DNA from: Parasitella parasitica NRRL 2501
Taxonomy: Eukaryota; Fungi; Mucoromycota
Direction: 5' to 3'
Length of the DNA stretch: 64,000 nucleotides
NCBI GenBank assembly: GCA_025201805.1
Contig: MU619256.1
Span: 246,333-310,332 of the forward strand
The translations under genes were made by a program, and so were the position numbers. The notes under the pieces were generated by a model that ran no database searches, was not told the DNA's origin, and worked only from the letters and a program-made list of their open reading frames with translations. Every line of letters starts with the position of its first letter. Positions within the stretch are counted from its first letter, which is position 1. Positions 1 to 64,000 of this stretch are shown in pieces.

Positions 1-2402
1 AGCAAAATGAAAATAAAGGCAAATCCTCTCATTTGGGTTGCACTGAGAACGGTTACACGCATACCCTCAAGCCAACTGTAATAAACAACAGCTTCATACC
101 ATCCAGTATTGACAGTGCACATACAAACAAACCCAAAAGCAGAACATTGCAGCCTACCATCAACAAACGACGTAGCATAGACTCTGAGGGCCTCAGTAAA
201 TTGCACCAAAACACCCAGGTTGAATCGTCTTTGCCAAAGCGACACAGTATGATGTCTATCGATGAACGCGAGACGGCATTGCCTAAATCAAAGCTGCCAA
301 AAAGCAAAATGCCAGTGCCCGCAAACAAGGATTCACGGCGTAACAGTAACATACAGGTGCTCGCTGTACCAAGCACTACTGCAGCAAGAAGACGCAATAG
401 TAATTTACAACAGCCTACTGCAACAAACACAAGCTTACAGAAACGCGAAAGCAGCCTGCAACAGCCTGCCGTTATAAACACTACTGAAAAGAGACGCAAC
501 AGCAGTTTGCAACAACCTACTGCCATTAGCTCAAGCTTAAAGAGACGCGACAGTAGTTTGCAGTCATCTCCTGCATTGAATGCAATTGTAACCGTGAAAA
601 GACGTAATAGCAAGCTACAGCAGCCTTCTGCCACTAAATCAAGCTTACAAAGACGTGACAGTAATTTGTCACAGCCTGCTATATCAAACACAACTGTAAA
701 AAGACGTAGCAGCAGTTTGCAGCAACCCGCCGCTACTACCAATGCCACTTTAGAAAGACGGAATAGCAGCCTGCAACAGCGAAACCAGCAAGATCAACGA
801 CGATGGAGTAGCTACGTTTCAGAGCAGGGCCAAAAACTCGCCATCTCAAAGGACCTAGTGTCAGAGAAAGAGGTCAAGACTCCACAACGCACAAGTAGCA
901 TTAATGCAAATCACGAAACATCATACAGACAAGAAGCAAAAAAGCTATCAAACAGAAACTCTATGATTATACCAACGTCAAGACGTCTTTCACGAGAAGA
1001 ACTATACGAAAATGTGGTGCAGCCTTCAAGCATTATCAGTGCAAAAAACGTATCCTACAAAGAGCCCACTCAACCTTTACTCACTGACAACCTAGCGGAT
1101 TTGTCTGAAAAAGCTAGACGCCGACATACTATCTCGGCAAGTGATAGAAACGCAAACCTCGGTCAGCTATTTAAACAGATTGCAGATAGAAAAGCTTCAT
1201 TGTACGGTGCAACTCACATCCAACCAGACTCAATTCATGAAAATTATTATCAGTACGATGTCGACCATCAAATGCAGAAAAGACACACTCTTAGTAGCGA
1301 CAGAAAATCGTATATCATCAATACTAGCTCTTATGAAAGATCGGTCGAGGAACCAAACAGATATCGCAGCAGGTTGCACAACCCTTCCAAAGATGACAAT
1401 GATCAAGCATCATCGTCATCCACTCTGAGAAGCGCTGTGCTTGGAAATAGCAAACACGCCCCTCCTGGCGATTCCAAATATCAAATTCATTCACACAGAT
1501 ACAGCGACTTTAATGCACAAGCTGATAGTGAGGAAGATGATAATACGCGTTACCAGTATGAGGTATCAAATCAAGATTATCATCAAACTGAGCAACACAT
1601 TGTGCCTTTACCTCGTTATAGCAGCAGAATGCATGCCAAACAGCGCCATAGCCAGCTTCCAGCAGACCCAGCACCAGCACCAGCACCAGCACCAGCGCCC
1701 ACATCCACAACCGTTAGCACAACACAACGTAGACACAGAGCTGCATCAATGCCTTTGAATCAGCAGCGTACAGAAGAAGAGTATTCTACTCCTGAAAAGC
1801 CCTCGTTCATGGTTGTCTCTGGTCGTTACCGCAAGCACAGTAACAGCAGCATTTCAAAATATGCCAGTGTCCCCGAAAATGCAGGTTTGACATCATTTGC
1901 TCCACCCAAAGATACTCGCCACGGCACTTCAACCGCCCATACATACCCAGAAATCCAAGTAGAAGCATCTCGTAGCAGTGGCGGCTTATCTAACTCAACG
2001 GCATCTTCGTCTCGTTCAAGCGATAAGTATTATGATCCCCCAACACCACCAACCAATGCCGTTGTTACACACCAACATAGCAAGCGAAGATCTATGCCAG
2101 TATTCAATGCCTCCATGATCGATGAACAAGTGAATAGGGCAGAAAGTCGCTACAGTAGTTATTTGGCTCGTATTCAAAGCGATAATGGCAGCACTGATTA
2201 TCAAGAGCCTACCTCAAATCGCCGTATGTTCCCTCACAGACAACGTGTCGTATCCGAAGACAATGAATACTACAAATATCAATTCGGGCAACAACGCCAA
2301 TCAAAGCAACAAACCTACAGAGATGAGGAGACTGAGGATGTTATCTCATCTGCCAAGCATTTATTGTCCCTTGTTAAAGAGCGAAGAAATCGAGCACATT
2401 AA
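1..2402 (+). CDS. Large Ser/Arg/Gln-rich disordered protein with tandem RRxS-LQQP repeats; 5' end probably outside the window
   Basis: 789-aa ORF whose frame is also open from position 3; low complexity with no recognisable folded domain; stop TAA at 2400-2402. Confidence 0.75.
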   Translation, partial: QNENKGKSSHLGCTENGYTHTLKPTVINNSFIPSSIDSAHTNKPKSRTLQPTINKRRSIDSEGLSKLHQNTQVESSLPKRHSMMSIDERETALPKSKLPKSKMPVPANKDSRRNSNIQVLAVPSTTAARRRNSNLQQPTATNTSLQKRESSLQQPAVINTTEKRRNSSLQQPTAISSSLKRRDSSLQSSPALNAIVTVKRRNSKLQQPSATKSSLQRRDSNLSQPAISNTTVKRRSSSLQQPAATTNATLERRNSSLQQRNQQDQRRWSSYVSEQGQKLAISKDLVSEKEVKTPQRTSSINANHETSYRQEAKKLSNRNSMIIPTSRRLSREELYENVVQPSSIISAKNVSYKEPTQPLLTDNLADLSEKARRRHTISASDRNANLGQLFKQIADRKASLYGATHIQPDSIHENYYQYDVDHQMQKRHTLSSDRKSYIINTSSYERSVEEPNRYRSRLHNPSKDDNDQASSSSTLRSAVLGNSKHAPPGDSKYQIHSHRYSDFNAQADSEEDDNTRYQYEVSNQDYHQTEQHIVPLPRYSSRMHAKQRHSQLPADPAPAPAPAPAPTSTTVSTTQRRHRAASMPLNQQRTEEEYSTPEKPSFMVVSGRYRKHSNSSISKYASVPENAGLTSFAPPKDTRHGTSTAHTYPEIQVEASRSSGGLSNSTASSSRSSDKYYDPPTPPTNAVVTHQHSKRRSMPVFNASMIDEQVNRAESRYSSYLARIQSDNGSTDYQEPTSNRRMFPHRQRVVSEDNEYYKYQFGQQRQSKQQTYRDEETEDVISSAKHLLSLVKERRNRAH
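385..780 (+). repeat. Coding minisatellite: 8 units of about 51-57 nt encoding [KR]R[RK]xSxLQQP
   Basis: Units RRRNSNLQQP, QKRESSLQQP, KRRNSSLQQP, KRRDSSLQSSP, KRRNSKLQQP, QRRDSNLSQP, KRRSSSLQQP and ERRNSSLQQ recur every 17-19 aa; the DNA motif agacg(c/t)...agc...cagcct also recurs. Confidence 0.85.
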
Positions 2403-3103
2403 GGAATCACACACACTCTTGTATATTGTTTGTAAAAAAAGAGTAAATAGTAATGGCCATTGTTAGCTATAGTTGTGTAATACATGTAAATCAAAGTTTT
2501 ATTAAATAAAAATTGAAAGTAACAAAAGTAACGACAGTGGCAAAAGTAGCTAGTAAAGAGGTAGAAGAAGTGATGAAAGTATATACTGCATCAAGAGCAG
2601 TTCAGTATATAATTATTAACTGTGCAGTACGTAAACATTACAATGATAATATAGGGTATTAGTTGTGCCGTATACTCTTACGAAAATCATCGCAAGTACA
2701 GTATAGTTCCGGTGTATGCAATTTCATTTAAATTGGTTTTGAGGACTTGAAGGATGGCATTTGCTCAGTAAATATCTTCTGTCAAGCATTTCGTGTGCAT
2801 AAAAATCCATTTTCCTGTGAGACAATATGATATTGGTACGCTTAACCCAAATATTTTAGCAGTGCACGTTCGATAGGATATCAAGTAAGGACATATTGTG
2901 ATGTACGTATACCTTAAAGATAAGAAATAGGATTTTCTATATTTCTAATTGTTTGCATGTGTGGGAATTTATTATGACATACGGTCAGTCAAACTCATTC
3001 AATTTGAATCCCTTCCAGGTACCAAAATATCACACATGCATATTTATTTTGTAAACAAAACTGGGTATACTTTATCAAATTAAACAAGAAAAAGAGTACG
3101 ACC

Positions 3104-4194
3104 TTAGCAGAAACCAACCTGTTTAGCAATAGATGTACAAATTATTTTATCTGCCATTTCTATATTATTTCTAGTGATATCGGAAGGCACGTTTTTCTGC
3201 TGATGACCAACCCAGATCATGCGTTCCACTTGCAAATTATAAATAATGTTGCTGCCGTTGTCATTCTCCCAACCGCCTTCGACATGGATAGAAGGGCTAA
3301 TATGGCTAACCATATGTAACTTGCCTTGCTCTGAGCTGCACCAAAGCACTTTAGATTCATCAATGACCAGCGGATTCAACAAGTTAGCATTGACAAGTAG
3401 TTGATGAATTTGATGACGCTCTTCATTGGAATTCATGTGGATTATGACGTAAATGTCATAAACTTGAGTTAATTTGATTAACAATGAAACAGTGTTTTCA
3501 TAAAACGCATGATTGGGACTATTGACATCTTTTGAAGGATTCCAGAGTATAGTCTGGAGAGAATTTGTTAGAGATCACCTAAATAAGAGTTTACATGATT
3601 ATTACAAAACTTACATTTTTCAAGGAAATTGTCAATTTTTTCTTTCCTCTGATGTTGGAGATCACACCATCCAATAACCTTGTGCTCCAGCTACCCAAAG
3701 GTGAAGCAGATCTACTGGTGCTGTCAGAAGAAGTAGGGGAAGATAAAGAAAGTGGGGAAAGAGGAGGAGTAAGCACCTGCTGTTTGTTTATTATGTTAAT
3801 AACCATAATAATGTTTTTTTTTTTGCTTGTTTGCAATAAATGCTTGTTTTACCCGACTCTTTTGATACGATAAATCTGCAAATGTACTACTTGATCTTTT
3901 CATCATCAAGGTAACGTTATTGTCTGTGGTAGTTACATGTAGTCTCTTTCTGTGATTTATGTGTAGTTGATCATCATCCAATGTTATATTATCCTTTTTT
4001 GCAGACAGGCGTTGCTGTTGGTATGCAAGTTGTTTTTTATACCAATAAACGATAATGCTTACAATAGCAGTTGCAAATGATGAATAACCCACAAACTTCA
4101 GTATCAGTGTAGGAAGTCTTTGTGGGTTGATTTTCTTTGATTGATGAAATACGCTTTGTAAGCGAAGTGGTTTATTGGCAATTGCAAAAGACAT
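3104..4194 (-). CDS. PEX22: Pex22-like peroxin (N-terminal TM anchor, C-terminal HAD-like fold), 3 exons
   Basis: TM segment FVGYSSFATAIVSIIVYWY followed by KK. C-terminal KVLWCSSEQGKLHMVSHISPSIHVE resembles the plant-type Pex22 KVLFCSTExGR...LEP.WHID region as recalled. GT-AG introns near 3777-3852 and 3554-3614. Confidence 0.55.
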
Positions 4195-4600
4195 TCCCTT
4201 TTAATTGATGTAAAGAAGGAAAAGAGTGGATGGGAGACATGCAGAGGGGTATTTATACCATTACTACAGTGTTCTTCACATGTCAATTCTCGCGTCTCTA
4301 TTTGCTCCCCGCATTTCAGTTTATCTTTGATTGTATTACCTCATGTCTTCAATTTACCCATCATATCCTTGGATATGCCTATTACACTCAAACAATTTGG
4401 AAATATTAAACTTGAAGAGAGCAATTGGTGCAAAAGGGGAGGGGCGGTTTTCGTCTCTAATCAGCATATACCAAGATTATCACCTATACATATTAGACGT
4501 TGTAATGAAAGAAAAAAAAGGGGCGTTGCATCCATCCTATAAATGATCATGGTCATGGGTTTGCATCTTCTCAAAATCATCATTATAATTTATTTTTATG

Positions 4601-5151
4601 CTACTTTGTTGCATTTGGTGAGTCTGGTATTTCAGAAGCTTTTTTGACCGCCCGAGAAAATGCTGAGTGAGGATTCAACGCCGACAAAGCATCTGTATTG
4701 TTTCCGTTATTTTGATAAATGTACTCATAGCTTAATTTACTCTGTTGATATTTTAGCTCGGTTGATTTCCAATCGTGGTTATCCTCCTCAACGTCAATCC
4801 GGCTCTCTTGCCTTTTCTTTTGCCTTAATTTGACAGTGATATATGCTGCTACGATTAAAAATATGAACATAAGCGTACCCAAGGCGCAGCCAACGATCTA
4901 GGAGTTTTGTTCAGTGTGTTGTACAAGTACTTTCGTTATTTATTGTTACCAAGCCTATGTGTTCCGGCGAATTAGCGATCGCCTCTTCCGGTTTTTGCAC
5001 AGAATCCGTGTAAAATCCGTTGGTTCCAGCTACAAATGTGAATTATGATGTTACTTGTTACAGCTTGAGTGTTATTGATGTATAGCCTAATACTTGTAGA
5101 ATTAACAACAAGCGTAGTTGGTAATCCAAGCGGTGTCTCTTGTGCATTCAT
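4601..5151 (-). CDS. Small single-pass membrane protein, at least 3 exons; possible signal-peptide exon up to 5305
   Basis: Phase-consistent exons MNAQETPLGLPTTLVVNST / GTNGFYTD...HIGL / IVGCALGTLMFIFLIVAAYITV (TM), followed by the basic stop-transfer KLRQKKR. Confidence 0.6.
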
Positions 5152-5552
5152 TTGTACTGTTTCTACATGACATTAAACAAAACTATTGTGTGAGCTTCTT
5201 TGTTCTGCTCAAATGTGCACATACATCTATAAATTACCTTTAGATGTAGCAAATAGGATAGAGGAAAAAGAGATGAAAAGCAGAATCAATAAAAAAGAAA
5301 GACATACGCTTATTTATTCTATTTATTTATTCCATGATGTCTTATTGTCATAGTGGCTGAGCCTTCAATAACATCGCCAAGTGATCACGTACTTGTGTGG
5401 ATAGTTGAGCCTACGCAAAAAAGCCTTGAGGAACACGGTTCATACGACGCTTACTCATGTTCATACAGGCGGTGGTTTTTATTCTGGAAAGAGGATCAAA
5501 GTATGTACAAATGGAAGGTATATACATGTATATGTCTGAAATGGGCTGGCAA

Positions 5553-6701
5553 TTAGATTGATTTAACAGATGGCAAAGCCATGTTTGATTTTTTTGGCGC
5601 TCTTCTATGAAATGTATCTGTTAATGTCATTTGAGAAGCTGAAGCAGTGCGTTTCAACGGAACCTCATTTGTGTTTTCGGTGATTGTGGGTATCTTTTCC
5701 AGTTTCGCATCATGATCTGGTTTCTTGATCTTTTGTTGAATTAGGCGTACCCAATCATCTGTATCCCCCAGTACTTCATAATCAAACACTTTATCCCATT
5801 CTTTTGTAGGGGCAGTGCGATTAATGAATATAACTTTTCCGTTTCTGGTTGAATGATGTATTAATTTTGCTGCCTGCTTAATAAACTTTTTAAGGGCGGG
5901 GATCTTCAGGGAGGTGCCCATAACAATCATCATATCTGGTTTTTTGCGCAAGTCCGTGTCTTGTAACTTTCCTATAGTCTCGCCATCTGGATGGTCTTCG
6001 TTATATAACACAATGTCAGGTCTCAAAGTGCCCATAGCTAATTGTCGTTTGCCTAACCGAGTGCGCTCGTTGTCATACGTCTCGCATTGTGGGCAGATTG
6101 GTGGGTTTCCGTTTCTAAACTGATCTTCATAATCAGATGTGAAATCGTAAGATGCTGTGCACAATGTACATTTAACTCTATCCATGGATCCATGGAGTCT
6201 AACCACTGATAAATCTAGTGGGTCTTCTAAGCAATCTATATTTTGTGTATAACATCGCATTAATTTGCCGCTTTCTTGTAGGTTACGAATAAATGAATGC
6301 GTGGCTGTAGGAATCGCTGTTGATATCACCGATTTTAGTTCAGCCATAAAAGTGTAGAAACATTCAGTTTGTCGTTTGTCTTTGAATAGCATGGCATCAA
6401 ATAGATCTTGCCCCTTCAATATAATATTTGGGTGTTTCTTCTTTACCAGATCATATAGTCCATCTGAAGAACGAAAATCCTATATACGGGATATTTAGTT
6501 TTCTTTTTTTTTTTTTTTTTNNNNNNNNNNTAGCTTAAAAGAGTCATTGCTTCTATATCATACAGGAATACCACCATTACAAGAAATACCGGCACCTGTA
6601 ATCACTAAGACTCTTTTACTATTGTCTATATGAGCAGCAAGTTCGGTAATAAGAGGATCAATAACTTCCGTTGGTTCATCTATAATTATTTTTGTCTTCA
6701 T
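5553..6701 (-). CDS. HST3: NAD-dependent deacetylase, Sir2 family, Hst3/Hst4 class; 2 exons
   Basis: Exon 1 ends VLVITGAGISCNGGIP and exon 2 begins DFRSSDGLY. Contains YTQNID, catalytic LHGS, zinc ligands CxxC...CxxC, RPDIVLY and MGTSLKIP. The intron contains an N gap. Confidence 0.92.
6521..6530. other. Assembly gap (10 N) next to a poly-T run
   Basis: Run of n inside the sirtuin intron. Confidence 1.
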
Positions 6702-8316
6702 GGCTTATTTTGAATAGGTATATTAATGATAATATAAATTTAGGAGAAGAAAAAGAACAAAAGAAACGAAAAAGTCATTCAATCATACTTACTCCCTATA
6801 TCAAAAATGTCTCATAAACAAGCATAAACCAATTACATTTTCTTTCATCCAAGCGAACAGCTTAGGACTGGTATGAGCAAGTTACATAGCATTTCTCAAA
6901 GCTACTTCAAGCTCAGTTACTGAATTCATCTAGGCAATATAGTAGCTGAAGTTAATTATTCTCTCATTGATACCATACACCTTAGTAAAAACTTTTTAAG
7001 GACTTGAGTTGTCCTCGGGAGCGACCAAATATTTGATAGTGGTCTTGTGATTAAACCGTTAGCCTTGATCTAAAAATTGCATTACACAATGTATGAAATA
7101 CTATTACACAACTTTATATTTGATGTTGATTACATAAAAAGTACCTTCAACACCTGCGTATGCTGCTTAAATCACGCATGTTGTTGGATTTAAGACATGC
7201 TTGTTCTGGTGGTCTTGAAAACCGATCTTCATCATTGTATCTAGCTCATTCTATTAAATGTCAGAAAAATTGATAATTTATATGTTTAATTCTACTCTAA
7301 ATGCACTGATATATGTAAGAAACATCTAACCGCATAAAATTCCTGCCTTACGCTAGGTAACGTGCAATTTTGACAGTTGAACCTCACATATTTCCAATGG
7401 CGGCATTCTCTAGCACATTTGATAAACTAATGCTTGAACATTATTTATAAGGTAATTTGATATGAATAACAAAGAAATCTACATTTATCGCTGCCATCCT
7501 TCCTTTTGAAGATTCACATTGTCAACTCTTTAAGGAAATTGATAATTTCTGGATATAGTATTGCATGGGGGATCACGCTTTTATGGTGATGGTGTCAAAT
7601 TAGTGTACAGCATGTATCCAGGAACATGAGATGTGGTTTTAAACATTGATTTACATATGTATAGCTTTTTTAGAACTCTTAGATTGTATATGCCTCAATA
7701 TCATTTGATAAAGCCAAGGATACCTTCATAGAACTATTTGGTGCATCATAATTGCTTACACAAATCGTGGATTGTCAAATGTCAGGTGTTTGACGATAAC
7801 CTTGCAAACTTAGCATGGAGAAAATTAAAATTCAATTACATTTCAGATATCACTACAATCTGCCTTAGGAGAGATAATAAGGAAAAAGAAAGGAGAATTC
7901 GAGGTAGAAGTCTCTTAACGCACCTAGTTTCTCTCATTGTAAAGGAATTTGCACTATTATTTACAAAAATTGCTTGGGTAACACGAAGGATAGTTGAGAG
8001 AAAAAATTTTTCATCTCTTCTCTAAGGGATGACTCCATTGCCATTTACACACCCCCCGCAAAAATAATTATATATTTTCCTCTTTTTTCCTTCTTCCTCA
8101 TTCCTCTTTCCTCTTTTCTCTGTAAACTCTCTCTCTATCTATTTATTTTGAATATAGATCCAAAAAAAGGCATTCAATATTCATCATACAAAGCAAACAT
8201 ATATAATAGATAAAGCATAGAAATTAAACACATTGCTGCTTTTCATCACCTCACAAATTGGAAATTGTTGCATTCAACTTTAAAATACCAGACATAAAAA
8301 TACATTCTGTTTAGAA

Positions 8317-9857
8317 ATGAGAGGCTTTGCTAATCAGTTAAGAACAAAGCAAGGTGCAATTATCGGCGCTGGTGTAGTTATTGTGATTACTGCCATCACT
8401 ATCTGGAGCTGGAAGTCTTCTTCCTCAAGCAAAAAAGACAGTAAGTTATCCCACAATTAAAATAAGGGGTTACTGGGGGAGTCTTCTCCAGAACTATTGT
8501 TGCATCCTAGAAAAAAAAAATAGAAAATAACTTGGCAGTTAAGCTATTCGTAAGCGCGTATACTAATCTGTCTTACTTTTTTTTCGTTGTTTTTTTTTGC
8601 AATCTCATGTAGGTGATTCCCCAGATGAGCGATCTGTCAAAACCAAGAAAGAATCTGTAGCTAAGGATCAAAACGACATGGTTGTCAGGCAGTCACATAT
8701 CAAGAAGGATATTGAGCAAGCATCTTCTGTTATTGTAAAGGAAGAAGGTAAATCACCACATGTCTTGGACTAAAGGAGGCGATATTAATTTTATTGTTTT
8801 GTAGTCAATACTTCAGTCAATAAAGTTGAGGATTTACCTTTGGAAAAGAAAAATGACGGGTCAGAAGAGGAAGTTAAAGTTATTGAGAAAAAGGAGGTTG
8901 TTACAGAGACTGTTGCGGAAGTTGTCGAAGGTCATTATGATGAATCCTCAAGCATAAAAAGCCATACCTTGTCAGCAGCTACTAGCAGCGCTGACGAGAC
9001 TGATATTTGTACTCCTGAACATGAAGCTAATACTGTTGCTGATGTCAAGCATTCCCAATCATCTGCTCAAACCGATACCCAAAATAACAATATTGAAAAG
9101 ATCAAGTTCGATTGGACTGAGGAGTCTGTCAAAGCTGCTTTACCTCCCATCAATCGTGATATTATTACTGTTTCTACTTCTGATGTTGACTCTGCCGAGT
9201 CCATTGCCACTGCCGAGTCCATTACCACTGCCACTGCCACCGTTACCGAATCTCAGCAACAAGAGAGTACTTTTACCGCTACTGTGATCAAATCTCAGCA
9301 ATCGAAGCAGAAAGAACAAGAAGAGTATGTTGTCATTGACTATCCCGCTGAACAAGTATCAATTAAAGAGCAAGTTGTTACTACCCCTGCTACTGTCACT
9401 ATGACCAACACTGAAGAAAAGCCAGTTTTATCCGAGAAGGTCGAAGTTTCCCCAACTCCTCTGTCAAGCTCCTTAACTGCTAGTGCACCCGAATTCGTCC
9501 CGAAATCCTGTCAACAACCCAAGAAACCAGTAAAGAAGTTTTTAACTCGTGATGAATTGATCGAACAACAACGACAACACCATATGCCAAGATCAAAAGC
9601 CAGATGTAGCCACTGGCCGCGTTGCACCAACAATAACTGTAAATTCTTCCACCCTTACAGACCTTGCCGGTAAAATTTGCATATATTTTGTTTCCTTTGA
9701 CTTTGAAAAACTAAATCATAACTGTTATCTTAGGGCTGGAGACGATTGTTCGTTCGGTGATAGATGTATGTTTGTCCACCCTAATGACTGTGCAGTCAAT
9801 GTTCGAGATGGCAACAAAAACACTGCTGCTGATACTACTACATCTATCCCAGCATAG
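8317..9857 (+). CDS. N-terminally membrane-anchored protein with a PAM2 motif and two C-terminal CCCH zinc fingers; 4 exons (8317-8440, 8613-8747, 8805-9669, 9734-9857)
   Basis: MRGFANQLRTKQ-GAIIGAGVVIVITAITIWSW-KSSSSSKK (TM); acidic E/T-rich linker; SSLTASAPEFVP (PAM2); CSHWPRCTNNNCKFFHP and spliced CRAGDDCSFGDRCMFVHP. Confidence 0.8.
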
Positions 9858-12274
9858 ACTTACTGAATACACACTACACACAACAAACAAACACACACAA
9901 AACAATAACATCAAAAAAGGAACCACACATTTTTTTTTCTCTAAAAAATATAATTGTATATCTTTGCTTTTACAGAACTCAACCTTCCCTTGCTATCTTT
10001 TTTTTTTTTGCTCCATCTTGTTTATCTTTTTTCAAACAAATCCCCCAATCAACCCGTATTTTTTTCTTTATTTTTAATTATTGTATATTTCTAAATCATG
10101 TCAAGATCAATAAAAATTCAAGAAAAAAAAAAAAAAGAACCATTTGGTGTGATGGTCAACAGTGCTTCAAATTATTCAGTTCCTACAGTACACTTTATTC
10201 GAAAATTATTGAGTCAAGAAAAAAATGTTAGTTCCTAGTATTTACCGTATGTGAATCCAATCCATATCAAAACCAAACTTCTACGCAGTACTCGCCTACA
10301 TTGCCTCTACTCCTCTGTGCAGTTTCGTGTAAGTGTGATGTTTCCATTCAGAGTAATTAGCAAAAAGCTGTGATTCTGGCTGTATTTAAGCGAATCCAAT
10401 CCATATTGCACCAAACTCCGCTCACAGGGAACAAATTGCGGAATTTTGAAATCGAAATAGCAGCTTTCAAAGTCCGTCAATCCCACTATGCTTTGAAGGT
10501 CGTTGTTTATCACTTTCAGGGTAGTGCTTCCATTAATACAGTGATGTATTTGCAAATAGGTTTCTATGACACAAGTTAGCAAGAAAATTGAAACAATAAA
10601 AGCTCTCCTAATTGCAAGCATGAAAAGAGTTTATTTTCAATTTAATTTGTTCTTCTGGAATACTGCAAAAGATATAGACATGCTTTGATATTGGAGATTG
10701 GAAACTGTAAGTTTTGGTAGGAAATACTAAAATTATTAACAAACGAGAAGAGAGGCTTTTTCTCGAATCAAAATTGTTGCGCAATGCAATATCTATGTCA
10801 AGTATTTTATTGTTAGCCAGTTTCACATGTTGTCAATTTGGAGGTTCATCTGATGATGTTGTCTTGCTAAACAATAGTCAGTAAAAGCTACCATACACTT
10901 GTAAATAGAAGATATAAAAATATTAGCTTAGATTTTTGTCAACTGCCAATCACAGAGTGTTTTTACTTGTATCTATCCATTTTTTGATATCACTTTGGTT
11001 AATCTTTAATAAGGCGCTATACCGTTCTTGATCCATCGTCAGATCAACCACAAGTTCATAAAAAAATCCAATTATATTTAAATCTGCGGAAGATTAAGAT
11101 TCGTACGATGATAAGATTATTCTACTATCCTGATGAATGACCAATGACTAATGACTACTACCTCTGATCAATACAAGTAGTGTGATAGTCTGAACGATCG
11201 ATTAGATTATAAGGTATGGCAAGAAATAACAGTAAGTACAATCAATAGCTAGTAAAACGATAATCAATTAGGATAAATAGAGATGCAAAATAGCAACTTT
11301 TCGTACACTCAAACAATTAAAGATCATAAGCGTATCTCACTTTGCTTTTTTACTGTTTTTTTTTGTACTTCATGGCATAAACGAATAAAAAACTCACATA
11401 TGGATGCTATTACAGCAAAGCACACAAAGAAAGTGTTAAAGATATATCGCAAGTATATACAAATCAATAGGTCAATGAATTTTCAAGATAGGTGATGAAC
11501 GTATTCCATAATGGAAATTATTACCATTGCTGTATTTTGCTAAAAGAGCGGGAGTCTTAACATTGATATTGCATGATGTAGACACATGAATTGAATTCCA
11601 CTGCTAAAGATAACTGTAGTGTGGATTTTATTATTATTCATGTTTATGAAAGGGCCGAACGAACCTAGAAATGCATTGTTTATGAATTGCCACTATAGTT
11701 AATGAATGATAAAAAGAATCAGAAAGTGAACGAGTCTTTGGATAAACCCCAGCTGTAACCTTGACGAAAATTTGAATATTGAATCATGGGATATGAAGCG
11801 GCAAAATTTACGCGTACCATCCAAACAAAATTACTGTGTAAGCCATGCCTAGGTAATTTTCAACATTTGTAAATAAATTACATGACGTTATGATTAGAAA
11901 AAAAAAAATCGCTTCACGCCAATATAGATCATTTAGAGAATTCCCAAAAAAAAAAAATTAATCTAAACATCTATTGTATGTGATAGTTACACTCATGCAT
12001 GTGAGAAACAAGGAAACCGACTAATAAATCAGAAGAATGAAATAGTCTTATCAAATATACGATGATTTCAGGTTTGTAATAAACTACTTCAAGTATGCAC
12101 ACAATCGCTGAACTATTCAGTGGGATTCGCAGGACAAATGAATTATGGTATAATATACAACTGACGGAGTGACAATCAGTTTTTGTTTGCCAAACAAAGA
12201 AACCCTCTCTTTCTTTGTACACACTACTACTCTTCCCTCTACTTGAATTCAACCGTTTCTTTCTTTCAATTTAA

Positions 12275-12505
12275 ATGGACCCTCCTGAACATCCAGGTCA
12301 ACCCAAATGGCAAACCTTTAAAGAATGGAATACCATGAGGACACCTACCAGTATTCAAATTGTTAAATCTGCACAAGAAACAAGAGACGAACAGCTTGCG
12401 AAATTTGGTCTCACCGATGAAGGTGGCAATGGCTGGGGAGATGCTTCCGAATCAAATAATACTGGATGGGGTGATAGTACCGGAAGTGGAGGAGGATGGA
12501 ATTGA
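12275..12505 (+). CDS. 76-aa microprotein with C-terminal GW/GWG motifs
   Basis: Intronless ORF, richer in GC than its flanks, with aaATGg start context and a CT-rich 5' leader. C-terminus GGNGWGD...NTGWGD...GGGWN. Confidence 0.55.
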   Translation: MDPPEHPGQPKWQTFKEWNTMRTPTSIQIVKSAQETRDEQLAKFGLTDEGGNGWGDASESNNTGWGDSTGSGGGWN

Positions 12506-13141
12506 AAGACTATTTGGTGAAATTTACAATTTTGCAATACCAAATCGTTATTCTGTCCAATAATTTACAATCTATAAAGGCGTTTGTTTCTCAATAACAT
12601 GTGTAGGAGGATTTTCGTTCTCTTGCTTTATACCGGTTTATGTGTGGAGATTATTCAATGGCTGTATTGGAAGAAAAGGGGTAGGTGTTTGGGGGTTAGA
12701 AGCAGAGGAAGATCTTGTCAAATCAACAAATGTAATTTAGTTTTTTTTTTTTCTTCGCTGATCGTTCAAGGAGATATTTGAGTATATATAGAGTAGACTT
12801 TAGCTAATACAAGTGCAGATTATTCAATTGTCAACATACATGTATACTCAATACAGCAACACTATTGATGACCTATTGAGTTTTCTTGATGAACACGTTT
12901 ATTATTATTGTTGCTCTTCAACAAAAATAAAATGGCGTTTTTACATAAACCAAATGTAACGTGAAAAGCATATTCATTATTTCCATGCATATTGACCCTT
13001 TGGTAATTGTACATCTTTTAAATAAACCTTGCCCTGAACTGTAATACATACTATTGCCACCACGGAAGCATTGTTTTTCTTTATTGTATAATAGGCTATT
13101 GCTGTACATTCAAATTTTATACAAATACGGTATATACATGG

Positions 13142-13166
13142 TATATATATATATATATATATATAT
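13142..13166. repeat. (TA)n microsatellite
   Basis: tatatata run just 3' of the Pcl gene. Confidence 0.9.
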
Positions 13167-13206
13167 GTTACATGGTCTGGAATAAGTTTGTATATAATTT
13201 ATCTTA

Positions 13207-13408
13207 TCAGTAAGGGTTAATTTTCATAGGGAATATCAGATTGTGATTGCTGTGTTTGTTGTTTTTGTTGTAGTACATATCACTTGTAGTTGGGGTAACA
13301 ATTAAATCTTCCATGGATGATAAGGAAGAAGAGGAAGAGGAAGTGGTTATGTTTAATCTTTTTCTATTGCTACTTTTTCTCGTGGTATTGGAATGATGGT
13401 ATAGTTGA

Positions 13409-13449
<41 letters not shown>

Positions 13450-14148
13450 TTGCTGCTGCTGCTGATACTGCTGTTGTTGCTGTCGCTGCAACATGTTATT
13501 AGATGGGAGAGGTTGACAGCAATAATTTGTATTAAAGGACGCAGATTTTGGTATATAGGATCTATCATGTATAATTGGAGGTAATTGACGACCAATTGTG
13601 TTGTCATAGGTAATAAAGGAATAATACATATCTTTTTCAGATATAACAAGTTGAAAGTTCTATAGAACATTTAATATTTGTATACGCCCCCACACTCCAT
13701 CTTTCACACATACCATCAACGCTAACAACTGCTTTTCCATTAAATTGATCTCTGGTAATGTAAAGTAGACGGCATACTTTGTCCAATGCTTATTCTTGGG
13801 AGACGTATCATGCAATACCTTTGTCGTTACTATTAATGTAGCTAAAAAGATACGCTGACAAGTGCATGGCATCCCCCTTGCGAAATGAGCGAGTCGTTGC
13901 CGTAACCTATCTAATAGAACGAGAGACGCCAACAATGTACCTGTACGAGCACAAGACCTTTTTACCAGCAGATTCACAAAAGTAGGTAATGGAGGTATAG
14001 GGCTTTTGTAATTCTCATTTATGTGATGGCAAGGTATCACTAGCGATGCTTGGTGAGATATGTGTGCCAGAAGGTGATTGCTTGCTGGACGGTCAATCAG
14101 ATATTTCATTCTACGATTAACATCATTGTAATTTGTATTGGAATACAT
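13207..14148 (-). CDS. Pho85 cyclin (Pcl1/2 family) with polyQ tail; 2 exons (14148-13714, 13659-13207)
   Basis: Cyclin box PPLPTFV...LLASLVLLDRL...GMPCTCQRIFLATLI..KVLHDTSPKNKHW...EINLMEKQLL, spliced to NFQLVIS. Confidence 0.88.
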
Positions 14149-14175
14149 AATTTTTATGTAGAGAATAAAAAATAA

Positions 14176-14243
14176 AGAGAGAGAGAGAGAGAGAGAGAGT
14201 GAGTGAGAGAGTGAGAAGAAAGGTGTATAAGAGAGAGAGAGAG
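14176..14243. repeat. (GA)n/(CT)n microsatellite in the Pcl 5' leader
   Basis: gagagaga runs at 14176-14210 and 14230-14243. Confidence 0.85.
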
Positions 14244-14449
14244 TGAGGGAGAAAGGAAAAAGGATGAAATATATACAGTTACAGTTTTATAAGGAGAAGG
14301 AGGGGGAGAAATAATGACAATCATTATTATTATTATTATTTAAATTGTATCAAGCCTTTTTTCCAATACACTCTTTATAAAATGCTATATTATTGAAGAT
14401 GTTCAAACGTATCTATGCTGGATTCATACAACAAAGAAAGCCTTTCGTT

Positions 14450-15829
14450 TCAGTCATCATTCAAATCTCTCTTTTTGTTCTTTTTGGCCCAACGAAGACC
14501 ACATGCGTTACATAGACTAAAGAATAACAATAAATATTTCCGTTACATGAAAAAAAAAAAAAAAAACATTCAACTTACGTTTTCGGTCCATGTGGTCCTT
14601 TACGCCATTCTGGAGACGAAGTTGTGCCACAATCCGCGCAGACATACTCATCCGCTCCCTTGTGCTTTTTCTGTACATATATTATGGTTGCGTTAAAGTT
14701 TGCCATGTGCCCATAATAACAAAGCAAATTACTTACGCGACGCTTCCATTTATCTTTTCTATCAGCAGAATCTTGATGTGGTGGTAGGCCTCCACTATTT
14801 GCAGTTGTATTATTTTGCTGATCGTCTTTATAGCCCATAAAATCATCTAAATCAGAATTATGGCTATCCATCCAATCGTCGTTGATGCTATTAAACCCTG
14901 ATGTATCCATGGAATCATCCCGATGTGTTTGTTGTTGTTGTTGCTGTTGCTGTTGCTGTTGTTGCTGCTGCTGCTGCTGGGGATACAAATGTTGCGTAGA
15001 TGAATAAGAGGATGGAGATACTGAGTTGCTATTGTCTACTCTACCATATTTTGCAGACAGTTCATCAATCCTCTTTTTCAGCCAATTGTTTTCGGTTTTT
15101 AATTCCAAAAAGGTATCAATCAAGGCACCACTTTTGGTGGGTATAGGTTGGGCGATACCAAAAAACGATTGTGGTGGTTGTCCAGGTAGATCCGCTTTGG
15201 GCTGACCAATGACTTCAAAAATAATGTAGGTTTCGTCCTTTTTACGGAATCGATAATGCGTTTTAATTTGAGATCGAGTATGAAACGACATTTGGAAATC
15301 TCGGATAAAGACATCCATGTCATCTACATGCAAGAAATCCATCAGAGCCTGACCGACTAATTCATGAGGGCGATAGCCAGTAAGTTCATGTGTTGATTCA
15401 GAACAATACAGGATCTTTCCTGTGGGCGACAATACATGTAATAGTCCTGTAATTTCAACCAGGATACGCTCAGACCAGTTTTTTCTTCGTCTAAAATCAG
15501 TGCCACCTTTTACAATAGGTGCATTGGTAGCTATATCGGCAGTGGATGACAAAGGTGCTCCTGCAGTTGCTGCTAATGTCGATCCCTGTGCTGTGTTAGA
15601 TTTACTTGATTCTCCCGTCTCAAGGGTACCTTTGCTGGAAATATCAAATGCAGGCGACGCTGATGATGGCCCTGGAAAAGAACTCCCATTATTCAATGAA
15701 TTGGTGTTATTAAAATATGCCTCTCGAGGCTGTGTTTGAGTCAATGAGGAGTTGGCGCTATTCTCTAGTAGATAACTATAATATTCGGGCTGTTGCATTG
15801 AATCCTGTAAGCATATAGCAATAATAGTG

Positions 15830-15878
<49 letters not shown>

Positions 15879-16098
15879 AGGATTAAGGAGAGAAAAACAA
15901 ACGCTACAACAAAAAAATAAATAGAAGAAATAGCTCAGGGCTCAAAGCAAAATGCTCTTTTTATTGGTTCGATCCTTCGACATCTTCCCTTTCAAGCCAG
16001 ACATTGACTCATCGACGTAAGTCCTCGTTGGATTTATTCAAATTCTCGACATTGCCAATATCTTGTAACACCTTCAGCAGCTTCAGCGTCTTTACCAT
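14450..16098 (-). CDS. wc-2: White Collar-2-like transcription factor (PAS domain + GATA zinc finger)
   Basis: RRRKNWSERI...LLHVLSPTGKILYCSES..ELTGY.PHELVG (PAS); coiled coil IDTFLELKTEN; CADCGTTSSPEWRKGPHGPKT spliced to LCNACGLRWAKK. Probable ATG-only first exon at 16096-16098; otherwise the start is 15798. Confidence 0.9.
15830..15875. repeat. About 46-nt poly(A) run (poly-T on the coding strand) in wc-2 intron 1
   Basis: Uninterrupted A run just upstream of the CAG acceptor on the minus strand. Confidence 0.9.
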
Positions 16099-17279
16099 GT
16101 TCAAATAGATTGATTTTTTTTTTCCATTTTCTCCACACCTTCAGTATCTTTCACATCTTCCATATCATCACTTTTCTTTTTTACAATTAAACCAAAACTT
16201 AATTGTACAGCAGAGGAAAAGGCTAGATAAAAAGCAAACGATTGCCCTTTGATTCTACCGTTATACGCTGGACTCTATATTGTGGTATGGCGACGCTCAA
16301 GGGCTGGAAATTATGTCTTGTAAGACTAGAGAAATGAACTGCTTCATCGTGAGTACACTTCATCTGAGCCAGAGCTCGTAAATATTGGCAAAAATCGATA
16401 GCATTTTGGCTATCGATAAATAAGAATGGATCCAATAAACAAAAATGCAAACTGCAATCATCGAAAACAAGCAGTGAGTGCAATAAAGTGACACTTTTGC
16501 CATATCATTGTCTGCTTAAATCAAATTCTATAGTGTAAGTCTAAACGAACACCCACATTAAAATCTAGGTACAAAAAATATGGCTGGATATTAGGCGATT
16601 GCACTCCTGACCAAAGCACAATCTATCACCATTCAGACACTTTTTATATCAAGTAGTTGATTATGCTCGACGTTATGATCCGATAAAGCTTTTTACTCAT
16701 GAAAGTTGAAGTCGTATTAATTCTTGATAAACAACAAAAACAAAATCATAAACCACAATTGCTTTCAATATTAGACATTCTTCTTTTATACCTGTGAAAT
16801 AGGCATTCTCACTAATGATCCATCTGTTTTACAATTTATACAATTTTTAGCTCTCTTCAAGGCTATATTTTCTCTTTTAGATTTCTATTAAACATATAAA
16901 GTGGAAAGACTATTTCATTTTCACATAAAATCCATTCAATTTTATTTCAGTATTCATCATCTTCCAGATCGTCCAAAATATAAGTGTGTACAGAGTTTAA
17001 TAGAATACCAGAGGTATTTTTATATTGTAGTGTGCTGGTTTTGACTAGCCTTGATAATTGGTCTACAATCTTTCTCTTTTCCAATTCATTCTAATGTCTA
17101 TTGTTGGCATCTTTCACACAAGGCGAGCAAGAAAAATAAAAATGAAAAATAAAATAAAATACTTGCCGTAAAATTGACATAAAATACAGGTACGTCAAAC
17201 ACAGATTTAATTGAATCCTGCACTTGTTCGACCTCGAATTGCCATCGATTGCGCTTATCCACTGTTGTTTTAATTTTGG

Positions 17280-17566
17280 TTAGTCAATGCTTCCTCCTTT
17301 TCTCAATCCAACAAATCCACGCATTAAAATGCTCTCAGTCTTTGTAAAGTCAGAGTTTGTAGATGTCAGGTACCATCTTGTACATGTCATGCCATCTACT
17401 CTGAAGATCGAGATGTTGCGATTTTTGCGTGAATTACTTTGTTTTACTAGAAATCCTTACTCTTTGTAACAAGAACTGTCGTCTTGGTGACCAAAAACCT
17501 ATCTTGCATTTGCTGTAGCAGTTGGTTTAATAATGTCAGGCTGTACGATTGGGTCATATCGACCAT
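17280..17566 (-). pseudogene. Possible HSBP1-like small coiled-coil gene or remnant; 2 exons
   Basis: MVDMTQSYSLTLLNQLLQQMQDRF resembles the HSBP1 core LTxxVxxLLQQMQDKF; GTAAGG donor at 17460; the acceptor is ambiguous. Confidence 0.3.
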
Positions 17567-18212
17567 GATAAAAACGAAATCTATACGAGAGAGCGGCTTC
17601 GTTGGTATAGATTCAGCTGTATGACTACAAGAATTTCGGATTCAGGGTTAGAATTATTAGAGTCAAGAAGAGAGAGCAGCAGCTTCTACTACATTTTATA
17701 AAACACATCTTTGGTTTTCAAAAGTTGAGTCGCCAATGTTCTCTTTCCAGAGAGAGGAGGTCCTATCAGCTATTCATGGTTAGGTAAAGAGGCCATATCC
17801 GATGGGCTGATGTTACTTACTAGTATATTGAATGGTCTGCGGGTATATTGAGGTTTTAACATGATGATCAATTGAGCAAAAGGGCCGGACGCATCAAGTA
17901 ACCCTTCTTTTGCTTTCAATACAGTCGTGACCATGTTTCCTTTGTGTGCAACATGATACCTTGAAAAAATGGTGGGAGCGCGAGCTCGCGCTTACATTTA
18001 GAAGCTTGCTACTTCCTCTTTTTTTATTTTTATTTTTTTTTGGTTCGTATTCAATTATTTAGTTGCAGTATAAAATAATAATAATAATAATAAAAAAAGA
18101 GCGGGTGAGGAAGAAATTAAAATTTCAACAACAAAAAATTTGACATTTTGTATTGACTGAGGAACATAGATACGAGAAAGCTTTTTTATCATTTGATACA
18201 AACTCTCCGATT

Positions 18213-21200
18213 ATGAATAACGATAACAGCAAAAGTAACTCGCCCTCGACGTCTAATGCTACAGCCACCAGTGCAGTTTCTCCAACAGCAGCAGCAGCAG
18301 CAGCAAACGACTTGACATTGAATTCATTGACAAAGGAGAAACTGAATATTGTGCTTCAGGTAAGAGGCGACGGAATCATGTATCCGTAAAACCTACGTAT
18401 TAAACCACTGTCTTTGAAAGAGAGCAAAGCAACTTCAAGCTGCTGGCGAGCAAGAAGATGGCAAAAATGAGTTTTCCCAGCTGATGGCCTTACTGCGTTT
18501 ACTCCAGCAGCAACAGACCCAAGCACTTCAACAACAGATTCAAGCGAAATTACAGCAACAGCAACAGCAACAAACGACCACCTCAACCCCTCCACCTCCA
18601 GCACCTGCTGCGCCTGCAAGCAATGTCCCCAATACAGCATCTCGTCAATTAACAGCTGCAGAGCTTCAGCAACAACAGCAATTGCAAATTCAACTATTAC
18701 AGCAACACTTATTACAGCAGCAAATGGCCAACAGTAGCAACGGCACACCCTCGCCATCTGCTTCGAACCCGACTACTCCAACTGGAGGAGGAGCAAATGC
18801 CAACAACAATTTACAGTATCAAATGCTTGCCTACAGCTTGCTATCACAAAACTTGACACCTAATCAGTCTAGCATTGCTAACACACCTTCCACAGCTGCA
18901 GTTTCACCAGCAACCACAGCTACTCCTGTCAGTATTCAACCGCAACCACCACAAGCCCAGACACAAGTGTCTGCTGAAGTCACCACCACCACTGCTGCTG
19001 CTGCTGCTGCCCCCTTACAACAACAACAACAAGCAAACAAAGTTGAAGAAATTCCTAAAACAATGGCAGAACGACTAGTAGAAGCAATCTTTTTACAAGC
19101 CAACGAACTCAATGCACTTCGACACAAAGCCAGCAACGCAGCTGGTGTGCCCGTCTTCCCTCCGCCTGTAGTTGCGACTAAAGGCGATAGCGACATCCTG
19201 ACTGCCTTTGATCTATTATCGGGACAACAGCGTTCGCATGCACACGCATCCAGACAGCAGCGATTACTATTGCCGGACGCTGCGCCTCAAGGCATCAGTC
19301 CGTATATTATCTTGCAGGAGAGAGAGAAACGCATCGAACAGCGTGCAGAGCAGAAACTGATCGAGCTGGAGGCCATAATAGATGTAGACAATGACCCACG
19401 CCGACAGCCTTTGGGCTACTTGCTGCGTGAATACTACGAAGACACAGTCCGCACAGCCTCCCCTGAGCGTCTGCTGTCCATTGTTGAGCTGAAAGCGTTG
19501 CAGCTGCGAGACAAGCAAGCAAAACTTCGCCAGGAGATTGTAAAAAACATGGAAGAGGCCAATCGCCTTGCCAGCTCTGTGGATCGCACCGCCTATCGCA
19601 AGATCATGAAGCAGACACTGCGCGAAGCGAAACTGACCGAGAAACTGGAAAGACAACAGCGCATTGACCGAGAAAAGAAGGAGAAGCAGAGACATTTGGA
19701 CTACCTGCAGAGTGTTTGTAACCAAGGCCGTGATTTGATTGCATGGCACAAGTCTCATCAGGCCAAGATGGGCAAGCTGGGCAAGGCCATCCTGCAATTC
19801 CACGCCCACATTGACAAAGAAGAGCAGCGAAAATCAGACAAGCGGTCCAAGGATCGTATCAGAGCTTTGAGGAACGATGATGAGGAGGCCTATATGAAGC
19901 TAATCGACGAGGCCAAGGATACGCGACTGACCTTGCTGCTGAAGCAAACAGGCACTTATTTAGAATCCCTGACAAAAGCCGTCGTCGACCAGCAAACCGA
20001 AAACATGAATTTCGAGCCTGATGAAAATGACGGGGAGGTAGATGAGGAGATGATTCTAACAGACAGCAATGGCAAGAAGGTGGATTACTATAGAATGGCA
20101 CACCGCATCCAAGAGAATGTGTCTCAACCTACTATTTTGACAGGTGGTACGCTTAAAGAGTATCAGGTAACACATATTACACATGTATATATATATGTAT
20201 ATATATATGCGTTTGGCCACTTTTTGCAAATACTGACCTTCGAACGTAGATCCAAGGCTTAAAGTGGATGGTATCGTTATATAACAACAGATTGAACGGC
20301 ATTTTGGCAGATGAAATGGGATTGGGCAAAACTATCCAAACCATCAGTCTTGTCACCTATTTGATCGAGAAGAAGCAACAAAACGGGCCATACTTGATCA
20401 TTGTCCCTCTATCGACACTTACCAACTGGTCGCTTGAATTCGAGAAATGGGCCCCTTCAGTTTCAATGATCTGCTACAAGGGAACGCCCGATGTTCGTAA
20501 AGATATCCAAAAGAAGCAGATCAGACATCGAGATTTCCAAGTGCTGCTGACGACATTTGATTACATTATCAAGGACAGACCCGTCCTGTCTAAAATCAAA
20601 TGGCAATACATGATTATCGATGAGGGCCATCGTATGAAGAATACGCAATCCAAACTGAATCAGGTGCTTCGACAGTACTACTATGCTCGATATCGACTCA
20701 TCCTGACCGGCACTCCTTTACAGGTACAGCAAGAACCGCTTATAACCAAATGCGCAATACTAAAAATAGCACTTGATATATAGAATAACTTGCCCGAGCT
20801 GTGGGCTTTGCTGAACTTTGTGCTTCCCAAGATCTTTAACTCTGTTAAATCATTTGAAGAATGGTTCAACACGCCCTTCAACACCCAAGGCGTCCAGGAC
20901 AGAGTGGAACTGAATGAAGAAGAGCAGCTGCTGATCATCAAGCGTCTCCACAAAGTTTTGAGGCCCTTTTTGCTGAGACGTTTAAAGAAGGATGTCGAAT
21001 CAGAACTGCCGGACAAAGTGGAGACCGTGATCAAATGTAAATTATCTGCCCTGCAAGCAAGGTTATACTCTCAAATGAAGAAATATGGTGTGCTGTTTGG
21101 TGGAAATTCGCATAATGGGTAACTGCATAATAATAGTAAAGGAGTAATATAATTTTAACAATGCTTCTAATTTACAGAAAAACGAGTATCAAGGGCTTAA

Positions 21201-22412
21201 ATAACGCAATCATGCAATTGAGAAAGATCTGTAACCATCCCTTTGTGTTTGAGGAGGTGGAAAGTGTCATCAATCCTTACAAGGTCAGTAACGAGCTACT
21301 GTATCGAGTGTCTGGTAAGTTCGACCTGCTGGATCGCATTTTGCCCAAATTACGAGCTACAGGACATCGTGTAAGTAGTAGTAGTAGTAGCTGCTATGCT
21401 GTTATGCTGTTGTCGAAAATGCACAGAATCACTCACTCGCCAATAGGTTCTCATCTTTTTTCAAATGACTCAAATCATGGATATTATGGAGGATTTCTGC
21501 CTGTATCGAGGTTATCGTCATTTACGACTTGACGGTTCGACAAAATCTGATGATCGCTCCAACTTGTTGCAAGTATTCAACGCCCCTGACTCGCCTTACT
21601 TTATGTTTCTGCTTAGCACTAGAGCTGGCGGCCTAGGTCTCAACTTGCAAACAGCGGATACTGTCATCATCTTTGACTCAGATTGGTACAGATGTAGACT
21701 GAGAGAAAGAGAGTGTGTGTAGCTGCTGACAATCATTTAATGCAGGAACCCTCATCAGGATCTTCAAGCTCAGGATCGTGCACATCGTATTGGGCAGACC
21801 AAGGAGGTTCGCATTTTCCGATTAATTACAGAAGATTCCGTAGAAGAAAACATCTTGGCTCGTGCTCAGTACAAGCTGGACATTGACGGTAAAGTGATCC
21901 AGGCGGGCAAGTTTGACCATCGCAGCACAGAAGAAGACCGCGAGGCGTTTTTGAGATCTTTGCTGGAGGACAAGGGAAGCGCATCAGAGGAGGCGACTGA
22001 AGTCGAAGAAGAGAGTGATGAGCTAGACGATGAGGAACTCAACACTATTTTAAAACGTTCTGACCAGGAATATGCTATATTCACAAAAATGGATTTGGAA
22101 AGACAACGAGCCGACGCAGAAGCATGGCGTCGCAAATACGGCGACAATGGCAAGAAGCCAGAACGGTTGATTCAGGATTGGGAGCTGCCCGACATGTACC
22201 GCTATGACCAAATGGCCGAGTACAACAAGAAGCAAGAAACGTTGGTTATGGGGAGAGGTCAGCGCCCAAGAGACAGCGTAAGGTATGACGATGGCATGAC
22301 TGAAAAGCAATGGCTGCGACAATTTGAGAACGACGGCAGTAGTGAGGCTCCTTCTCCGTCCTTGGACTCAGATGATAGGGCTTCCAAGCGCACTAAATTT
22401 AACAATCTCTAA
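18213..22412 (+). CDS. SNF2: Snf2/Sth1 (BRG1-type) chromatin-remodelling ATPase: QLQ, HSA, SNF2 ATPase, helicase C, SnAC; 7 exons; no bromodomain
   Basis: QLQ-like [14 protein letters not shown]; HSA and post-[21 protein letters not shown]; [13 protein letters not shown]; [10 protein letters not shown]; LTGTPLQ/NNLPELW; RLDGSTK; [15 protein letters not shown]; [10 protein letters not shown]; [18 protein letters not shown]. Confidence 0.95.
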
Positions 22413-23277
22413 GACTATTAATAAAACACTGCTCTAAATATATAACGATAAATGGCTTTTTTTTCTGATGAAACCAGAAATGCCATGGCCCTCTTGACAT
22501 GAAGCAGCTTCCATGCAAGCAGCTCAAGTAATGCAAAGCCTTGCGACAAACAAGAGAAGAAGAAGCCCAAATGGTCGTCGACAAACAAATAAACAAAAAA
22601 AACAAAAAAAACAAAAAAAAGCCGACTTAAAGCCTACCACATATGCAGCACAATTAGAAAGAAACATGATGTTCATCCCACCCAAAGCAATATCCCAAAA
22701 TACGGGATTTTGTGTATAAATATCCACATTCCTATGGAAAAAGGACTAAAATAAATAGGACGGGCTGAACATTCTTGAATAAATAACGTGTGCAATACAA
22801 CTGGATCTTAGTGGTCGAAATCACGATAAACACTCTATCACTCGCTGTATGTGTCAAACAGCATGCAGTGGTAAACAACTGGCACTTGACTTGGTTTGTG
22901 TGGAACGTACACCGTTATTTTAGCTATAGAGTAATGCTCGCACGTGTGTATGATGCTTCTAACAAGTGAAAAACGCAACTTGCCTTGTAGCACAAAGAAA
23001 CTCTATATGGACATCTTGTGAACAACTAAGAAGCATCCAATCAGACTTGTTTTAAAAGTTCATGATGTAGGTTGATTGGCCTCGTTTCCCTTAATTTATA
23101 AAAAGCAAATGGTCCCCCCCCTTAAACAAGCCATTTAGACAAATCCATCAAGAGATAGTAGAGTAAATGGCTGTATATATAATCCTCCTTTTTTTCCGCT
23201 TTCCTCTCTTTCTTTCTTTCTTCTCAACTCTTTCTTAAGCCTGTTACTGTTTCATGTTGATTTAGAGACACTCAATC

Positions 23278-23502
23278 ATGCAAGACATTTTCGACACTCC
23301 TCCACCTTACCAAGCACAGGATGACAGCATCTACATGTCCGACATGGATCTGAACGCATGGCCCTCCAGCTACTATGGCCGAACCCGCAGGATCGACCTG
23401 GCCAAATTCTATCATGACATTTTAAAAGCAAGCGGCCCTGGAGATGTTGCTGCATCAGATCAAGAACAAGCAGAGGATCTTGCATGCATCAATCGCATCA
23501 GC

Positions 23503-23536
<34 letters not shown>

Positions 23537-24174
23537 GCAGCGAAGCATCCGATGGAGAAGACAGTAGCCATATATTACAGCAATTCAGCCAGTGGGATCG
23601 CATTGGCGGTGAACTGACTAGACAAAAGAAGCAAGTTCGATTTTCAGAGGAGCCCCCAATGGTTTATGAATACGAGCCCGAGTATCCCTTGCCTTTGACT
23701 AATAGGGATCATTCACTATTCGATGACGGCTGGCCTGGACGGACCAAGACTGCCATGAAATCATCAGGATTCATCGACTTCAAGTCCAAAATTGAGGCCA
23801 AATTGGGCGCAATCAACGATCCTGCACTCATATCTCAACTCGATTCGAGCAATGCTGATGTCGACGAAAGCTCGCTGCTGTACAATCGTCAGGACTCGCC
23901 TTTATACCGTGGATATTACCGAAACCGCAAAAGCCCTCTTGTAAAGAAACTTAATCTCCGGCCTATTCCTAATGAGCCAAGCTTGATATTTGACACATCG
24001 CCCTCGCCTTCTAATTCATATACAGACTCGCCACTGACACCAAAGGACAACCACCATTTACCCATCCTTTCAATAGGCGAGTCGATCTCCACTACATCGT
24101 CGTCGTCCAATTCGAGTACCACCACAAACATTTGGCTCAAAACTTTGTCGAGAATTAGAAATAGTTCCAAATAA
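23278..24174 (+). CDS. Hypothetical Ser-rich protein with an RVxF (KKQVRF) motif
   Basis: Intronless 298-aa ORF with good start context (atcATGc); TATATATAA at about 23174 and a CT-rich leader. Confidence 0.7.
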
Positions 24175-24488
24175 TGGCAAAAAAAAAACTGTACATAGTA
24201 TCCTATCGTTATCTCTCTCTCTCTCTCTCTCTCTCCCTCCCCCCCCCATATCCATAATCACAGACTTTTCATACAACAATAAAGAAATACATAAAGAAAG
24301 ATATAAAAAGCATAAGCGTAATTAAGCCAATCATCGTCTTTTCTGTTAATTCAAATAAGGCTGTTGTTGTGTTGCTGTCCAAATGAGGAAAGCACATTTT
24401 TTGCAAGTATATTAAACTTGGGATGCAGTGTTGTCCAAGTATCATTTTCTTCTTCTTTTTCATTCTTGTACCATTTCAATCACATACC

Positions 24489-27443
24489 ATGTCAGCCATG
24501 GATCCTCAGTTTTTTCCTACACAACCAACATCATCGTCATCATCATCTGCTGCTGCTGCTGCTGCTGCTGCTGCCACAATGAGCAACGATAGCCCTCCTT
24601 CAACACCAGGCCCCTCTCAACTTAATCTTCAGCAACAGACACAGGCGCAGAATCGACTGTTGAATAGAGTGTCGACGTTGTTTGGCGGTGGTAAAAAGAA
24701 GGCTGCAGACAACGGCGCTTCCTCGTCGTCTACTGCTCCTGCGATACCAGAAAATGATGGCGATGATGCTAGCCTGGCTCCATCTCAAGCAGACTCTGTA
24801 TTCGGCGATGAGAGAAACGACTCTTGCGTCGATTCAATGTACTCTTCCATCCGCTCACGCCGATCAAACTACCCACCTGTGCCAAACCCAAACACACCTC
24901 CTCCGCTAAGAACTGTACAGTTAGACAGCCCAATTGTGCATTTACCCACACCGCCACCCAAAGATCCCCCAAAAAAGACAGCCATCAGACCGACGAGCGC
25001 CTCTTCCTCGACGTCGACCTCCTCAATACCACACACGCCATCCCCCGCAGTAGAACAAAGAAATGAAACGCCATCAGATCCCTCTTTGCAAAAGATCCAG
25101 GACGTCGAAAAGCAATTTGAGCTGTTATTGGCAAGTATTTTTATCTGCTCAAGTACACAATGAAATCCGTATGTTAATTAATTAAACAGAAAGAATACGC
25201 TCCTTCAGCCGACCACATCAGCAGCGTAAACAGCCTGACTATAGAGCAAAAGGAGATGCTCCTTCGCTCCTCAAAGTCGCTAGCGTTGCTCAACAAGAAC
25301 TCGACTTTTTCAAACGTCTTTTCGCTCAAGACTACGTTTGGTATCAAAAACAAAAAGAGCAGAGGCAACAGTGTGGACCAGCAGCAGTTCTTCAACACTG
25401 TCGCCAACAGCCGCTCTTTTGCCAGCGAGGTGGAGTTGGTCAACGGCAATGCTGCCTCTGCAAAGTCTGGAAGCAGCAAGACGAACGACACAACCAAAGC
25501 AAATACAGCGCCTGGACGGTATATTCGCACCAGAGTCGCCCTGCCCCGTCTTGGAAGCAGCAACTCCATCAAGTCGCATGGCAAAAATACATCCAGAAGC
25601 AAATGGAAGTCTACGCCAGAGTATTTCGTCCACATGTTGCAAGAAACGCCAGCGAGAGAGTTGGAGGACTCTGAAGTGCTTGACCTGCGTGTCTTTTTAC
25701 GCAGTGTCGTTGTCAGGTGAGTCGTTGTGAGAGTGTTGCTACATAACCCTCGCATCATGTGTTAATGCTCCATGTTTGTTTAGTTGGACGAGCGAGTTTC
25801 TGGACAAAGGCGGCTACCAAGCAATCGCAGACCTTTTCAGACAGATGAAAGAAAAACCTAAACGATCGCCAAAGGACGACAGATATTCACAAGACCAGAA
25901 GGATAATAGGATTTTGGAGCATCTTGGTAAATGTCTCAAGACAATCATGACGCATCAGGTAAAAAAAAAAAAATAAGGCCTATTGTTGTTTATTGGCTGG
26001 TGTATTCTAATACGTTTTTTTTCTAATGCCCAGTCCAAAGGCACTCAGATTGTGCTGACTGACCCAAGCGCCCTCTGCCATATTCGAGACATTTTGTTTG
26101 GCCCTGCCAGCAAGAAGCAAAAGCAAGTGTCGGGGCTGGAGATCAGCACAAAAAGCCTGCTGCTAAACTTGATGTGTACGTTGGCTACTATTCAAACTAC
26201 TCGCACCTGTGAGACAGAGTATGTCCATGGCTACGATGTGCTCCGCCGCTTGTTGCTGGATCGTCCCAGCGACACTGCCTCCAGCGACGAGGACGACAAA
26301 AAGAGCCAGCCCAAACACATCTCGCCATTCCCCACCACTCTCAAGACGGATCCTCAGGAAATCCTGCAAATGATCATGGAAAACGACCCGAATGGATCAA
26401 CTATTGGCAGAGAGTACGAATGGAACAGAGACGAGCTCAAACCTCGCTACACTTCGTGGATGAGGGAGCTCGAATGCACGGTAGAGAAACACATTGAAAA
26501 AATCACGTTTTTGGCCAACGTATTCGGCTACCCCTTCCAAAGCGCCTACCGTCAAATCCACGCAAGACAGACTGGTGGTGCTGACCCTTCTCGTAGTGGC
26601 TCCGGGGAGTCTGGTGCTGTCATGACAGAAGAAGGCGTCGTCGATTACATCATTACCCACTTGCGTCTTATTCGCACCATAGTTACCACTCAGCCTACCA
26701 GTTACACGGGCAACTATGACGAACGTGAGCAAGAAAAAATGCGACTGGAACTGATGCTCTCAGGCTTTGACAAAATCTCCAAGGTTTGTTTGCATGTGGC
26801 ACGGCATTTCTGTGTGTATCCAACTGACATGTTTTGTTTATTTTTTCCTTTTTACTAGGTCTTGATCCAGTGTCCTCATCCTCTAGTGCACTCGTCCTAC
26901 ATCAACTATCTGAAGCCTCTCTTGAACCCATGCGCCGATCTATCCGCTCCTAGTGGATCCACTGCTAATCCAGATGATTTACTTCCTCCGCCTCTACCTG
27001 CGCGCAACCAGCAGCCTGCTGCCATCGCTTCTGATGCTGCCATCACCGCCGACAGCAACGAGGACGATGAAAATGATTACGAGATTTTGGTTTATGCAGA
27101 CAACGACTTGAACGAGCCTCTTCAGCATCATCTTTCTCCAAGACGCCAACAGCAGCTGCACGAACAAGCAGAGGAGGGACCCGCAGTCGTAACCCAGTGG
27201 GGATTTGCGTCAGATCCTGATTATGACCAAGTATTTTACGATGATGACGAGTATCTCGATGACCATTTCAACACGGATGACGAGTATGAGGATGGCGATC
27301 AGTCCAACATTTCTGGGAGTCGTCTCGAATGCGCTTCTCACAGCGAAGAAAACGATTCTATTTACAGTGCTCATGACAGACAGCACTTTACCACTTCATC
27401 CACAAAGATCGTTGACCTCGGCGCAACCTCCCAGCACTCGTAA
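24489..27443 (+). CDS. Formin-type GTPase-binding (GBD/FH3, armadillo) protein lacking FH2; Rid1-like; 5 exons
   Basis: VEKQFELLL/KEYAP...SLTIEQKEMLL; STPEYFVHML; LDLRVFLRSVVV/SWTSEFLDKGGY match the Drf_GBD pattern. The C-terminus is acidic and disordered, with no FH2. Confidence 0.75.
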
Positions 27444-29276
27444 AAAGAAAAAAGAAAAAAAAAAGACTAGTGTCATATATACCTTTCCCTTTCTGTCTAT
27501 TACCCATTCTTTATGTCTCTATCTATCTTGTATAGTTTTACATACATTTCTTATATATCATCCCTTTTTCTTTTTTTTTTATCAAATAAATCATTTACAT
27601 ATCAGAGACATCATATCATAAACTATCCAGAGAAACCAAAAGAGAGGGAGGGGGTAAGGTATTAATGTCTGATGGCGAACCAGTAGAGTGCGCTGTATCT
27701 ATCATGCTTTCTTTTCAAACAAGAGGTATTTTGAGCCAAAGAAAGCTTAAGCGGTGTTGCATTGCATGTGTGCATGACCTGCTATCGATACATGTCATTA
27801 TAACAAATCGGCATGAAAACAATCCTTGTATTTAGTATATAGTATTCAAGGAGGCTGTGCATTCAGACATTTTGCATTTTGCATTTTGCATTTTTAAATT
27901 TACAGGTGCACGTGACAAGTTTTGAAGCCAATCAATCTTTGGTCAAGCAGACAATGGTCGAGGGATGATTGGGTTGTGTGCCATGTATTGACATGCGGAG
28001 GGCTCTCGAAAAGCTAAATATAGGCAAGCAATTCATTGTCAATTAGTCTGATTCAAGCAATATAATATCTTGCATTTGATCACTTGTTTTTGAGTTGTTG
28101 CATCATCGTCATCATCACCTGCAACTGTAGTAGAAGCACATAGTAGAGGCCGCAGAAACAAGAGATTAATGAAACGACAAAAAATGATTTTCTTTCAAGG
28201 CCAAGGTTAGTCGGTTGACTGTTCTCGCTTTCAATGGAAGGAAATATGGGCAACTGAAGAAGATGCATAATAATGACAATTTAAAAACTAAAGGCAGTTT
28301 CGATAAGTGCATCTTGATTATATTTAAGTATGTGTTTCAATCGCATTGGAAGCTGTGTGGTAGTATTGTTAATATAGACTAAAACAGAAATTTACCCCGT
28401 ATGCATTTTACGGCTTTCTTCAACTATTGTCAATGGCTAGTGCTTTTCAAATAGCTTTTCGAAACATCCTCGTATTGAATTCTCTTTATGAGGCAGAATT
28501 TATCCTGCCACCTTGATTGATAGATTAGGTTTTTTTTTTTTTTTTTTTGGCATCATTAGATAAGCACTGGAATCGATTAAACAAGATTCATGTAAAGCGG
28601 ATACTCTATCAACAGTACGTTTTTTTTAGTACTTCCATGATGACAAATGGCAGCAGCAGTAATATAGATCATCTATTTTTTTTGATTGCCCACTATGGTT
28701 GTTGTTGTATTTTCATGTTCACATGACCCTCCATGAATATTTTGTTTGAAAGACGTGGACGGACATCATCATCAAGTAAGCATTCGAACTGGTACCTTTG
28801 AATAAGCTTAGACAGGTAGCCTTGCACCGAAGTTTCTGTGTAGACTGTAAATCAAGGTCTTCAAGGCCATCAATAGCAAATAATATAACAGTTATACAGG
28901 AGGTTAATTCAGTCAACATGCATTATATAAGAATGATTCCATCAAGTAAGTAGTCAGTCGTCAGGGAAAAAAATGCCAATTATGAAAATCAAGAAGGGGG
29001 TTTTTTTTTATATTTTATAGATATAGTATAAATGTACGGGATGTAGGTGTGTATATAATATAAGTAGTGTTTGCAAAGAGCAGACACTGTTGATATCATC
29101 TGGTTCAGATCCATAGTGGGGATATGCTCTTTGACATGTTCTTTTTTTTTTTTTTAATGTGTCAACTTGTTCGATTGCCCTATCGACATGTTATTTAGTA
29201 AGCTTTGGACAACTAAAAGGAAGAAAGAAAAAAAAAAGAAAAAAGAAAACATAGGTCAGTAAAGCAATTAGATCAG

Positions 29277-32200
29277 TCAAACCATGTCAACAAACTTACT
29301 AACTGTTTCGTCAGCAGAAGAATGGCTTAATGAGAAAAGAGCAGGGAATTCTAAAGGCTTGTCTATACCGTTTGTTGCAGTTGTAATCGCTGTGGTAGAT
29401 GAAGATGTGCAAGGTGTTGTCGCAGCAGAAGATGAAACGGCAGCGGCAGCTAATGTAGGGGTTGAGACAGATGTGGATAATGCAAATTGAACGGCAGCAG
29501 AAGAAGACGAGGCTAATCCGCTTGTACCGGTCGTGGTTGCCGTAGCTGACGGATAGATCAATGGTGGCGGTGGATTTTGGGTATGAATACTGTAATTGTT
29601 AACTTGAAAAGGTAAATTGGCAGTCTTTTTGGGCGAAGAGGAATCCAACATGATGTCAGGCATAGACTGACTCGAGTGCATTGAACTGTTGTTGCTGCCT
29701 GTTGAAGTAGATGAGGTAGGGACAACATAGGCATTATTAAATTCGGGTTTGTTGCCGAGAGGTTGATAAAATCCACTATTGCCATTGTGATGGTGAAGAT
29801 TATGGCTGCTATGGTGATCCATCGAATACAGCATGGAATGCTGCGATTTAGAGTCGGAAAAACCTGATAAGGGAGGGCTGCCAACATAGCCATTCAGGGA
29901 GACCTGCTGAGGCGGGTTAGACCATATGTCTAAACCGTTTTGACTGGTACTGCTGGTAGGAGGCCCCCCACGAAAGCTCAGAGGAGACACCACGGAAATA
30001 GAAGCGGGTCGAGGTGGCTTGTTTGCCTCTGGAGAATCAAAAATCGCACGAATGTTTTCAACAGTCTTAGGCGAGTTCATATCTCTAAAGTTTTTCCAAG
30101 AAGCATCAAACGCATTTCCGCCGGTTGAACTAGGATAATCAAACAGCGAATAGCTCTTTAAACCACTATTCATTCCTGACAATGGCGGAGGTGAAAAGTC
30201 GTTCAATAGCGAGGACGAGGAAGATGGTGTGGGAGATACCAAATCTGACGGTAATGCCGATGGCATCATTTTGCTATCGAATGCAACCGCAGTAGAGAAA
30301 GGGTAATTGATTGAGTTTGGTACCGGATTACCACAAGCGGAAGCAGCAACAGCAGAGGTAGTGGTGCGCGCAGCATGTCGAACAATTGAGCTATCTTCGT
30401 ACAAATTCACCTGTTGGCTCTTGAGGTAGCTGATCAAAATTTCCAAAGTGACATTCAAACAATCCAGGTTTCCCTTTGTCATTTTGTACACAATGACTCG
30501 GTCACTTTCGTTTTCGTGCTCTCGGTGCTTCTTGGGCTTCAGCTCCACAGTGACATGGTAATCGGTGGCAATACGTTGAACAACCTCTTTGTACGACTCA
30601 GATTCCAAAACTGTGTTCAAATGAGTCGAGTATGGTAAATGCACATGATACTCTTCGGGCACAACTGCTCTGACCATCTGGACAGCCAAACACACTTGCG
30701 ATTCAGGGCCAACCAGTGTCAACGAATCGCTTGCTGCTTCATTGTCAGGCCAAATCAAGTGTGTGTTGGTTTTCTTGGTCATCTCAGCAAAATAAGCGGC
30801 TTGATCATGGATCAGCGTACGATGCAACCAGAAAGGAACGTCAAACAGCGTCTGCTCGATACAGTCTCGATCCTTGGGGTTGATTAGATCCATTACAGCA
30901 TGCCGCAAGTTTTCCAGGTTAACTTGGTTCTTCATTGGCGTTCTCGCCACCACATTGTCTTCGTTGTCGTAGTAGCCGCCCAAAGCAGCAAACTCCTCGG
31001 CATTTGAGAATTTCACATAGACGCCGTATTTCTTCATGATGCGTTGGATGTTTTTGCCACCAACGCCAATGATCCGTTTGTGATACACCTCTGGTACATA
31101 GAACGATATCTCTGCAGGCAATTCCTCTTGCAACAAAGTGAGCCCATCCAATGCCTTATTAAAGTTGTTGCTCTCGACCTCGATGATAAAGTTGTATTCG
31201 CTGAACGGCACAAATTTGATCTTTGCACCAGACGTCTTCATGATTTTGTTGATTTTTCCACTCTTTTTCCCGCTAATAAACTCGCGCTGCTCGTTCGACA
31301 GCTCGACATTGAATACGGTGCTTTGGTGAAAGATCTTCAAGAACGACATGTCATGCAAGCGCTGGTATACATGGCGAATAGCTCTTTCTGTGCCGTAGGC
31401 TTCAATACAGCCAGAATCTGCTTTGTAAGCAACTTCAGCGCCCGAAATTTGCGATAGTTGGGAGACCAGAGCTGCGATGTTTACACTCGAGTTGAAAAAC
31501 GTATGGGCTGCTGCTTCCGCGCCATAAATAGCACCATCGCGATTAAAATAGAAACATGCTTCGTAGATGCAACAGGCCTAACGATTTATTAAAAGGTTAG
31601 CACGTTTTACTCCCCAAGTATGGAATCATGTTGTTGTTGCTGCTTACCAAAAAATGGAGGGAGCGAAGAGTGCGCTCGGCATTCACTCTACTTTCAGCAT
31701 AGACAGTAACGACATTTCCCCCAGACCCCATTTTTGGAAATGATACAAATGAGCCGTTATCTCTCATTATTTTCCTTAGATCGCTTCTGCGATGTAACAG
31801 CATCCAGTCTAATTTTCTAGGGTGCAAAACAGCGTCTTTATGGTACATAGACTGAGCCTTTTTGTCATGTTAGTTTTCTGAAAAAAAAAAAAAAAAAAAA
31901 AAAAGTTTACATTTACCTTTTGTGTAGCTAATTTCGTCAACATGTCTTTCACGCGTGCGACATTGCTTGATTCTCCAGTGACATAAATTGGAGGAGAATA
32001 TTCGTCATTAGACTTTTCAAAAATAAATGGAGATGGAAAGTAAATCGATGTAGCTGTTTCTTCTAAAATTGCTTGAAGGCCAGTACGCTTCCTTCCACAA
32101 ATCAAATAATGTAATTTGTAAGGGATTTCAACAGTATCTACATCTAATTGTGACTATAGCGAATGGTATGAGTGGAAAATGAGAGCTGAATAAAACACAT

Positions 32201-32650
32201 GAGACCCACCATTTTATCTAACATGACAAGTGTATGAACTCGAGCGAGATCAGCATTGTCGGGTATACCAGTTATAAGAATATTCACAGTATTTTGAAAG
32301 GCAAAGGACGATTGTGGGATAGGTTCAGTGATTGAGATAGATGTACTTGTTTCGTTTGCAATTTTTTCGCATTCGACTCGAAGTTTTGTACAGTCTTGAT
32401 CAGGGATTTTCAAGTTGAGATGAGTCTATAGTGCCAAGCAGTTAAAAAATTTTCATGTGCCAAAAAAAAATAAAAATAAAAAAAAAATTACTTTTGTAGG
32501 ATATAAATTCAAAATCTCGGTTCTACTTGCCATGACATTCTCTTGTGGACCTGTTAAAGTGAGATTTGTACCCTCTACAACTATTTGACAGGTCAAAGAA
32601 GCAGGCAGTTTGTCTGCTTGTCCAAAACAAAATGAAAAAGCACAGGTCAT
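29277..32650 (-). CDS. Multi-KH-domain RNA-binding protein (Mug60/Khd4/YLL032C-like) with Ser-rich tail; about 5 exons
   Basis: GxxG-type loops ICGRKR, FISGKKSGKINKIMK and HKRIIGVGGKNIQRIMKKYGVYVKF; DNVVARTPMKN; start MTCAFSFCF. Confidence 0.88.
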
Positions 32651-33936
32651 GATTGATTTCGTAATAATATAGCAAATGTTGTGATGGTATCTTTTTTTTT
32701 TTTTTTTCGTAATTGTATTGTTTCTTCCTGTATCTGGAATTCCTCTTTCTTTTTCTTTTTCTCTTTCTGCTTTTTTTCTCTGATGTAAAGTGGGTAAATA
32801 TCTAATCAATATAAATCTGTGTAAAAAGTATAGTTTATACTAATATACAAAAATATATTCAATAGATGTTGTGTATAAAATGAATTAGAAAAAAAAAGGT
32901 TAAAAAAAAAAAGAAGAAAAAAAGGGGGATGGATGATATAAGAAATGAAATAGAAAGTTAAGAAACAGTTATAAGAGAAAAGAATGCACTTTTTTTTTAT
33001 ACAGGAAATCAAACGAGAAAAAAAGAAAAAGGAAAGGAAAGGAAAGGATGTTACCGTACAAAAAATCAAGGCCTTTTTAATTTAGCTATTATCAAAACGA
33101 GATGTAGAACCAAAATCTTGTCTAGAATTGAAAAAACTAGTTGTAATTCACGACAGAAATCTCAATTGAAATCGTTGTTGGATTATCTTGTCCATCATTT
33201 AGTGCTCTTTGGTTGCGTTCGGTTGATTAAATGTAGAAGAGAGACCCCCTTGTAGCAATTGTTGCGTACTTATTGGCTATGTTTCGAACAGTTGAGCCTC
33301 TCTCTCCCCTTTGCAGTCACCAAAGACGAAAAGTTTTCTCAAAAACTATAAACTCGTAACAAACAGCATGATGATTATGTACCAAAAAGCATGCACAAGT
33401 AGACAGGAACCCAAACAAACCTTCATCTTTTAATATAAACTTAAAAAGTAGTATTTATAAACAATCATCTACTGAAAATATAAACTCCATTTCGTACCAA
33501 TGTTAGTAGCAGATTGTTTTTGTATACTCAGATTTGATACGGTATCATTCAATAGATGATGGCAAATCTCGATCTACTGCGGTTCCCATAGCAACGGTAT
33601 TTGGTTGCCAATGACAATAAGAGTAATTGACAGCAGCAATTTAAAATATTCAGATATAGGGATTCAGCTTTCGACTTTATTCAAACGCTTCATAAATGGT
33701 TTTGTTTTTGTCATTTGACATTCATATTACAAAACTCGTCGTCAATGTTTCGCGCAGGCTAATATTTCCTATTTGTAAATGTATCCCTTTTTTATTTTTT
33801 TTTAACCCAATCAGATTTCCATCATAAATGTAGTGATTGTGTGCGTATGGCACTGTCCACAATAAAAATATTCCATTTCTTTCTTTCGTCTCCTCTTCAC
33901 AGTAACAACAACAACAAAAACGTATATATTGCAACA

Positions 33937-35217
33937 ATGTCAGACATGTCAGACGACGATTTCCAGCCTCTCGAGCCCACCCTTCAAAATGTGTTGGATC
34001 AAAACTCTCTTCATTGGATTTTTGTCGGTGGTAAAGGAGGTGTAGGTATGTGATATTCAAGTATTTCTNNNNNNNNNNAAAAAAAAAAAAAAAAAAAAAG
34101 GCAAATGACTAAGGAAATAAAACTAGGCAAAACAACCACTTCATGCTCTTTGGCTGTTCAGCTTTCCAAAGTTCGTGAGTCAGTCCTGTTGATCTCTACC
34201 GACCCTGCTCACAATCTTTCTGACGCGTTTGGCCAAAAATTCTCCAAGGAAGCTACTGTCGTCAATGGTTTTGATAACTTATACGCCATGGTAATATACC
34301 GGATGTGTTGAAGGCTAATTTTCATTCCTACTCATGTTTCTGTACCTCAGGAAATCGATCCTACTTCGAGTATCCAGGAGATGGTTGAGCAATGTAAGTG
34401 GGGAAAGAGATGGTTACATACAGATGTATTCAAATCGATGCGATAAATTACATTAATAGCTGATCAGAATAACCCAATGGGTGGAATGATGCAGGATTTA
34501 GCCTATGCTATTCCTGGCGTGGACGAGGCAATGGGTTTTGCCGAAGTCATGAAGCAAGTAAAGACCATGTCATACTCTGTCGTCGTTTTCGACACTGCAC
34601 CAACAGGTCATACTCTTCGCTTCTTGTCCTTCCCCACGGTCCTCGAGAAGGCCCTGGCAAAAATCAGTGGGCTCAGTAGCCGTTTTGGACCTATGGTCCA
34701 ACAAGTTTCAGGTATGATGGGTATGAATGCCAACCAAGAGGACATGTTTTCAAAATTGGAGGAGATGCGTTCTGTTATTACCGAGGTCAACAATCAATTC
34801 AAGGATCCCGTAAGTCGTATATACAAATATCGTTACAAAGGGAAGGCTTTAATATGGGTCATATATTAGAATACTACCACCTTTATTTGTGTCTGTATTT
34901 CCGAGTTCTTGTCTCTGTACGAAACTGAACGTATGATTCAAGAATTAACCTCATATCACATTGATACACACAATATCGTTGTCAACCAATTGCTATTCCC
35001 CAAAGAAGGTTCAAATTGTGAGCACTGTACTGTCAGAAACAAGATGCAACAAAAGTACCTGGACCAGATTTATGATCTTTATGAGGACTTCCATATTGTT
35101 CGCATGCCCCTATTAACAAAGGAAGTCCGTGGTGTTGAGGAGATCAAGGAATTTTCAAAGATGTTGGTAGAGCCCTTCCAACCGCCACAATCAACCAACC
35201 AGAATAAAACTGAATAA
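33937..35217 (+). CDS. GET3: Get3/ASNA1 ATPase for tail-anchored protein insertion; 5 exons
   Basis: [29 protein letters not shown]; [13 protein letters not shown]; IPGVDEA; [13 protein letters not shown]; [10 protein letters not shown]; CEHC. Confidence 0.97.
34069..34078. other. Assembly gap (10 N) next to a poly-A run
   Basis: Run of n inside GET3 intron 1. Confidence 1.
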
Positions 35218-35640
35218 ATGAAGAATAGAAAGACATTTACCCTTTCATATAAATTGTACACTATTATTGCTCTTTCTTTTCTTTGTTTTTTTTGTTTTTT
35301 TTTTTTGTGTCAGTGTGCTATTATGCATCTGTAATGTAGCTATTCACACAACATTGCTGTAGTGTCTGCAGCCACAATTGGGACGATCAGTTTAGGTTAA
35401 GATACTTTAAAATATCCTCAATATTTTGTACTATGCGTATATAATATCTCTTCTTAAGTGTATAAATATGATTATTATTCGTATTCAATGCGCATTATTC
35501 TTTTCATAATACGTCTAAATAAATATTATCCCAGACATTGCAAATATCAGAACACTCAAGCATGATACTACTTTTGGGAACTTGGCGTAGCAGTTTCCAA
35601 GTTCTCCTGTATAGTGTCCAGCCTCTGTTAACCACACAGT

Positions 35641-35668
35641 CGTCAGCCGTCAGCCGTCAGCCGTCAGC
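35641..35668 (+). repeat. Perfect tandem repeat (CGTCAGC)4
   Basis: cgtcagc cgtcagc cgtcagc cgtcagc. Confidence 0.9.
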
Positions 35669-36681
35669 GAAACCTGATTAAAAGCCCGACGCATTTTGTA
35701 GAAATGGGTTATCTTTTTCATGTTTGTTTTGGCCAACTGAGACCATGATTTGACAGTTTCTCACGAATATCTCGGCATTTTATTAACAAAATTTATGTTG
35801 TGATTTAAACGCTATTTGCGTAGAACTAGACTTCAAATCAAATGGCACAACTTTTAGAAGACTCTTCCTCCAAAATATTGCGCAATTTGCATATTCAATA
35901 AAACGCTTTTTTCGACAAAACCTCAAAATTTTGCATAGTTTATACCTAAAAATAGCAGTTGTATGTAAATATTCGATGCTCTAGGATCATTTTCGATTAA
36001 TATATGCTATAGTGAAAAACTTCGTTTTCGGGATCAAAACGCCATGGAAAGAAAATCCATGATCTTTTCCTTGTGTTTACAAGGGAAAAATGGTCAAAAT
36101 TGATTGATTTTACATCGAACAATTTTTTTTGTGCAAATGCATCAGGTTTTAACTACGTGTTCTGAGGAGTCATTTGATGCGGTTTTGGGCATTTAAATAG
36201 GTGGGAAAGGTTGTTAATTATGCCATCAAAGATACGAAAAATACCTGTTCGTACGTTTTACAGCATCATTTTACTTGAATTAGGGTTTTTATTTAAAGCT
36301 ATTATTCATCTGTAAAGATGTGTCATCGTAATCAATGTACAATGATAATGCGTGTTGATCCAAAAAAAAAAAAAGATATCAAAAATTTAACTATTTTTCT
36401 GCAAAAAAATATCAAGTAATGCACCTTGAGAATCGGTAAAGTACCTTTGTTTTATCACATACGCTTCGAGCTGCTATGTATGCTGTAGAGCCTTTTAGTG
36501 CTTGCGTTTTAGCGGGTCTGCCCAAAGCAAACAACAAATTTGATAGGCCTTGAATAAATTGGTTTGCAACCAATAAGGCTGTTACAGTACCTTTTTTTTA
36601 TAAGCCTTCCACTCACCTTCCCCCCCCCCCCCTCCTCCTCCTCCTCCTTCTTTTTCTTTTTAAAGATTTTCTCATTATAGC

Positions 36682-38055
36682 ATGGTTGCTGAATCAAAAT
36701 ATTATGATATTTTAGGTGTTGATCCTAATGCTAGCGAAGCAGATCTCAAGAAAGCTTACAGGAAACTTGCTTTAAAGTATCATCCTGATAAGGTAAACAC
36801 GGTTTAATAGTATTACGACGGTAAACTGGAAACTATCTAACGTTGAATCTACAAATACTCGTAGAATCCAAATGCCGGAGACCAATTCAAGGAAATCTCC
36901 CATGCGTACGAGGTCTTATCCGATCCTGAAAAGAGAGAAATGTATGATCAATATGGTGAAGAGGGTCTCAGTGGTCAAGGTGGCGGCCATGGTGGTATGA
37001 ATGCCGAAGACTTGTTTTCTCAATTCTTTGGAGGTGCTAGTAGTATGGGAGGAGGCGGCTTCTTTGGAGGCATGGGAGGTGGTCGCCGTGGTCCTCAGGG
37101 TCCTCGCCGTGGTAAGGACGTTATGCATACACTGAAGGTTAGCCTCGAGGAACTATTCTGTGGAAAGACCAGCAAGCTTGCTATCATAAAGAATGTCCTT
37201 TGTAGCGGATGCGATGGTAGAGGTGGTAAAGAAGGTGCTGTTAAGACATGCGGCTCATGTAAAGGTCAAGGTATCCGTTTGTTCTTTCGTCAAGTGGGTC
37301 CTATGACGCAGCAAATACGACAACATGTAAGTAATTTTTTTTTATTGAACGAAAGGTTGGCTAATTCTGTAAAGTGTGAGGATTGTCATGCTACTGGTGA
37401 GGTTATCAGCGACAAGGATCGCTGTAAGCAATGTATAGGCAAGAAGATCACAAGCGAAAGAAAGATTTTGGAAGTACATATCGATCGTGGTATGGCTCCT
37501 GGCCAAACCATCACTTTTGCTGGTGAAGGGGACCAAGCCCCTGGAATTACTCCCGGTGACATTATCATCAAAATCGACCAAAAGGATCACCCTCACTTTA
37601 CTCGCAAAGGCAATGATCTTGTCTATAACGCCAAGATTGACTTATTGACTGCATTAGCTGGTGGTCAATTTCCTATTCCTTTCCTTGATGATAGCATTCT
37701 CTTAGTTAACGTGATTCCTGGTGAAGCTATTCAACCCAATATGGAAAAGCTTGTACCTCATCATGGTATGCCTATTCATCGCCATGGTGGGCATGGCCAC
37801 CTTTTAATCAAATTTACCATCGAATTTCCTGGACCAGATTGGGCCATTGATGAGAAAAAATTGAAGGAATTGGAGAGAATTTTGCCCGCTCGCAAAAGCA
37901 CTGAACATCCACTTGGAAATAGACACGTTGAGGAGGTTGTCTTGGCTGACGCTGATTCTTACCAACGCAAGGCTGGGTCAAACGTATATGATGATGAGTA
38001 TGAAAATGAGGGCCATCAACACGGCGGTGGTGGCGTTCAGTGCGCTCAGCAATAA
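36682..38055 (+). CDS. YDJ1: Type I Hsp40/DnaJ (Ydj1/Mas5-like) with CaaX box; 3 exons
   Basis: [13 protein letters not shown]...KYHPDK (J domain); G/F region; four CxxCxGxG-type zinc repeats; C-terminal CAQQ. Confidence 0.95.
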
Positions 38056-38154
38056 TCTAGACAATGTATACAACATATTCCCATCATTGACGCAAAAAAA
38101 TAAATTAATTAAAAACAAGGAAAGCCACGCTGGTGTGCATGTTTGATTTATTGA

Positions 38155-40253
38155 CTACAACTTGGCCTCCACAGACGGGGCCATTGAAGCAGGAATTTCG
38201 ACATCTAAACCACTCAAACAAAGCTGAGCATAGGTTTTACCTTGTCTGTCAACCACCAGAGAGCTGAGACCACCGCCTCCAAGGGAGTGCGTCAGAACAA
38301 AGTTCAAGGCATTGGGACCAGGCAATTCGAAACGAGTGACAGTGCCTTTGCATAAATGCTTCATGTAAGCAGTAACTGCCTTTGCAGTGATAGAGCGCTT
38401 TATGTAGGGTAGATATTTAGGGTCACGAGCAATGATACCCACGTTGCAGACATCTCCCTTATCGCCGCTACGGCCATATGCGACATTGATCAAGCGAGTC
38501 TTGACAAGAGGGCCAGTGAGGTCGGCTTCAGGTATCGCAGGGACAGAAGTAGGTTGGCTATAGGTGGCATTATTATCCCAGGCGCCCCAGGCAACTGTCT
38601 TGATAGCACTCTTTCCGACAATATAGCTTGTTTTAACTTGTGTCTTGGGGATCAATAATGGAAAATGAACCATGTTTGGAACTGGTTTTGGACGTCCAGC
38701 ACCCCCTCCTGTAATTCCCGGAGCCATGCAAGTTGCAGACTACAAAATAATATGCATTTGGGTTAGTTATTTGACGTACTTTTTTATACGACGATTTGTG
38801 ATTCTTACGGGGATTGTTTCCAATGCAACAAGTCCTAACGCTTTGGGGTCATCGTGATGGGCGGTTAGCCTCATCATGACTTCGCGCGTGTCATTAGCTC
38901 TTGAATGGGGACTATAATACATACGTTCAGATCACAGTATGGCAAGATACATCAAGGAAACATACCCAAAAAGAGACTCGCCGCCGAGAGCTTCAACATT
39001 TACGTTTCTGAAACCTGGAATGCCCATTTTTTTGTATATGACTTCAACTCGTTTGACAATGGCTTCGCCGACAGCATGAGCCTTCTTTTTAGCATCAACG
39101 CCTCCAATCAGCATCTCACCAGTGATTTTCCAACCATCCAAGAAGATGCCCGAGCATTTGAGGTAAGGCGTGGGTTTTAGACCTTTAGCACCGGTAACAA
39201 GCACACGGTTATTACCTACTTGAGACAGTTTAATCTGACGCATATCCAAGATAACATCTGGCAACAGGTACAACGATGGATCTAGAATCTCGTACAAAAT
39301 CTGTTCTGACACAGTAGCAGGAGTAACCAATCCTCCGGTTTTCTCAGGCTTTGTCACGACAAATGAGCCCGATATGTCGAACTCGACAATAGGGTAACCC
39401 ATATTAGAATATCCGCCAAATGGCGACTGAGCTGCCAAATGCCAGTCTGTAAAGTTACCGCCCGTAGCATGACAACCGCACTCTATAACATGGCCTGCTA
39501 ATGAAGCAGACGCCATCAGATCATAGTAGTTGGCAGTTTTTCCTTCTTCCCAACCATATTCGTACATTAGCGGAGCGACAACAAGAGCAGAATCAACTAC
39601 ACGGCCAGTAACGATGATCTGGGCGCCTTCCTTTAACGCAGCAGCAATAGCATTGGCACCCAGGTATGCATTCAAAGACACAATAGGCTCGTCCTTGTCC
39701 GGTAAGCGATCTGAATCTTTAGTATGGTCGACTGAAGAGATGGTCGAGAAAGAGTGAATATCCTTAAATCCAGCTAAGGTACGATCTTCTTTATCGGCCA
39801 AGACGTCATCGCCGACAACAGCAGCGACACGAACGTCTTTGATATTGAGTTTCTCTAGTAATGCCTCGATGGCTTCTTTGCATCCTATTGGGTCCAATCC
39901 TCCAGCATTGGTGATAACCTTGGTTCCATTCTTGACCAACTGAGGCAGGTTTTTGCTTAACACACGGCTAAGAAATTCTGCAATGTAATCCTCGCCTTTG
40001 TCAGCCTTTCCGCTCATGATGCGACGTTGACGACGAGCAGCCAAGATACCCATAGTGATTTCTAAATACAATGCCAAAATAAGCCAATGTCTTTGCTAAA
40101 ATGCAATGGCCATTTTTTACCCGCTAAATAGTCAGCAACAAGATAGTCCAAGTTTTTTCCTTCATGCTCAATTAGCTGATCAGCAGCAAATGCAGAGTCG
40201 CCCCAAAATGCAGAATAGCAGCCGATACGGATAGGACGATTTTGAAAAGACAT
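38155..40253 (-). CDS. AtuA / DUF1446 (acyclic terpene utilisation) family protein ending in the PTS1 tripeptide AKL; 4 exons
   Basis: [26 protein letters not shown]; ITNAGGLDP; NAYLGA; [11 protein letters not shown]; [15 protein letters not shown]; EQILYEI.DP..Y..PDV; [10 protein letters not shown]; SL..DRQGK; ends EAKL*. Confidence 0.9.
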
Positions 40254-41221
40254 GATGAAAATGAAGAAAATATGTAAACTGTGAGAGATGCGTGCCTTGG
40301 TATATATACAGCACAATAGCACAAAAAATTGGGGTGAGAAAAGTTAAAGCATTTTCTGCGTGCAATCCTAGTGGGAAAGGCACATGGTGGAACTACAATT
40401 TGAATGAGCGATGGCAATTCATTTTGATTTGGATGTTTCTGTTGCATACAATTGACTGGGCGTTCTGTTTTATGGCGTACTAGATTAGTCTGAAGCGATC
40501 TTACCCGGTTAAACATTCGATGCTTGGTCCGTCTTTTTCTAAAAAGAACAATGAACAGTAGTGCCAATTCGTTGAATTTAAGATTTTTCGCCATTTTTGC
40601 TCCAATAGTCGGCTGGCAATAATATTTTTTGAGAAAGCCAACAAGAGATCATTTGCATTGAAATAACAGCAATCAGACTGTATAGATTTTTGAAGTACAA
40701 TGAACACTTTTTGGGATGTATTCTATTGCTTAATGTAGATCAATATGCATTATCCAAGAGTTGAAATCGTTAAATAACTGTTCAAAGAAGAGGAATGGGA
40801 ACGGATTAATTGATTTTATACTAGCCAAAAAAAAACCGCAAGTCTCTAGACAAATGATCTGACATTTACATCCAATGGCGGCGGCCAATCCTCAAAGTTC
40901 TCAATGTTCAAGTCCTCATCTTGAAGGCGCAGATTGCTTTTATTCTAGCAGAATATAATACAAGTAGGAAAGAGACATTTAGTGGTATATGTTTGATGGT
41001 TGGATACAATGATGATGCATGTGATTGCTGGAGATCCGGCTTCAGAAAGATGCAAATCATTATTATCGGCTGTTTCCACTCTTCATTGTAATTGGCGTTG
41101 CGATTATTACTGCAGCAATGATATCTGAGACACAGCAAAAAAAAAGCTATATAAGTGCAAATGAAAACAACCATTTATTTTTTCGAACACTCTTAAAATT
41201 ATTTGTAATAGCAAATACAAA

Positions 41222-42009
41222 ATGGCTGATGTAAAATGGTTTTTTATTAAGCATTTAAACACAAATAAAGCAATTGCTTCTTGCTCCTATGACGACAATA
41301 ACAATTTGATGAGATCGCAAGTGGTTGTTACTAAGCCAATGCACACTGACAACGAATTATGGTGCTGGGATGACCAGCAACTTCGAAATAAAAGCACAAA
41401 CCTAGTGCTTGATATTCGTAAGGGTAGGTTCTTGCCATGACAATGTCTGTTGAAAAAAAAAAAGACCTTGCTGTTAATTTGCAGCCATATCAAAATCTAG
41501 GCAGATTGCGTTTTATGGAGGATACAGAAATATGCCTTTATTATAAAAAGTCAGAGCAAGATTCTCAAAATCAATTATGGGCTGTCCAAACCGAGCCTCG
41601 ACCTGCTCAACACCCATTAGTAAGACGACGATCGTCGCAAGAGTCTCCCAAAGGATGCGTCATTCATTCCGTTGCCAATAGCGATTGGGTACTGGATGTA
41701 TGCCCTGAAGGCCAAAAACTTATTCTATTCCCATATCATCAAGATTTAAATCATCAGCAAAGATGGATCTTCACACCAGAAAAAGATGTATGCTCGACAG
41801 AAAAGTCTACTGCGTTGTTTGACATTAAGGCAAAAGATCCATATTCATATTACGAAGCATACTATACCAATCCCAACTGGGCAAGCAGTACTAGTATCAG
41901 TGGTAGCTCATTTTCTTCTGATGGCTCGACAGAATTTGCCCATGGCTTATCTCCTGCCAAAAGATCGTTTTCTCAATCTTCCCAGACGTCTAGCCGCGAA
42001 AACAGCTGA
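41222..42009 (+). CDS. Ricin-B (beta-trefoil) lectin-domain protein; 2 exons
   Basis: WFFIKH; NELW; LRNKSTNLVLDIRKG; NQLW; IHSVANSDWVLDV; HQQRW (QxW repeats); intron 41423-41500. Confidence 0.8.
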
Positions 42010-42328
42010 ATCGCTTACATTTGAATCCATCTCATACGTATAAATTTTGTAATTTTTCATCTAAATAAACCTTTCCAATCAGTGCATGTATAATTAAAAG
42101 ACAAATCCAATGTAATTCCTAAGAAGAACTTAATTTTATTAGATTACAATATCGAATTTGTTGTAGATGTTTATGTGCGATTTTTGGTGCGTGTCTGCAT
42201 GTGATTTGGTGGTGTGCGTCGTTGTTGAGTCCAATTTGAAGGTGGTTTGATTACTACACATCTGCATCCTGCTATCAAATAATAAACACTCCTACATTTC
42301 AAGCTGGTATTTTATATACATTCTATGA

Positions 42329-42699
42329 TTAATTGGCAGCATCTTGCTTGAATTTCTTGGCTAATTCCATCCAAGGTTTAGGGGCTTGTGGCATCAGGTC
42401 AGCCTATATTGCATGAAAACGTCAACACAGTAGTATAATGGCACCATCCTTTAACGCATTACCTTGACTAGCAATTTCTCAACAGATTCTGAAGGTTGAG
42501 CACCAACAGTTAACCAATATTTAGCACGCTCGAAGTTCAAGTTGATTAATTTGTTGCCTGACTCGTCAGCAATAGGGTTATATGTGCCGATCTTTTCGAT
42601 GGGCTTGCTATTGCGTCCAGTTCGTGCATTAGCAACAACAATTTGATAAAATGGCAAATTGCGGCGACCGTGACGAGCAAGACGAATACGAACAACCAT
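42329..42699 (-). CDS. MRPS16: Mitochondrial ribosomal protein bS16m; 2 exons
   Basis: MVVRIRLARHGRRNLPFYQIVVANARTGRNSKPIEKIGTYNP...ERAKYWLTVGAQPSESV, spliced to ADLMPQAPKPW. Confidence 0.95.
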
Positions 42700-44501
42700 C
42701 TTGTAATATATAAAGTGTTGATCAAACAGAAAAAATAAAGAGGTAGGTCCCTTGCTTGACAAGAATCCCCCGTACAAACATGGTCAATGGTGGTCACTTG
42801 TCTCACAGCGGTCACTGAGCTCTTTTGAGTTCTGAAAACTTTGAAGGGTTGTTTATAGCTGTTTGTTACATGCTAAATTAGATTATCCACTCTAGACTTG
42901 AACTATTGATTGTCATGTCAATAATCTTGCTTTTCGTTTTACAAAACCACTTTTTTTTAACAAAAATATTCTTTGTCAAAAAGCAACAGTGCAATCATTT
43001 ATATGAGCGGTTATCAAAAACAGAACCTGTAAATCGATCCTAGAACGCTCGTGACAATAATGGCAAATGTTAACATCCACATCTGGTGTTCGAAGCCTCG
43101 CATAGTGCATAATTTGGTATCTTGTAAACAAAAATGCTGTCATAATAATAATACGTGTGAGTAATGGCTTTGCTATTTTGAGAAATTGGTTTGGGGCATA
43201 GATTGGCTAGCAACCATTAAACATTGATAACATTACATATAGCCGCATTGCCAAATAGTTCACCACTTGAAAATAATTTAAACTGATGGTTTAGCTGTAC
43301 TCGTTTTTTTTACGGTTAACGAATACAACAATCACTACTGATGCTCAAAGATACATGCATACTGCATGTTGTCGAAACTGAAGTTGATTTTGACAAATAT
43401 ACTTGAATTATTTAATTATGTGGATTAACAATACTATATTGTTGACTGCAATCCAGTGGCAGATCAACAGCAAGATAGCACCCACCAGTACAAACCTAGC
43501 TATTACTGGCTATTTCGTTTCTAATCACTCGAGCTTTAGCATCGCCAAGCAAAAAAACACCAAAATAACGTAATGGTTTCATTATATGATGCATACAATT
43601 GCAGCAGTTGTCTTGATCTCTGCCAAAGAAGGAAATTACTATGAAGACAGAAAATTTAGTGCAAATTCTTTTACAAAGACTTAAAATTAATACAATGAAT
43701 TTCTAGAAACAAGCTACGATACATAAATCTGCTAGCCAAGCAGGTGTCCAAAAATAATACAATAATGAAGCAGATGCAAGTATCAATCTCCCTAATTCTT
43801 ACAATGAAATAGCAAAGTAAGAATGATTGAAATACTTTTTTTTTCCCAAAATAACTACAATAAATTCACATGTACGAAAAGCTTGGAGTTGATCTCTCTG
43901 ATCTTCGGAGAAATGAATCAAAAAATCAAAAAATAACACGATTGAGTTGTCGTGGTCAGGCAATCTGCCTTTGTTTTATCGTAGACTAGGTTTTACTATT
44001 CAATTCTTCACATAATTTTAAAAATAGAAAAGCCTTCGAAAATAAGATAGATGAATGATTTTAACATGTCCATACAGAGTACATTTTTATTAGCGTTTTT
44101 TTCTCTATTATAAGTAGACCTTCTTCTGAAACAGGTTAATGTTTATCATCAACAAAGATACCCTGAATCCTCCCGAGTCATTCACAGCAACTCACTTTTC
44201 TCTTTAAATCGTGGAAAAATAATGCAGCATATTATTGCTTCTATCATTTCGAAACAAAACAGATGTACTTCTCACCAAAAAATAAATAAATAAAACACGC
44301 TGCGAATGTAATCAGATGTTGTAATAAAAGTCTGCAGTAATTTAATATGCTTAATTAACCTAGTGCTGGCACGTATTTGCCGCCAAACAATAAAAGCTTT
44401 AATTAGGGTTTCGATTTATTATTTATTTAAAGGCATTGTTATGTTATGTAGATCAACCAATCTGGAATGACACCGTTAATAACTATAATGCACTTATGCC
44501 A

Positions 44502-44507
44502 CACGTG
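44502..44507. promoter_or_regulatory. CACGTG E-box (Pho4-type site) about 260 bp upstream of the phosphate transporter
   Basis: ccaCACGTGttg; TATATAAAA near 44631. The hexamer also occurs elsewhere in the window. Confidence 0.35.
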
Positions 44508-44768
44508 TTGTCTTGTGGGTACCATTCAAGCCAATCATTGCATGTTTCTTGAAGGAGATGCAGGCTACACAACCCGGAGCATTTTGGTGCCTTTGTACAT
44601 AATCGTTTCTTTAGACTCCATCTTCGAAAATATATAAAATGAAGCGAGAAATCCTTCAAATTAACAAACAGTTCTTTTCTCAATCAATCTTCTTTCTTGA
44701 TCTCTTTTCCACAAAACTTTTTTTTTACTTCCGTATCTTTCACAAATAACTCTCCTTAATCTTCCAAA

Positions 44769-47131
44769 ATGAAGTTCTCCCATTCACTGCAATTCAATGC
44801 GGTACCTGACTGGACCGAACATTATGTAGCGTAAGTTATCAGTATGTAATGCCTTATGTTCTGGCTCTGATGAAAAAAAACAACATAAATAGTTACGATC
44901 AATTGAGAAAGTTGATTTTCCAAATTGAAAAGGACAAGGTGGATGCTGTCAACAATGCCATTGATCCCGAGAAGGAAGTGGCTTCAAATGCTCAAAATCA
45001 AGACAAATTCTTAGCTCAACTCGATTTGCAACTTGAAAAAGTGTTCGACTTCTACTCTCAAAAGGAAGCTGAGCTTTACAACAAATTGGATAGTCTTCGG
45101 CATTCTATGTCCAATCATACCTCCTATGAACTTGAAAATCTCAATTACAATACTCCTCTTTCCAGCTTAGATTCCACTGTCAATCTGCCCAATAGCACAA
45201 GCTCCATCGATGAGAAGACCGCTAGAATGTCTTTTGAATCTCACATGTCTACCGCATCCAAAGACACCCACCACGTTAACTATGTGGAAAAGTTGGTTGA
45301 TCTCCGAAGCCAGCTCATTTCATTGTATGTCTGCTTATCCGAGCTCGACTCCTACGTAGAATTGAATCGCATGGCTTTCGAAAAGATCCTAAAGAAGCAT
45401 GACAAGGTTCTTGACTCTGATCTAAGAGCACAATACCTGCGAAAGATGGTGTGTGAGTCTAGACCTTTCATGCCCCAAACTGTTCAAGTACTCCACGCTC
45501 AAATCGAAAGAGTCGAACACATTTATGCAGATGCATTTTGCAACGGGCATTTGGCTCTTGCCGTACGTCAAATGAAGACAAATTTGCGCGATCAGATTGT
45601 TTACGATCGTAATTCTGTATGGAAAGATATGGTCGGTCAAGAGCGCAAAACCTTAGATGCCCACGTTAAAGAGAGTAAGCCCGAGAAATTTTACAATATA
45701 CCGCTCACCAGCCACAAGATTCGCGCCGAGTTGCTCAACACTATTTTTGCTTGCTCATTCTCTACCATCTTATTTATCATCTTGCTCTGCGTGGATCTCT
45801 TTGGCAACCGCCAAGAAAACTATTGCTTTGCCCTGCTTATCTTTGCTGCTGTCATGTGGGCTACAGAAGCCATTCCTCTTTATGCTACTTCTCTCATGGT
45901 CCCTTTCCTGATTATACCCTTAGGCATCATGCGCAATGCTGACGGAACTCAAATGGCTGCAAAGGCTGCTTCAAAAGCTGTCTTTGAGCACATGTTTAGT
46001 GGAACAATCATGATGTTGCTGGGTGGGTTCTCGCTCGCTGCTGCTCTCTCAAAGTACGGTATTGCCAAGGCATTTGCTTCTCATGTATTGTCTCGTGCTG
46101 GTACTCGCCCTCGTTGGGTCTTATTAGCTATTATGTCTGTTGCTGCCTTTTTATGCATGTTCATCTCAAATGTAGCTACTCCTGTACTTTGCTTTTCATT
46201 GATTAACCCTATTTTACGCACTTTGCCTGATGGTTCTCCTGTTGGACCCTGTCTCTTGCTTGGTATTGCATTGGCTAGCTGTATCGGTGGCATGGGCTCT
46301 CCTATTGCATCTCCTCAAAATATCATTACCGTTCAATACATGAATCCCAATCCTGGCTGGGGCATCTGGTTTGGTATTGCACTCCCAATCATCGTCATCA
46401 GTCTCCTTTGTTGTTGGGGTATCTTGTTGCTTGTATACAAGCCCGACAAAGCCGTGCCTCATTTGAACAAAGTCAAGCCTTCTCGCGATAAAATCACCAA
46501 AACTCAAGTTTTTATTATAGCAATTTTCCTGCTAACTATTGCTCTCTGGTGTGCTGAAACATCTCTTGAATATGCACTTGGCGACACTGGCATCATTGCA
46601 ACCATTCCTTTGTTTGTCTTTTTCGGTACTGGTATCCTCGGTAAAGATGATTTGCATGCTTTCCTTTGGTCAGTCATTGTCTTGGCTCAAGGCGGCTTGG
46701 CCCTTGGTATTGCTGTTACCTCCTCTGGTTTATTGGAAGATATCGCGCTTCATATCAAGGATGGTGTTAAGGATTTGGAGCCTATTGCTATTCTTGCTAT
46801 CTTTTCGTTCTTGATTTTGGTTTTCTCCACTTTTGTATCTCACACTGTCGCTGCTCTTATCATCGTACCTATTGTGCAACAAGTCGGCCAAAGTTTACCT
46901 GTTCCCCACCCCAACTTGCTGGTTATGGGCGCTGGTTTAGCTTGTTGCGCAGGAATGGGTTTACCTGTTTCTGGCTACCCCAATATGTCTGCTGTAATGA
47001 TGGAAGATCAAACTGGTAAACCTTACTTGAAGACAAAAGACTTTTTAATTGTTGGTGTCCCAACGAGTGTCATCGTTACACTGCTCATCTTTACTATCGG
47101 CTACGGTGTCATGGTTGGTGTTGGTTTCTAG
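44769..47131 (+). CDS. SPX-domain low-affinity phosphate transporter (Pho87/90/91, SLC13-like); 2 exons
   Basis: MKFSHSLQFNAVPDW..HY..YDQLRK (SPX); LNRMAFEKILKKHDK; WATEAIPL; MFISNVATP; SPIASPQN; LPVSGYPN; many TM helices. Confidence 0.95.
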
Positions 47132-48278
47132 GTACTTGCCCTGACCTTCTTCTACTCTTTGTAATATAGACATATATTTCTCCAAATTTATAAAATGTAT
47201 ATAATAAAAATGCTTCTATCATGCATAGTTGTAATTTGTTCAAAATCACTGTTAACCATTGCCATATTTTGTGTCGTTTTGCGGGTAACTTCTGCATTTC
47301 TCCTAGTAACAATAATGCATGCATATATCAAGTGTTGCGTTGTATACATGCTGTAAATACAACGATGAAAAACATGTGTAATATGCCATGTATAACTGTG
47401 ATCACATATTTCCACATTATATGTATGTTGAACAAACAAAATGTAATTAGCGGTTACATACAATAAATAATCAATATGTACTTGCACCTTCACGCTCATA
47501 ATGTCTCAGGACATTATCGTGTATCATATATCGCCTGCAAATAATGCTTCTGGCAATCTTGAGTATCGAGAGACTTATATTGTAATAATAGCCGCATTTT
47601 GTAGATTATTTTTAATCAGACTATTTCATATTTCATCTAGGAAGTGTAGGCCTGGACACAAAATGTAAATGATTAATCACCATATTCGGAATAGAGGTGT
47701 GGAGTATAATCAAGGATTTTTATTTCTACATGAAAAATATCAATCGGTGATATTTCTAGTTAATTTATGTCATAAATCTTTTGTTCAAAACTTTTTTTTA
47801 TTTATTTCTATCTAGGGCCTAGCTTTCTCTTTTTTGACCATAACTTTTGCTAAATGGGCTGCCTTTAATTATGGTCATCCTATGTATATGTTATTCTTAC
47901 TGCACACCCAAAATATAAAAAGTCAAGAGTAAAAAGCCTTTAAATTTCCAGTATTTGCATAAAAGCATACAACTGATGTAAAAAATATTGCGCAAACTTG
48001 TGAACATGACTTTTACTCTTGATGTACCTATACATACCATTACATCTCTATTTAAATCAATTTTTACTTGAATAAATTTGAAAATATTTACGAAATAAAT
48101 AAACCTGATTTCAATAGCACTACTTTGGGCTAATCAAATATCTGCCAATTCTTTCAGCAATTCTGATTCAGGCATATAACATACACCGCAGTATATTGGA
48201 GCTCATGACTGCGGTAGGTCGGCCAAACATAAAATACAGTAAGCTTTCCTTCCTCTTTTGCTCAGCAAAAACGTAGCA

Positions 48279-49147
48279 ATGACTAAATCAGTTTTGAAAA
48301 AGATACCTAGCAAACTTCCCAAGATGATAGTATTCGACTTAGACTACACATTATGGCCAGAGTGGTATTGAACATAGTATGACAGATGATAAGTTTGAGC
48401 TCACGTCCTTTTCTTATTTTTGTAAACTTGTAGGATTGATTGTACAAGTGGTAAAGCAAATCAAAAATGATTTTTGTAAACTTGGAATTTTAATATTATT
48501 CTCGTCATATATAGGACCACCTTATGTTTATGACGAATTGTCAAACTCGGTTATTAACCCGTAAGACATTTAAAGTATTGCGCAGATTCTTCTTGATAGT
48601 CAACACCAAGTATAAATACAATTAGATCGGGAGAATCACTTGGGTTTTTTGAACATACAGCGACAATTATTGCTCTAGTCAAAGCATTTCCTGATATTCG
48701 AATTGGAATCGCATCGAGAACACATACGCCTGAATGGTAAAATTATTATTATTTTATTCAGCAACCAACATATATTCTAACGACGAGATGATCAGGGCAA
48801 AGAGCGCAATTGGACTTTTGCGTATTCCTGAACTCGATAACTCTACGCTGATGGAAAATGTTGATCATCTTGAAATTTATCCAGGCAGTAAATTAAAACA
48901 TTTCGAGTCTCTTTCCGAGAAATCAGGCATTGCTTGTAGCGATATGCTCTTTTTCGATGATGAAAGTAGAAATAGAGAGGTGTGTAAATTGGGAGTTCAT
49001 TTCGTACATGTAAACACAAAGACTGGAATCACACCATTCCAATTTGAAAATGCCTTGCATGCGTTTGCTACTAATTCCGGTTCAACACAGACAAAAATGG
49101 ACAGATTTTTTATCACCAGCAAAAGCAAACAGAAGTTGAAAAGTTAA
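48279..49147 (+). CDS. MDP1: Magnesium-dependent phosphatase 1 (HAD IIIC); 5 exons including a microexon of about 17 nt
   Basis: PKMIVFDLDYTLWPEW/IDCT; IGIASRTHTPEW; EIYPGSKLKHF; MLFFDDESRN. Confidence 0.92.
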
Positions 49148-49317
49148 CCCACGTGTTTAGATTGCATTGAATATAGATTTAAATGAAATATAGAGTACGT
49201 ATCTGTTAATATCGATCACTTTTAATTAATAAAGGTCCCGGGAAACATTGCGCAGTTGATTTTTCACCAAGCCAAGTTTTTAATGAATGACAAGATGCAT
49301 GTAGGAGTCGACATATA

Positions 49318-50814
49318 CAGTCAAAAAAGGTTGGCCCAATAAAAAAAAATTGGTTAGCTTGAAATGAAAATGGGTCGCCAAGACAAAAATGGGTCACTGT
49401 TTTGAAGATGGATCATTTAATACGAAAATGGGTCACCAGTAAAGAGAAGCTAAGAGGAAGACCAAACCTCACTCCGAAGAGCCCCCACCCCTTGATGTAG
49501 TAAAAAAGGAAAGGGGATCATACATCACTAAGAACGAAGCAAAGGTAGTCAATTTGATCAATTTATTGCAAGAATTTGAGAATATGTCTATCAGTGAAGC
49601 GGGTAGAAAGGTAGGGCTCTCCAAGTCAACAGCTATTCGTAAAGCCAAGCAGTGGAATCAAATGACAAGCGAAATAGTTGAAAAGGGATTCCCTGATTCT
49701 ATCGCAACCAAAGTAGGAAAGGGACGACCAGCAATACTCAAAGACGAACATACTGTATTTATCTTTGAGCTGCTAGCTAATGAGCCTTTTTTTTTTTGTG
49801 TATGAAAAAAGCTAGCTAATGAGCCAACATTGACAGTCGAAGCTGTTACAGACAACCTGTCAAAAGAATTTAGAGATATACAGATCACCCTTAGATCAGT
49901 GGAAAATCATATGAAGAAGAAGTGTCGCCCAACCTACAAGCGTATCATTCCTAGATATTATGGCAGGAACACGGATGAGACTGTTGCCAAAAGACGAGAT
50001 GCGGTAGCATACTGGGTTAGCCAGAACATAGATTTTATAATTAAAGGGTGTTCTTAGATGAAGCTGGATTTAATAGGAATATGTATCGCTCATATGGATG
50101 GTCTGAGGCTGGAACACCTTGCAAAATTGATGTTCAAACGAAGGGAGCAAATGTTAGCATCTTGGGTGCTATTTGTAAAAGTGGTTTAATCAACATTATC
50201 CAGAAAAGAAGTTATACTTGGTGCTAGGAGTGGAAAGCGAACTCTAACTGGTGAGAAATCTCAGGCCCTCAAGAAAAAGGGTACTACCAGCAATAACTTT
50301 TTTGAATACATAGAGCAAGTCCTCACGACACTTGATACGGCTAACATGAGCTACAAATATCTAGTTCTTGACAATGCATCCAATTCACAAGGCTGCACTT
50401 ATTGAAGATTGGGTTGGTCAACGTGGCTATAAACTTCTCTTTTTGCCCCCTTATTCTCCTTTTTTGAATCCAATCGAAGAGTTTTGGTCCAAGCTGAAGA
50501 CTGTTGTAAATAATGATCCCTCTTCTGTCAGGCAGAATGAAAAAATCTCTGATCGTATTCGCAATACATCATTTTACATCAGCAGAGAAGACTGCGAGAA
50601 TTGGATAAAGCATTCTTTGACGTTCTGGCAGAGATGCTTGAATTGTGAAAAAGGATTATAAGAGGCAACCTAAAAAGCATGCATTAAATTTCTATATTGG
50701 TGACCCATTTTCGTATTAAATGATCCATCTTCAAAACAGTGACCCATTTTTGTCTTGGCGACCCATTTTCATTTCAAGCTGACCAATTATTTTTTAACCT
50801 TTTTTCGTTGACTG
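49318..50814 (+). mobile_element. Decayed Tc1/IS630-mariner DNA transposon (DD34E) with TIRs of about 120 bp
   Basis: Ends TA|CAGTCAA...TTGACTG|CA. TIRs at 49318-49438 and 50698-50814 are nearly identical over the inner ~90 bp, each with three AAAATGGGTC(A/G)C direct repeats. Confidence 0.92.
49443..50661 (+). pseudogene. Frameshifted Tc1-like transposase
   Basis: HTH SISEAGRKVGLSKSTA; GRPAIL; FLDEAGF (~50050); LVLDNAS(I)H; FLPPYSPFLNPIEEFWSKLK, with 34 residues between the second D and E. Several frameshifts and an inserted stop. Confidence 0.88.
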
Positions 50815-51881
50815 CAGTAAGGCTCTGATAGGGAACAGAAAAATATAAGCGAAATCAATGTTGAATATGTGATAATCAAATAGATCACTTGGCTGTCCAT
50901 TTCTTTCTAACAACACCTGCTGCCATTTCATAGTAGCTTCTATCTTTGTTAATCAAGAAAAACTCAGCATGTTGTATAAGTTTAGCTAGTAGCGCGAACA
51001 ACATAGAGCTATAGATGGATTAATGATTCCAACGCAATCATGTGTGTTATAACAAATTTGAACTTCATAATGTGTATAAGTATTGCTGATTATCGCATTT
51101 ATCACTTCATTTGGTTATTTTTTAAGGCTTTGCAGTTTTAGAATTTGTGTACTTTCACATAAGCATCCATATTATGTAATATACACAGACGCATCGCTTT
51201 TATTTACCAAATGTACTACGTATCATGACTTGAATACTCTGAATACGACATGCATAACCAAATAGCGTTTTACACTAAGTTATCGGCTTCAATGCTTGCG
51301 TTGGCATCAACTTATCTGCAATAATGTCAGCTGTCAATGCAGTAAATATTCATGCTACGGCATTAGTATCAATGACAGATTAGCTCGTACCAATTGTTTG
51401 TTTGTGTGTCTTTTTATCTAAAATTCTTATTTTATCCGTATGGTTTACATCTCATAAGATGCGACTATTTGACCTGCTCAAATAGAACTACTAATGTTGT
51501 CTATAACGCAAAATACAGTATTTATTTAGGGGCTATACCTCAAGCATCTCCTTGGCTATTTGATGGCTCTTTTCTTATATCTAAGAATTCTGGCCCACAT
51601 AATTACCTATACAATATCTTTATTGATACCTGTCCCAGGCGACCAGTTCTCAGTGCAAGTGTATTCAACCTGATGTTACTGAATGTGTTGTATCAAAGAT
51701 CAATCGTAGATGGAAAAGCCCGAAGAAAAACAAGACCCACATAAAAGACCCAGTCCATGATAACACAAAAAACAAGCGCATGACGCACATACTTTGATTC
51801 TATGTCATTATAATGAGATAAAAATCTTTCCTTCCACTTTTTTCCACTCGCCTTTTTTCTCTGAAAAAAACTCGCTCTCCA

Positions 51882-52977
51882 ATGTCTGAACATCAGGCAC
51901 ACGATTTGATTTCACAAGCTGAGAAAAAATTAAATAGCTGGACCTGGTTTAATTCAAACAACAAACAGGAGGATGCAGCAGAAATATACGAAAAGGCAGG
52001 AAACACGTTTAAACTGGCTCAAAGATGTTTGTTTATAAAATATGGAGTATTGATAGCAGCGTGTACTGAGTTTCCGTTTGAAATCTAGGGCAGGATGCGG
52101 GCAACGCCTATTTCAAAGCTGCAGAGCTGTATAGAACGACGCCTGATTTGCAGTACGAATCCTCAAAGTCATTTGAAAATGCGGCCAGATGCCTGAAACG
52201 TATTGATGCCCGAGGTAGGCTGAACTTGATGACTGGAGTCTCTCTTTAAACTAAAAAGATCGATCAACAGCTTCCATAGAAGCCCTGAAGTTTGCTATTC
52301 AAATAGACAAAGAATCATCAAATTTTAGAAATGCGGCAAAGCATCATCAGGAAATAGCCGAAATTTATGAAGCTGAAATTATAGATTTAAGTGAAGCAAA
52401 GGACAACTGGAAAAAGGCGTCTGAGCTATACATGGCTGATGATTCACAAGCGTAAGTGTAGTTACATTCTGTCTGAAGCCCTGTCTTGTGCTAAAAAAAT
52501 CGTACATGTAGAATGATCAATAAATGTTTATTAAAAGTCGCCCACTTTGCAGCCCAATTAGAACAATATAACGAGGCAATTGACAACTTTGAACGAGTAG
52601 CAACGGATTCGATGGATAATCAACTGACAAAATGGTCGATAAAGGAATATTTCTTGAAAGCAGGTCTATGCTCCATGTGTATTGGGGTCCGTATTGCTTA
52701 CACTGATTTTCCATGACAAGCAACTAATCCACAATGTCACATTTAGGATACCGTAAGATGCCATCAATTGTTGAATAAATACTGCAACATGGATTTATCA
52801 TTTGAAAATACCCGAGAACATCAATTCTTACTAGGCATTCTGGGTTGTTTGGAGAACGGCGATCAGGATTTATTCAACCAGAAAGTCTTTGAGTTTGACC
52901 AAATGACAAAATTAGATAATTGGAAAATAAGCATATTATTGAAAATTAAAAAATCAATGGATTTATCCATCTTGTAA
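51882..52977 (+). CDS. SEC17: Alpha-SNAP (Sec17); 5 exons
   Basis: [26 protein letters not shown]; [13 protein letters not shown]; [17 protein letters not shown]; [14 protein letters not shown]; [11 protein letters not shown]. Confidence 0.95.
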
Positions 52978-53073
52978 TATGACGATTTGAAACAAAAATT
53001 GATATTTTATTTGGGGTTTCACCAGAAAAAGAAAAAAAAAAAGCTGGTTGCTTTTCTTCCTTTCTTTTCGCTA

Positions 53074-54955
53074 ATGTCCAGTCCAATTAATACTTCTTCA
53101 TCAAGGCATAGACCTTCTTTATCTTCATCATCTATTCCAATGCCACCTCCTCAGTCACATTCTCCAACGCACCCTACTCACTTGAACCCCTCTCAAGATC
53201 TGTTGTCTGTCAATCGTTCATCTGAAAGAAGGAACTCCCAATCTCAGTTATCGTCGAGTGCTCCCTCGTTTGGATCCTTTTTAAATGGGCAGCACCAGTC
53301 AAATGGTGCCAATGATCAGTCTTCTAATCGCAGTAGTACCAGTTCCAACAGAAGAAGGGATAGTTCAGCTGTTGGTACAGGTAACAGAAGGGAAAGCATC
53401 ACGCCGTCAAATTCTCCAATGTTGACTATAGAATTTGACGGCGGCAATCATGTCATTGTACGCCCCAATCGAATTATTCGAGGAAAGGTCATACTGAACC
53501 TATGCGAAAGAATTCATGTGACAAGAATTCGAGTCAAGGTAAAGCAATGAAAGCTTTTGTTGAAATGGTTGGGTCAGTGTGTATCTAACATTCTACGCAA
53601 TCTTACAGTTTCGTGCAGAAGAAGCAGCCATGGTCAAAGTAGACGAAGGCGGGGCAGATGGTAAAGGTGAATGGATTCATGAGATGATTACAACTTTTTT
53701 TGAAACTGAATGGAAGTTGCACGGACAAGAAGTTTCTCGTATGTATTCAAGCACCAAAGAATGACGCGAATACAGACGGCAACGAAAATTAACTTTGCTT
53801 AGCCTATTCTCAGTGCGCATGGGATGAAATTGAGCCTGGACATTACGAGTATCCATTTGCACTAAAGGTAGCTTAATGGAAATTACTGCTACAAACACAA
53901 ATTTCTTAAAAGTTGATATTAGTTTCCAAATGTAAATTATCCTCCCTCGATGGAAGAGCCTGCTGGCTTTGGTATCCGGTATATCTGGACAGCACAGGTT
54001 GATGGACCTGCACTTCAATCTGGATTGAAGAGCAGAGAATACATTACACCTTATAGACCTATCATTGTTTCTATTGCCGGTAAGTTCTTTGTGTGGCGGC
54101 ACAAGTTTTGTTCGAGATGCTCAGTTCTCTGTTTTATTGTTATTAGATAAGGAATGGATATACAAAACAACATTGATGAAAGGAAAGAGCCAAGCTTTAG
54201 CTGAAGTGCAGGCAAAATTGTACAAGCAAACTTACTGCCCGGATGAGCCTTTCAAAATGCAACTCAACATGATGATCTTACATTCTGATTCAAAAATTAC
54301 AAGCATTGTGTATCGATTCCGAAAGCATCATGAAGGCAAAATGTTGGTTCAGCAGGGTACAGCATTCCGAGAAAATATCAGAACTGTCATCCAAGACGTC
54401 GTTTTACTTCCTTCCACATGCGATTTGACTCAGTTATCAGAGACTATAAAATTTGACGTCCCTACTAGACTTGTATCACCCTCCTTCTTATCGCGCCATA
54501 CAAGAGTTCACTATGACCTTTGCTTCCAAGTAACCATTGAGCAAGGTCATTTGTTCAAAACAAGCCATGTCAATGAATTCGCTATCCCTCTCACTATTGC
54601 AAATTTACCCTACAATCAACTATTGAGAATTCCAGACCTTACAGCGATCCAACACTACCAACAATCCACAGAATGTCCATTGTTCTTTGATCCAGCACTG
54701 GAAGAGCCACCAGCGCCTCAAGGATTGCCTAGCGAACTTATTGGACCTCTGACAGCTGCGTTAATGAGTCCGAACTCATCAGACGAGCAACCACCTAGTT
54801 ATTTCAGTTTGCCTGAATTACCTCCTCAATTTGAGTTGCGAAAAGAGAGAAAAGAAAGAACTGTGTTTATGACAAGACAGGCTCGTGGTGCATATCACGG
54901 ACATGATTTGGGTGAAGCCACCGTCATTCCCGGATTATATGATGAGGATTGGTGA
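53074..54955 (+). CDS. Alpha-arrestin (arrestin-N and arrestin-C domains, PPxY motif); about 5 exons
   Basis: IIRGKVILNL..IHVTRIRVK/FRAEE; PGHYEYPFALK/FPNVNYPPS; IRYIWTA; PSF....RVHYDL; IPLTIA; PPSY. Confidence 0.85.
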
Positions 54956-55064
54956 TTCCCTTCTTGTACATTATAGGAGTAACTCCTGTTCTTTACAATA
55001 GATAAAATGTCAATTAAATGAATCTGATACTTTTGCACAAAAAAAAAATATTCATTTTAATTTT

Positions 55065-56584
55065 TTAATTCCACCCCCACACTTCTTTGACCCATTGTCC
55101 TAAATCCATGTCTATATTCTGCCATTTTAATATGAATGGATGTTCAAGCATGCGGGCAGGTGTTGGTCGATAATTAGGGTCTTTTGTCAAACTATCAGCA
55201 TGAATAAGTAACCAAACAAACTACACACACGCATAAGCCAAATTAAAACACTCACCAGATAGCTACAAAGTTTTTACATTCATCTGAAATATGGTCTCCT
55301 TGAATTTCTGGTACAGGCTGGCGTACAATGAAATCGAGTAACTCGAAAATTGAGAGATGAGGTTGATCTGGAGGAGGCAAAGCTGGCCGATTTTGTGATA
55401 CTTCAATTAAAGTCAAGCCAAGTGACCAAATATCAGATTGCACGGCATAAGCATTGCCCTGAATACGCTCAGGCTATATATGCATAAGGAGTTTACAGGT
55501 TAAAAATAAGTTCAATGTTTACGTTGTGCTTTCTGCTTACAGCCATATAATATTGAGTGCCTGTAAATGTCTGTGCGATAGAATTGATCAATTCACCAGA
55601 TACACCGAAATCACATAGTTTAATCTCTCCCTCTCGTGTCACCACAATATTGGATGGTTTTATATCTATTTATAATATTACGTACTTGCTTTTGAAGTAA
55701 TTGCTGTTATGTACGAACCTCTGTGAATTACTCGTTTTGAATGTAAATAAACTAGACCTTTGCAAACCTATCACCATATGTTAAACATATATACGATGCT
55801 TTTCGACCAAAAAATAATACCGATTCTGCAATGCGCTCCAAAACTGGTTCACCAATTACACCTCCTAAAGACCTTGCCCTTTTGTAAATATCCTCCAGGC
55901 TTCCAGCCTCACAATATTCCATACATAGCGAAACAGTTGTATCTCCATCGTCTAAAAATACACCATAAAATGATACGATGTAAGGTGAATCACACGTTTT
56001 CAAGAATGCCAATTCACGCAAGATTTGGCGTTGAACGACTGGATTAGGTTCAGTAGAAATGGACTAGAGAATCAAAGCATCAAAAGATGGGCAACCCCTT
56101 TCTTATTACCAGAATCAAAACAAACCTTTTTGGCCATCACTTTTTGAGTTGGTTTGTGAAATACTTTACGTACGGTACCTGCCGCACCTTCGCCTAATCT
56201 AGACAACGTTTCAAGGTCGTCTGCTTTTATTTCCATGAAATGCGAGTTTGCTTCTAGTACTTGTTGATTGGCGTTGATGGAAGGTGGAGGAAGAGGAGGC
56301 TCACGTAAAACAGGGATATCTTGATTTCTAACGTCTTTTTGCTGTTGTTGTGATGATGGTGGTGGCAGTGGCTGGGCGAACAAGTAAGAAGCAGCCAAAG
56401 AAGGCTCTTCTTTCTCAACAACCGGGCCACTGTAATTTTCTCCATTTACAATGTTTGTAATTTCTAGTCGAAATCCGGAAGATGGAGAAGAGGTCGATTG
56501 AAGATGTTCGGAAGTTAAGCGAAGTCCGGGCTTACGTTTACCAGATTTTGGTTGACCTAGAGTGATTCCAGGTGGATGTGACAT
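55065..56584 (-). CDS. MKK1: MAP kinase kinase, Mkk1/Pek1 (cell-wall integrity) type; 6 exons
   Basis: N-terminal D-motif KRKPGLRL; LGEGAAGTV; MEYCEAGSL; IHR/DIKPSNI; [28 protein letters not shown]; SDIWSLG. Confidence 0.88.
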
Positions 56585-57303
56585 TTGTGTTGTATGAAGA
56601 TTATCAACAAGAAAGAAAGAATAATAAAAAGGGTTACAGACTCGGATTTCCTCCCGTTTTTCTATCATTGCTCAACTGGTTGTAGGAGTCACGAATCTAA
56701 ATATGCTAAATATGTTGTCTTGCTCAATTACTTTGTATCTCACCTTGATCAAGCCAATTGAACATCTATTTTGATGTTGCACTAGCTTAAAATTCTACTT
56801 ATCGTTTGCTTTCTTTTTTCAACTAATGATACTTTCATTGTCTCTATTCGCAAATACACATGCAGCAAACGTAAGCTTTGTCTGAGTTCTGGGGATGAGT
56901 AGCACAATGAAACACTAGAAATTAAATCATTTCATTGCATGCAAAAAAAAAAAAGAGTTATTTTTACTCTCGTGCATTTCCAATATCAATACATGAATCA
57001 ATTAGGGGTATCAAAAGTGCTATCTAATCCTATATCGTACTGAGTCGAGATTTTTTAATGCTTACGAAAGGCTAACGAGACCTTGTGAAATACATATATA
57101 AAGATAAACATTTACATCAATACTCACGCAAGTTGCAATGTATGCCGCGCGTGTATAAGTAATGTCGTAAGGTTTTATCTAGAAGACGCTCTACAGAAAG
57201 GAATAATAATCCTCAAATAATACATCTAATGCTACAAGCGGTTTTTATTTTGAAACAAAGACAAAGCTAAAATATGAAACTTAAGATCAATAAAAAAAGT
57301 TTA

Positions 57304-58684
57304 TTATAGGAGGATATCATCATATCTTAAATCTCTTCTTTGTCTCTCTTCTCGTACAAATGCGAGGTAGGATTGATGGGTAGCAGAATTGGCAGAGCTT
57401 TGATCAGTAGAGCTTTCGAACGAAATGGGTGTATTAAATTTAGGCATGTGCTGGTATTCCAAGTCAACAGCAATGTTGATACCTAGACAGCCATGATAAA
57501 TGTCAATGAGTAAAAATTCCAAAAGAAAAAGTTATATGTTTATATTCACCTGCTGAAATTTTCTCTGTCCATAACAACATTGCAGCACTAGTCTGTACAT
57601 GAAAGAGTATTTGTGGCCCATTCTCGGTTATAATACGAAACACATTTTGCTTCTTAGTGTAATCCGTAGCTGCTTGCACCTTGGCATTTGACAAGGATAG
57701 ATTGGTCAATGGAGTAAAGCTGCTATTCTGTTGGTAATATGGTGTCATGGTCGGTAAATATCGATAACCTCCGAGTGAAGGTGAGGTATTCCTTGCTTCG
57801 TAAATCTTTAATACAGTTCCACTGAGTTCCATATAAATATCTCTGTGTGCAAATGTTAGCTTGACTGTTTGAATTGCTAATGCTCATATTGTAGCATATC
57901 TCCAGTTTAATACATACCTCCAAGGACGTCGCTTAGGCCTAACGCTTGGAAGATCATATTCAATTTTGGCTGACGCCTTGCCCATTTTTTGCACGGAACA
58001 AGAATACTTGGGCAGCGCTTCTTTGCCTTCTATGTTCTGTTTTGGAAGACTTCTATTAACGTTTGTGTATGAATTTCTCCTTCGTTTGTCCAAGATGTAA
58101 TCACAATATTCCGGAGGATTCAGAGATGGTAGCGAGAAACGTCGACTGTTATCGTATTTGGGTGGATCAGCAGCAAACTTTATCCTCTTATGCGCTGACT
58201 CTTTAATTGAGTTTGGCCAAATTTGTTCTTCATTGTTGTGGTTAGTGGTGCTTGAGGCCGCAGTAATTGAATGGGTTCTTTGTAATATATCTTCTACAAT
58301 GTTTGTATTATCTACGTTGTCTTGATTGTCACTTGAAGGAGGGTAAGGTATGCCATCGTTTTGATCTTCTTGCGTGGGGCTAGATATGAGATAATCACTT
58401 GTGTTTTGAAGAATGTCGTCATCGTCTTCAGATTGACTGAACGAGGATAAGCTACTTGTCAGCGATGATCTACGAATAGACTGTGCAATTTTTGACAATT
58501 TTCGACAATCTCTTTGTTTACGGATGCCGAACAACTTGAAGTCTTTTTCGTCTGTCATTTGCATAAATTGATCCAAATCTACGCCTTTTAGATGTGAACT
58601 ATAGCGTAATAATTCGACTTGATTAAGTACATCGTCTACAAAATTGACTGTCAGTAAATATTGCAACATACTAAACAAAGACAT
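57304..58684 (-). CDS. SAM-like + PH-domain protein with PY motifs (YHR131C-like PH); 3 exons
   Basis: N-terminal SAM-like DLDQFMQMTDEKDFKLFGI; PPKY, PPEY, LPKY; KRRPWR/.IYMELSGTVLKIY; LSLSNAKVQAATDYTKKQNVFRI..E..QILF; W...ISA/GINIAVDLE. Confidence 0.75.
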
Positions 58685-61600
58685 GTCTTATTTACTGGTT
58701 GTTGTTGAGATGTTGCCGTAACAACTATCTTGGACGATTATAATAGGGGATTGCAATTGTTTAAGCATAGTTTAAAACTAACAAATAAATTGACGCTTAA
58801 TGTTTTCATGAAAAGGCCTCCTTTTATCAAAATTTTAAACATTATGCAGCCTGTGTTAAGCGAATGGTGCTTCTCCAATGGTGCGTCATTTGGAAATTCT
58901 GAAATGAAATTTCTTTCTACGAACGAATTAATGTTTTATGTTATTTTCGATAGGTTTTGCATGCGCCAAAAAGAACATTATCACACAATGATATATTAGA
59001 AAAGTCCAAATTGTTATATCCCTTTATAATAATATATAAGTGCAAAGTGGTTTTGACGATTTTACCAAGAGCATTGACGTGAGTTTTGTTAAGACTTATT
59101 TTACCAGGACAGCTTTTCAATCTTTTATCATGAATTCTTTTCACATTTGCCAATGTAATAATGCTTCATATAATAAAAATATTTCATACAGTTTATCATC
59201 TTAGCTTCTTGTCATGAATAGCGGATATGTTAAACAAGTCAATTCAATGAATTCTATATTTTAGTCACAGCCTCTCTTGATGAATACTAATAAATTTCCA
59301 ACTAGTCTGTATTAAGTTATACTCTACATTAAAGATCCTGTCTTTTTATGACTAAGTCGCCGGATCTGTTTTGCATTAATACCCTTAACCATTATTTCCC
59401 AATCATCCTATTTGGTAGGTACATTATATACTTTGAATAAACCAACTCCAGCGTTTTGCCCTTTGCTTTTTCATAGTTAAACCTCTGGTATATACTAGGA
59501 GGATTTCTTAAACTCCAGCAAAATCTTACAATCTTACTTTACTGGTGTTGATAGGTTTGATCCTAGTAGGATTTAAACCACTAGTCCAGAGATTTCTTCA
59601 CAAGCAATAGATACTTTTCAATGCCATTTAGTATAATAAGTTGCAGTTCCTGAAGTGAACTAGACTAGATTTCCATCATTAAATATTGCCATCATCCCAA
59701 TAATAGCAGCTATCTTTACAAATTTAAACAAATAGCAGGGATAGGAATTGACATATGCCAAAACAGCATGTTATGCCGTAAACCAAGCTTGAAAAGGAAC
59801 ATTTTATCAAATAAATGAAAGCCTCCTAATCGCATTAGGAATAAAAGCATGTTCCTTGATTCATCGTTAGTTCAACTACATCAATAAACAAATCAATATT
59901 CACACTCACGTAAGATAAGGATAGCTATGATGAAATTATTCTATTGTCCTGATGACTGACCATCGCTAATAAACACAAGTAGTATAATAGTGCATTTAGT
60001 CAGAACGGCTGATTAAAAATTAAAACATAACATGAAGAATAACGGAACCGATAAGAATTAACGATATAATAGTTTGCTAGTCAGACGATATCCAAATAAT
60101 AAAAAAGAGATGTACAATAGCAGCTTATTGCACAAGAAAATACACTTTCAAAATAAAGAAGGATTCTAACCGAATCTTTTTTTACTGCGTTTCATTGCAG
60201 CTACGATTTAATAACATTTTTCACTTCCTGTCAAACTCCAAATGTTATACGATAAATATTGATTAGAATATATTTTAGTATAAATAGAGATCATACTCTA
60301 ATGTCAAGAAAAGTCCTCAGTTTTGTATCTGATTTTACTCAGAGTGTTATGTCAAAACTCTGATAAAATAAATCTGCTAAATAATTACTCTTCTATCCTT
60401 AAAAGACCTCTCAATGTATTGATCCACACATTCAACACACAAGGGTCCTGCTGTCTGACTGATGCACACCATGATCACCCGCCCTGATTTACTTTATAAG
60501 ACCCTGAGCTGATCTGGGAATTTGACGTAAAGACCTTACCATGTTATTGAAATAACACAGAGAATGTCTATATTTATTTTATTCATAAAATTTTCACTAC
60601 ATTTCGCTGTGCTCTTCACACTGGCACAACAAGCACTACCCTAAAAATGATAAACTACGACCATGAAAACATAGTGAAATTGAAAGGCTTTGAGATCTGA
60701 GATGTACAATGTGAATTCCGAAATCGTTTGTTTTTTTGCGGCGTTCAAAGCACCATTGAGAGCAGAAAATTTTGATGCTATATGGATTAGATTCACGTAA
60801 GGTACAGGAATTAATGTACTTTGCTACACTAAAATACAGTCAGAATTACAGCTTTTTGCTCGTTACCACGGATAGAAACATCACTAGGAAACCAAGAAAA
60901 GTGGCGTAATTGGTATGGATTGAATATCCGAAGTTTATTGTTGACAACTACAATGAGATTTTATACTTTCGCTTTGGAATCTAAACCATAGATAGAGTCG
61001 TATAATACAACCACTACATTGATCTGCTTTCCACTTTTAGATTCATCTAGTTACCTTTAAACTGATATAGACTACATATATGCACAGTTAATAAGATGTA
61101 CAATACAGATTTATACTATATAAGATATAGGCTAGGGATCGCACCATTAGGATGGATGACGCTATAGACCTTGTACTTGTATCTCGACTTGGGTCTTAGA
61201 CATTTACTTGGCTTGGTATGTGCTACGAGCTTAAGCCATATAAGATCTATGCTTCAGATGCGTATTTCCGCTTTCCAGGTACACACTACAAGACATCTAC
61301 TTATATTCATGATGCTCTACAGATATATTATGTACTACAGACTTGTAGATAAGTGCAATGCTATGGATATGTTTATGACATGCTATATACATGTTACTTA
61401 AAAATATACACTTAGGCATGTACTATTAATCTACTAAATTGGAGTACACTAGAAATGATATACGCTTATGGATCGATATTAACGTACTCTATATGGAAGA
61501 TTAATCAGGGTACCTCTATCTACTCACTTAAACAGATCAAAGTTATCTTTAGTCTGCTGAGGTGTCGTTTGGCACGAAATTAAAGATACTAATTAATCAG

Positions 61601-62348
61601 AACTGTCTTACACGTTTAATTATGATAGTAAAGCGTTTATATAAAGATTCATCTTTCTGGCCAGCAGATGGACTAGGGCTTTATGCACCTGTCGATTTGA
61701 TATCAATATCTAAGCCTTTATCAAGTTGCCATTTTTTTTTTTTATTTCTGCTGATTTGATAAACTAGTTTGTGAAGATAAATTTCAATGAACAAGCAGCT
61801 TTGGCCATTGATGACTATTGCAAAGCTTAAAATCATGGATGGTAATCTGTTGAATTTCATTTAAAATTGAGGAATTATATACTTAATTGTAAAGTAGTTT
61901 CAAATATGATACAAGCAGCATTTTTTGTCACAAATAGAAATTTCAGGTACGTACACTGTACTGAAATTTGTGAGAATATAAACATTGATTCCCTGGCAAA
62001 TGTAATCGTTTTTTGTTCATTGTTACATGTCATTCCACCCTTCTTCATCTCTTAAAACCTTGCGATTTATAATCTCGATATGAAATAACGCCTATCTCCG
62101 ATATTTGAAACTGGGAAATGGCAGGAAAACCTGGAGTTGGTTTTGTAAAATTATTTAAAAAATGGTTCTCTTTGTCGAGTGTCAGATCTCTGGATTTCTC
62201 CATTCCTTTTCTTTCATTATTATATCTTACCCGTACGATCAAATTAAAGGGGCTCTAGACAACACAAAAGATAGGATATTTTATCGATTCAGTGAAAGAA
62301 AACCCTCCAGAGCAAGCAAAAATCAGAAAATATTACAAAGGACATTTT

Positions 62349-64000
62349 ATGAAAAGCTCTTCCCTCTGGAGGGCATATGTTATTTGCGGGTATGTGCAGG
62401 AAGTTAGCTGCTGTAATATATTTGTACATTTTTATTAAGCCGTTGTTAGATTTTTAGGTATTGGTGGATTTATGGTAACAATAGATAATAGAAATAGAAT
62501 TGGCAAATTTAATCCTAAACATGTTTTATTCTCTCTCGTAATCTGAAACTTTTTTAGTATGGGTGAGTGGAAGAAGAATTATATCACGTTGTTATTTATG
62601 TCAATTGTTCATTTTTAGTTATGATAATGGTGCTTTGGCTGGTTGCCTAGTGATGGACGATTTCCAAAAAACATTTTCATTCAACAGCAATGCAAAAAGT
62701 GCCGTCATCTTGTCCGTTCCATTAGCAGCATCTTCTGTGATGTCCATTGTGAGTAGCATAGCATATTATTCTCGTTATATTACTCGTATTTTAACAGAAT
62801 CAAAAGCTGTCAGGTCCGATTGGAGATACAGTCGGTAGAAAGAGGTTTCTTTTCATTGCAAGTATAATACATACAATCGGAACGATCACACAATGTGCAG
62901 GTCGATCTTTTGTTGCTTTTTTAATTGGAAAATTGATTGCTGGGTTTTCTCTGGGGTAAGTTTATTTGTACATTTACACATATTTATATCCATATTAAAA
63001 GCATAATATCTAGCATGTTTAGTGTCATGTGTCCATTATGTATGTACAGTTAGAAGCATGTTGCCATTTGATTCTATACTAACCCTATTTTAGATCAGAG
63101 TGAAATATCATTACCGGAACACAGAGGCCGAATGATATCAATGCATCAGTTTGGTGTCACCATTGGATTTTGCCTAGCATTCTGGGTCACATATGGCACC
63201 TTCAACCTGGATCATGATTTATCGTGGATCATACCTTTGGGTATTCAAGTTGTGCCACCTTTTGTATTGATGTTTGGGCTATATTTTATCCCAGAGAGCC
63301 CTAGATGGCTGATCTATCAGGGCAGGTTCTCAGAGGCAAAGCATATTTTACAGATACTACGGGCAAAAAAGGACACAGACGATGTAGAGCTGAGGATGGA
63401 ATGTACGGGCATTATCCAGGAGCGAAATTACGACCGAAAGTATTCGTCGCAGAGCTACACATATTTAATCTCCAAAGGGATTGACAATAACCGTAAACGA
63501 ACAATCCTGGGTGTTGGTCTGCATATTATGACACAGCTGACTGGGATCAATGCTCTATTGTACAGTAGTAGACGATACACTATAACAACGGTATTTTACT
63601 AACAGCATTTTTTTTTTTTTTTTTTTTTTTTATGATGCGATAGATTTTATTTGCCTTATATACTTGAATCCACTGGCATAGCGCAATGGAATTCGGCTTT
63701 GTTGGGCAATGGCATTAGTGGCATGGTGAATATGTTGGCAACCATCCCTTCATTTCTCTACGTACGTGTCGATGTTTATGTTATACATTAACACTGTTTA
63801 TGCTAACGCCACAAATCTAGATTGATAGATGGGGACGACGACGTATTATGATTATAGGAGGGATAGCAATGGCCATTTGCATGACTATCATCGCAGCAGT
63901 TCAGGGGACGTATTCCACCAGATTACCAGCTAACAAAGTGCAAATGTTTCCTGGGTCTGTATTTCCGATAACAGAGCACATTGCTGACAGCAGAGCATCA
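62349..64000 (+). CDS. MFS sugar porter (hexose transporter family); many small exons; 3' end outside the window
   Basis: Spliced GIGGFM/YG/YDNG; DTVGRK; YQSEIS.PEHRG; PESPRWL; QLTGINALL; IDRWGRR. Confidence 0.92.

What the first reader, a model, noticed from the sequence alone, without database searches (positions are those of the whole stretch)
8317..9857. Candidate organelle-surface mRNA tether: TM anchor + PAM2 + tandem CCCH fingers
Seen only after splicing four exons: an N-terminal TM helix flanked by basic residues, a long acidic disordered spacer, a canonical PAM2 (SSLTASAPEFVP), then two CCCH fingers. The first has Nab2-like CX5CX4CX3H spacing and the second is CX5CX5CX3H. Known: PAM2 binds the MLLE domain of poly(A)-binding protein; Nab2/ZC3H14 fingers bind poly(A); N-terminal signal-anchors with basic flanks target the mitochondrial outer membrane (Tom20/Tom70/AKAP1) or the ER. 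Ustilago Upa1 uses PAM2 motifs to link mRNPs to endosomes, but through a FYVE domain. Inference: a single protein that docks PABP-bound mRNA on an organelle for local translation or hitch-hiking transport in coenocytic hyphae. I know of no described fungal protein with this architecture.
Basis: partly seen in the sequence, partly recalled or inferred. Interest (0 to 1): 0.8.

Follow-up and report, generated by a model that had tools for sequence, protein, structure and literature searches.

The report
Membrane-anchored poly(A)/PABP-binding protein family
This is a real, expressed four-exon gene of the fungus Parasitella parasitica. Its protein joins a membrane anchor to a docking motif for poly(A)-binding protein and two poly(A)-type zinc fingers, and it belongs to an unstudied family found across the early-diverging 'zygomycete' fungi that probably holds mRNAs at an organelle surface.

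Summary

The 415-aa product has four parts:
- an N-terminal hydrophobic helix;
- a 277-aa acidic, Ser/Thr-rich spacer;
- a PAM2-like motif;
- two CCCH fingers that pass Pfam's Nab2-type threshold when read spliced (40.3 bits against 25.8).

The deposited model of this gene (P0001) starts inside exon 2 and lacks the anchor.

The architecture is not a one-off. A profile search found it in Mucorales, Bifiguratus, Calcarisporiella, Mortierellales and Kickxellales, and every named entry is 'hypothetical'. Only the anchor, the PAM2 core (L..A..F.P) and the fingers are conserved across these lineages.

In Kickxellales and most Mortierellales members the charge around the anchor puts the C-terminal part in the cytosol.

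I found no paper describing a transmembrane PAM2 protein.

The most likely function is an integral-membrane receptor for poly(A)/PABP mRNPs. The membrane (ER or outer mitochondrial), MLLE binding and RNA binding are all untested. I rate it a new variant of a known kind, with interest about 0.6. The scan had not noted this before.

The parts
8117..10069 (+). Transcribed region as covered by one spliced transcript contig (5' leader 8117-8316 without ATG; 3' UTR 9858-10069)
   Evidence: (contig pieces, 0 other letters)
8317..8440 (+). Exon 1 (coding part): start codon, short basic N-terminus, TM helix, Ser-rich basic flank; ends in phase 1
8353..8412 (+). Hydrophobic transmembrane anchor, residues 13-32 (GAIIGAGVVIVITAITIWSW)
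   Evidence: conserved position in orthologues
8441..8612 (+). Intron 1 (172 nt, GTAAGT..TAG)
8613..8747 (+). Exon 2: start of the acidic/basic disordered spacer. The deposited model P0001 begins at an internal Met in this exon.
8748..8804 (+). Intron 2 (57 nt, GTAAAT..TAG)
8805..9669 (+). Exon 3: rest of the spacer, PAM2, linker helix, finger 1 and the first Cys of finger 2
8972..9025 (+). Acidic island SAATSSADETDICTPEHE inside the spacer. It is conserved within Mucorales only and its function is unknown.
9467..9502 (+). PAM2-like motif SSLTASAPEFVP (L, A, F, P core)
   Evidence: 12.8-14.6 bits, cut-off 20; core invariant in the unselected alignment A1; enrichment test
9539..9583 (+). Conserved linker helix FLTRDELIEQQRQHH between PAM2 and the fingers (Mucorales, including the paralogous subfamily)
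   Evidence: (AF2 helix at residues 32-42 of the module)
9605..9652 (+). CCCH finger 1, CX5CX4CX3H, Nab2 type
9670..9733 (+). Intron 3 (64 nt, GTAAAA..TAG). It splits finger 2 after its first Cys.
9665..9779 (+). CCCH finger 2, CX5CX5CX3H (first Cys 9665-9667, split codon R, rest 9735-9779)
9734..9857 (+). Exon 4: rest of finger 2, short tail, stop codon

Best explanation
The gene encodes a single-pass membrane protein. It is anchored by an N-terminal signal-anchor helix, and all the rest faces the cytosol.

A roughly 280-residue acidic, disordered spacer holds a compact C-terminal module away from the membrane. The module is a PAM2 peptide followed, about 35 residues later, by two Nab2-type CCCH fingers.

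The PAM2 peptide would dock the MLLE domain of cytoplasmic poly(A)-binding protein, and the fingers would contact adenosines of the tail itself. The protein would therefore recognise the poly(A)-PABP end of mRNAs and hold them at the surface of an organelle, either ER or outer mitochondrial membrane, for local translation, storage or co-transport.

Shown here: the transcript and exon structure; the presence and family-wide conservation of the anchor, the PAM2 core and the fingers; the Nab2-type classification of the fingers; and MLLE proteins in the same genome.

Inferred, not shown: membrane insertion and orientation, the identity of the organelle, binding to MLLE, binding to poly(A), and the cellular outcome.
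For: - The transcript joins the TM exon to the PAM2/finger exons.
- Orthologous gene models in Mucor, Choanephora, Blakeslea and others have the same N-terminal helix at residues 10-32 and no other hydrophobic segment.
- A profile of the C-terminal module gives 570 hits at E<=1e-3 and 98 at E<=1e-10. Among the best 150, 65 have an N-terminal hydrophobic segment plus a C-terminal finger pair. Of these, 44 match a PAM2 pattern, against 0.35% of shuffles.
- Named members come from Mucorales, Bifiguratus, Calcarisporiella, Mortierellales and Kickxellales.
- In the unselected alignment A1, the L, A, P, F, P of PAM2 and all eight zinc ligands are invariant while the spacer diverges to about 30% identity.
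- No other motif in the spacer is shared between lineages.
- The PAM2-to-finger distance is 23-42 residues in 45 of the 66 proteins (68%) that have both a PAM2 match and the finger pair.
- The Kickxellales members have no positive charge before the helix and up to +8 after it. Most Mortierellales members have 0 or +1 before it (one has +2) and usually more after it. This is the orientation that leaves the C-terminus in the cytosol.
- The fingers pass Pfam's gathering score for zf-CCCH_2 (40.3 against 25.8 bits). Their closest solved relatives by sequence are Nab2 fingers 5-7, solved free (2lhn, E 7e-5) and on polyadenosine RNA (5l2l, E 6e-5).
- Several positions that contact adenosine in Nab2 (PMC3384006) are kept in 34 of 34 family modules: Asn two residues after the second Cys, and an aromatic two residues after the third Cys in both fingers.
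- The genome encodes at least five MLLE domains, two of them at the C-termini of Pab1-like proteins.
Against: - No experiment of any kind exists for any member.
- The window's PAM2 has T where N or S is usual and scores 12.8-14.6 bits, below Pfam's 20.
- In the window's clade finger 1 has S-H after its first Cys. Nab2 fingers 5 and 7, and about half of the family, have a basic-aromatic pair there, and its mutation lowers Nab2's poly(A) affinity about 40-fold. This protein may therefore bind poly(A) weakly or bind something else.
- Two fingers are fewer than the three that suffice for high-affinity binding in Nab2.
- In the Mucor clade the N-flank carries +2 to +3 and the C-flank 0 to +2, so on its own sequence the orientation is ambiguous.
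- 21 of the 65 anchored relatives lack a recognisable PAM2.
- The structure search gave Nab2 fingers as top rows, but not significantly (E>=0.2).
- The profile used for the family search contained the PAM2 region, which favours PAM2-bearing hits in the ranking.
- Alignments A3 and A4 were chosen with a PAM2 pattern, so their invariance is circular.
Confidence: 0.55

Rival explanations
1. The anatomy is the same, but the protein sits in the nuclear envelope or inner nuclear membrane. There it acts like an anchored Nab2, holding or checking polyadenylated RNA at the nuclear periphery rather than tethering cytoplasmic mRNA to an organelle.
For: The fingers are of the type otherwise known from the nuclear proteins Nab2 and ZC3H14. 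Basic clusters lie next to the fingers: KKPVKK in the window, RKRRP tails in Mortierellales and RRSKRK in Kickxellales. From my own knowledge, a basic cluster combined with a long disordered linker to a TM resembles the inner-nuclear-membrane targeting signal of yeast Heh1/Heh2.
Against: PAM2 partners are chiefly cytoplasmic PABPs. The basic clusters are not positionally conserved between lineages and could simply aid RNA binding. There is no PWI-like Nab2 N-terminal domain.
Confidence: 0.15
2. The PAM2-like peptide binds not Pab1 but another MLLE protein of these fungi (an Rrm4-like transporter). [quoted passage not shown]
For: The genome has at least three further MLLE loci besides the two Pab1-like ones. 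Rrm4 and Upa1 orthologues are reported in Mucoromycota, whereas the multi-PAM2 scaffold Upa2 is confined to Basidiomycota (bioRxiv 10.1101/467787).
Against: The motif fits the classical PAM2 core (L..A..F.P). In U. maydis, Pab1 and Rrm4 MLLE domains distinguish PAM2 from PAM2-like motifs (PMC8490996). Nothing here tests specificity.
Confidence: 0.12
3. The motifs are not used as proposed. The PAM2 match is a conserved peptide with another partner, and the fingers bind protein or a non-poly(A) RNA element. The protein is then a membrane-anchored regulator of unknown kind.
For: The window's PAM2 scores below Pfam's threshold. The window's clade has lost the basic-aromatic pair in finger 1. Some relatives lack PAM2, and a paralogous subfamily replaces it with repeated PFLAxYEATTA units.
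Against: L, A, F and P are kept across three subphyla in an otherwise unalignable region. The family's best Pfam PAM2 hit is E 1.5e-5. Finger residues matching Nab2's adenosine contacts are invariant.
Confidence: 0.13
4. The N-terminal hydrophobic stretch is a cleaved signal peptide or a type II anchor, and the rest of the protein is lumenal or secreted.
For: In the Mucor clade the N-flank is more basic than the C-flank. On the positive-inside rule alone this favours N-terminus-in.
Against: The hydrophobic core is about 20 residues, long for a signal peptide. Kickxellales and most Mortierellales members show the opposite charge bias. Zinc-cysteine fingers and PAM2 have only cytosolic or nuclear partners.
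Confidence: 0.03

Closest known systems
Nab2 / ZC3H14 (nuclear zinc-finger poly(A)-binding proteins)
   Same: The finger type is the same: CX5CX4-6CX3H, Pfam zf-CCCH_2 above the gathering score. The best solved relatives are Nab2 fingers 5-7, solved free and on polyadenosine RNA. Shared features are the T-N after the second Cys, K-[FY] after the third, and a basic residue after the first Cys of finger 2.
   Different: There are two fingers instead of five to seven. There is no PWI-like N-terminal domain and no RGG or QQQP regions. An N-terminal membrane anchor and a PAM2 are present. The window's finger 1 has S-H instead of K/R-F after its first Cys.
Ustilago maydis Upa1 (and Upa2): PAM2-bearing adaptors that link mRNPs to endosomes
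   Same: An organelle-attachment element is combined with a PAM2 for Pab1 in a largely disordered protein of filamentous fungi.
   Different: Upa1 attaches through a lipid-binding FYVE domain and has ankyrin repeats, a RING and PAM2-like motifs for Rrm4. It has no RNA-binding fingers. The present family is an integral membrane protein with its own RNA-binding module. Pfam finds no FYVE, ankyrin or RING domain.
PAN3 (deadenylase subunit) and MKRN1
   Same: One polypeptide places a CCCH finger next to a PAM2, which allows joint recognition of poly(A) and PABP (own knowledge for PAN3; MKRN1 in bioRxiv 10.1101/516005, listed).
   Different: Both are soluble. PAN3 carries a pseudokinase and a PAN2-binding domain, and MKRN1 carries a RING. 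Neither has a membrane anchor, and the order of finger and motif differs in PAN3.
Integral-membrane mRNA or ribosome receptors of animals: SYNJ2BP (outer mitochondrial membrane), p180/RRBP1 (ER), AKAP1/MDI-Larp
   Same: The logic is the same: a transmembrane anchor plus a cytosolic RNA- or RNP-binding part that retains mRNAs at an organelle for local translation (PMC13626737; AKAP1/MDI-Larp from own knowledge).
   Different: There is no sequence relationship. The RNA-binding modules differ (PDZ, KH/Tudor, lysine-rich repeats). None has a PAM2 or Nab2-type fingers. SYNJ2BP is tail-anchored.
Signal-anchored outer-membrane proteins Tom20 / Tom70 / OM45
   Same: There is a very short N-terminal segment, a moderately hydrophobic Gly/Ala/Thr-rich helix and a bulk cytosolic domain (own knowledge; family values).
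   Different: This is only a compositional resemblance. Kickxellales members have more hydrophobic helices followed by runs of Arg, which is more like ER P450-type anchors. Localisation is untested.

Membership tests
PAM2-containing PABP partners (Pfam PF07145) | Match to the PAM2 profile at or above Pfam's gathering score (20 bits) | tested here: not met
   The window protein scores 12.8 bits (exon 3 alone) and 14.6 bits (spliced module). Relatives do better: P0094 scores 18.6 bits, and the family's best E-value is 1.5e-5, with 25 of 34 modules hitting at E<=1.
PAM2-containing PABP partners (Pfam PF07145) | Core residues Leu3, Ala7, Phe10, Pro12 of the 12-residue motif, conserved in orthologues | tested here: met
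   The window reads SSLTASAPEFVP. L, A, P, F and P are invariant in the 12 unselected orthologues of A1. 44 of 65 anchored relatives match the pattern, against 0.35% of shuffles.
PAM2-containing PABP partners (Pfam PF07145) | Physical binding to an MLLE domain | not testable with these tools
   Only the presence of partners is shown: at least five MLLE loci in the same genome.
Nab2 / ZC3H14 family | Nab2-type CCCH fingers (Pfam PF14608 above its cut-off) | tested here: met
   40.3 bits against 25.8, in two stretches, on P0001:241-339. All 8 full-length members tested pass. The PDB profile search puts Nab2 fingers 5-7 first, E 6e-5.
Nab2 / ZC3H14 family | Five to seven tandem fingers and an N-terminal PWI-like domain | tested here: not met
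   Only two fingers are present. Pfam finds no other domain, and the N-terminus is a TM helix.
Nab2 / ZC3H14 family | Basic then aromatic residue after the first Cys of the high-affinity fingers (Nab2 K416-F417, R459-F460) | tested here: not met
   The window's finger 1 has S-H. R/K/H followed by F/Y occurs in Mortierellales, Kickxellales and others (21 of 34). Finger 2 has R-A, like Nab2 finger 6 (R-E).
Upa1-type endosomal mRNP adaptors | FYVE domain, ankyrin repeats, RING, PAM2-like motifs | tested here: not met
   There is no Pfam hit other than zf-CCCH_2 in the window's protein or in 7 relatives.
Single-pass signal-anchored proteins with a cytosolic C-terminus (ER type III or outer mitochondrial membrane) | One N-terminal hydrophobic helix of about 19-20 residues, a very short preceding segment, and no other TM | tested here: met
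   The Kyte-Doolittle mean is 1.5-2.8 at residues 5-32 in 44 members. The next best segment is below 1.3 in the orthologues.
Single-pass signal-anchored proteins with a cytosolic C-terminus (ER type III or outer mitochondrial membrane) | Charge bias with the more positive flank on the C-terminal (cytosolic) side | tested here: inconclusive
   The bias is clear in Kickxellales (N-flank -2 to +1, C-flank +1 to +8). It holds in most Mortierellales (N-flank 0 or +1, once +2; C-flank usually higher, but -1 to +1 in several). It is absent or reversed in the window's Mucor clade (N-flank +2/+3, C-flank 0 to +2).
Single-pass signal-anchored proteins with a cytosolic C-terminus (ER type III or outer mitochondrial membrane) | Experimentally shown membrane integration and organelle | not testable with these tools
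   No localisation data exist for any member.

The most novel reading that the evidence does not exclude
Zygomycete fungi possess an integral-membrane receptor for the poly(A)-PABP end of mRNAs, which would be the first transmembrane PAM2 protein. It would tether polyadenylated mRNAs directly to the outer mitochondrial or ER membrane without a soluble adaptor. This would give coenocytic hyphae a built-in way to localise translation or to move mRNAs with organelles. A paralogous subfamily would carry a different repeated docking motif on the same anchor-plus-finger chassis.
Probability: 0.4. Interest if true: 0.75.

Novelty: new variant of a known kind. Interest (0 to 1): 0.62.

Why it matters
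Organelle-coupled mRNA localisation is an active field: endosomal transport in Ustilago, SYNJ2BP and AKAP1 on mitochondria, p180 on the ER. In every described case the membrane link and the PABP or RNA contacts are made by different domains than here, and often by separate proteins.

A single small protein that unites a transmembrane anchor, a PABP-docking peptide and poly(A)-type fingers would be the simplest tether yet. It is conserved over several hundred million years of fungal evolution in lineages that include the agents of mucormycosis and industrial Mortierella, and that lack the Basidiomycota-specific scaffold Upa2.

It is directly testable in Mucor, which is genetically tractable. 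The work also corrects the deposited gene model, which lacks the anchor.

Tried and rejected
- **Word-indexed homologue search with a diverse full-length alignment, and with a Mortierellales module.** Both returned only close relatives, so they did not extend the taxonomic range. I therefore cannot say whether Dikarya, Glomeromycotina, chytrids or non-fungi have the family. None was seen among about 35 named hits.
- **ESM Atlas look-up.** There was no usable feature hit. The structural neighbours are ZC3H14/Nab2 at TM<0.3. The Atlas model of the orthologue has pLDDT 0.42, consistent with disorder.
- **Foldseek of the AF2 module.** Nab2 fingers rank first but E>=0.2, so I do not use this as evidence.
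- **Search for further shared short motifs in the spacer across lineages.** It found only compositional (acidic) similarity. The LIR-like EEYVVI and the acidic island ATSSADETDICTPEHE are confined to Mucorales and I leave them uninterpreted.
- **Literature searches.** I searched for TM+PAM2, membrane-anchored CCCH proteins, and UniProt or locus identifiers of family members, and found nothing.
- **Cleaved signal peptide or matrix presequence.** I considered and rejected both because Kickxellales N-termini are acidic or neutral.
- **Searching with a typed, joined four-exon protein.** The exons were searched by reference. For the spliced C-terminal part I used the deposited identical model P0001 by reference.
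Full report
**Observation.** The region 8317-9857 (+) reads as a four-exon gene. The exons are 8317-8440, 8613-8747, 8805-9669 and 9734-9857. The introns are 172, 57 and 64 nt, all GT..AG, and the split codons give S, V and R.

The only public run holding this sequence (X1) contains one 1660-nt contig. It matches 8117-10069 without a single difference and skips exactly these three introns. A contig lacking the introns must derive from RNA, so the exon that encodes the hydrophobic helix is joined to the exons that encode PAM2 and the fingers. The 200-nt leader has no ATG, so 8317 is the first AUG.

The product has 415 residues:
- residues 13-32 form the only hydrophobic segment;
- about 277 residues follow with net charge -23 and 25% Ser+Thr;
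- next comes SSLTASAPEFVP, then a short basic stretch and a helix;
- last come CX5CX4CX3H and CX5CX5CX3H, the second split by intron 3.

**Organism and annotation.** The organism is Parasitella parasitica (Mucorales). The deposited protein BD408DRAFT_412679 (P0001, 352 aa) is 100% identical to the window's product but starts at an internal Met in exon 2, so it lacks the anchor. Orthologous models in other species include the anchor. The own genome holds one copy of this gene plus one distant paralogue on another contig.

**Domains.** Scanned exon by exon, both fingers hit Pfam zf-CCCH_2 (Nab2 type) just below threshold. Read spliced, by reference to P0001:241-339, they score 40.3 bits against a cut-off of 25.8.

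PAM2 scores 12.8-14.6 bits against a cut-off of 20, so by Pfam's rule the window's motif is sub-threshold. No other Pfam domain is present in the window's protein or in seven full-length relatives.

A profile of the C-terminal module finds Nab2 fingers 5-7 as the best solved relatives (5l2l, 2lhn, E about 6e-5). An AlphaFold2 model of the module has a mean pLDDT of 66.8, about 80 over the fingers and a helix at residues 32-42. Its Foldseek neighbours are again Nab2 fingers, but not significantly.

**Family.** A first search with exon 3 found full-length orthologues in Mucor, Choanephora, Blakeslea, Gilbertella and the Mucor mucedo group. All have the helix at residues 10-32, a divergent acidic spacer, L..AP.F.P and the two fingers.

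An exhaustive profile search with the C-terminal module gave 570 hits at E<=1e-3 and 98 at E<=1e-10. I sorted the best 150 by simple rules:
- 65 have an N-terminal hydrophobic segment and a C-terminal finger pair;
- 44 of those 65 also match a PAM2 pattern, against 0.35% of shuffled versions of the same proteins;
- 13 have PAM2 and fingers but no helix, and several of these are evidently truncated gene models, as P0001 is;
- the rest are fragments or multi-finger Nab2-like proteins.

Names retrieved for about 35 representatives place the architecture in these groups:
- many families of Mucorales;
- Bifiguratus and Calcarisporiella;
- Mortierellales: Podila, Dissophora, Mortierella, Linnemannia, Gamsiella, Haplosporangium;
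- Kickxellales: Coemansia, Kickxella, Martensiomyces.

Every name is 'hypothetical' or 'C3H1-type domain-containing'. No Dikarya, chytrid or non-fungal member was seen, but most of the 570 hits could not be named, so absence is not shown.

**What is conserved.** In the unselected alignment A1, the PAM2 core and all eight zinc ligands are invariant while the spacer falls to about 30% identity. Alignments A3 and A4 show the same, but I chose their members with a PAM2 pattern, so I do not count that invariance.

An all-against-all comparison of spacers from different lineages found only compositional similarity.

PAM2 ends 23-42 residues before the first Cys in 45 of the 66 proteins that have both a PAM2 match and the finger pair. 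This suggests that the two elements act on one target.

**Fingers compared with Nab2.** Brockmann et al. 2012 (PMC3384006) map the adenosine contacts of Nab2 fingers to four positions:
- the basic residue after the first Cys;
- the aromatic residue next to it (fingers 5 and 7);
- Asn at position 9;
- an aromatic residue at position 14.

In 34 family modules, finger 1 always has T/S-N after the second Cys and K-[FY] after the third. Finger 2 has R after the first Cys in 32 of 34 and an aromatic after the third Cys in all. The pair after the first Cys of finger 1 is R/K/H followed by F/Y in Mortierellales, Kickxellales and others, but S-H in the window's clade. The ancestral module looks like a Nab2 finger 5-6 pair. 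The window's version may have weaker or altered specificity.

**Topology.** Kickxellales members have neutral or acidic N-termini and up to eight net positive charges just after the helix. Most Mortierellales members have 0 or +1 before it (one has +2) and usually a higher charge after it, though several have only -1 to +1 there. Both patterns mostly predict a cytosolic C-terminus.

The Mucor clade, including the window, has +2 to +3 before the helix and 0 to +2 after it, which is ambiguous on its own.

Helix hydrophobicity ranges from moderate in the Mucor mucedo group and the Mortierellales (1.6-2.1) to high in most Kickxellales (2.2-2.7). It therefore does not settle whether the membrane is the outer mitochondrial membrane or the ER.

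The genome has at least five MLLE loci, two at the ends of Pab1-like proteins, so partners for PAM2 exist.

**Interpretation.** The most economical reading is an integral-membrane receptor for the poly(A)-PABP end of mRNAs. The anchor sits in the membrane, a long flexible acidic spacer follows, PAM2 binds the MLLE domain of PABP, and the adjacent fingers bind adenosines.

From my own knowledge, pairing a finger with PAM2 is the logic PAN3 uses. Attaching a PAM2 to an organelle is the logic of Upa1. A transmembrane RNA-binding anchor is the logic of SYNJ2BP and p180.

The combination in one small protein is not described in the literature I could search.

Rival readings are:
- a nuclear-envelope location with a Nab2-like nuclear role;
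- a different MLLE partner, such as an Rrm4-like protein;
- motifs used for other partners;
- a lumenal topology, which is unlikely.

**Limits.** Everything about function is inference. There is a single RNA data set. The family census rests on representatives at 50% identity and on simple pattern rules. The profile contained the PAM2 region, which biases the ranking towards PAM2-bearing hits. The joined four-exon protein was not typed or searched as such. Exons were searched by reference, and the deposited identical model P0001 served for the spliced C-terminal part.

**Verdict.** This is an undescribed family built from known modules, which I rate a new variant of a known kind, with interest about 0.6.

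Noticed in passing
L004 (G000 contig C39:7278-10457, minus strand); relatives P0045, P0048: This is a paralogous subfamily on the same chassis. In Mucor (P0045, 730 aa) an N-terminal TM helix is followed by up to nine roughly 29-residue repeats with the core PFLA[AEKT][YF][ED]ATTA. Three Nab2-type fingers follow, preceded by the same 'ERIERQSQ' helix. The own genome's copy has the repeats and three fingers. The repeat motif matches nothing I know and replaces PAM2.
   Followed up: partly
window 8972-9025: The acidic island SAATSSADETDICTPEHE in the spacer is conserved across Mucorales (Mucor, M. mucedo group, Rhizopus microsporus, Cokeromyces, Pilobolus) but not beyond. It may be a short linear motif or a phosphorylation site of unknown partner. 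An acidic-aromatic EEYVVI (9317-9346) looks like an Atg8-interaction motif but is also clade-restricted.
   Followed up: partly
window 8317-8747 compared with P0001: The deposited gene model of this strain (BD408DRAFT_412679) starts at an internal Met in exon 2 and lacks exon 1. The transcript contig and the orthologues show the longer form with the membrane anchor.
   Followed up: yes
P0094, P0124, P0115, P0104, P0073 (Kickxellales members): These members carry lineage-specific conserved pieces. One is a membrane-proximal QPLL..SAIRTRYV....FARS. The other is a C-terminal basic cluster followed by D-I-[IV]-[KR]-[LF]-N-x-L-E. Mortierellales members end in RKRRPQSSDSSASM. Their functions are unknown.
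   Followed up: no
window 5553-6419 (-): The upstream, divergently oriented neighbour has an ORF with sirtuin-like motifs (GTSLKIP, and Cys pairs of the zinc module). It is unrelated to the finding and was not examined further.
   Followed up: no
L006-L010 (own genome): There are five loci with MLLE domains: two Pab1-like C-termini, one further RRM+MLLE gene and two weaker ones. The weaker ones are candidates for Rrm4-like or other MLLE proteins.
   Followed up: partly
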